From IMG/VR virus record IMGVR_UViG_2778261641_000005, positions 1-5,269 of that record: 5,269 nucleotides of DNA. One strand, written 5' to 3'. Made by a program: the position numbers and the translations under genes. The notes under the pieces were generated by a model. The model did not search any database. It saw only the letters and a list, made by a program, of their open reading frames with translations, and was not told where the DNA came from. Source of the stretch: a virus (taxonomy: Duplodnaviria > Heunggongvirae > Uroviricota > Caudoviricetes). This document shows positions 1-5,269 of this stretch, one piece after another; positions within the stretch are counted from its first letter, which is position 1; each line of letters opens with the position of its first letter.

Positions 1-852
1 CTGGAAATCCTCGGTACATTCATCGCGGGTGTCTGGGTATCCAAGGTTCTGGGGGCTTTCGGAAAAATATCAGGTTTGCCGGTACCGCCATGGTTAAAAG
101 GCTGGATGGCTTATGCTGCTTATTTGTACTCCGATCGCGAAAATATTGGTGCCAGTGCGAAGTCATCCTGGGATTACACGAAACAAAATATTGGAGATTC
201 ATTGCGCTGGCTTGGCATTGATACCGATTTTGGTCGTAATCCTCATACCGTAAAAGGCGCAAATATTCAGTCAGATATTCCAGGTGCTGAGCCGGAACAA
301 CATGCACAGGCTACGAAGCGAGGAGAACGGAATAACAATCCGGGAAACCTTAATTTTGCTGGTCAGGCGGGGGCTTCTCTTGAACGACCGGGCGGGCGAT
401 TTGCCAGATTTGAAACCGCTTTTGATGGATTACGGGCTCTTGCTCGTCAGTTAATGCTGTACGCCGGACGGGGAATAAACAGTGTGGAGAAAATTATCTC
501 TACCTGGGCACCTGCGTCTGATAATAACAACACAACCGCGTATATCAGGGCTGTATCGCAACGACTGGGAGTGGATCCCCGGGCTGCCCTGAATATGAGC
601 GATCCGCAAACCATGTCAGCATTGATGAGCAGCATTATCCAGCATGAGAATGGAAGAAATATCTATTCTCGAGAGCTGATTAATAAGGCTGCCGTGGCGG
701 GAATTAGTGGCAAAGTGACAGAGGTTAACCAGCAAAATACCTACCATATTTACGGTGGCGGAGATCCGCACGCTGTCGGTAATGAGGTTGCACGTCGGCA
801 ACAGTCTGCAAATGCTCAGGTCATGCGAAGTAATCAGGTGAGGGTGGGTTAG
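1..852 (+). CDS. Probable phage tail tape measure protein, C-terminal part (5' end lies outside the window)
   Basis: Frame 1 is open from base 1 (LEILGTFIAGVWVSKVLGAF... precedes the first Met at 76) and stops at TAG 850-852. A hydrophobic segment near the start is typical of tape measure proteins. It sits immediately upstream of coupled baseplate genes. Product assignment rests on position and composition, not on a search. Confidence 0.55.
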   Translation: MEILGTFIAGVWVSKVLGAFGKISGLPVPPWLKGWMAYAAYLYSDRENIGASAKSSWDYTKQNIGDSLRWLGIDTDFGRNPHTVKGANIQSDIPGAEPEQHAQATKRGERNNNPGNLNFAGQAGASLERPGGRFARFETAFDGLRALARQLMLYAGRGINSVEKIISTWAPASDNNNTTAYIRAVSQRLGVDPRAALNMSDPQTMSALMSSIIQHENGRNIYSRELINKAAVAGISGKVTEVNQQNTYHIYGGGDPHAVGNEVARRQQSANAQVMRSNQVRVG

Positions 853-1439
853 TGGATATTCTCTCTACACTTTTTCATCAGCAGAGCAGAAAAATAGGAA
901 TGATTGTTCCCAGTGTTGTTATTTCAGAGAAGCATACAGATATGCTTGAAATAACAGAGCATCCGGTAGAGGTCGGGGCCGCTGTCGCTGATCATGCCTA
1001 TAAAAAACCGTCAGAAGTGGTGATGGAGGTTGGTTTCGCCGGTGGCGGCGCATTGCTGGATTTTGCCAGTAACCTGACGGCTACCAGCCTGCTCGGCCTG
1101 AGTCCTCAGCAGACGTATCAGGAGCTACTGGATCTGCAGGAAAGCCGTATCCCCTTCGATGTGGTAACCGGTAAACGGCTGTACAGCAACATGTTGATCC
1201 GGGCGCTGGAAGTGACGACGGACAAGACAACAGAAAACGTCCTGTCCGCCGTCCTCACCCTGAGGGAGGTCATTATCTCCCGGACACAGCAGATTACCGT
1301 CGCGGATAAAACCAACATGAAGGAAGGGGCCAGCACGTCGGCGGTACAGAACAGCGGCAACAAAACCACAAAACCTCCAGATACTTCACTGCTGAAAAGC
1401 ATCACGGGTAACGTGGCGTCATTACTGGGGGGCGGCTAA
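852..1439 (+). CDS. Phage tail/baseplate-associated protein of unassigned family (195 aa)
   Basis: GTG start overlaps the upstream stop (TAGTG); purine-rich GAGGGTGGG lies just upstream. Long ORF with coding-like composition, co-oriented and coupled to neighbours. No family recognised with certainty. Confidence 0.7.
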   Translation: MDILSTLFHQQSRKIGMIVPSVVISEKHTDMLEITEHPVEVGAAVADHAYKKPSEVVMEVGFAGGGALLDFASNLTATSLLGLSPQQTYQELLDLQESRIPFDVVTGKRLYSNMLIRALEVTTDKTTENVLSAVLTLREVIISRTQQITVADKTNMKEGASTSAVQNSGNKTTKPPDTSLLKSITGNVASLLGGG

Positions 1440-1741
1440 TGACAATTCAGGAAATTCCGCTGACAGCGGACAACCAGCAGTTCAGCATCGTCCTGGGTGG
1501 TGTCACCTGGCGGATTAGCATCATATGGCGCGATCTGTACTGGATTATGGACCTGCAGAACGACAGAGGGGAGCCGGTAATCTCCGGTATTCCTCTCGTC
1601 ACTGGCGCTGACCTGCTGGCGCAGTACGCCTGTATGGGGCTTGGTTTTAAGCTGGTGGTGGTCTGTGATGACAACACACAGGATTACCCCACAAAAACTG
1701 ACCTGGGCGGTCGCAGCCATTTACTGGTATCAACGGAGTAA
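1439..1741 (+). CDS. Small phage tail assembly/baseplate protein of unassigned family (100 aa)
   Basis: ATG overlaps the upstream stop (TAATG), indicating translational coupling. The ORF fills the gap between neighbours exactly. Confidence 0.65.
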   Translation: MTIQEIPLTADNQQFSIVLGGVTWRISIIWRDLYWIMDLQNDRGEPVISGIPLVTGADLLAQYACMGLGFKLVVVCDDNTQDYPTKTDLGGRSHLLVSTE

Positions 1742-1743
1742 GC

Positions 1744-2808
1744 ATGTCACAGAACTGGATGAGACATTTCGAGCTGCAGCTTGTGGACGGGAACGGTCAG
1801 GGAATTGAGCTAAGTGATTTTAAAGTCACCTTTACGATCGACTGGTTCAACATCAGCAGCGCGTCCCGGGTAGGGACTATCAAAATTTATAACCTCTCGG
1901 CAGATACTGTGAACCGAATCACCGGGCAGGAGTTTTCGAAAGTGCGTCTGATTGCCGGTTACGACGGTATCGCGCCGGAGGTGTCGGCAAGCGACGTCGG
2001 GACCGTGCGGGAAGTTGACGCGGCGGACGTGGGTCAGAGTGATGGCCGCAATTACGGGCTGATTTTCAGCGGAGAAATTCGCTACTCGGTCACAGGAAAA
2101 GACAGCCCTATTGATTCCTATGTCCTGATTCAGGCAGCAGATACGGATCTGGCATTTGCCACCAGTATAACCTCGCAGACGCTGGCGGCCGGTTACACGG
2201 TCGCAGATGTGAACCGTGCGCTGATGAAAGACTTTGAGGCCAAAGGCGCGACCGAAGGACTGACGCCTGAAATGCCTGCTACCGTATTCCCTCGAGGGCG
2301 GGTGCTGTTCGGCATGACACGGCATCTTATGGATAACGTGGCCGGACAATGTGGCGCAACATGGCAATTTGTGGACGGTCAGCGCCAGATGGTGGCGAAT
2401 AACGAGTATGTTCACGACGCGATTGTGCTCAACAGAGCCACCGGGCTTATCGGCATGCCGCAGCAGACTATCGGCAACGGTGTAAACGTCCGCGCTCTTA
2501 TTAATCCGAACATCCGGGTTAACGGGCTTATTCAGCTGGATCAGGCTTCCGTGTACCGCACCGCGCTGTCGAACAATGATATTGCGATGGCTGGTGGGCA
2601 GATCACCGACCAGAACACGGACGGAAATATCACGCTCAGCGGCACCACAGCACAACCTGCCAGCATCGCAACGGATGGCGTTTATATTGTGCGCGGGATT
2701 ATGTACACTGGCGATACAAGGGGCCAGGCGTGGTACATGGATATGATGTGCGAAGCGCGTGGCGCGGCGGATCTTCAAAGTCAAGGAGCAATGAATCGGT
2801 GGGGATAA
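1744..2808 (+). CDS. Putative baseplate hub-like protein (354 aa; gp27/gpD/Mu gp44-like position)
   Basis: GGAG at 1734-1737 lies 6 nt upstream of ATG 1744. The ORF starts 2 nt after the upstream stop. Size and position (after tape measure, before spike) fit a hub protein in a contractile-tail baseplate module. Family not confirmed. Confidence 0.75.
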   Translation: MSQNWMRHFELQLVDGNGQGIELSDFKVTFTIDWFNISSASRVGTIKIYNLSADTVNRITGQEFSKVRLIAGYDGIAPEVSASDVGTVREVDAADVGQSDGRNYGLIFSGEIRYSVTGKDSPIDSYVLIQAADTDLAFATSITSQTLAAGYTVADVNRALMKDFEAKGATEGLTPEMPATVFPRGRVLFGMTRHLMDNVAGQCGATWQFVDGQRQMVANNEYVHDAIVLNRATGLIGMPQQTIGNGVNVRALINPNIRVNGLIQLDQASVYRTALSNNDIAMAGGQITDQNTDGNITLSGTTAQPASIATDGVYIVRGIMYTGDTRGQAWYMDMMCEARGAADLQSQGAMNRWG

Positions 2809-2810
2809 GA

Positions 2811-3275
2811 TTGAATAAGAAAGCCATTTTTATTGCAATAAGTTTACTTGTTCCGATGTCGGGATTATCCGCTCCTGGGAAGTATGAAAAAATGGCTGTT
2901 GATTTAATGGATCAGCAAAAGTTTACGCAGTGGCAACATTACGCCTCTGCTACTCCTTTTTTCGCTATGAATGGTCGCAGATTCGCCATGACCATTGATG
3001 ATTTCGCGGATATAGTCAGCAACTCCTTTCAAGAATGCGAAGACCTGGATGCCTACACCAATCGGAAAGGAGCTACGGATGATTGTAAGTCCTATGTTTA
3101 CAAAGGCATAAAGGAGTGGGTAAACCTCTCTCAAGATAAGTCTGTTAGCGATACAGCATGGAAAATGGGCCAGCGCTATGCCTTCAACACACGTAATCCT
3201 ATTGCCCATAAAAACGCATGGGATTTCAATGGGATGGCGGCCGGTATTCGCGTTGCTAAATCTCAAGGTTATTAA
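2811..3275 (+). CDS. Secreted/periplasmic protein of unknown function with N-terminal signal peptide (cargo gene)
   Basis: Proposed TTG start at 2811 gives MNKKAIFIAISLLVPMSGLSAPGKYEK..., a classic positively charged n-region plus hydrophobic core; GGTGGGG lies 7-13 nt upstream. The open frame reaches back to GTG 2730, but that would overlap the hub gene by 78 nt and bury the signal peptide. The mature part has two Cys (QECEDL...DDCKSY) and no recognised motif. The gene is AT-rich relative to the flanking structural genes. Confidence 0.6.
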   Translation: MNKKAIFIAISLLVPMSGLSAPGKYEKMAVDLMDQQKFTQWQHYASATPFFAMNGRRFAMTIDDFADIVSNSFQECEDLDAYTNRKGATDDCKSYVYKGIKEWVNLSQDKSVSDTAWKMGQRYAFNTRNPIAHKNAWDFNGMAAGIRVAKSQGY

Positions 3276-3344
3276 GTCATGGATGCACCGAAAATCATCG
3301 GTTCTTTCCCGTGTAAAAAAGTGGCTGGGCGATGATTTTTGACG

Positions 3345-3360
3345 TCCATAATATTATGGA
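3345..3360. promoter_or_regulatory. Perfect 16-bp palindrome TCCATAATATTATGGA (candidate operator)
   Basis: The sequence is exactly self-complementary. It lies in the AT-rich intergenic region immediately 3' of a TTGACG hexamer (3339-3344). Confidence 0.5.
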
Positions 3361-3437
3361 TGAACTGTTGCCAATTGCGCTAATTTTAACAAAATAATAC
3401 TGGTTAACGCATTTTTTGAACCATCTGTACACAGTAG

Positions 3438-3466
3438 TTGTCTATACTTTACCTTAAAGGTAAACT
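3438..3466 (+). promoter_or_regulatory. Candidate sigma70-like promoter overlapped by a perfect 17-bp palindrome TTTACCTTAAAGGTAAA (3448-3464)
   Basis: TTGTCT (3438-3443), 17-bp spacer, TAAACT (3461-3466); alternatively TATACT at 3443-3448 as the -10. The palindrome has 8-bp arms around a central A and overlaps the -10/+1 area, about 35-60 nt upstream of the ORF starting at 3501. Hexamer matches are imperfect. Confidence 0.35.
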
Positions 3467-3500
3467 CTGCGCTCCACTGATGTTCACTATGGGAGGGGAT

Positions 3501-3740
3501 ATGAGGAAAATCGTTAATCGTTACTTAGCCGCTGCCGGTAGTGTTATGGACATTATGCCGACTACAGATTACTGGCAATATGCTGCTTCTGGATCTGATT
3601 GTCGGGCAATAAGAAGTGATGTTAAAGTCATTGCAAGTGACATGAACAGAGTTATCAGGTATGAGTTCAAAACCCCGCAAGCAGGCGGCCGTTCTCAAAA
3701 AGCATCAGGAAAACAAAGCGTCGCAAAAAGCCGTTCCTGA
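3501..3740 (+). CDS. Small basic hypothetical protein (79 aa); possible regulator or partner of the downstream membrane protein
   Basis: Strong Shine-Dalgarno GGGAGGGG (3491-3498) sits 2-4 nt before ATG 3501. The frame is open from TTG 3438, but the RBS favours 3501. The C-terminus is Lys/Arg/Ser-rich. The last 80 nt overlap the next ORF in another frame, so reality is uncertain. Confidence 0.45.
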   Translation: MRKIVNRYLAAAGSVMDIMPTTDYWQYAASGSDCRAIRSDVKVIASDMNRVIRYEFKTPQAGGRSQKASGKQSVAKSRS

Positions 3741-4233
3741 TTCGGATGGTATCGACGAAGATATTGATTCCTCGGAATATGATGAGTCTCAGGAAGTAGT
3801 GGAAAAGCTGTCTGCAGTTGCCAACCTTGATCCTGAGCTAAAATCGAAGTTAACACCTGAACTTCTTGAGAGAGTTTCTAAGAACCCGAAGGTTATTGCC
3901 ATGTTTCAGCAGGAGTCTTTTCAGGGACCACTCCCACCTCCTGCTATGCTCTTACAATATAATCAAATATTACCCGGCGGCGCTGAGAGAATTTTCAGGC
4001 TAACCGAAAAAGAGCAAGAGCATAGGCATAAGACGCAAAGTGATGCATTACTTGGTGCGGTTTCACGCGACAAACGTGGGCAATGGATGGGATTTTGCAT
4101 TGCAATGGTAGTGCTTATAATGGCTGCGTTTTTTGCTAATCGCGGTAACACTTGGTTCGCAGGTACTCTTGCTACTTTAGATCTCGTAGGATTAACTACA
4201 GTGTTTGTTTATGGTAGGAAGAAACCTAAATAA
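3661..4233 (+). CDS. DUF2335-like predicted membrane protein (190 aa)
   Basis: Contains FQGPLPPPAMLLQYNQILPGGAERIFRLTEKEQEHRHK, which I recall as the hallmark of the DUF2335 family (motif recall, not searched). This is followed by two predicted transmembrane helices (WMGFCIAMVVLIMAAFFA and FAGTLATLDLVGLTTVFVY) and a basic tail GRKKPK. The N-terminus is a charged low-complexity region. ATG 3661 is the only start in the open frame, and its own SD is weak (AGGT). Confidence 0.7.
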   Translation: MSSKPRKQAAVLKKHQENKASQKAVPDSDGIDEDIDSSEYDESQEVVEKLSAVANLDPELKSKLTPELLERVSKNPKVIAMFQQESFQGPLPPPAMLLQYNQILPGGAERIFRLTEKEQEHRHKTQSDALLGAVSRDKRGQWMGFCIAMVVLIMAAFFANRGNTWFAGTLATLDLVGLTTVFVYGRKKPK

Positions 4234-4248
4234 TCCATACATCCTTTC

Positions 4249-4276
4249 AAACCCGCTTCGGCGGGTTTTTTGCTTT
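4249..4276 (+). terminator. Rho-independent terminator
   Basis: Stem AAACCCGC (4249-4256), loop TTCG (4257-4260), stem GCGGGTTT (4261-4268), running into a T tract (4266-4271) then GCTTT. It lies 16 nt after the TAA stop at 4231-4233. Confidence 0.8.
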
Positions 4277-4290
4277 CTGGAGCCTACTAA

Positions 4291-5043
4291 ATGGCCGTAT
4301 CTGACCAAACCCGCAGCGGCGACCTTGCCGAAACATTCAAATCTGAACGGGAAACCACAAAGAACCAGATCCGCGTCGCTTTGCCTGGCATTATTCAGTC
4401 ATTCGATCCTGACGCGGTTACGGCGGTTGTGCAGCCTGCTATCCGTTACGTTGAGATCGATAACGATGGTAACCGGGTGACAAAACCTTACCCGCTGCTG
4501 GTGGATGTTCCCGTGGTATTCCCAACGGCCGGGGGAGTTACTTTAACGTTGCCGGTGAGCCCCGGCGATGAGTGCGAACTTAAGTTTCAAGACCGCTGTA
4601 TTGATTTCTTCTGGCAAAACGGTGGAGTGCAGGAACCTGTCGACGACCGCATACATGACCTGTCCGACGCCACCTGCTCAGTGGGTCAAATATCTCAGCC
4701 CAACAAAATTAAGAATGTCAGCACCACGTCGGCGCAGCTTCGAAGTGTTGATGGAAGTACGTACATCGACCTTAATCCGGATACGCAGAAAATTAAAATC
4801 GTAGCGCCTGGCGGTCTGGATGTAGTTACCCCGCTGGCCGACTTCTCGGCGAAAGTAACCATTCACGGGCTACTGTCCTGGCTGGGTGGAATGGTGGGGT
4901 CTGTTGCTTCTGGAGTTGCATCCAAAATCACCGGCGCTGTCGAGTTTATCGGTACCGTTAAAGCTAACGGCAAGTCAATTGATGATACGCACACGCACGG
5001 CGGGGTTCAGCGAGGCGGAAGCAACACAGACGGGGTGAACTGA
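4291..5043 (+). CDS. Baseplate central spike / baseplate assembly protein V-like (250 aa)
   Basis: GGAG at 4279-4282 lies 8 nt before the ATG. The N-terminal region resembles gpV/Gp138-type spike proteins. The C-terminus has a Gly-rich region ending in DDTHTHGGVQRGGSNTDG, with a His-x-His motif like the apex of P2 gpV-type spikes. Position is directly upstream of the next baseplate gene. Confidence 0.85.
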   Translation: MAVSDQTRSGDLAETFKSERETTKNQIRVALPGIIQSFDPDAVTAVVQPAIRYVEIDNDGNRVTKPYPLLVDVPVVFPTAGGVTLTLPVSPGDECELKFQDRCIDFFWQNGGVQEPVDDRIHDLSDATCSVGQISQPNKIKNVSTTSAQLRSVDGSTYIDLNPDTQKIKIVAPGGLDVVTPLADFSAKVTIHGLLSWLGGMVGSVASGVASKITGAVEFIGTVKANGKSIDDTHTHGGVQRGGSNTDGVN

Positions 5044-5269
5044 TGCGATACAGACGCGAAGACGCCGACGGTGATTACACCTTTGGCAGCGGCGATGATA
5101 CCTGGCTGATTAACTCACCGGAGGCCGTGGCGCAGGCGGTAAAAACGCGATTCGAATTGTGGTATGGGCAATGGTTTCTCGACACCACCGAGGGGACTCC
5201 GTGGATCCAGTCCGTACTCGGTAAGCAGAAGCCGGAAACCTACAACCTGGCGATCCGTAAGCGCATCCT
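5043..5269 (+). CDS. Phage baseplate protein (gpW/gp25-like position), N-terminal part (3' end outside the window)
   Basis: ATG overlaps the spike stop (TGATG). My own translation gives MRYRREDADGDYTFGSGDDTWLINSPEAVAQAVKTRFELWYGQWFLDTTEGTPWIQSVLGKQKPETYNLAIRKRI with no stop to the window end. It is absent from the ORF track only because it is unterminated. Family assigned by position only. Confidence 0.6.
   Translation, partial: MRYRREDADGDYTFGSGDDTWLINSPEAVAQAVKTRFELWYGQWFLDTTEGTPWIQSVLGKQKPETYNLAIRKRI

Follow-up and report, generated by a model that had tools for sequence, protein, structure and literature searches.

What occupies the roughly 1.5 kb between the baseplate hub and central spike genes of this tailed phage, and what is it doing in a late tail operon? 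The interval (positions 2809-4290) lies in a window of 5,269 nucleotides, the whole stretch of viral DNA that was analysed (IMG/VR record IMGVR_UViG_2778261641_000005). The structural genes upstream are tightly coupled (76-852, 852-1439, 1439-1741 and 1744-2808), as a sequence-only reading of the window had noticed, and the fall in GC content that it had estimated by eye is borne out by computation, with 43.0% in the island against 55.1% in the hub gene and 53.6% in the spike gene. Sliding windows give a GC of 0.40-0.46 over 2800-4300 compared with 0.51-0.57 over 1000-2800 and 4300-5200, and GC3 is 0.39-0.47 in the three island genes and 0.57-0.66 in the structural genes; this contrast between island and flanks is to be read with the caveat that bases 1-1000 of the window are likewise rather low (0.46-0.50). 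The three genes, here called A, B and C (Table 1), match none of the structural PHROG or Pfam families and are swapped for unrelated genes beside a 97-99% identical hub, in line with the earlier view that they have no part in virion structure. An antisense ORF (2904-3266, 120 aa) was set aside; gene A is conserved at the protein level on the plus strand.

Table 1. Features of the hub-spike interval and its flanks (window coordinates).
Feature	Position	Strand	Basis or remark
Baseplate hub gene	1744..2808	+	phrog_196 'baseplate hub', E 2.3e-88; weak E217_GP41 match
Gene A (slot A)	2811..3275	+	154 aa, N-terminal signal peptide; ORF list; PGAP
C0 3'-end remnant, reads MDAPKIIGSFPCKKVAGR*	3279..3335	+	~45-nt conserved slot A/slot B junction
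Perfect palindrome TCCATAATATTATGGA	3345..3360	.	Candidate protein-binding site
Best sigma-70-like match, TTGTCT-17-TAAACT	3438..3466	+	Candidate only, 8/12
Perfect palindrome TTTACCTTAAAGGTAAA, 8-bp arms	3448..3464	.	Overlaps spacer and -10 of candidate promoter
Gene B, small protein	3501..3740	+	79-aa ORF, coordinates corrected; phrog_26284, E 2e-12
Gene C, DUF2335 inner-membrane protein	3661..4233	+	190 aa; Pfam PF10097
Right anchor: terminator and spike ribosome-binding site	4247..4290	+	Conserved
Central spike gene, right hotspot flank	4291..5043	+	Pfam PF18352, E 3.7e-36; Apex motif

Comparison with 86 related loci, in which the hub protein is 96-99% identical at the amino acid level (83% in phage SEN34), indicates that this part of the late tail operon is very probably a two-slot moron hotspot, carried by a SEN34-like temperate myovirus prophage of Escherichia coli. 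The gap between hub and spike is filled in every one of these loci, with 402-1897 bp of DNA at a GC of 0.37-0.48 between flanks of 0.52-0.58. The cargo varies widely (24 architectures, with about 15 slot-B gene sets), and the proposal of a moron-type accessory hotspot is therefore upheld, since all 86 near-identical-hub loci hold differing low-GC cargo at this site. Its flanks are present in 353 of 5,426 complete E. coli genomes, only 16 of which carry at least 80% of the window, and E. coli KSC64 (NZ_CP018840) shows the A-B-C arrangement seen here. Relatives are also present in Klebsiella, Salmonella, Yersinia and Prodigiosinella. Among the alternatives are a YafO toxin pair (Pfam E 4e-17), the only cargo of the site that reaches a curated family threshold, and genes with weak HEPN-like and weak PycTM-like matches. 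No published account of the hub-spike site was found in the literature on SEN34 and Brunovirus.

The cargo had been taken for a single island, but it consists of two separately exchanged cassettes. The two slots assort independently: the usual slot-A gene, C0, and gene A are each found with B-C, YafO and HEPN-like cassettes. Slot A is occupied in all 86 loci, because even the minimal ones (L059 and L063, with a gap of 402-404 bp) keep C0, which encodes a secreted protein of 113-118 aa, between hub and spike. Of the expectation that cargo-free relatives would have the two structural genes side by side, only a part survives: hub and spike are directly adjacent in none of the 86 relatives, while the slot-B cargo is indeed missing from L059 and L063. 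Of the properties expected of a moron, a base composition unlike that of the surrounding genes is present, and absence from related phages applies to slot B and not to slot A. A position inside a baseplate operon, which had been thought unusual, is not so for a moron: HK97 gene 15 is located between the tail chaperone and tape-measure genes (PMC3594210), and the Z/fun hotspot of P2 is also surrounded by tail genes (bioRxiv 10.1101/2024.10.15.618418).

Cassettes are exchanged between three short anchors: the 3' end of the hub gene, the ~45-nt tail of C0, and the terminator with the spike ribosome-binding site. The hub gene is the conserved left flank and the left recombination anchor of the hotspot. 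Where C0 is intact, the middle anchor forms the end of that gene; where gene A occupies the slot, it comes after gene A. Cargo types diverge immediately past TGTAAAAA(A/G)GT; in this window gene A has taken the place of the body of C0. The spike gene is mosaic too, with 50-100% amino acid identity among loci that share a near-identical hub. The right anchor comprises a stem-loop (4249-4268) with a UUCG loop and a T-run to 4271 (-12.8 kcal/mol), followed by the ribosome-binding site GGAG at 4279-4282. The same 44 nt stand upstream of the spike gene in 63 E. coli genomes whose match is limited to this stretch; those of them with annotation were confirmed to carry other cargo. An equivalent hairpin is found in Klebsiella and Prodigiosinella phages. 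Since the terminator is conserved before the spike gene whatever the cargo, it is a backbone element of the site, not a part of the cassette. The sequence-only reading was thus right that a strong intrinsic terminator is present (4249-4271) and mistaken in assigning it to the island, as relatives with other cargo share it. An Rfam rsmX match on the same hairpin was sub-threshold and is taken as chance.

The occupant of slot A is in every case a gene for a signal-peptide protein or a lipoprotein, with its start 1-3 nt past the stop codon of the hub gene. Gene A starts with TTG, 2 nt past this stop and with a GGGGA Shine-Dalgarno sequence ahead, and PGAP calls the same 465-nt gene in two related loci (L003 and L004). 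Its 15 homologues are all Enterobacterales proteins annotated as 'hypothetical', in which C76 and C92 are invariant, and the gene directly follows the hub gene in every retrieved context (Klebsiella, Prodigiosinella). The product, modelled by AF2 with a pLDDT of 84, is predicted to be periplasmic and has no match in Pfam, PHROG, PADLOC or NCBIfam. The gene lacks its own promoter and is coupled to a late structural gene; expression may be confined to lytic growth. Linkage of gene A to a particular spike allele was considered and rejected, as it co-occurs with spike alleles of 50-100% identity; so was linkage to a tape-measure allele, as the accompanying tape-measure proteins occur both with and without an SLT match. 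That its product inhibits a peptidoglycan hydrolase in the periplasm is a lead only.

Slot B carries genes B and C. A B-like ORF precedes the DUF2335 gene in every Enterobacterales locus examined, and the N-terminal motif of B is fused to DUF2335 in Xenorhabdus (P0028-30 and P0035, HMM E 4.7e-9); B-C is therefore a mobile two-gene cassette, and the two genes are probably a functional pair. The B-like ORFs encode 64-76 aa and immediately precede the DUF2335 gene in Citrobacter, Proteus, Providencia, Klebsiella and Prodigiosinella as well as in metagenomic phages. The cassette occurs in accessory regions of temperate phages. In a Proteus prophage it lies about 340 nt downstream of a cI-type repressor gene (HTH_3 and Peptidase_S24), in Citrobacter it adjoins gtrABC, in siphoviruses it separates the tail chaperone or tube gene from the tape-measure gene, in Uetakevirus phages it neighbours the tailspike, and another prophage has it next to a colicin DNase/immunity pair.

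Gene B is preceded by a Shine-Dalgarno sequence (GGGAGGGG, 3491-3498), and its 3' 80 nt overlap gene C; homologues of C overlap or abut B in like manner. Of the 79 residues, about the first 53-64 appear functional. An exhaustive HMMER search recovered 11 relatives among 1.84 billion representative proteins, and tblastn and HMM scans of the loci likewise recovered the family. None was retrieved by a word-indexed homologue search of a 5.8-billion-protein collection of called genes, an absence explained by the ORF never having been called; PGAP leaves gene B unannotated in the E. coli relatives examined.

C clearly belongs to DUF2335 (PF10097), a family without known function that corresponds to PHROG 3996. 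It scores 66.6 bits against PF10097 (E 1.8e-18), above the gathering cut-off of 25, with residues 92-141 spanning the full 50-position profile, and matches phrog_3996 ('moron... membrane protein') with an E of 1.2e-46; 45 homologues were found. The N-terminus is disordered and charged, and is followed by the DUF2335 helix (nt 3934-4083), which is continuous with the first transmembrane helix, TM1 (about residues 142-159, nt 4084-4137). TM2 covers about residues 166-185 (nt 4156-4215). The AF2 model (pLDDT 76) has a long helix at 107-160 and another at 164-186, for which the fold search returned generic helical hairpins alone. Basic residues lie ahead of TM1 and past TM2, the loop between the two helices measures 6 residues, and both termini are predicted to be cytoplasmic. 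A dN/dS of 0.095 against L099, a related locus, places C under purifying selection. An alternative GTG start at residue 47 is unnecessary; homologues share long, variable, acidic N-termini. In the literature, 'DUF2335' also appears as a phospholipase toxin of type VI effectors, which is probably a slip for DUF2235 (Tle1) and is uninformative on C.

How the cassette might be transcribed turns on the 225-nt, AT-rich gap between genes A and B; the earlier reading had ascribed to the island a candidate promoter with palindromic operators. The palindromes are well founded: the two are the sole perfect palindromes with arms of at least 8 bp in the whole window, both fall in this gap, and two palindromes occurred in none of 300 dinucleotide shuffles of it. 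In L099, whose cassette is 81% identical, the downstream palindrome is kept and the upstream one is not, and other B-C cassettes have different palindromes upstream of B. The promoter, by contrast, is not supported beyond chance, as the score of the best sigma-70-like match was reached by 138 of 300 shuffles. This match was not reported by a consensus promoter scan, and promoters above chance by consensus are absent here and for most other cassettes. Some other slot-B cassettes start just 5-44 nt past the junction and so cannot hold a promoter of their own; not all cargo of the site is autonomous.

The explanation that best covers the locus as a whole, and which we regard as reasonably probable, combines a two-slot hotspot, a B-C membrane complex and protection expressed from the prophage. 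B would bind the cytoplasmic part of C, making the pair one inner-membrane complex. In the lysogen, B-C would be transcribed from its own regulated promoter within the palindrome-bearing gap, and the backbone terminator would halt this transcript before the spike gene. During lytic growth, Q-antiterminated late transcription would pass through the terminator; in SEN34, a gene for a Q-like antiterminator precedes the late genes. At the inner membrane, B-C might block genome entry, as do HK97 gp15 and P22 SieA, or cause a triggered membrane collapse, as does lambda RexAB, with A acting in the periplasm. Direct contact with an incoming tail is made less likely by the small periplasmic part of C, which would be only about 6 residues. 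An anti-phage role, that is, envelope protection against other phages expressed from the prophage, is put forward tentatively, with location and analogy as its basis. The statement that no component belongs to a named defence system stands: searches of Pfam, PADLOC, PHROG and NCBIfam gave no match to a known defence family, A, B and C have no defence-model match in PADLOC-DB v2.0 at E up to 1, and none has a sequence-level match in NCBIfam or the PDB.

Lambda RexA/RexB is likewise a prophage pair of one soluble and one membrane protein, and the Proteus cassette occupies the place of lambda rexAB downstream of the repressor gene. However, homology is absent (no RexA or RexB match in Pfam, PADLOC or PDB sequences), and the proportions differ: RexB has four membrane helices and RexA about 280 aa, whereas two membrane helices are predicted for C and B is about 60 aa long. 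Gp30/gp31 of mycobacteriophage Sbash are an analogous soluble-plus-membrane pair. The HK97 gene 15 moron, which encodes an inner-membrane superinfection-exclusion protein, is together with the moron concept of Juhala and Hendrix among the closest known parallels; it is also a low-GC insert between conserved tail genes of a temperate phage with lambdoid regulation, encodes a small inner-membrane protein and has a terminator at its end (PMC3594210). In siphovirus relatives, B-C even sits at the equivalent of the gene 15 site, upstream of the tape-measure gene (PMC3594210). By contrast, sequence similarity to gene 15 is lacking, the present site holds both B and C plus a separate slot for a secreted protein, its terminator is a shared backbone element and its promoter is a candidate only. 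The hotspots of P2-like phages (old/tin and Z/fun) likewise have fixed sites flanked by conserved phage genes, with one of the two surrounded by tail genes (bioRxiv 10.1101/2024.10.15.618418), and hold many alternative low-GC cargos, including toxin-like pairs (PMC9122126; bioRxiv 10.1101/2024.10.15.618418). They are known to hold anti-phage systems, whereas the hub-spike site belongs to another phage lineage and another position, and defence by its cargo is hypothetical.

Other functions for the cargo have to be weighed against protection. Lysogenic conversion or host fitness, as with lambda Bor and Lom, would make these genes contributors to stress tolerance, colonisation, or colicin or serum resistance. 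A is secreted and C membrane-bound, the cassette lies beside gtrABC and beside the colicin DNase/immunity pair in other prophages, and the PHROG class of C's family is 'moron, auxiliary metabolic gene and host takeover', all of which would suit such a role. Yet DUF2335 genes are spread over phages of very different hosts and niches (Streptococcus, Leptospira, Porphyromonas, Pseudomonas), which fits a phage-directed role better, and the high turnover of the site and its toxin-antitoxin-like and HEPN-like neighbours resemble phage-conflict hotspots; we consider host-directed cargo unlikely.

The small upstream gene overlapping a larger downstream one, with a palindrome in the putative promoter, also recalls type II toxin-antitoxin operons, the same slot carries the YafO toxin pair in other phages, and the two-helix membrane hairpin of C resembles small membrane toxins and holins. 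B-C could accordingly be an addiction module that stabilises the cassette or the prophage, with C as a membrane-damaging toxin and B as its small labile antidote. The similarity is one of layout alone, as neither protein matches a toxin or antitoxin family in Pfam or NCBIfam; the Xenorhabdus fusion has the look of subunits of one machine and not of antagonists, B has no recognisable DNA-binding fold or family in these databases, and the large conserved cytoplasmic domain of C is missing from simple membrane toxins. An addiction module is thus distinctly improbable. We give very little weight to the further idea that the genes have a function in the lytic cycle of the phage itself and that slot A is an essential variable gene instead of cargo, in which case gene A in particular could encode a late periplasmic helper, for example one that keeps the tape-measure protein's peptidoglycan-cutting domain under control or shields progeny from cell debris.

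Whatever its cargo does, the hub-spike site is a new place to seek accessory genes, and its anchors ease the computational harvest of cargo. About 15 uncharacterised gene sets reside here, including toxin-like pairs of a kind proven defensive in P2/P4 hotspots. DUF2335 gains an obligate small partner, with a fusion arguing for physical interaction, and a steady location in lysogen-type accessory regions. The partner also marks an annotation gap, since standard annotation passed over a conserved gene of 64-79 aa in two of the three deposited phage genomes and in those E. coli relatives that were examined. Protection by envelope proteins being itself tentative, it is a rather speculative and somewhat doubtful step further that temperate phages possess in the B-DUF2335 pair an unrecognised two-component anti-phage system at the inner membrane, which works through exclusion or abortive infection and whose small subunit was overlooked by gene callers, and that the SEN34-like hub-spike site is a new reservoir of such systems. 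If true, this reservoir would include the abundant pairs of a ~250-aa and a HEPN-like protein and would be comparable to the P2/P4 hotspots.

The window comes from the late tail operon of a temperate myovirus prophage, and its structural genes abut or overlap their neighbors. Among named phages, those closest to it are the vB_EcoM-689R2 group, Yersinia phage YP3 and Salmonella phage SEN34 (genus Brunovirus). Between hub and spike, sliding-window GC is 0.40-0.46 against 0.51-0.57 on either side, so that the drop is real. The exact values (2809-4290, 0.430; hub, 0.551; spike, 0.536) agree with the by-eye estimate of the sequence-only reading, and third-codon-position GC is 0.39-0.47 in the genes of this stretch vs. 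0.57-0.66 in the structural genes. GC is likewise lower than in the hub region (0.46-0.50) across positions 1-1000, which cover the 3' portion of the tape-measure / lytic transglycosylase gene; this stretch also differs among relatives, many matches starting only at base 285.

Features of the window, with the evidence for each
Feature	Position	Remarks
Tape-measure / lytic transglycosylase protein, end	76-852	From relatives' annotation
Dit-like baseplate protein	852-1439	
Pam3_gp18-type plug	1439-1741	
Baseplate hub	1744-2808	phrog_196, E 2.3e-88
Gene A	2811-3275	TTG start two bases past hub stop; 154 aa
3' remnant of C0 (usual slot-A gene)	3279-3335	19-codon ORF encoding MDAPKIIGSFPCKKVAGR and a stop
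Perfect palindrome	3345-3360	
Best promoter match	3438-3466	TTGTCT-17-TAAACT
Perfect palindrome	3448-3464	
Gene B	3501-3740	79 aa; ribosome-binding site GGGAGGGG upstream
Gene C	3661-4233	190-aa DUF2335 protein, Pfam E 1.8e-18
Sub-threshold rsmX match	4191-4271	
Right border	4247-4290	Terminator and spike ribosome-binding site
Intrinsic terminator	4249-4271	UUCG loop, -12.8 kcal/mol, 20 nt 5' of spike ATG
Central spike	4291-5043	N-terminal spike domain, E 3.7e-36; Apex motif

The hub-spike interval was measured, and its ORFs clustered, in 86 loci drawn from 80 viral contigs fetched via the hub protein (536 relatives exist) and from annotated loci. Hub identity is 96-99% in related loci and 83% in SEN34. 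The interval spans 402-1897 bp and is of low GC in all 86 (0.37-0.48; flanks 0.52-0.58), and the clustering gives 24 architectures, which bears out the proposed accessory (moron) hotspot. Hub and spike, expected to be adjacent in relatives lacking cargo, are adjacent in none. Slot A, which starts 1-3 nt past the hub stop, is always filled: by C0, a 113-118-aa signal-peptide protein, in 72 loci, by gene A in 10, and by C29, a 241-aa lipoprotein, in five. Two loci (L059, L063) have an empty slot B; in the others about 15 alternative gene sets occur there, among them B + C (11 loci), a YafO toxin (Pfam E 4e-17) together with a 192-aa protein, a DUF4282 membrane protein, a membrane protein weakly resembling PycTM, several secreted proteins, and a 243-276-aa protein paired with one of 123-153 aa that has weak similarity to HEPN. 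The two slots assort independently in the surveyed loci. Flanks are present in 353 of 5,426 complete E. coli genomes, with at least 80% of the window covered in only 16; gene A occurs in nine and the B-C cassette in 16, and KSC64 is the only carrier of either with the window's combination.

The junction between the slots is the final ~45 nt of C0 (ATGGAYGCRCCGAAAATCATCGG...TGTAAAAA), conserved in nearly all related loci, and divergence between cargo types begins directly past it; this segment marks the crossover point. The C0 remnant behind gene A indicates that gene A replaced the C0 body. The right border recurs in 63 E. coli genomes with no other match to the B-C region, and phages of Klebsiella and Prodigiosinella have an equivalent hairpin in front of their spike gene; the terminator, read earlier as the island's own, thus belongs to the phage backbone. 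An Rfam match to rsmX overlies this hairpin, but at 27 bits (E 0.038) it falls well short of the gathering score of 56 and is taken as chance. What had been described as one island is therefore two cassettes between three recombination anchors. The spike protein is mosaic as well: those of the comparison loci L001-L088 share 50%-100% identity with that of the window where the hub is 97-99% identical, placing the hotspot at the border of a conserved and a variable module.

The commonest cargo (~35/86 loci, including L004, L017, L026, L032 and L033) is the HEPN-like pair, found in at least six divergent versions. Its first protein has a weak TPR match and its second weak HEPN matches (Pfam E 0.002; PADLOC HEPN_IX E 0.003-0.009), and the pair looks like an uncharacterised toxin-type pair. 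The PycTM-like genes of L005, L080 and L083 encode single membrane proteins of 176-187 aa (PADLOC E 2.6e-4 to this Pycsar effector), with no cyclase gene nearby.

Gene A lies directly 3' of the hub gene in all retrieved contexts and is translationally coupled to it; its expression may be late-only. Its product carries a classical signal peptide (MNKKAIFIAISLLVPMSGLSA/PGK), and the confident AlphaFold model (pLDDT 84, pTM 0.76) consists of a helical domain and a small sheet. The family, confined to Enterobacterales among the homologues found, has two invariant cysteines; these features fit a periplasmic protein.

The small gene of the sequence-only reading is real, with its coordinates corrected. 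PGAP leaves B out of its annotation of the E. coli relatives inspected (L001, L002, L088), the homologous ORFs are likewise unannotated in the GenBank entries for Klebsiella phages RAH1 (L118 3209-3478) and BUCT711 (L119 3134-3484), and no B-like protein was found in a 5.8-billion-protein collection of called genes. B matches phrog_26284 (E 2e-12), and eleven relatives of 64-76 aa were recovered when 1.84 billion representative proteins were searched exhaustively; together with the ORFs upstream of other DUF2335 genes and the Xenorhabdus fusion described below, this shows B to be a genuine gene. Against locus L099, dN/dS is 0.44 over the first 53 codons; in the tail overlapping C the value is 1.8 when read in B's frame but 0.6 in that of C, so that the working part is probably about the first 53-64 residues. 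Synonymous divergence from L099 is ~0.2 for B plus 90 nt upstream and ~1.06 for C, a difference that points either to a recombination joint within the cassette or to additional constraint on its 5' part.

Protein C matches phrog_3996 ("moron... membrane protein," E 1.2e-46) and is under strong purifying selection (dN/dS 0.095 vs. the 81%-identical L099 copy). In the AlphaFold model (pLDDT 76, three parts) a disordered, charged N-terminus is followed by short helices and a long helix (107-160), which bears the invariant motif PLPxP...PGxAER...E...RGQW and continues directly as the first membrane helix; a loop of six residues then leads to a second (164-186). Due to basic residues on both sides, both termini are predicted to be cytoplasmic, with almost no periplasmic exposure. 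Fold searches gave nothing decisive.

B and C form one unit. A small B-like ORF overlaps or abuts the DUF2335 gene immediately upstream in every Enterobacterales context retrieved (Citrobacter, Proteus, Providencia, two metagenomic siphoviruses, Klebsiella phage RAH1, Uetakevirus phages BUCT711 and EC.W1-9, and a Prodigiosinella SEN34-like prophage). The last has the same order of hub, A, B, C and spike, its A being only 53% identical. In Xenorhabdus the separate small gene is absent and the DUF2335 protein itself begins with the B motif M..YF..IGSILDIMP.NDY (HMM E 4.7e-9; L108 5001-5450, L109; proteins P0028-P0030, P0035). Gene fusion is standard evidence that two proteins physically cooperate, and the selection analysis agrees with this. 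The fusion gene lies right after a cI/cro pair and beside a NADAR-domain gene, in what looks like a prophage remnant.

The 225-nt A-B gap holds the window's only two perfect palindromes with arms of at least 8 bp, a pair seen in 0/300 shuffles of the gap. The candidate promoter of the island is no better than chance, its best match being equalled in 138/300 shuffles. B-C would be expressed in the lysogen as an autonomous unit, with the conserved terminator preventing its transcript from running on into the spike gene and the tail genes beyond. Late transcription would pass through, since in SEN34 a lambda-type Q antiterminator is encoded before the lysis and structural genes; the regulatory region has been described as lambda-like (PMC5261728). 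This scheme is classical moron logic (PMC3594210).

Elsewhere B-C occupies sites of a kind usually taken by genes that are expressed in lysogens. In a Proteus prophage it follows the repressor gene at a distance of ~340 nt, in the place that rexAB has in lambda; in Citrobacter it neighbors gtrABC; in epsilon15-like (Uetakevirus) phages it lies next to the tailspike; and in siphovirus relatives it precedes the tape-measure gene, at the site of exclusion gene 15 in the HK97 tail operon (PMC3594210). In a Providencia rettgeri prophage (L110 2236-4319) a colicin/pyocin-type DNase and immunity gene lie just upstream of B-C, between the tail tube and tape-measure genes. Because of these sites, an envelope-level anti-phage role is tentatively rated the single most likely function of B-C. 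As C is almost wholly cytoplasmic and membrane-embedded, it might act as a triggered membrane effector or block an inner-membrane entry step rather than bind tails in the periplasm. Host-fitness conversion would agree with the envelope location but is unlikely, since phages with DUF2335 span a very wide range of hosts, which favors a phage-directed role. An addiction module of toxin-antitoxin type is rather improbable: the gene layout agrees with it, but toxin and antitoxin families were not matched and the Xenorhabdus fusion argues against a simple toxin-antidote relation. Help in the lytic cycle, chiefly by gene A, would explain why slot A is always filled and promoter-less; three unrelated families occupy that slot, however, and this reading is very doubtful.

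As the sequence-only reading held, A, B and C correspond to no named defence system: none matches PADLOC, NCBIfam or PDB sequences. Its remark that the position is unusual fails, because tail-operon hotspots and morons are well known, as in HK97, at P2 Z/fun (bioRxiv 10.1101/2024.10.15.618418) and in the P2/P4 defence hotspots (PMC9122126). No description was found in the literature of the hub-spike site of SEN34-like prophages, of the small-protein-DUF2335 pair or of DUF2335 function; the few published papers naming that family appear to mean DUF2235. The hotspot finding does not amount to evidence of a new defence system. The TPR/HEPN-like pair of slot B is worth separate study, and B-C is an uncharacterised, widely mobile two-gene cassette that makes a reasonable candidate for experiment.

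Follow-up and report, generated by a model that had tools for sequence, protein, structure and literature searches.

To our knowledge, the molecular workings of few periplasmic exclusion proteins from Gram-negative phages are understood. Phage lipoproteins of the Cor and Llp type are exclusion proteins directed to the envelope, where Cor and Llp block outer-membrane receptors, and their genes adjoin those for tails or receptor binding. Spackle of phage T4 works in the periplasm, has a disulfide bond and inhibits gp5, the lysozyme of the tail (PMC7677548). In HK97 the gene for gp15 lies between those for the tail chaperone and the tape measure, and whether gp15 blocks DNA entry depends on the tail that the incoming phage has (PMC3594210). 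TsiV3 neutralises a peptidoglycan hydrolase borne by a spike protein (PMC4832377).

We compared with these systems one gene of a 5,269-nucleotide window, the whole stretch of viral DNA analysed here. It covers tail-tip genes of a temperate myophage of E. coli, kin of Salmonella phage SEN34 (Brunovirus) and of Escherichia phages vB_EcoM-689R2, 606R2 and 611R5, and every gene listed in it lies on the + strand (Table 1). The hub gene also has a match to the Pfam family E217_GP41 (E 5.6e-05) that falls short of the curated cut-off. The product of the target gene is best described as a phage accessory protein targeted to the envelope, and its main interest lies in its conserved link with the tail-tip module and with satellites.

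Table 1. Features of the 5,269-nucleotide window and what each assignment rests on
Feature	Positions	Strand	Evidence or remark
Tape-measure protein C-terminus	76-852	+	PHROG endolysin and tail-injection transglycosylase matches; PGAP name lytic transglycosylase
Dit-like protein	852-1439	+	
Pam3 gp18-type plug	1439-1741	+	
Baseplate hub, 354 aa	1744-2808	+	PHROG 196 baseplate hub, E 2e-88
Shine-Dalgarno-like sequence GGTGGGGA	2798-2805	+	Within the hub 3' end, 5 nt before TTG
Target gene, 154-aa precursor, stop included	2811-3275	+	Same call by PGAP; dN/dS 0.05-0.20; start fixed by stops in homologues
Predicted Sec (SPase I) signal peptide MNKKAIFIAISLLVPMSGLS	2811-2870	+	Charge, hydrophobicity, -3/-1 rule
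Mature 134-aa domain	2871-3272	+	AF2 model; family alignments
Cys76 codon	3036-3038	+	Invariant in 28/28 aligned members
Cys92 codon	3084-3086	+	Invariant in 28/28 aligned members
Remnant of alternative 111-aa exported-protein gene, MDAPKIIGSFPCKKVAGR	3279-3335	+	Last 18 codons plus stop
Second exchangeable cassette	about 3333-4245	+	Breakpoints against HCM-22C-2 and 689R2
Promoter-like site in AT-rich leader of second cassette	3368-3395	+	Consensus scan
Small ORF, phrog_26284	about 3501-3740	+	Overlaps the DUF2335 gene
DUF2335 membrane protein, phrog_3996 'moron'	3661-4233	+	
Terminator-like hairpin	4249-4268	+	8-bp stem, 5 G-C pairs, T-rich tail
Baseplate spike	4291-5043	+	Pfam spike N-terminal domain, E 4e-36; GpV Apex motif; downstream boundary of the variable slot

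The target protein and T4 Spackle are alike in being small, phage-encoded and compactly folded with a high content of helix, in having a cleaved export signal and in having a disulfide, which for the target is a prediction. They differ in size and architecture, since Spackle has 75 aa and is all-helical whereas the mature target has 134 aa with an N-terminal three-stranded sheet, and Spackle is an early gene of a lytic phage. Spackle acts against incoming tails in the periplasm, a role that we can only propose for the target. We found no similarity to Spackle in the sequence or fold of the target and, unlike the case of Spackle, the co-occurrence data for the target family described below argue against one specific enzyme as its partner.

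The likeness to HK97 gp15 is one of genetic setting, both being accessory proteins of deviant base composition encoded in a tail operon beside tail-tip genes. Gp15, however, is an inner-membrane protein of the YebO family whose gene has a promoter and a terminator to itself and is active in the prophage, whereas the target is predicted to be soluble and periplasmic, has no detected promoter or terminator and looks coupled to the hub. Vibrio cholerae TsiV3/TsaB (PDB 4NSR) and the DUF1311/LprI-type periplasmic proteins resemble the target, as modelled, in being small, exported helical bundles. The phage lipoproteins of the Cor/Llp type find a parallel in distant members of the target family that have lipoboxes, but the target itself has neither a lipobox nor sequence similarity to them and, as a soluble periplasmic protein, is not placed for blocking an outer-membrane receptor as they do.

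The target ORF runs from TTG 2811 to TAA 3273-3275 (154 aa) and begins 2 nt downstream of the hub stop codon (TAA 2806-2808), and the identical start is called by RefSeq/PGAP in E. coli KSC64. The start codon at 2811 is TTG and not ATG. The original prediction had considered that the true start might be GTG 2730 or 2748, and both are excluded by homologues, several lineages of which have an in-frame stop 21-29 codons upstream of the mature N-terminus. The sole start common to all lineages lies 19-21 codons ahead of the mature N-terminus. GTG 2799 (MGIR-LNKK...) may be used in the E. coli lineage and would merely lengthen the n-region. The mature region is under purifying selection (dN/dS 0.05-0.20 over 17 distinct alleles), and all 17 mature coding sequences have 134 codons each and are free of indels. 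These comparisons strongly support the target as a real gene.

Two of the loci call for remarks on their annotation and state. For Hafnia phage yong1 (L051, NC_073022.1, 5001-5465), the deposited homologue starts at an internal ATG (5055) and thereby loses its signal peptide, while the conserved start lies at about 5001, immediately 3' of the hub gene. The best-matching E. coli locus, in KSC64 (L001, NZ_CP018840.1, 4156-5042), is a decayed prophage. It has lost the genes for neck, sheath, tube, tape measure and Dit, so that a truncated head-morphogenesis gene now borders on that for the plug, and it retains the hub, the target gene, the DUF2335 gene and the spike.

The N-terminus of the target has a net charge of +2 (MNKK), a hydrophobic region with a 10-residue Kyte-Doolittle maximum of 3.09 from residue 5, small residues at -3 and -1 of the cleavage site and no L-x-x-C lipobox. 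All full-length homologues keep the character of a signal peptide while their first 20 residues are nearly unrelated in sequence, and conservation starts exactly at xPGKYE, right behind the signal peptide. These features are conserved in kind over about 35 homologues down to 18% identity, and every full-length relative carries either a signal peptide or a lipobox, the latter in distant members. The Sec-type signal peptide of the original prediction is borne out by its charge, hydrophobic core and -3/-1 residues and by this conservation, and export of the target protein to the periplasm is well supported at the level of sequence. The cleavage site had probably been placed one residue too late. 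Signal peptidase I does not tolerate proline at +1. The family consensus is AxA/xPGK (the slash marking the cut), with which GLS/APGK agrees whereas LSA/PGKY would place proline at +1, so cleavage is most likely to occur after S20 and not after A21.

The mature part is, as first described, a hydrophilic domain with two cysteines. Both C76 and C92 are invariant in the 28 aligned family members, down to 18% identity, from which we infer a Cys76-Cys92 disulfide. The residues invariant throughout this 28-member alignment are the two cysteines and a tryptophan; F118, W121 and R126 (A4 numbering) are near-invariant, the motif S-x-D-x-x-(I/V)-S-x-x-A-W recurs in the family, and the mature domain has the conserved C-terminal motif WDFNG(W/M)AAGIRVAKS(K/Q)GY. 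Judged by its pattern of conservation, the mature domain looks like a binding scaffold and not an enzyme.

AF2 produced a confident model of the mature domain (pLDDT 87, pTM 0.83), with a predicted order of one helix, a three-stranded sheet and five helices. A Foldseek comparison of this model, a check proposed together with the original prediction, returned no match in PDB or BFVD at E up to 0.001, and a profile search of PDB sequences gave a chance match only (E 1.6). The structural resemblances of the model are too weak for assigning a function.

Scans of the target and 28 family members against Pfam, PHROGs, NCBIfam and PADLOC yielded no usable result: the target matched nothing in Pfam or NCBIfam, and none of the defence-protein models of PADLOC-DB 2.0 at E up to 1. 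The sole weak PHROG match (phrog_19308, E 0.054) was set aside. By these scans the protein, which could not be assigned by eye at the outset, belongs to an undescribed family. A word-indexed search of 5.8 billion proteins found 15 clusters, all from Enterobacterales and all "hypothetical", and a HMMER profile search of 1.84 billion representatives found 25 proteins only. A second profile search added members from Pantoea and Acinetobacter, likewise nameless and lacking Pfam domains. Among 50,697 phage records, Hafnia phage yong1 alone has the gene, and we found no functional information in the literature on Lpg2271, SEN34 or Hafnia phage yong1.

The members fall into four architectures: a signal peptide followed by the domain alone; a signal peptide and domain with a C-terminal K/E-rich coiled coil; a signal peptide or lipobox and a domain of about 160-220 aa ahead of the target-type domain; and a signal peptide and Sel1 repeats ahead of the target-type domain.

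The target gene stands out from its neighbours in base composition, with a GC content of about 44-46% compared to 52-57% in the flanking structural genes, and GC is 0.40-0.46 across about 2700-4350. Comparison with E. coli PI24 places the cassette breakpoints at 2775/2776 and 3277/3278, which bound 502 bp (2776-3277), so that the exchanged unit consists of the last 11 or so codons of the hub, the ribosome-binding site and the target gene. To estimate prevalence we searched 5,426 complete E. coli genomes with positions 2700-3450. This query matched 293 genomes, mostly through the hub 3' end only, and the target gene is present in 12 of the approximately 293 genomes that have the hub end. In PI24 and phage 689R2 the slot is occupied by an unrelated 111-aa protein with a clean signal peptide (MKRLCLALVMMVTAPAMAA/IQC...), which takes the place of the target in most related E. 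coli prophages and was found at 80% or more of its length in 67 of the 5,426 genomes. Several other occupants of the post-hub slot are also small exported or membrane-anchored proteins, and Pfam scans of eight slot proteins from relatives gave no matches.

What follows the target gene in the window is, by this comparison, the scar of a cassette swap: the remnant at 3279-3335 derives from the 111-aa gene, and in other lineages tblastn finds remnants of differing lengths behind the target gene, a pattern suggestive of replacement that was repeated or went on progressively. The cultured relatives vB_EcoM-689R2 and SEN34 lack the target gene, which is thus no universal component of E217/Pam3-type baseplates. 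In the virion structure of E217 the hub is gp41 and the tip is gp43, and gp42, expected by its number between the two, goes unmentioned in the main text (PMC10329688). Sequence comparison strongly supports the view that the target protein is dispensable for the virion.

The contexts of the family members are more restricted than the word cargo, used in the original prediction, would imply. In 22 of 22 IMG/VR loci, and in Klebsiella, Prodigiosinella and Hafnia phage yong1, close homologues (53-99% identity) lie directly after the hub gene, and the hubs beside them are 58-99% identical. Two more distant members, P0019 (39%) and the two-domain P0025 (28%), are each the sole gene between hub and spike. 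The coiled-coil members P0021, P0022, P0039 and P0046, of which P0039 and P0046 come from Acinetobacter, are encoded in this same tail type between the genes for the tape measure and Dit, a placement found in four phage lineages. The two-domain members P0020 and P0027 are found in satellites with integrase, AlpA and primase genes, once adjoining tail-fibre and fibre-assembly genes, while the Sel1 fusion P0018 has a context without recognisable phage genes. With Enterobacterales and Acinetobacter members the family spans two bacterial orders and two different slots. On this sequence evidence it is linked with the block of tail-tip genes in E217/Brunovirus-type myophages and with their satellites. 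The accessory status implied by cargo stands, as the cassette of the gene is low in GC, cultured relatives lack the gene and it can be replaced; a free-standing moron it is not, and a reading as random cargo would not lead one to expect the link to the tail-tip block of one tail type.

In the satellites (L021/L022 6001-8769; L015-L018 6001-7125), the integrase/AlpA/primase (DUF927) genes are accompanied by a two-domain homologue, and that of P0027 has a clear lipobox. In L021/L022 the genes behind the homologue are a 79-aa ORF, a tail fibre with a Collar domain and a fibre-assembly gene, and next comes a toxin-immunity pair with the annotations bacterial RNase A-like and CdiI-type. It appears that this phage type was the source from which the satellites captured fibre genes and accessory genes of the tail tip. 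In an Acinetobacter venetianus prophage (L054 6917-7510) the family member is followed by a HicB-like (DUF1902) and HicA toxin pair, so the tape-measure/Dit slot also collects accessory genes.

The C-terminal lytic module of the tape-measure protein (window 76-852; L005, L019, L011, L054) is swapped among relatives. It is of the SLT type in some Klebsiella prophages and Hafnia phage yong1, of the Peptidase_M23 type in a metagenomic phage and of the Phage_lysozyme2 type in the Acinetobacter prophage, and the type in the window matches PHROGs and not Pfam. The target family co-occurs with SLT, M23, Phage_lysozyme2 and the Pfam-unassigned lytic domains alike. Its alleles do not co-vary with those of the spike or of the tape-measure C-terminus, and an identical Klebsiella protein, P0006, is found with tape-measure proteins both with and without SLT.

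A consensus scan of 2400-2811 found no sigma-70-like promoter site, with the proviso that weak or unusual promoters may escape such a scan, and a scan from 3275 to 4249 found no terminator-like site. Escherichia, Klebsiella and Prodigiosinella share a layout of a GGGG run, TAA, 1-2 nt and a TTG or GTG start, and the target looks translationally coupled to the hub gene. Since the scans gave the gene neither a promoter nor a terminator and it appears coupled to the hub, expression late in the lytic cycle is at least as likely as expression from the prophage, and we infer from these signals that expression is weak, coupled and late. Morons are defined by deviant base composition, patchy presence and their own promoter and terminator (PMC3594210). 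The target gene shows the first two of these features; it is not a classic moron, because its own promoter and terminator were not found and its start lies right behind the hub stop. The strong hairpin listed in Table 1 lies just beyond the end of the second cassette and about 20 nt before the spike gene, inside the presumed late operon, and late transcription would therefore need read-through or antitermination.

The leading explanation for these observations, which we put forward tentatively as possible rather than probable, is that the target is a non-structural accessory protein with a periplasmic anti-penetration (exclusion) role against phages that have the same tail tip. Translation from its weak TTG, 2 nt behind the hub stop, would give small amounts of the protein alongside the late tail-tip gene products, and the protein would be exported by Sec and cleaved after Ser20. 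In the periplasm it would fold into a compact 134-aa alpha/beta domain, the fold probably locked by the Cys76-Cys92 disulfide, and would interfere with penetration of the envelope by incoming phages of like tail tip. Its ligand might be a tail-tip component that reaches the periplasm or a host envelope factor which that component needs, and the effect would be one of superinfection exclusion or of a shield against lysis from without. In its logic such a role would recall T4 Spackle and HK97 gp15, to which the target is unrelated in fold and family. A tight, allele-specific partner is unlikely given the absence of allele co-variation with spike and tape-measure and the presence of P0006 both with and without SLT; because alleles do not track and the lytic domains are mixed, a conserved phage or host partner is the likelier one.

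Exclusion genes are usually expressed from a repressed prophage. Prophage-stage expression of the target is doubtful because no sigma-70-like promoter was found upstream, and this counts against the exclusion reading, as do the absence of homology that would connect the family with a function and the negative result with the PADLOC models.

A broader form of the exclusion reading, which we regard as doubtful, is that the family is a new class of periplasmic anti-injection proteins for E217/Brunovirus-type tails, housed in the tail-tip operon and in satellites and directed at a conserved target. The satellites would then have captured the domain fused to a lipoprotein domain, and sibling and helper phages would be blocked at the step of periplasmic penetration. 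The bound partner would be a conserved tail-tip or host envelope component and not a particular lytic enzyme.

Alternatively the protein may help late in infection in the periplasm of the producing cell, by timing or assisting lysis or by sparing progeny from the dying cell and its debris. T5 Llp keeps progeny from being wasted in this way. The hub coupling and the lack of an own promoter, which point to late expression, agree with such a role, as do the tie of the family to a structural module and the lipoproteins and coiled-coil tails of its distant members. It is nevertheless unlikely, for a soluble periplasmic protein without a lipobox cannot mask the outer face of a receptor, no lysis cassette lies near the target gene, and the gene is optional among close relatives. 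A spanin-like role, an idea that came from the distant coiled-coil tails, was rejected in the absence of a membrane anchor, a partner lipoprotein and a lysis cassette.

It is conceivable that the protein benefits the host as a conversion factor, be it immunity to type VI or colicin-type toxins, a lysozyme inhibitor or a virulence factor. Many periplasmic immunity proteins are, like the target as predicted, small, exported and cysteine-bonded, and the distant P0018 sits apart from recognisable phage genes. We consider this improbable: no promoter for expression in the lysogen was found, no effector gene lies nearby and neither Pfam nor NCBIfam gives a match, while a strict link to one tail module and to satellites is not what a general host-fitness gene would predict.

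The observation that tape-measure proteins carry lytic domains (Table 1, and SLT, M23 or Phage_lysozyme2 in relatives) and that some family members lie directly 3' of the tape-measure gene would fit a Spackle-like inhibitor of the peptidoglycan-degrading C-terminal domain of incoming tape-measure proteins. This is quite improbable in view of the identical P0006 adjoining tape-measure proteins with and without SLT and of the four different lytic-domain types that co-occur with the family; the lysozyme inhibitors Ivy, MliC and LprI, moreover, are not among the Pfam matches at E up to 10. A structural or assembly protein of the baseplate with an uncleaved hydrophobic N-terminus is highly improbable, because the conserved position between hub and spike over 53-99% identity and the tight coupling to the hub gene are outweighed by virion-forming cultured relatives without the gene, by its low-GC cassette and replacement by an unrelated exported protein, by distant members that have lipoboxes or occur in satellites without baseplate genes, and by the silence on gp42 in the main text of the E217 virion-structure paper (PMC10329688).

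If the family proves to consist of exclusion proteins, it would represent a new fold with probably a new target. It would also yield a rule for finding candidates, namely an exported protein whose gene follows that of the hub or the tape measure in one tail type and which also occurs in satellites. Should the function turn out to be trivial, the corrected start and cleavage site and the defined domain family would remain useful for annotation.

The same results would, if true, point out two slots for exchangeable accessory genes in a group of prophages common in E. coli and present in Klebsiella too, both genera being relevant to phage therapy. The second cassette is exchanged independently of the target cassette. 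In relatives its slot holds a pair of 243 and 142 aa, a 170-aa protein or other small exported proteins, none of which has a Pfam match. It looks like a hotspot for accessory or defence genes, and the 142-aa protein of the pair has, read by eye, a HEPN-like AISRAYYxxYH motif.

Follow-up and report, generated by a model that had tools for sequence, protein, structure and literature searches.

A perfect 16-bp palindrome (P1) within a prophage cargo region is tentatively read here as an operator-like site in a weak or decayed, dispensable distal promoter module of a mobile two-gene cassette, a reading to which we give a probability of about 0.45. The spare module would lie at the far left end of this cassette, which sits in a late tail operon, and expression of the cassette would most likely be driven and controlled from a proximal block (3411-3500) that combines a predicted promoter with a second palindrome (P2).

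The cargo slot and its two-gene cassette

The window, by which we mean the whole 5269-base stretch of DNA analyzed, corresponds to the part of a tailed prophage that encodes its baseplate. Closely related prophages are integrated in E. coli beside tRNA-Arg and intS; they are lambdoid and combine a P22-immunity early region with a contractile-tail late region. The main features of the window are:

852-1439, Dit-like protein
1439-1741, plug
1744-2808, hub
2811-3275, plus strand, gene A, 154 aa with a signal-peptide-like N-terminus and no family; first cargo gene of this variant
3279-3335, plus strand, surviving 3' end of a displaced gene (A'), finishing with MDAPKIIGSFPCKKVAGR and the stop
3345-3360, no strand, P1
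3501-3740, plus strand, small ORF of 79 aa, with a strong Shine-Dalgarno sequence (GGGAGGGG, 3491-3498) and without RefSeq annotation
3661-4233, plus strand, DUF2335 membrane protein gene
4249-4268, plus strand, intrinsic terminator that every cargo variant has, marking the slot's right boundary
4291-5043, spike

The interval between hub and spike (2811-4290) is a mosaic, recombining cargo slot, whose boundaries were seen in the window and in L002, L003, L004, L121 and L122. Its flanks are common to about 300 complete E. coli genomes, and the cargo varies: a YafO-family toxin pair in L004, two hypothetical genes in L003, and a 170-aa gene in phage 689R2, where an overlapping gene directly follows A'. 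GC content drops from about 0.55 in the tail genes to 0.39-0.45 across 2800-4300, a difference of 10-15 points that bears out the preliminary description of P1 as lying in cargo DNA. The DUF2335 cassette occurs in 16 of 5426 complete E. coli genomes (98.8-100% identity), as a single copy per genome and always in this slot; 15 of the 16 carry A', a small, secreted-looking gene, rather than A. The stop codon of A' (TGA, 3333-3335) delimits the swappable cassette on the left and lies 9 bases ahead of P1, which thus starts 10 bases inside the cassette's left edge. P1 accompanies the cassette regardless of the left-hand gene and is missing when other cargo fills the slot. The palindrome is indeed intergenic, as first described, being placed between gene A and the small ORF; the gap around it is not all spacer, since 3279-3335 is the remnant of A'. 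BLAST searches for the cassette in collections of phages and plasmids returned nothing useful. Among the individual copies, the prophage of E. coli KSC64 (L001) is internally deleted, with a truncated head-morphogenesis pseudogene fused to the baseplate plug gene at 1156-1740, and its cargo cassette and P1 are intact despite that deletion. Another E. coli assembly, with a window-like gene A plus cassette (L105, 2501-3072), has DUF2335 split into two calls of 113 and 95 aa, which looks like a frameshifted copy.

The DUF2335 "moron" is a two-gene unit, consisting of the small ORF and the DUF2335 membrane protein gene, with a terminator. The small ORF overlaps the start of DUF2335 by 80 bases in another frame and matches PHROG 26284 (E = 2e-12), and a profile search retrieved 87 cluster representatives, nearly all of 60-90 aa. 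At all loci examined, the DUF2335 gene has a homolog of the small ORF directly upstream or overlapping it, among them the loci of Klebsiella phage RAH1, Citrobacter, Providencia, Proteus, Pluralibacter and many IMG/VR prophages. The small ORF had no match in a word index of 5.8 billion proteins, because gene callers miss it, and a Citrobacter homolog was used as the query in its place. Its product is basic at the C-terminus, shows no Pfam, PADLOC or DNA-binding signature, and gave a poor structure model of two helices (pLDDT 54). Defense models matched neither this product nor the DUF2335 protein, and a literature search on DUF2335 found nothing about function.

Morons of lambdoid phages, such as lambda bor and lom, are promoter-gene-terminator units that lie in late operons and are expressed from the prophage. 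The concept is said to go back to work on lambdoid phages by Juhala and colleagues and by Hendrix and colleagues, both in 2000, and PHROG 3996 carries the label "moron". The present cassette is likewise a compositionally distinct, low-GC insert, variably present between conserved late (tail) genes, and it has its own conserved, predicted promoter-like block and its own clear intrinsic terminator. Unlike lambdoid morons, it comprises two genes, one of them unannotated, and has two unrelated perfect palindromes upstream; and whereas those morons are expressed from the prophage, the promoter of the cassette is a prediction.

Symmetry, setting and conservation of P1

The sequence immediately around P1 contains the following elements:

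3339-3344, plus strand, TTGACG, a -35-like hexamer abutting P1 on the left
3345-3360, no strand, P1, the perfect 16-bp palindrome TCCATAATATTATGGA
3343-3362, no strand, extended, imperfect P1 dyad CGTCCATAATATTATGGATG, symmetric at 18 of 20 positions
3361-3366, plus strand, TGAACT, a -10-like hexamer abutting P1 on the right
3368-3395, plus strand, TTGCCA-16-CAAAAT, a weak promoter-like site 7 bases to the right of P1 (9/12 hexamer matches)
3356-3402, a 47-base segment that is missing in the ortholog L073 and takes the right arm of P1 with it

Read directly from the window, P1 is its own reverse complement, with 8+8 arms and no spacer, and can be written as the two-part motif TCCATAAT-ATTATGGA. 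Both its exactness and the adjoining TTGACG had been described correctly. No other perfect palindrome with 8-base arms and zero spacer exists in the window. In the extended dyad, C3343 pairs with G3362, and G3344 and T3361 are unpaired. Dyad symmetry over roughly 12-20 bp is what an operator for a dimeric factor is expected to have, and P1 has it in both its perfect and its extended form.

To judge how unusual P1 is, we ran first-order Markov simulations of matched composition. The probability of at least one perfect 8+8 palindrome was 0.0054 in the 225-bp gap (3276-3500), which upholds the earlier statement that chance is an improbable source there, 0.025 in the low-GC cargo (2810-4290), and 0.09 across the whole window (zero-spacer palindromes only). 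When spacers of 0-4 were permitted, the value for the 170 bases upstream of 3501 was 0.010. The core of P1 (ATAATATTAT) is low-complexity and -10-like, and the Markov model under-predicts such sequence, so these probabilities are optimistic. P1 is locally unusual, yet it is about a one-in-ten event for a scan of a 5-kb window. A related 49-kb prophage (L072) has three palindromes with 8-base arms against 1.64 expected, and two of the three fall within a single 170-bp region, that of P1 and P2.

P1 forms the exact 16-base spacer of a promoter-like frame, TTGACG-16-TGAACT. TGAACT is one base from the TAAACT of the proximal promoter candidate, and the difference, a G at the second position, should cripple it as a -10 element. 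On a rough weight matrix the frame scores 7.1, below the shuffle median of 9.2. None of the promoter candidates adjoining P1, TTGCCA-16-CAAAAT included, scores above shuffled sequence; the latter site lies wholly within the segment missing from L073. The top-scoring hexamer pair touching P1 is on the minus strand (TTGGCA-15-TATTAT, 10.4) and is also not above shuffles. The center of P1 is about 100-120 bases upstream of the likely (predicted) start site, and some 100 bases separate P1 from the conserved promoter block downstream. At the RNA level, the plus strand of P1 is predicted to form a hairpin of eight pairs with an AUAU loop (-9 kcal/mol, z = -3.7 relative to shuffles), and the gap as a whole folds no better than shuffles (z = -0.9). 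We rejected P1 as an intrinsic terminator: the stem is AU-rich and is followed, without a U-tract, by GAACUGUUGCC. A terminator scan of the window matched 4249-4268 and nothing at P1, and a search with the Rfam 15 covariance models gave no match in 3276-3500 even at E <= 1. An rsmX match elsewhere, at 4191-4271, reached 27 bits against a threshold of 56 and is merely the terminator hairpin.

Near-identical copies say little about conservation. The 26 near-identical copies, which represent nine haplotypes, have 11 variable sites in 441 bases; one of these (T3345C, in L097) falls inside P1, and every other copy keeps the palindrome. There is thus no sign of special protection of P1 among them. 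The only moderately diverged ortholog, L073, comes from a Logan assembly and occupies the same slot, with a DUF2335 protein 81% identical to that of the window. Here the left arm of P1 reads TTTATAAT, with two adjacent changes (CC vs TT), and the right arm is absent with the 47-base segment. Direct repeats, ATAATATT (3348-3355) and ATAATACT (3394-3401), border that segment and suggest a deletion in the L073 lineage. The cassette genes of L073 are intact despite the loss of half of P1. Identity between the window and L073 is distributed as follows:

3336-3410, distal region with P1: 67%, plus 48 gap columns
3411-3500, proximal region: 94%
small ORF: 89%
DUF2335 gene: 80% (third codon positions 56%)

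The step from 67% to 94% means that constraint, or recent exchange, starts some 50 bases downstream of P1. P1 itself, compared with the flanking non-coding DNA, is not conserved in L073 as an operator would be.

Farther away, a cassette lineage with 49% protein identity (L133) has CATAATATTAT, an 11-base core shared with P1, placed 18 bases beyond the previous stop codon and 127 bases ahead of the ATG; P1 ends 140 bases before its own ATG. The probability that any of 11 lineages has an 11-mer in common with P1 was 0.009 in a post hoc test, and the true chance is higher, the core being AT-rich and -10-like. The match covers the AT core alone, not the outer TCC/GGA bases, and a search of IMG/VR and the phage collection for relatives of L133, as a test of the 11-mer, found none. 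Exact P1 occurs at 37 loci in IMG/VR, of which 10 are this cassette and the others unrelated AT-rich contigs without common flanks; these are chance matches, and P1 is not a widespread motif. The preliminary description had proposed looking for further copies in the prophage genome, and in L072 there are none with up to three mismatches. The scan at this threshold covered 836 kb, and its only match at a DUF2335 locus, in L120 (13/16), was set aside as chance-level: it is in another intergenic region about 730 bases off, behind another gene.

The proximal control block and palindromes across the family

The sequence between the distal region and the small ORF contains:

3411-3500, plus strand, proximal control block, 94% identical in L073 and thereby above coding DNA
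3438-3466, plus strand, best promoter candidate (predicted), TTGTCT-17-TAAACT
3443-3448, alternative -10 TATACT, 47-52 bases before the ATG, likewise in five other lineages
3448-3464, no strand, P2, another perfect palindrome (TTTACCTTaAAGGTAAA, 8-1-8), which falls within the promoter candidate

P2 is 100% identical in L073, and its half-sites are unrelated to those of P1. At the alternative -10, 7 of the 26 near-identical copies have TACACT (T3445C) in place of TATACT. The surrounding bases 3441-3451 (TCTATACTTTA) resemble the extended -10 favored by the stationary-phase sigma factor RpoS (TCTATACTTAA). When the conserved proximal sequences were scanned as patterns in viral and metagenome contigs, only near-identical copies and chance matches were retrieved.

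We then asked whether unusually long perfect palindromes precede the small ORF in 16 lineages of the cassette (the window, L070, L071, L075, L106, L118, L120, L133, L135-L138, L146, L148, L161 and L162). Within 110 bases upstream of its start they are strongly over-represented (combined P by Fisher's method = 2.8e-7), with P < 0.02 in 5 of the 16 lineages. The palindrome differs in sequence in each lineage, and most overlap or abut the -35 hexamer. Examples are:

L162, TTGCCCATATATGGGCAA, 18 bp
L137, AGTTTGACTCATGAGTCAAACT, 22 bp
L075, GTCAACATgATGTTGAC
L070, ACAATTATcaATAATTGT

The geometry in L162 is the same as that of the P1 frame, with TTGCCC overlapped by TTGCCCATATATGGGCAA, followed by 18 bases and then TAAACT. 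The enrichment indicates that palindromes as putative control sites are a genuine habit of the small-ORF/DUF2335 cassette family. P2 is the window's member of this set; P1 lies outside the 110-base zone. The factor that would bind these palindromes is apparently not encoded in the cassette. In L133 (800-850) a 10-base inverted repeat, GCCAAAACTG ... CAGTTTTGGC, with its halves 27 bases apart, brackets a TAAACT -10 and is a further form of dyad symmetry at predicted cassette promoters.

Candidate binding partners and the possible function of P1

P1 had been described as resembling no known operator (LexA, Fur or CRP), and our comparison agrees. We tried 13 consensuses (LexA, Fur, CRP, FNR, ArgR, IclR, MqsA, HipB, Zur, TyrR, MetJ, NrdR and P22 c2) in a comparison that is a screen rather than a curated search. 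None fits: even the best alignments leave between 3 of 10 and 11 of 23 specified positions mismatched, and Fur, which agrees at 11 of 19, comes closest. A literature search of 8 million papers with the 13-14-base cores of P1 and P2 found neither sequence. No regulator gene is present in the cassette, and the 49 kb of L072 contain no regulon-like further copy of P1.

Two partners had been proposed, and both appear unlikely. The first is the prophage repressor. The operators of the resident prophage type, P22-type c2/Cro sites that in L072 separate the cro gene from that of the LexA-family repressor and include TTAAGACATCTTAAAT, are palindromic and of similar length, like P1, but their half-sites are unrelated, with 6 of 16 mismatches at best, and the immunity region and the remainder of the 49 kb contain no P1-like site. 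The second is the small protein encoded at 3501-3740. Near-identical small proteins stand behind quite different palindromes or none, which argues that this protein is not the specificity determinant.

P1 was also compared with the palindromic, promoter-overlapping operators of Xre/Cro-type helix-turn-helix dimers, such as the MqsA palindrome AACCT-N3-AGGTT (PMC4894380). The dyads described here resemble such operators in their length of 16-17 bp and in their position within or beside -35/-10 hexamers, and the ACCT-N3-AGGT core of P2 is that of the MqsA palindrome, with a different outer base (PMC4894380). P1 itself does not resemble the MqsA motif, from which it departs at 5 of 10 specified bases, and, unlike Xre/Cro-type operators, it has no adjacent regulator gene, lies off the conserved promoter and is not conserved. 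TTACC-N5-GGTAA pairs, which are P2-like, precede a HigB-like/HTH_3 operon in an unrelated metagenome contig (L089). A more ambitious reading, which seems to us improbable, makes P1 and P2 both live operators for two different dimeric regulators encoded by the host or a helper, with P2, in view of its core, perhaps the target of an Xre/MqsA-like antitoxin. An uncharacterized, widespread prophage-borne cassette would on this reading be connected to the stress responses or toxin-antitoxin systems of the host by operators that differ between lineages and are exchanged when the cassette moves.

The suggestion that P1 is a site for a dimeric regulator therefore survives in part. In its favor are the enrichment of promoter palindromes in the family and the way P1 fills a promoter-like frame; against it are the half-deletion in L073 and the lack of a second copy in 49 kb. 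On the reading that we prefer, TTGACG-P1-TGAACT and the weak TTGCCA-16-CAAAAT would mimic the family habit of placing a lineage-specific palindrome over a promoter. The distal module would be dispensable and is probably weak or decayed, because its -10 has a G at the critical second position and because the deletion in L073 takes out the weak promoter as well as half of P1. The anatomy, the cassette boundaries, the poor conservation of P1 and the enrichment of palindromes in the family are observed; promoter activity, protein binding and the status of the module as a relic are what we infer. Any protein that binds P1 would be a dimeric regulator encoded outside the cassette, perhaps by the host or a helper, and neither the c2-type repressor nor the small-ORF product, and its effect would be auxiliary, either tuning a distal start or blocking polymerase arriving from the late operon.

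The chief competitor, which we regard as nearly as probable, is that P1 is incidental: a product of chance, or of a template switch that perfected a quasi-palindrome, in an AT-rich, -10-like spacer at the recombining edge of the cassette. The window-level probability of 0.09 and the three palindromes against 1.64 expected in 49 kb, which amount to no global excess, speak for this explanation; it also accommodates the natural SNP within P1, the loss of half of it in L073 with genes intact, and the want of a partner site, a convincing promoter or a known consensus. The adjacent left-arm changes (CC vs TT) may be of the coordinated type made by template switching. Harder to account for as accident are the local probability of 0.005, a second perfect palindrome 100 bases away in a family whose promoter palindromes are non-random, the exact fit between -35-like and -10-like hexamers, and the 11-mer at an equivalent place in L133. 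An unlikely alternative is that the AT core acts without dimer recognition, as a high-affinity or nucleating site for nucleoid proteins (H-NS or Fis, for instance) that silence the low-GC cargo, as an UP-like element for TTGCCA-16-CAAAAT, or as a leftward -10. The cargo's GC content 10-15 points under that of the tail genes, the first rank of minus-strand TTGGCA-15-TATTAT (10.4) among hexamer pairs touching P1, and the sharing by L133 of the AT core without the outer TCC/GGA all agree with it, but the 15-base spacer is poor, the score does not exceed shuffles, the element is lost in L073, and perfect symmetry out to the terminal GC pairs is neither needed nor explained.

P1 could also act as RNA: in transcripts that read through from the late operon, a hairpin placed 9 bases beyond the A' stop would serve as a 3' stabilizer or processing site. 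The predicted fold (eight pairs, -9 kcal/mol, z = -3.7) and the position just after a stop in 15 of the 16 E. coli genomes, those with A', speak for such a role. We nevertheless consider it very unlikely: the stem is weak and AU-rich, with no U-tract, terminator-scan or Rfam match; the gap folds at z = -0.9; the hairpin is missing from L073; and in phage 689R2 an overlapping gene directly follows A'. Least probable of all, to the point that we would be surprised to see it confirmed, is that P1 and P2 are operators for the small-ORF product as an autoregulator. A built-in regulator would be economical for a self-contained, mobile cassette, and the small protein, basic at its C-terminus, belongs to a family of 87 cluster representatives without known function. 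Yet the small proteins of L075, L146, L138 and L120 are virtually identical (MKATVRRYLRAAGS.LDIAPS...) while their palindromes are different or absent, the half-sites of P1 and P2 are unrelated, and the protein has no Pfam, PADLOC or DNA-binding signature and a model of pLDDT 54.

Taken alone, P1 is at best one more orphan operator-like palindrome before a prophage accessory cassette, quite possibly functionless, and none of its readings would surprise a specialist; it is an ordinary feature of a moron upstream region. Its value is as a pointer, having exposed an unannotated small gene and the two-gene nature of the DUF2335 unit. That unit recurs in many Enterobacterales phages, and its predicted promoters habitually carry lineage-specific perfect palindromes. 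The regulation of an uncharacterized lysogenic-conversion cassette thereby becomes open to experiment, and P2 deserves attention before P1.

Follow-up and report, generated by a model that had tools for sequence, protein, structure and literature searches.

A palindrome at the promoter of an E. coli prophage DUF2335 cassette is probably a repressor operator imported from a Uetakevirus

Which protein, if any, recognizes a perfect palindrome that sits at the promoter of an accessory gene unit inside a prophage baseplate module? The stretch of DNA analysed here (the window, 5,269 nt) encodes the C terminus of a lytic-transglycosylase tape-measure protein, baseplate, plug and hub proteins and a gp138-type spike, and between the hub and spike genes it carries a small ORF followed by a gene for a DUF2335 protein. 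A sequence-only reading of the window had proposed that the palindrome is an operator through which this unit is autoregulated or controlled by the prophage, as would suit a defence or exclusion module. The features to which we refer are as follows.

3320-4258, + strand: exchangeable DUF2335 cassette (moron) between the baseplate hub and spike genes, placed by comparison with the E. coli prophage loci L003 and L002 and by GC content
3438-3466, + strand: alternative promoter TTGTCT-17-TAAACT of the sequence-only reading, with the palindrome in its spacer and -10
3441-3448, + strand: most likely -10 element, TATACT (3443-3448) with T at -14 and C at -13, judged by the hexamers of relatives
3448-3464, no strand: 17-bp perfect palindrome TTTACCTTAAAGGTAAA, with arms TTTACCTT and AAGGTAAA around a central A
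3449-3463: core of the palindrome, TTACC-TTAAA-GGTAA, the Uetakevirus (epsilon15/phiV10-type) Rep operator sequence
3491-3498, + strand: Shine-Dalgarno sequence GGGAGGGG of the small ORF, from the sequence
3501-3740, + strand: small ORF of 79 amino acids, first gene of the unit, left unannotated by PGAP in the E. coli records examined (phrog_26284, E 2e-12)
3661-4233, + strand: DUF2335 protein of 190 amino acids with a hydrophobic C-terminal region (PF10097, E 1.8e-18; described by Pfam as a predicted membrane protein)
4249-4274, + strand: intrinsic terminator closing the cassette (8-bp stem with 5 GC pairs, T-run; -15 kcal/mol)

The sequence-only reading had the coordinates of the palindrome, its 8-bp arms and its central A right (TTTACCTT-A-AAGGTAAA). 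The window has two perfect palindromes whose arms reach 8 bp or more around a centre of 0-1 nt, at 3345-3360 and 3448-3464, and both fall within the 225-bp intergenic stretch 3276-3500. Dinucleotide shuffles yield 0.17 such palindromes per window and 0.008 per intergenic stretch, with a probability of 5e-5 for two or more; the palindrome at 3448-3464 is confirmed to lie beyond chance. The first palindrome, TCCATAATATTATGGA, folds at -9 kcal/mol (z = -3.2) with no U-run after it. It is present as a single copy in the 49-kb prophage described below and, cassette copies excepted, has no match at up to two mismatches in the other loci that we fetched, all Uetakevirus loci included.

The palindrome at 3448-3464 reads T-TTACC-TTAAA-GGTAA-A and so fits the consensus (A/T)TTACC-N5-GGTAA(A/T), with A or T at the centre, of a motif shared by the Uetakeviruses epsilon15, SPC32H, phiV10 and vB_EcoP_ZX5. 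Its core matches the repressor-annotated sites of epsilon15: seven (A)TTACC-N5-GGTAAT sites in RefSeq record NC_004775.2 are labelled 'protein_bind: repressor; lysogeny', an annotation that is itself a prediction. A weight matrix trained on 27 Uetakevirus sites, all 27 of which have A or T as the central base, gives the window site 17.1 bits, against 4.4 for the runner-up in the window. This is below the training-site minimum of 20.4 bits, and the site has the minority flanks T...A where the majority are A...T. The epsilon15 genome paper is said to give ATTACCWDWWNGGTAAT as the consensus, in agreement with the annotated sites. A literature search for the motif string returned no match.

In vB_EcoP_ZX5 there are 10 exact and 4 one-mismatch sites, with 0.055 exact sites expected, and all 14 lie outside the genes that were checked. 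They include sites in the divergent rep/cro region (13822 and 13870), downstream of rep (13048 and 13110) and upstream of the phage's own small-ORF/DUF2335 operon (978). The motif is scattered genome-wide in the same pattern in ZX5 and in an E. coli 4/4 prophage, with single sites preceding the integrase, terminase, portal-side, antirepressor and small-ORF/DUF2335 transcription units. Every accessory cassette beside the tailspike, the antirepressor module and the small-ORF/DUF2335 operon among them, has the motif in front of it. We also observed Rep operators directly before integrase, small terminase and portal-side genes in ZX5 (L279; 8026, 19625/19643 and 22756) and epsilon15 (L280; 12 and 2932), and the Uetakevirus repressor therefore seems to act directly on late and integration promoters, beyond the early ones. 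Over its full length the ZX5 repressor is homologous to SPC32H Rep (PDB 5D50, E 4e-42). SPC32H Rep (PDB 5D4Z/5D50) is reported to form a tetramer on palindromic sites that is disassembled by the antirepressor Ant. The ZX5 repressor and its Bro-N antirepressor are functional, as overexpression showed control of the lysis-lysogeny switch, and the epsilon15 rep allele is 42% identical to that of ZX5 (PMC9782041).

We reached a further set of loci (L086-L092) through diverged homologues of the small protein in E. coli; the virion genes of these loci are those of epsilon15/phiV10-like podoviral prophages of the genus Uetakevirus. Each stretch of 5-8 kb in them holds three to four copies of TTACC-N5-GGTAA, where 0.12-0.18 would be expected, and the copies lie between annotated genes, usually ahead of the next cassette. 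Behind these copies stand a LexA-boxed 85-aa gene, an isrK/C4-RNA/Bro-N antirepressor module, divergent inserts and variable cargo that includes the small-ORF/DUF2335 pair. The antirepressor region of L086 has a consensus LexA box, TACTGTATAAATATACAGT (823-842), before the 85-aa gene, which is homologous to the C terminus of the Bro-N antirepressor, and at 1201-1383, upstream of the antirepressor gene, it has Rfam matches to isrK (74 bits) and C4 antisense RNA (79.5 bits). Homology between Uetakevirus prophages with different cargo breaks off precisely where the operator ends on its right side (GGTAA|), both where L091 (5345) is compared with L092 (5312) and in L086 (2205/2206). The conserved -10/operator unit may serve as a recombination joint for cassette shuffling. 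A site-specific recombination site was considered and set aside, since the arms are too short and a conserved functional element explains the breakpoints.

The closest parallel to the window is found where Uetakeviruses carry the same genes. Nine Uetakevirus loci, some from E. coli and some from Klebsiella, have the operator ahead of a small-ORF/DUF2335 operon, and in those nine a -10-like hexamer abuts it or lies up to 12 nt upstream. Abutting hexamers at related sites are TACTAT, TATATT, TAGATA and TAAGAT; in L090, and in the same arrangement in EC.W1-9 and ZX5, TATACT lies 12 nt upstream of the operator. In the Klebsiella Uetakevirus BUCT711 the operator is overlapped by TTGACG-16-TAAGAT, and an unannotated homologue of the small ORF and then DUF2335 come next. 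The 16-nt sequence TTACCTTAAAGGTAAA is identical in the window and in the operator before the 69-aa/small-ORF/DUF2335 operon of L087 and L088, where it is preceded by TACTAT. Similarity continues into the leader: in a global alignment the window leader ...TGTTCAC.ATG.GGAGGGGATATG aligns with the Uetakevirus leader ...TGTTTACATGAGGAGGAGATATG, and the leaders of L087 and L088 align with that of the window as far as the ATG. This short stretch was missed by blastn-short and found by global alignment, and by its sequence the window leader looks homologous to the Uetakevirus leader.

The same comparison bears on the promoter. All three hexamers named by the sequence-only reading are present where it placed them (TATACT at 3443-3448, TAAACT at 3461-3466 and TTGTCT at 3438-3443), and comparison with relatives favours TATACT as the -10. 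TATACT directly adjoins the left arm of the operator, 52 nt before the ATG of the small ORF. The -10-like hexamers of relatives (TATACT, TACACT, TACTAT or TAAGAT) abut the operator or lie a few bases upstream of it, 32-52 nt before the ATG, and loci with the gene pair in Klebsiella, Yersinia, Photorhabdus, Scandinavium and elsewhere in E. coli have TATACT or TACACT as -10, also 32-52 nt before the start codon. Some E. coli variants of the window cassette have TACACT in place of TATACT. The position of TAAACT reads TAAACC or TAAATC in homologous leaders and is not kept as a -10.

TATACT makes a good -10 hexamer but has no -35 element at 16-18 bp, the nearest being TTGAAC (3416-3421) at a distance of 21 bp. 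The earlier proposal of TTGTCT as -35 survives only in part: it cannot be the -35 of TATACT, because the two overlap by one base, and it pairs only with TAAACT, at a 17-bp spacer and with 8/12 matches; the + strand of the window holds 13 matches of this quality, this one included. A generic consensus promoter scan called neither arrangement and instead gave TTGCCA-16-CAAAAT at 3368-3395. T at -14, C at -13 and the lack of a usable -35 resemble sigma-S-type promoters, and by this resemblance the context of TATACT, TCTATACTT, would be sigma-S-like. On the same footing, transcription is predicted to start at about 3455-3457, the centre of the palindrome. The proposal of an operator over -10 and +1 thus holds as to the type of element, which by homology abuts the -10 and covers the expected +1 of a candidate promoter with a predicted start. 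The strong Shine-Dalgarno sequence was correctly recognized (GGGAGGGG, with the ATG at 3501). No canonical terminator was found upstream of the small-ORF/DUF2335 unit.

The unit lies in a low-GC island (2811-4290) that interrupts the baseplate module, with a GC content of 0.39-0.46 in the cassette against 0.52-0.58 in its flanks. The E. coli prophage locus L003 shares window positions 1-3319 and 4259-5269 and carries a 190-aa gene and a YafO toxin gene in between, whereas L002, also from an E. coli prophage, shares 3278-4658 behind a different upstream gene. The cassette is set at 3320-4258 because L003 shares the flanks only and differs in cargo. Insertion polymorphism between conserved flanking genes, deviant composition and a terminator of its own mark the cassette as a moron, and the YafO cassette at the same site ends with a near-identical terminator. 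Related phages of the vB_EcoM-689R2 type match 72% of the window only, in two pieces. The cassette region 3320-3665 was found in 16 complete E. coli genomes only, and because all are at least 99% identical they carry no divergence signal.

The hub/spike junction (2811-4290, and the corresponding parts of L002 and L003) is a hot spot of moron exchange. Its cargos are a 154-aa lipoprotein-like ORF with a TTG start and no family match, a 111-aa protein with a hydrophobic, signal-peptide-like N terminus, the 190-aa gene with YafO, and the DUF2335 cassette; they share a 42-bp linker (3278-3319) and near-identical terminators. In E. coli KSC64 (L001, 719-2962) the prophage is deleted from a truncated head-morphogenesis gene to the baseplate plug gene, which leaves this copy of the cassette in a defective prophage. 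Outside this group of prophages, the small-ORF/DUF2335 operon of the Klebsiella siphovirus vB_Kpn_RAH1 (L004) has another, different palindrome, GTATTGAttTCAATAC (2962-2977), after the -10 and before the Shine-Dalgarno sequence. It is not kept in the closest relatives (L021-L027) and for that reason is probably non-functional.

We studied the prophage type to which the window belongs as a whole in strain PI24 (L034, 49 kb). It combines lambdoid early genes with a myovirus tail and baseplate. The N terminus of its CI matches P22 c2 (1ADR, E 1.9e-39), its OR region has TTAAGA...CTTAA-type repeats with no TTACC/GGTAA, and the window site does not match the half-sites of this CI/Cro immunity region. 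Searches of L034 by tblastn for homologues of Rep and the Cro-like protein found none, and the same was true of other proteins of the Uetakevirus accessory region (the 85-aa protein, the Bro-N antirepressor, the 69-aa protein and others). The motif occurs once in the 49 kb, the next best matrix score being 9.7 bits against 17.1, and nothing in L034 resembles a regulon of many sites with OR and OL operators in clusters. The suggestion of the sequence-only reading that the unit answers to the resident prophage is not supported, given this P22 c2-type CI with TTAAG-type operators, the missing Rep and Cro homologues and the single site, all as seen in the PI24 copy.

We looked for the cognate repressor elsewhere in the genomes that carry the cassette. 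Concatenated queries put cassette-bearing genomes first and gave 16 complete genomes, which do not necessarily include the source of the window. In a megablast search with one rep allele (phiV10/ZX5 rep-OR) and one major capsid gene, a design by which divergent Rep alleles would be missed, neither the phiV10-type rep gene nor the Uetakevirus major capsid gene was present in the matched records of any of the 16. These markers are carried by about 530-540 other genomes, a prevalence of about 10% in complete E. coli genomes, at which 0/16 is not a significant depletion (P = 0.19). All that the search shows is that the cassette and the cognate repressor do not regularly occur together. As its gene was not found in the 16 genomes, repression in the present host is unlikely unless a Uetakevirus is also present.

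Among the alternatives to an inherited and now idle site, the one that fares best is that the palindrome is a live operator in its present host, bound by a host transcription factor or by a resident or co-resident prophage regulator with TTACC/GGTAA specificity, so that the unit is conditionally repressed. The palindrome is perfect, its 8-bp arms exceed the conserved core of 5-6 bp, and its place over the -10 and +1 is well suited to repression; co-residence of cassette and Uetakevirus must moreover sometimes occur, because about 10% of E. coli genomes carry a Uetakevirus. The palindrome is also intact in all cassette haplotypes seen, which might reflect continued use. However, the region has only about 8 variable sites, of which about 0.6 would be expected within the palindrome by chance, so its invariance has no statistical weight and the SNPs are too few to show selection on the site. 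The c2-type immunity of the resident prophage, the 0/16 result and the empty literature search also speak against a live operator, and we know of no E. coli factor that the motif matches. An MqsA-type ACCT-N3-AGGT site was set aside, as the inner T/A positions are not conserved across sites, and the LysR T-N11-A box, the NarL 7-2-7 site and the CpxR or HprR boxes have the wrong spacing or orientation. On balance we regard a live operator in the present host as unlikely.

The palindrome might act instead as an RNA hairpin, with a role in stability, processing or translation, in transcripts that read through or start upstream. Transcripts from the late operon or from the scan promoter at 3368-3395 would include it, and G-U pairs would still be possible with GGTGA and TTACT, the arm variants seen most often at related sites. 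However, the fold is weak (-5 kcal/mol), the 5' UTR folds no better than shuffled sequences, there is no U-run and no Rfam family is matched at gathering thresholds. With TATACT as the -10, the transcript would begin inside the palindrome. We also collected orthologous sites from IMG/VR by anchoring on the flanking sequence, which left the motif itself free to vary. Across about 270 orthologous sites or contigs the arms are nearly invariant and the centre varies freely, with no compensatory changes, and this conservation of the arms extends across unrelated site classes; class B has variants that break pairs (GGTTA, AGTAA and GATAA). Such a pattern is, at the level of sequence, the signature of a site for a dimeric, sequence-specific DNA-binding protein and not of an RNA stem, and a hairpin function is very unlikely. 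A boxB-like antitermination hairpin was rejected, as here the stem sequence is fixed and the loop varies.

Slightly less probable still is autoregulation, the other option of the sequence-only reading, in which the small-ORF protein or the cytoplasmic N terminus of DUF2335 would bind the palindrome like the antitoxin of a toxin-antitoxin-like pair. The arrangement of the genes would suit it. The small ORF lies upstream of the membrane-protein gene and shares 80 nt with its start in a different frame; Klebsiella, Yersinia, Photorhabdus, Scandinavium and E. coli loci have homologues that overlap in the same way. By this sequence comparison the small ORF is a real gene, and the recurrence of the overlapping pair across Enterobacterales suggests translational coupling. 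The neighbouring YafO cassette also has a palindrome, TCGTTTAAAACGA, into which its -10 TATAGT runs directly (L003, 3685-3705); it is probably that cassette's own antitoxin-type operator.

The distribution of the motif does not follow the gene pair, however. The N terminus of the small protein is highly conserved across clades, yet none of the non-Uetakevirus carriers (Klebsiella, Yersinia, Photorhabdus and Scandinavium) has the motif upstream of the pair, and phages and prophages without the pair, among them epsilon15 and L091/L092, retain it at dozens of promoters. AlphaFold2 models the small protein as a low-confidence helical hairpin (pLDDT 64) with no recognizable DNA-binding fold. It has no Pfam match, neither protein has a match in PADLOC or NCBIfam, and a single-sequence search with the small ORF gave no matches, a profile built from locus-derived homologues being needed. 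The DUF2335 protein matches phrog_3996, labelled 'moron ... membrane protein' (E 1.2e-46). A literature search on DUF2335 returned nothing relevant, and the 'DUF2335 phospholipase' of papers on type VI secretion (T6SS) is probably DUF2235.

A chance palindrome can be dismissed almost entirely, for although the region is AT-rich (GC about 0.39-0.42) and the exact 17-mer has 51 matches in IMG/VR, of which about 10 are in the same E. coli prophage and the remaining 40 or so in unrelated contigs of mostly non-homologous context, only the 0.008 palindromes given above are expected in the intergenic stretch, and the core fits a defined operator family that precedes the same operon in Uetakeviruses.

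We consider it probable, from the sequence comparisons, that the palindrome is a Uetakevirus Rep operator that was imported with the moron and is most likely an unoccupied orphan in an unrelated prophage, with binding by Rep taken over from the homologous sites. That it is inherited and at present unoccupied is the most likely reading, since homologues of Rep and Cro and further copies of the motif are all missing from the resident prophage, and no Uetakevirus was found in the sequenced hosts. The operator family has already been described, largely by prediction; what is new is the single copy in an unrelated prophage, which, as far as sequence can tell, marks the cassette as an import from a Uetakevirus.

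In its Uetakevirus home, Rep bound to the operator would cover about -7 to +10 of the cassette promoter, occlude the -10 to +10 region and block RNA polymerase, because the operator abuts the -10 or lies a few bases downstream of it. The small-ORF/DUF2335 operon would then be silent in a lysogen and expressed on infection or after derepression by Ant. The cassette at 3320-4258 has kept the layout of -10, operator and leader (TATACT at 3443-3448, the operator at 3448-3464, then the Shine-Dalgarno sequence and the ATG) and has been inserted, as a moron with promoter and terminator, between the hub and spike genes of an unrelated prophage. There the unit is probably transcribed from its own -35-less, sigma-S-like TATACT promoter, together with read-through from the late (baseplate) operon, and it would be repressible only once a Uetakevirus repressor enters the cell. 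In a less passive version of the same history, the orphan operator would be a working link between prophages, with the membrane-protein module on by default and switched off when an epsilon15/phiV10-type podovirus brings in Rep/Cro; we think this improbable.

The window site can be compared with several known systems. It is like the Rep operators of Uetakeviruses (those for epsilon15 gp38, SPC32H Rep, phiV10 ORF40 and ZX5 ORF21) in its core, in its position abutting the -10, in the downstream operon and in the leader. Unlike them, it stands in another type of prophage, with no Rep, Cro-like gene or second copy, and has T...A flanks. Phage P1 has dispersed C1 operators, including Op51 at the immI (c4-icd-ant) operon. 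Uetakeviruses resemble P1 in having one repressor with many scattered operators, one of them at an antirepressor operon with a C4-type antisense RNA, and the layout of the L086 antirepressor region resembles P1 immI. P1 operators are, however, asymmetric 17-mers and C1 is unrelated to Rep, so that the likeness is limited to regulatory architecture.

Lambdoid morons, as defined in HK97 and HK022, place a gene with its own promoter and terminator between conserved genes. The window cassette is like them in its own promoter region and terminator, its lower GC content, its insertion polymorphism and its location between two baseplate genes. Classical morons are thought of as expressed from a repressed prophage, whereas the window cassette carries a phage-repressor operator and, in a lysogen of its Uetakevirus home, would be silenced. 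In T4-type phages, PeSLs (promoter-early stem-loops) are found at cassette junctions, and the Uetakevirus -10/operator is likewise a short, conserved unit of promoter plus palindrome at such junctions. It differs in that its palindrome is a repressor operator and that a role in recombination is suggested by breakpoints only.

These results change the expected binder of the palindrome, which on our reading would be neither the small-ORF/DUF2335 unit itself nor the resident prophage. They also flag a conserved small gene that PGAP missed in the records examined. The implication is that the small-ORF/DUF2335 genes are repressed in a Uetakevirus lysogen and expressed on infection or induction, a regulation that argues against a default label of lysogenic conversion or defence; an exclusion or defence role for DUF2335 has as its basis a predicted membrane protein in a moron context, and no further support. 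The site also suggests that two common types of E. coli prophage may be cross-regulated. If the working link were true, the immunity protein of one phage would reprogramme an accessory gene of another prophage, here a membrane module, possibly for exclusion, in a myovirus-tailed prophage with P22 c2 immunity. More generally, an accessory cassette can retain the operator of a former carrier phage, and the provenance of a moron can therefore be traced through operators of this kind.

What the first reader, a model, noticed from the sequence alone, without database searches (positions are those of the whole stretch)
3501..4233. Small basic protein plus DUF2335-like membrane protein as a candidate two-gene module
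The two ORFs overlap, share one promoter and one terminator, and are the only genes in the island with an obvious autonomous transcription unit. The membrane protein has a charged cytoplasmic N-region, the conserved FQGPLPPP...PGGAERI...HRH core and a C-terminal helical hairpin. That is a plausible membrane-targeting effector (abortive-infection or exclusion type), with the small basic protein as regulator, antitoxin or sensor. DUF2335 has no established function to my knowledge, so any function shown here would be new.
Basis: partly seen in the sequence, partly recalled or inferred. Interest (0 to 1): 0.75.

Follow-up and report, generated by a model that had tools for sequence, protein, structure and literature searches.

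The report
Conserved prophage small-protein plus DUF2335 operon
Two overlapping genes inserted among the tail genes of an E. coli prophage form a two-gene unit (a ~65-residue protein plus a DUF2335 membrane protein) that recurs in temperate phages of many bacterial phyla; its function is unknown, and protection of the lysogen at the cell membrane is the best guess.

Summary
ORFs 3501-3740 (79 aa) and 3661-4233 (190 aa) overlap by 80 nt. The second is a clear DUF2335/PF10097 protein (66.6 bits, cutoff 25): a cytoplasmic N-region, the GPLPPP...PGGAERI...HRH core and a C-terminal two-helix membrane hairpin.

The main new result is that the small ORF, which PGAP does not annotate and Pfam does not cover, is a real gene and an obligate partner. 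Of 57 distinct DUF2335 genes with upstream DNA, 51 have a recognisable homologue directly upstream, 3 carry its N-terminal motif fused to DUF2335 (Xenorhabdus type), and 3 have an unrecognised small ORF in the same place. The converse held in 6 of 6 loci found with the small protein. The two proteins co-diverge (r = 0.885).

The pair sits in accessory slots of temperate phages. In E. coli, its baseplate hub/spike slot also holds a YafO toxin pair and other cargo.

No known defence, toxin or structural family matches, so function is inferred. The most likely role is a lysogen-expressed inner-membrane exclusion or abortive-infection module. The terminator belongs to the phage backbone, the promoter is only predicted, and the small protein's basic charge lies mostly in an unconstrained tail.

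The parts
3337..4245 (+). Exchangeable cargo cassette (slot 2 of the hub/spike hot spot). It holds the regulatory region and both genes.
   Evidence: Homology with sister prophages that carry other cargo ends at 3328-3332 and resumes at 4246-4249 (blastn). At least 9 different spans occur at this site in 308 E. coli genomes. G+C is 0.40-0.46 against 0.52-0.57 in the flanks.
3368..3395 (+). Candidate sigma-70 promoter TTGCCA-16 nt-CAAAAT (prediction only).
   Evidence: Consensus scan, 9 of 12 positions matched. The number of such sites in the region does not exceed shuffled sequence.
3443..3464 (+). A -10-like TATACT (3443-3448) abutting a perfect palindrome TTTACCTT-a-AAGGTAAA (3448-3464). Candidate promoter and operator.
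   Evidence: Inverted repeat I4. It is identical in the 80%-identical relative L006. TTACC-N1-7-GGTAA occurs 32 times in 941 kb of collected loci, and 21 of those lie within 150 nt upstream of the small ORF, in 9 distinct contexts. In several of them it follows a TAAGAT or TAATCT -10 that has a good -35.
3491..3498 (+). Shine-Dalgarno sequence GGGAGGGG of the small gene.
   Evidence: Read from the sequence. A GGAGG at the same spacing precedes the homologous start codon in L006, L009, L015, L020 and L022.
3501..3740 (+). Gene for the small partner protein (79 aa). The conserved domain is residues 1-~55 (3501-3665). Motif 1 is RYLxAAGSVMDIMPxTDY. Motif 2 is an acidic-stripe helix with D33, D40 and D47. 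The tail, residues 56-79, is basic and unconstrained.
   Evidence: phrog_26284 E = 2e-12 over residues 1-52. Alignments A1, A2 and A7. dN/dS 0.11-0.44 in five of six pairs; one 30-codon pair gave 1.5. 963 representative clusters in 1.84 billion proteins. No Pfam family. Not annotated by PGAP.
3661..3740 (+). The 80-nt overlap of the two genes (DUF2335 in the +1 frame).
   Evidence: The overlap is retained in L006. In relatives the junction ranges from a 3-nt gap to an overlap of about 60 nt. In this stretch the DUF2335 frame is the constrained one (pS 0.25 > pN 0.16).
3661..4233 (+). Gene for the DUF2335 membrane protein (190 aa). It has a basic N-terminus MSSKPRK, an acidic variable linker, a conserved core and a two-helix membrane hairpin.
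   Evidence: PF10097 E = 1.8e-18. phrog_3996 E = 1.2e-46. PGAP annotates the same start in E. coli genomes. The N-terminal K-P-[RK]-[KP] motif recurs in the distant homologues MD8 and RAH1. The AF2 model has mean pLDDT 76.
3934..4083 (+). DUF2335 core (residues 92-141). Invariant residues are P92, P94, R110 and G140. Nearly invariant are Y100, G106, A108, E109, E116, R139 and Q141.
   Evidence: Pfam envelope. Conservation across 30 homologues down to 31% identity. AF2 predicts helix 94-103 and a continuous helix 107-160 that runs into the membrane, with pLDDT 85-92.
4084..4215 (+). Membrane hairpin: TM1 W142-A159, loop NRGNT, TM2 W165-G185. It is followed by the basic tail RKKPK.
   Evidence: Hydrophobic segments read from the translation. 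AF2 helices 107-160 and 164-187. Conserved in all homologues.
4249..4278 (+). Intrinsic terminator (8-bp stem AAACCCGC/GCGGGTTT, loop TTCG, T run). It ends the unit but belongs to the phage backbone.
   Evidence: Terminator scan. Prophages with other cargo share the sequence from 4246-4249 onward.

Best explanation
The region is a horizontally exchanged accessory cassette (a 'moron') inserted between the baseplate-hub and spike genes of an E. coli myovirus prophage. It encodes a conserved two-protein unit.

The small partner is about 65 residues in most relatives and 79 here. The second protein is DUF2335. Its conserved cytoplasmic helix continues directly into a holin-like two-helix membrane hairpin.

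Shown here: the two genes are translationally linked, always occur together, co-diverge, and are fused in one lineage. They therefore almost certainly act as one complex at the cytoplasmic face of the inner membrane.

Inferred: the unit is transcribed on its own in the lysogen and protects it against other phages at the membrane. It could do so in two ways. It could block genome entry (superinfection exclusion). Alternatively, it could permeabilise the membrane through the hairpin when the partner/DUF2335 complex is disturbed (abortive infection, Rex-like or toxin-antitoxin-like). In both cases the small protein would act as the controlling subunit.
For: Module:
- Of 61 distinct DUF2335 cores, 51 have a small-partner homologue immediately upstream. 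Three carry partner motif 1 fused to their N-terminus. Four lack upstream DNA. Three have an unrecognised small overlapping ORF in the same position (details).
- All 6 loci retrieved with the small protein have DUF2335 directly downstream.
- Pairwise distances of the two proteins correlate with r = 0.885, and 0 of 2000 Mantel permutations reach that value.
- The Xenorhabdus-type fusions are seen.
- The small ORF is under purifying selection in five of six pairs compared.

Lysogeny-associated accessory role:
- The site is exchangeable and has low G+C.
- The pair lies in the tube-chaperone/tape-measure slot of siphovirus prophages. This is the slot of the HK97 gp15 exclusion moron (PMC3594210).
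- It lies directly after the cI-like repressor in Proteus prophages, which is the lambda rexAB position.
- It lies next to gtrAB, integrase or att in other elements.
- It lies between the endolysin gene and integrase or att, or the prophage end, in Gram-positive phages, behind a terminator and in front of a canonical promoter.
- It is rare on plasmids (13 of 72,556 records) and rare in deposited phage genomes (26 of 50,697). Those whose context was examined carry an integrase, are prophage-derived or have a temperate-type gene layout.
- Sister prophages carry a YafO toxin pair (PF13957, E = 4e-17) and other membrane or unknown pairs in the same slot.

Architecture: a cytoplasmic helix continuous with TM1, then TM2, then a basic tail. 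A palindrome lies at the putative promoter, as in autoregulated toxin-antitoxin operons.
Against: - There is no experimental or homology link to any defence, exclusion, toxin or holin family. PADLOC gave 0 hits and NCBIfam 0. PDB sequence search and Foldseek found nothing, and BFVD returned only other uncharacterised relatives.
- The DUF2335 core is conserved from Proteobacteria to Firmicutes, Actinobacteria, Bacteroidota and Spirochaetes. This is unusual for exclusion proteins that recognise fast-evolving phage parts. It points instead to a conserved host target or a structural role.
- The small protein has no detectable DNA-binding or antitoxin domain.
- The promoter is only predicted.
- The TTACC/GGTAA palindrome is present in only about a quarter of the upstream regions.
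- AF2 of the natural fusion gave no confident docking of motif 1 (pLDDT about 50).
- The only published phenotype is reduced plant maceration by a Dickeya zeae deletion mutant (PMC8809351).
Confidence: 0.4

Rival explanations
1. It is an addiction-type toxin-antitoxin module with no defence role. DUF2335 would be a membrane toxin and the small protein its labile antitoxin and autorepressor. The pair would persist because it stabilises the cassette or the prophage.
For: The layout is that of a type II toxin-antitoxin operon: a small upstream gene overlapping a larger downstream gene, with a perfect palindrome at the putative promoter. The same slot holds a YafO-family toxin pair in sister prophages. 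The pair is retained in a degraded prophage remnant across many Xenorhabdus species.
Against: No toxin or antitoxin family matches either protein. The small protein lacks a recognisable DNA-binding fold. In the Xenorhabdus type the partner motif is fused to DUF2335, which fits poorly with a separately degraded antitoxin. Most upstream regions lack the palindrome.
Confidence: 0.15
2. It serves the phage's own life cycle at the membrane, for example lysis timing as a holin or antiholin-like regulator, or control of induction. It would not protect the host.
For: The C-terminal part (two transmembrane helices plus a basic tail) resembles class II holins or pinholins in topology (the resemblance rests on my own knowledge). 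In Streptococcus, Lactococcus and Staphylococcus phages the pair lies directly after the holin-endolysin genes.
Against: In those phages a terminator and a separate canonical promoter stand between the endolysin gene and the pair. In Gram-negative phages the pair is far from the lysis genes. It is dispensable and replaced by unrelated cargo in sister prophages with the same backbone. No holin family matches.
Confidence: 0.12
3. It is a lysogenic-conversion function that changes host physiology, such as envelope properties, stress response or virulence, and is unrelated to phage-phage conflict.
For: It occupies classical conversion sites: next to gtrAB, and between the endolysin gene and att. 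Deletion of a DUF2335 gene in Dickeya zeae MS2 reduced maceration of potato slices (PMC8809351). The strongly conserved core suggests a conserved host partner.
Against: There is a single screen phenotype, without complementation or mechanism in the passage read. Distribution across hosts with very different life styles argues against a host-specific virulence role.
Confidence: 0.15
4. It is one gene split by a frameshift. Either a sequencing error or a programmed frameshift would join the small ORF to DUF2335 into a single polypeptide like the Xenorhabdus form.
For: The two frames overlap by 80 nt. Natural fusions of motif 1 to DUF2335 exist. One database protein (P0061) reads through from one gene into the other.
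Against: The two-ORF arrangement is kept in dozens of independent assemblies and lineages. The junction ranges from a 3-nt gap to overlaps of up to 80 nt. The DUF2335 start context M-S-x-K-P-R-K is conserved in distant relatives. The required shift is +1, and no slippery motif is visible in 3661-3740.
Confidence: 0.03

Closest known systems
HK97 gp15 moron (inner-membrane superinfection-exclusion protein; YebO family)
   Same: It is an accessory unit inserted among tail genes with deviating G+C. It encodes a small inner-membrane protein expressed from the prophage. Relatives of the DUF2335 pair occupy the very same slot, between the tail-tube chaperone and tape-measure genes (PMC3594210).
   Different: There is no sequence relationship (no hit to HK97; different Pfam and PHROG families). 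gp15 is a single gene confined to Enterobacteriaceae. This unit has two genes and spans many phyla. Exclusion activity is not shown here.
Lambda RexA/RexB abortive-infection system
   Same: It is a two-gene unit with a membrane component. The DUF2335 pair takes the rexAB position, directly downstream of the cI-like repressor and co-oriented with it, in Proteus prophages. Sensor plus membrane effector is the logic proposed here.
   Different: There is no homology. By my own knowledge RexA is about 280 aa and RexB has four transmembrane helices. Here the partner is about 65 aa and the membrane protein has two helices and a large cytoplasmic domain. No depolarisation data exist.
Type II toxin-antitoxin operons (for example the YafO-type pair in the same slot of sister prophages)
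   Same: A small upstream gene overlaps a larger downstream gene. A palindrome sits at the putative promoter. The integration slot is the same.
   Different: Neither protein matches a toxin or antitoxin family. No DNA-binding domain is found in the small protein. The putative effector is an integral membrane protein. A natural fusion of the two exists.
Class II holins / pinholins (for example phage 21 S68)
   Same: Two transmembrane helices joined by a short loop, followed by a basic cytoplasmic tail. The comparison rests on my own knowledge.
   Different: DUF2335 carries a 90-140 residue cytoplasmic N-domain, lies outside lysis cassettes and matches no holin family.
P22 SieA and lactococcal Sie2009-type exclusion proteins
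   Same: They are prophage-expressed inner-membrane proteins of about 160 aa that block DNA entry (PMC10883804).
   Different: They are single proteins with other topologies (three transmembrane helices in SieA), are lineage-restricted and highly divergent, and show no homology to this pair.

Membership tests
DUF2335 (Pfam PF10097) / phrog_3996 | Match to the family HMM above the curated cutoff | tested here: met
   PF10097: 66.6 bits against a cutoff of 25, E = 1.8e-18, full-length match to profile positions 1-50. phrog_3996: E = 1.2e-46.
DUF2335 (Pfam PF10097) / phrog_3996 | Predicted membrane protein with C-terminal hydrophobic helices after the conserved core | tested here: met
   W142-A159 and W165-G185. 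AF2 helices 107-160 and 164-187. Conserved in 30 homologues.
Small-partner family (phrog_26284; no Pfam entry) | Motif 1 (G13-S14, D17, P20, Y24) and motif 2 (D33, D40, D47) in a protein of about 60-110 aa encoded directly upstream of DUF2335 | tested here: met
   phrog_26284 E = 2e-12. Alignments. Position confirmed.
Moron (Juhala/Hendrix sense, as summarised in PMC3594210) | Extra DNA relative to related phages, with deviating G+C | tested here: met
   Exchangeable cargo between conserved flanks. G+C 0.40-0.46 against 0.52-0.57.
Moron (Juhala/Hendrix sense, as summarised in PMC3594210) | Own promoter and own terminator | tested here: inconclusive
   The terminator at 4249-4268 is present but shared by all cargos. 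Promoter candidates are predictions only. Gram-positive relatives have clear terminator-promoter brackets.
Moron (Juhala/Hendrix sense, as summarised in PMC3594210) | Expression from the repressed prophage | not testable with these tools
   This needs transcript data from a lysogen.
Type II toxin-antitoxin system | Toxin belonging to a known toxin family, or shown to be toxic | tested here: not met
   No toxin family in Pfam, NCBIfam or PADLOC. Toxicity could not be tested.
Type II toxin-antitoxin system | Antitoxin with a DNA-binding domain that autoregulates through a palindromic operator | tested here: inconclusive
   A palindrome is present at 3448-3464. No HTH, RHH or AbrB domain is detected in the small protein. 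The PDB profile search gave only chance-level hits.
Known anti-phage defence systems (PADLOC-DB v2) | HMM match to a component of a catalogued system | tested here: not met
   0 families for either protein at E <= 0.1.
Lambda RexAB / HK97 gp15 / P22 SieA / holins | Sequence or fold homology to the named protein families | tested here: not met
   No such families in Pfam or PHROGs. No PDB or BFVD fold match other than uncharacterised DUF2335-like proteins. tblastn hits in phage genomes do not include HK97, P22 or lambda.
T6SS 'DUF2335 phospholipase' effector domain (as written in two T6SS papers) | A C-terminal lipase toxin domain on a MIX/PIX effector, followed by an immunity gene | tested here: not met
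   The protein is a 190-aa helical membrane protein without any hydrolase domain or MIX/PIX region. The papers most likely mean DUF2235, the Tle1 lipases. That reading is my own inference.

The most novel reading that the evidence does not exclude
The small partner and DUF2335 together form a previously unrecognised two-component anti-phage system carried by temperate phages of many bacterial phyla. In this reading the ~65-residue protein holds a holin-like DUF2335 hairpin closed through its acidic-stripe helix and amphipathic N-helix. Infection by another phage then releases the hairpin to block genome entry or collapse the membrane. Such a system is absent from current defence catalogues.
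Probability: 0.3. Interest if true: 0.8.

Novelty: new variant of a known kind. Interest (0 to 1): 0.6.

Why it matters
DUF2335 is a widespread Pfam family with no assigned function. I found no description of its obligate small partner. The partner forms 963 clusters at 50% identity, has no Pfam entry, and is skipped by PGAP in the E. coli genomes examined.

Treating the two as one unit turns an anonymous 'hypothetical membrane protein' into a defined, compact and portable cassette of about 0.9 kb that can be tested directly. The cassette recurs in the sites where temperate phages keep exclusion, abortive-infection and conversion genes.

If it is a defence or exclusion system, it would add a very small, membrane-acting, cross-phylum member to the defence catalogue. 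It would also flag the baseplate hub/spike junction of this E. coli prophage family as a cargo hot spot worth mining. If it is not a defence system, a membrane complex conserved from Leptospira to Staphylococcus phages still points to a common host target.

Tried and rejected
- A word-indexed homologue search with the single small protein found nothing. Relatives appeared only through context look-ups and a profile.
- Locus searches with the broad alignments failed for lack of a conserved stretch. Narrower alignments worked.
- PDB sequence searches with both profiles found no meaningful hit. Foldseek against the PDB found nothing. BFVD returned only two unnamed DUF2335-like viral proteins. The afdb50 library was unavailable.
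- I modelled the natural Xenorhabdus fusion with AF2 as a proxy for the complex. The N-terminal motif came out as a helix, but with pLDDT about 50 and no confident docking, so nothing can be drawn from it.
- The literature lead 'DUF2335 phospholipase' in T6SS effector papers was rejected as a probable slip for DUF2235. This protein has no hydrolase domain.
- A programmed or erroneous frameshift joining the two ORFs was rejected. The two-ORF layout is conserved with variable junctions, and no slippery site is present.
- HRH as a catalytic or metal-binding site was rejected because these residues vary across the family (HRQ, FQH, VQL).
- From memory, I could not match the 3448-3464 palindrome to LexA, CRP, FNR, NarL, CpxR or lambda-type operators. 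No regulator is assigned.
- An alternative internal start for DUF2335 (GTG at V48, after AGGAAG) was considered. It is less likely than ATG 3661 because the N-terminal K-P-R-K motif recurs in distant homologues.
Full report
**What the window is**

The window is the tail and baseplate region of an E. coli myovirus prophage. It contains these genes:
- the C-terminal part of the tape-measure protein (76-852);
- a Dit-like protein (852-1439);
- a baseplate plug (1439-1741);
- the baseplate hub (1744-2808);
- a gpV-type spike (4291-5043).

Between hub and spike lies a low-G+C island, at 0.40-0.46 against 0.52-0.57 in the flanks. The nearest database matches are E. coli prophages. One of them lies between torS and torT in strain KSC64. 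SEN34-like phages share the flanks.

**Check of the observation**

The small one runs 3501-3740 (79 aa) and has a strong Shine-Dalgarno sequence, GGGAGGGG, at 3491-3498. The second runs 3661-4233 (190 aa) in the +1 frame, giving an 80-nt overlap.

The 190-aa protein is an unambiguous DUF2335 member. PF10097 scores 66.6 bits against a cutoff of 25, with E = 1.8e-18. phrog_3996, 'membrane protein, moron', matches with E = 1.2e-46.

The quoted motifs are present: GPLPPP at 89-94, PGGAERI at 105-111 and HRH at 121-123. Two hydrophobic helices (142-159 and 165-185) and a basic tail follow. AlphaFold2 with 30 homologues gives mean pLDDT 76. It predicts a short helix 94-103, a continuous helix 107-160 that carries the conserved core straight into the first transmembrane helix, and helix 164-187.

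An intrinsic terminator lies at 4249-4268.

Two points of the observation need qualification. First, promoter-like sites are no more frequent here than in shuffled sequence. Second, the terminator is not specific to this cassette (see the section on the cassette and its site).

**The small ORF is a real gene and an obligate partner**

PGAP leaves 3501-3740 unannotated in every E. coli genome examined. Pfam has no family for it. It does match phrog_26284 over residues 1-52 (E = 2e-12).

I fetched the DNA around DUF2335 homologues that are 37-81% identical. Each had a 64-71 aa gene directly upstream or overlapping. These small proteins align with the window's at 36-41% identity.

They share two motifs:
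- Motif 1: [RK]-x-x-L-x-x-A-G-S-[VI]-[LM]-D-[IL]-x-P-x-x-x-Y.
- Motif 2: a helix with Asp at heptad spacing (D33, D40, D47), of the form S-D-x-x-x-[IL]-x-x-D-[WF]-x-x-[VI]-G-x-D-[LM]-x-[RK]-[AS].

Across all 123 sequences collected, the 61 distinct DUF2335 cores divide as follows:
- 51 have a recognisable partner immediately upstream.
- 3 carry motif 1 fused to their own N-terminus (Xenorhabdus type).
- 4 lack upstream DNA.
- 3 have an annotated overlapping small ORF of the same size that the profile does not recognise. These are Streptococcus Javan433, Lactococcus D6890 and a Porphyromonas phage.

The partners in the following phages keep one or both motifs: Staphylococcus IME-SA4, Arthrobacter Gusanita, Leptospira LE1, Lacticaseibacillus P2.4, Alteromonas P24, a Ralstonia phage and Pseudomonas MD8.

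The converse test also holds. All six loci found by searching with the small protein have DUF2335 directly downstream. They come from Yersinia, Scandinavium, two Dickeya species and two metagenomic contigs.

Further support:
- Distances between partners and between their DUF2335 proteins correlate (r = 0.885; 0 of 2000 Mantel permutations reach it).
- dN/dS of the small gene is 0.11-0.44 in five of six pairs. The sixth, a 30-codon comparison (L020/L022), gave 1.5.
- A profile of the partner finds 963 clusters at 50% identity among 1.84 billion representatives, nearly all 58-100 aa long.

Within the 80-nt overlap, the DUF2335 frame looks constrained (pS 0.25 > pN 0.16). The tail of the small ORF does not (pN 0.21 > pS 0.12). 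The 79-aa length and most of the basic charge of the window's protein therefore come from a lineage-specific extension. In relatives the gene junction ranges from a 3-nt gap to an overlap of about 60 nt.

**The cassette and its site**

Pairwise blastn against sister prophages sets the limits of the exchangeable segment at about 3333 and about 4246. The terminator hairpin, and everything to its right, is shared by prophages with other cargo. It is therefore a backbone feature.

Among 308 E. coli genomes that share the flanks, at least nine different spans occur. The cargo includes:
- this pair, in about 16 of the genomes listed;
- a 190-aa protein with a YafO-family toxin (PF13957, E = 4e-17);
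- a 243-aa plus 142-aa pair;
- a 176-aa multi-pass membrane protein;
- a DUF4282 protein.

A first slot directly after the hub gene holds a secreted 154-aa protein (2811-3275), which also has alternative alleles.

**Where the pair lives elsewhere**

- Between the tail-tube chaperone and tape-measure genes of siphovirus prophages. Examples are Providencia (next to a colicin-type DNase with its immunity gene), Klebsiella phage RAH1 and metagenomic contigs. This is the slot of the HK97 gp15 exclusion moron (PMC3594210).
- Directly downstream of, and co-oriented with, the cI-like S24 repressor in Proteus mirabilis prophages. This is the position of rexAB in lambda, by my own knowledge.
- Beside gtrA/gtrB at a prophage end in Citrobacter koseri.
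- Next to integrase or att in Pseudomonas MD8, Arthrobacter Gusanita and a high-G+C element.
- Between the endolysin gene and integrase or att, or the prophage end, in Streptococcus, Lactococcus and Staphylococcus phages. There an intrinsic terminator is followed by a canonical promoter.
- As a fused single gene behind a cro-like gene in a prophage remnant kept across many Xenorhabdus species.

The pair is rare on plasmids (13 of 72,556 records). It is also rare among deposited phage genomes (26 of 50,697). Those whose context I examined carry an integrase, are prophage-derived or have a temperate-type gene layout.

**A cis element**

A perfect palindrome, TTTACCTT-a-AAGGTAAA (3448-3464), abuts a -10-like TATACT. 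The pattern TTACC-N1-7-GGTAA occurs 32 times in 941 kb of collected loci. Twenty-one of those lie within 150 nt upstream of the small gene, in nine distinct contexts. In several it directly follows a good -35/-10 pair.

The arm sequence is conserved, not merely the complementarity. That suggests a protein-binding operator and not an RNA hairpin. Only about a quarter of the upstream regions have the element, and I could not assign a regulator.

**What it is not**

- PADLOC and NCBIfam give no hit.
- Neither profile matches any solved structure.
- Foldseek finds nothing in the PDB and only DUF2335-like proteins in BFVD.
- The HRH triplet varies across the family. The invariant residues are P92, P94, R110 and G140, with Y100, G106, A108, E109, E116, R139 and Q141 nearly invariant. 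This argues for a structural or interaction role and against catalysis.
- 'DUF2335 phospholipase' in two T6SS papers is most likely a slip for DUF2235. This is my inference.
- The only experimental datum I found is a Dickeya zeae deletion mutant with reduced potato maceration.

**Mechanism: shown and inferred**

Shown:
- It is a two-gene, translationally linked unit.
- The two genes are strictly associated and co-diverge, and one lineage has them fused.
- It is exchangeable cargo in accessory slots of temperate phages.
- The membrane protein has a cytoplasmic core that is continuous with a two-helix hairpin.

Inferred:
- The two proteins form a complex at the inner face of the membrane.
- A speculative contact is the partner's acidic stripe (D33, D40, D47) against basic positions spaced by seven residues in the DUF2335 helix (R110, K117).
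- The unit is expressed in the lysogen.
- It acts against superinfecting phages, either by blocking genome entry or by hairpin-mediated permeabilisation.

I put about 0.4 on this defence or exclusion reading. The rivals are:
- a pure addiction toxin-antitoxin module (0.15);
- a host-physiology conversion function (0.15);
- a function in the phage's own lysis or induction (0.12);
- a split or frameshifted single gene (0.03).

The two-gene-module statement itself I hold at about 0.95.

**Novelty and score**

The DUF2335 gene is already annotated as such in public genomes. New, as far as the searchable literature shows, are three things:
- the obligate small partner family;
- the universality of the pair across phyla;
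- the hub/spike cargo hot spot.

The kind of element, a prophage moron encoding a membrane function, is well known, so I rate it a new variant of a known kind. Interest is 0.6. It is a well-defined and cheap-to-test candidate, but no function has been demonstrated.

Noticed in passing
window 2809-4248 (between the hub stop and the terminator): The hub/spike junction of this E. coli prophage family is a two-slot cargo hot spot. 308 of 5,426 complete E. coli genomes share the flanks, with at least 9 different insert lengths. Inserts include a YafO toxin pair, a 243-aa plus 142-aa pair with a weak HEPN-like hit, a 176-aa multi-pass membrane protein and a DUF4282 protein.
   Followed up: partly
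window 2811-3275 (+): The slot-1 cargo gene starts 2 nt after the hub stop, with a TTG start as annotated by PGAP. It encodes a 154-aa protein with an N-terminal signal peptide (NKKAIFIAISLLVPMSGLSA) and no Pfam, PHROG, NCBIfam or PADLOC match. Sister prophages carry unrelated 111-117 aa signal-peptide proteins in its place.
   Followed up: partly
window 3280-3336 (+): A short frame reads MDAPKIIGSFPCKKVAGR-stop. It matches the C-terminal end (…MDAPRIIGSFPCKK…) of the alternative slot-1 proteins of L005 and L006. It therefore looks like a 3' remnant left when the 154-aa gene replaced an older allele. The 10-bp inverted repeat AAAATCATCG/CGATGATTTT (3291-3300 and 3330-3339) lies within it.
   Followed up: partly
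window 3345-3360: A perfect 16-bp palindrome TCCATAAT|ATTATGGA lies at the left edge of the cassette. Its function is unknown, and it is not conserved in the 80%-identical relative L006.
   Followed up: no
window 3448-3464; L007, L023, L024, L049, L098, L101 upstream regions: An operator-like TTACC-N(1-7)-GGTAA inverted repeat lies directly after the -10 in several otherwise dissimilar cassettes from E. coli, Klebsiella and metagenomic phages. No known regulator is assigned.
   Followed up: partly
L017 6001-6450, L018, L067, L099 (Xenorhabdus and related): Motif 1 of the small partner is fused to the N-terminus of a 146-161 aa DUF2335 protein, and motif 2 is lost. The gene sits behind a cro-like gene opposite an S24 repressor in what looks like a prophage remnant. 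It is kept across at least ten Xenorhabdus species, which suggests domestication.
   Followed up: partly
L019 6001-7367: In a Bacteroidota-like integrative element, the DUF2335 gene is followed by a SocA/Panacea-domain protein (an antitoxin-type domain) and a 145-aa protein. A divergent small ORF lies upstream.
   Followed up: no
L001 18156-19042 (E. coli KSC64 prophage at torS/torT): The best full-length match to the island lies in a degraded prophage. A truncated head-morphogenesis gene abuts the baseplate plug gene, so the head, tail-tube and tape-measure genes are missing. The cargo island is intact.
   Followed up: no
window 76-852 (+): The C-terminal part of the tape-measure protein matches PHROGs annotated as endolysin or tail-injection transglycosylase (phrog_873, phrog_7182). 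This suggests a cell-wall-degrading domain at the end of the tape measure. It has no Pfam hit.
   Followed up: no
literature (bioRxiv 10.1101/2023.07.16.549128; PMC6267618): Two T6SS effector papers list a 'DUF2335 phospholipase' toxin domain. This is probably a misprint for DUF2235 (Tle1-type lipases) and could mislead annotation transfer.
   Followed up: partly
P0061 (168 aa), P0101 (266 aa), P0127 (193 aa), P0209 (134 aa): A few database proteins carry the small-partner domain with long extra regions. P0061 reads through into the DUF2335 frame, probably through an assembly frameshift. P0101 has an N-terminal hydrophobic domain before the partner domain. None was examined further.
   Followed up: no

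Follow-up and report, generated by a model that had tools for sequence, protein, structure and literature searches.

Morons and accessory slots in prophage late operons

A moron is defined in PMC3714127 as an insert that has a promoter at one edge and ends in a factor-independent terminator, an arrangement that keeps interference with neighbouring prophage genes to a minimum. The lambdoid morons of HK97, HK022 and lambda (Juhala et al. 2000, as reported in PMC3714127) are compositionally distinct inserts between late genes, each with a factor-independent terminator behind it, and lytic expression is spared by Q antitermination. The 'ant moron' of P22-like phages, located between gene 16 and the tailspike gene 9, is similarly a single variable region, in the morphogenetic part of a Q-type (gp23) late operon. 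It lies just 5' of the gene for a host-recognition or penetration device, differs in content among otherwise syntenic relatives and may affect read-through to the gene behind it (PMC2629481). Fixed sites with rapidly exchanged accessory genes also occur in temperate myoviruses, such as the Z/fun hotspot of P2 in the tail and baseplate gene region, downstream of a baseplate gene (Rousset 2022), and terminator-delimited transcription units are a noted feature of prophage hotspot islands (iLund4u preprint 10.1101/2024.10.15.618418).

Here we analyse a 5,269-nucleotide stretch of DNA (the window; positions 1 to 5,269 of IMG/VR record IMGVR_UViG_2778261641_000005), in which a temperate phage with a contractile tail encodes part of its tail and baseplate module. 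Among named phages, Salmonella phage SEN34 (genus Brunovirus) is the nearest, and prophages related to the window are present in 353 of 5,426 complete E. coli genomes. Between its baseplate hub and central spike genes the window carries a slot for accessory genes (cargo), and a hairpin followed by a T tract (4249–4276) stands at the downstream end of this slot.

The slot resembles the described systems to different degrees. Each lambdoid moron has a separate terminator and the inserts belong to siphovirus tails, whereas here one conserved terminator sequence serves at least 60 cargo sets in a single slot of a contractile-tail (SEN34-type) baseplate, where the cargo promoter is only a candidate. 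The P22-like 'ant moron' is the closest described counterpart of the slot and its terminator, but it differs in morphotype and genes and carries its own repressors and antisense RNA (PMC2629481). The P2 late genes, in turn, are activated by Ogr and not by antitermination, and none of the cargo proteins that we tested matched a PADLOC defence model, which sets the slot apart from the defence hotspots of P2 and other prophages. To our knowledge, no family-wide conserved edge terminator has been described for the P22 'ant moron' region, and a search of the accessible literature returned no description of a cargo slot between hub and spike genes.

Anatomy of the slot and of the pre-spike hairpin

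The window opens with the C-terminus of the tape-measure protein (to 852), labelled a lytic transglycosylase in RefSeq relatives, followed by a Dit-like baseplate protein (852–1439) and a baseplate plug (1439–1741). The conserved left flank of the slot is the baseplate hub gene (1744–2808, plus strand), which was assigned from the SEN34 counterpart annotated 'baseplate hub' and from a Pfam match to E217_GP41 that falls below the curated cut-off. The conserved right flank, also on the plus strand, is the baseplate central spike gene (4291–5043), recognised by its Pfam spike N-terminal domain (E = 3.7e-36) and GpV apex motif, and the next baseplate gene starts at 5043. Hub and spike genes, adjacent in relatives, are separated here by 1,482 nt of extra DNA. 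This stretch (~2810–4290) is low in G+C, with values of 0.385–0.465 across 2800–4290 against 0.52–0.58 in the flanks. Extra DNA between genes that are otherwise neighbours, a deviating composition and a downstream factor-independent terminator, the last represented by the hairpin at 4249–4276, are all characteristic of morons.

All cargo genes in the window lie on the plus strand. The first (2811–3275), defined from the ORF list and by protein clustering, encodes a 154-aa protein of family F9 with a signal-peptide-like N-terminus. This protein was also found in two other loci (L060 and L064) and had no Pfam, NCBIfam, PHROG or PADLOC match; G+C in its region is 0.41–0.46 compared with 0.55 in the flanks. 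F9 replaces most of a gene termed F0, of which a 3'-end remnant (3279–3335; phrog_3443) was recognised by translation, blastn and PHROG. The remnant comprises the last 18 codons, its translation MDAPKIIGSFPCKKVAGR* matches the F0 C-terminus ...SMDAPKIIGSFPCKKVDG, and blastn places 3278–3328 against loci L002 and L024. An inverted repeat, AAAATCATCG/CGATGATTTT (3291–3300 and 3330–3339), flanks the remnant.

Downstream, an AT-rich non-coding leader (3336–3500; G+C 0.385) forms the candidate promoter region of a two-gene cassette, based on a promoter scan, inverted repeats and composition. A perfect 16-bp palindrome, TCCATAATATTATGGA, lies in this leader at 3345–3360, 10 nt past the F0 remnant, and could be an operator for a regulator of the putative cargo promoter. 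The first gene of the cassette is a small ORF of 79 aa (3501–3740; phrog_26284, E = 2e-12) that has a strong GGGAGGGG RBS, is unannotated in RefSeq relatives and overlaps the start of the second gene by 80 nt. Since this overlap recurs in a distant Yersinia cassette (L014), the small ORF is probably a real gene. The second gene, which is the last of the cargo (3661–4233), encodes a DUF2335 membrane protein (Pfam PF10097, E = 1.8e-18) of phrog_3996, a family in the category 'moron, auxiliary metabolic gene and host takeover'. An intact F0 precedes the same cassette in the E. coli prophages E308 and PI24. The cassette is found at full length in 16 of the 5,426 E. coli genomes, the other matches being confined to a 44-nt block of terminator and RBS; the phage collection returned no match, and no independent origin of the cassette was traced in these searches.

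The hairpin begins 15 nt past the TAA stop codon (4231–4233) of the co-oriented DUF2335 gene. Read directly from the plus-strand sequence, it consists of the arms AAACCCGC (4249–4256) and GCGGGTTT (4261–4268) around a TTCG loop (4257–4260). The preliminary description had called this a GC-rich 8-bp stem; the length is correct, and the composition is a core of five G-C pairs, with a C(UUCG)G tetraloop, plus three A-U pairs formed with the first three U of the tract. The T tract, TTTTTTGCTTT (4266–4276, plus strand), therefore shares its first three T with the stem; it is made up of six T (4266–4271), then GC, then TTT (4274–4276). From the six-T run to the spike ATG (4291) there are 19 nt, within which the spike RBS GGAG (4279–4282) is part of a conserved block, GCTTTCTGGAGCCTAC. 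The previously given spacing of 15 nt between hairpin and RBS agrees with our reading when counted from the end of the G-C core (4265).

A pattern scan ranked 4249–4268 as the top terminator-like site in the window (8 pairs, 5 G-C, 4-nt loop). Sites that satisfy a loose definition are not enriched over the window (5 found, 4.9 expected). A strict definition, requiring five consecutive G-C pairs, a loop of 3–8 and at least five T immediately after, picked out this one site, on the plus strand, compared with 0.0035 expected per dinucleotide-preserving shuffle on either strand. Folding is not weak: the 20-nt hairpin alone reaches -12.2 kcal/mol (z = -3.7), with 1 of 200 shuffles equally good, and in a 57-nt context the minimum free energy is -15 (z = -2.3). 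On the minus strand no T tract follows the stem, so that the site is unidirectional and a bidirectional terminator was ruled out.

These features agree with canonical E. coli Rho-independent terminators, which share the G-C-rich stem, the 4-nt loop (here the extra-stable C(UUCG)G), the six U and an upstream A run; we see no structural difference, and only the placement inside an essential operon is unusual. Stem and loop, adjoining U run and position 3' of a co-oriented gene are all present, and 4249–4276 is, judging by sequence, most likely a functional Rho-independent terminator. The preliminary description of a strong intrinsic terminator inside the structural operon is thus upheld by its canonical anatomy, its folding energy and its rarity under the strict pattern.

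An Rfam search of the whole window at E <= 1 gave only sub-threshold matches and involved no known RNA family; the scores were 27 bits against a gathering score of 56 for rsmX, at 4191–4271, and 19 against 42.5 for COG3860 RNA. Separately, the best sigma-70-like match of the window, TTTGCA-16-TATAAT (10/12), is located at 4094–4121, within the DUF2335 gene and ~130 nt 5' of the terminator. Such a site and the terminator could together yield a 3'-end-derived small RNA of ~150 nt.

Conservation of the hairpin and turnover of the cargo

To place the hairpin in its family, loci encoding relatives of the spike protein were taken from GTDB genomes and IMG/VR, and the hub end and spike start were located in each; removal of duplicates left 140 distinct loci. 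Cargo, defined as more than 300 nt between hub and spike, is present in 131 of them (gap of 385–2,199 nt), and 125 of these 131 have a hairpin and T run directly 5' of the spike gene. Four loci are cargo-less (L157, L018, L020 and L017; gap of -10 to 152 nt) and none of the four has the terminator. It is present in all five loci in which the hub gene was not located. Because all four cargo-less loci are distant relatives (48–61% spike identity), the association between cargo and terminator is not phylogenetically independent and should be read as suggestive.

Six cargo-bearing loci depart from the rule, two of which still have a damaged or weaker hairpin: the stem is point-mutated in L059, and L208 has a weaker variant. 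Yersinia phage YP3 (L004) has a different, weak hairpin. In the other three (L035, L168 and L183), which share a single cargo type, the hairpin is replaced entirely. This is the only cargo type without any hairpin, and its 73-aa Cys-rich (CxxC...CxxC) ORF, in the region 5582–6000 of L035 and also in L168 and L183, lies on the other strand and is directed away from the spike gene.

The family consensus, AACCCGCC-NNNN-GGCGGG-T5-6-GCTTTCTGGAGCCTAC-N3-4-ATG, is nearly constant, with GCTTTCTGGAG following the T5-6 run. A hairpin was called in 92 loci, of which 74 have the stem CCCGCC/GGCGGG and all have a T tract beginning 24–25 nt ahead of the spike ATG; the loop varies, with 22 different sequences among relatives. 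With one representative per cargo cluster, consensus identity climbs from 0.41 upstream of the stem to 0.8–0.9 from the stem onward, compared with 0.84 at third codon positions of the spike gene. The same edge is seen from the window itself, since blastn homology with relatives carrying other cargo resumes at 4246–4249, the first base of the stem. The hairpin is present in a single copy in each prophage genome, which rules it out as a dispersed repeat within prophages.

Changes in both arms that keep the hairpin were found in Trabulsiella L010 (CCCGCT/AGCGGG), Yersinia L014 (CCCAGC/GCTGGG) and L052 (GGCTGCC/GGCGGCC), and these distant-clade hairpins fold with -12.5 to -14.8 kcal/mol. The commonest allele, with an ACCC loop, reaches -15.1 kcal/mol, compared with -12.2 for the TTCG allele of the window. 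A covariation count over 20 diverse variants, in a MAFFT alignment that misplaces the two most divergent stems, gave 94% of cells paired and double changes at two pairs, with 21 of 500 shuffles equal. These statistics are weak because the stem is almost invariant. As the variation is too small for covariation, the case rests on conservation, loop variability and the individual compensated variants.

Upstream of this constant edge the content of the slot is highly diverse, with 67 cargo types and 47 cargo protein families in the 131 cargo-bearing loci. F0 is the first slot gene in 55 of the 67 types. Its product (phrog_3443) has 108–119 aa and a signal-peptide-like N-terminal segment, and the gene begins with a start codon that overlaps the hub stop. 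Minimal loci (L187, L109, L149 and L230) consist of hub, F0, terminator and spike alone, and F0 may otherwise be trailed by one to three extra genes. The commonest cargo is a pair of unannotated proteins of 223–266 and 123–142 aa (phrog_22649 and phrog_5176). Cargo names in RefSeq for E. coli relatives include YafO toxin, DUF4282, HMG-box protein and STY1065 family; among the cargo families, searches against Pfam, NCBIfam, PHROG and PADLOC annotated only DUF2335, phrog_3996 and one weak Mu F-like match. On the left side, blastn homology with relatives carrying other cargo stops at ~2774–2776, about 34 nt before the hub stop. With breakpoints thus inside the hub 3' end, the last ~11 hub codons (2774–2808) vary with cargo type. 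The usual start of the first cargo gene at, or overlapping, the hub stop suggests translational coupling to the late gene.

The survey speaks against the earlier proposal that the terminator was imported with the cargo and that the insertion affects tail gene stoichiometry, as the terminator holds the same position in 125 of 131 cargo-bearing loci. Because it is kept across 67 cargo sets, the terminator is the fixed downstream edge of the slot and not private to the DUF2335 cargo. The exact 44-nt block that includes the TTCG loop (4247–4290) recurs at 100% identity in E. coli genomes whose cargo is different, such as BH100, and the same allele occurs in minimal loci with F0 alone; in L049 and L009, too, the cargo is unrelated and the loop is TTCG. 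This TTCG allele is shared by all close DUF2335 cassettes.

An informative case is the Yersinia artesiana prophage L014 (5917–5990), in which two terminators are arranged in tandem. The DUF2335 cassette brings its own, AACCCGC-TCCG-GCGGGTTTTT-GCTTTCT, and 10 nt after it follows the resident clade terminator, AACCCAGC-CTTTGC-GCTGGGTTTTTT. Since this cassette has its own terminator before the resident one, cassette and terminator allele can travel together, and the tandem appears to be the footprint of a cassette imported with its terminator. Position and function belong to the slot, and only the allele may be linked to the cargo. Cargo would be exchanged through recombination that falls between the end of the hub gene and the stem foot, with an occasional crossover downstream of the hairpin that would let the loop allele travel with the cassette.

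Late transcription and the role of the terminator

Late transcripts from upstream have to pass the terminator to reach the spike, baseplate and fibre genes, given its location inside the structural operon. The preliminary description made this point and offered three ways out: late-gene antitermination, a partially efficient terminator or an unrecognised spike promoter. Q-modified RNA polymerase, as known from lambda, 82 and 21, resists intrinsic terminators throughout the late operon. A Q-family antiterminator gene lies upstream of the lysis genes in all four complete relatives examined (SEN34, YP3, E308 and PI24), which also share a same-strand order of terminase, head, tail, hub, cargo, spike, baseplate and fibre genes. 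Late-gene antitermination is thus the option that these sequences support, since the relatives encode Q and Q-modified polymerase is terminator-resistant. The Q locus lies beyond the window, and we infer its presence in the window's phage from these relatives.

An arrangement like lambda PR'-tR' is seen in PI24, which is 100% identical to positions 3290–4290 of the window. Its Q gene (8427–9050) is followed by a PR'-like promoter, TTGACT-17-TAAATT, at 9093–9121, between Q and the holin gene (at 9484), and 34 nt past this promoter by a tR'-like terminator (9155–9183; 13 bp, -18.6 kcal/mol). A further strong terminator lies past the lysis genes (10743–10763), and the pre-spike terminator is at 30015–30034. 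E308 has TTGACA-18-CATAAT directly after Q, and post-lysis and pre-spike terminators as in PI24. The relatives hence show both the placement of Q and the promoter with a close terminator that mark a Q-antiterminated late operon, the latter at the level of sequence patterns. By locus, the PR'/tR'-like arrangement after Q and the post-lysis terminator were recorded at 9093–9183 and 10743–10763 of L107 and at 3807–3836 and 5598–5618 of L105. Q gene length varies between related prophages (519, 624, 798 and 804 nt), in keeping with a mosaic exchange of this late regulator.

We hypothesise that the terminator is the boundary of a moron slot, stopping cargo transcripts in the lysogen and overridden by Q in lytic growth, and consider this the probable explanation. 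Such a slot would be a feature of SEN34-like (Brunovirus-type) temperate myoviruses, placed between their hub and spike genes. As long as the prophage is repressed, transcription begun within the cargo, here the small ORF and DUF2335 cassette behind its 165-nt AT-rich leader, would halt at the hairpin and U tract. With cargo transcripts stopped there, the spike, baseplate-wedge and tail-fibre genes would remain silent in the lysogen. After induction, Q-modified polymerase from the late promoter would read through the pre-spike terminator, having also passed the tR'-like and post-lysis terminators upstream, and because of this read-through virion gene expression would be uninterrupted.

The absence of the element from all four cargo-less relatives fits this proposal, as does the orientation of the gene in the sole hairpin-less cargo type. 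Two observations count against it. The promoter-like sites in the leader are weak; the candidate cargo promoter, TTGCCA-16-CAAAAT at 3368–3395, has 9/12 matches and is no commoner than in shuffled sequence. In addition, the minimal loci keep the terminator, although no promoter is apparent for their F0, which starts at the hub stop codon. Shielding from a cargo promoter therefore cannot fully account for the terminator unless an F0 promoter lies inside the hub gene. For the minimal loci, either such a promoter exists or the terminator has an added role as a partial attenuator in lytic growth.

A partial terminator that acts as an attenuator in lytic growth, setting virion protein ratios by letting fewer transcripts reach the spike, baseplate and fibre genes than cover the upstream head, sheath and tube genes, is unlikely to be the main explanation, although it has precedents. 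The T-phi terminator of T7, located after gene 10, is an internal and partly efficient late terminator. The P22 'ant moron', too, is thought to affect late-promoter polymerases reaching the tailspike gene (PMC2629481). Conservation across the family, extending to minimal hub-F0-terminator-spike loci without an evident cargo promoter, would also be expected of an attenuator. However, the relatives encode Q, and polymerase modified by Q resists intrinsic terminators, as is generally known for lambda, 82 and 21. The junction moreover divides hub from spike, which are both low-copy baseplate parts, and not high-copy from low-copy components, and cargo-less relatives do without the terminator.

We are more doubtful that the hairpin is a conserved 'socket' that defines, and perhaps promotes, plug-and-play exchange of cassettes across this enterobacterial prophage family. 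The route might be hairpin-directed illegitimate recombination or template switching during replication, for example, with junctions at the foot of the stem.

We also hold it improbable that the element serves in RNA stability or processing, shielding either the upstream mRNA at its 3' end or a processed spike mRNA at its 5' end. The fixed distance of 24–25 nt to the spike ATG and the strong conservation of both stem and GCTTTCTGGAG block would suit such a function, but the 5–6 U straight after a G-C stem are a termination signature that a stabiliser would not need. The element is, furthermore, absent where there is no cargo, and no Rfam family reached its threshold, rsmX being the best.

Slightly less credible again is the idea that the hairpin is a recombination or integration target for cargo exchange, its likeness to a terminator being incidental. 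In dozens of cargo types the break in homology coincides exactly with the 5' foot of the stem, and many of these types have the last cargo gene ending with its stop codon directly against the stem. Yet the cargo bears no recombinase, transposase or repeat signature, the left breakpoints inside the hub 3' end are as for homologous or illegitimate recombination under selection, and the hairpin is unique in each prophage genome. An unrecognised spike promoter overlapping or following the hairpin, which would make read-through needless, is very improbable: a promoter scan of 4230–4290 found no promoter-like site and no -35 or -10 match in the conserved block, the T tract is only 19 nt from the ATG, the nearest promoter-like site (4094–4121) is upstream of the terminator, and different cargo types share no related sequence 5' of the stem.

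Interpreted as the boundary of a moron slot, the terminator is neither a lesion nor a stoichiometry-perturbing by-product of the DUF2335 insertion but belongs to the normal design of this phage family. The classical moron scheme is already known, and in this regard the hairpin is a tidy example and no surprise; what is modestly new is one conserved terminator as the common downstream border of a very diverse slot in a large enterobacterial prophage family. The borders of the slot are easy to spot: its left one is the 3' end of the hub gene, and its right one is formed by the conserved terminator together with the RBS and the start of the spike gene. As it is well delimited and recognisable at both ends, the slot is convenient for harvesting candidate prophage-expressed accessory genes, such as those for superinfection exclusion, toxin-antitoxin systems or defence. 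It also provides a natural setting in which to test how phages, by means of Q-type antitermination, can keep insulated passenger genes within essential operons.
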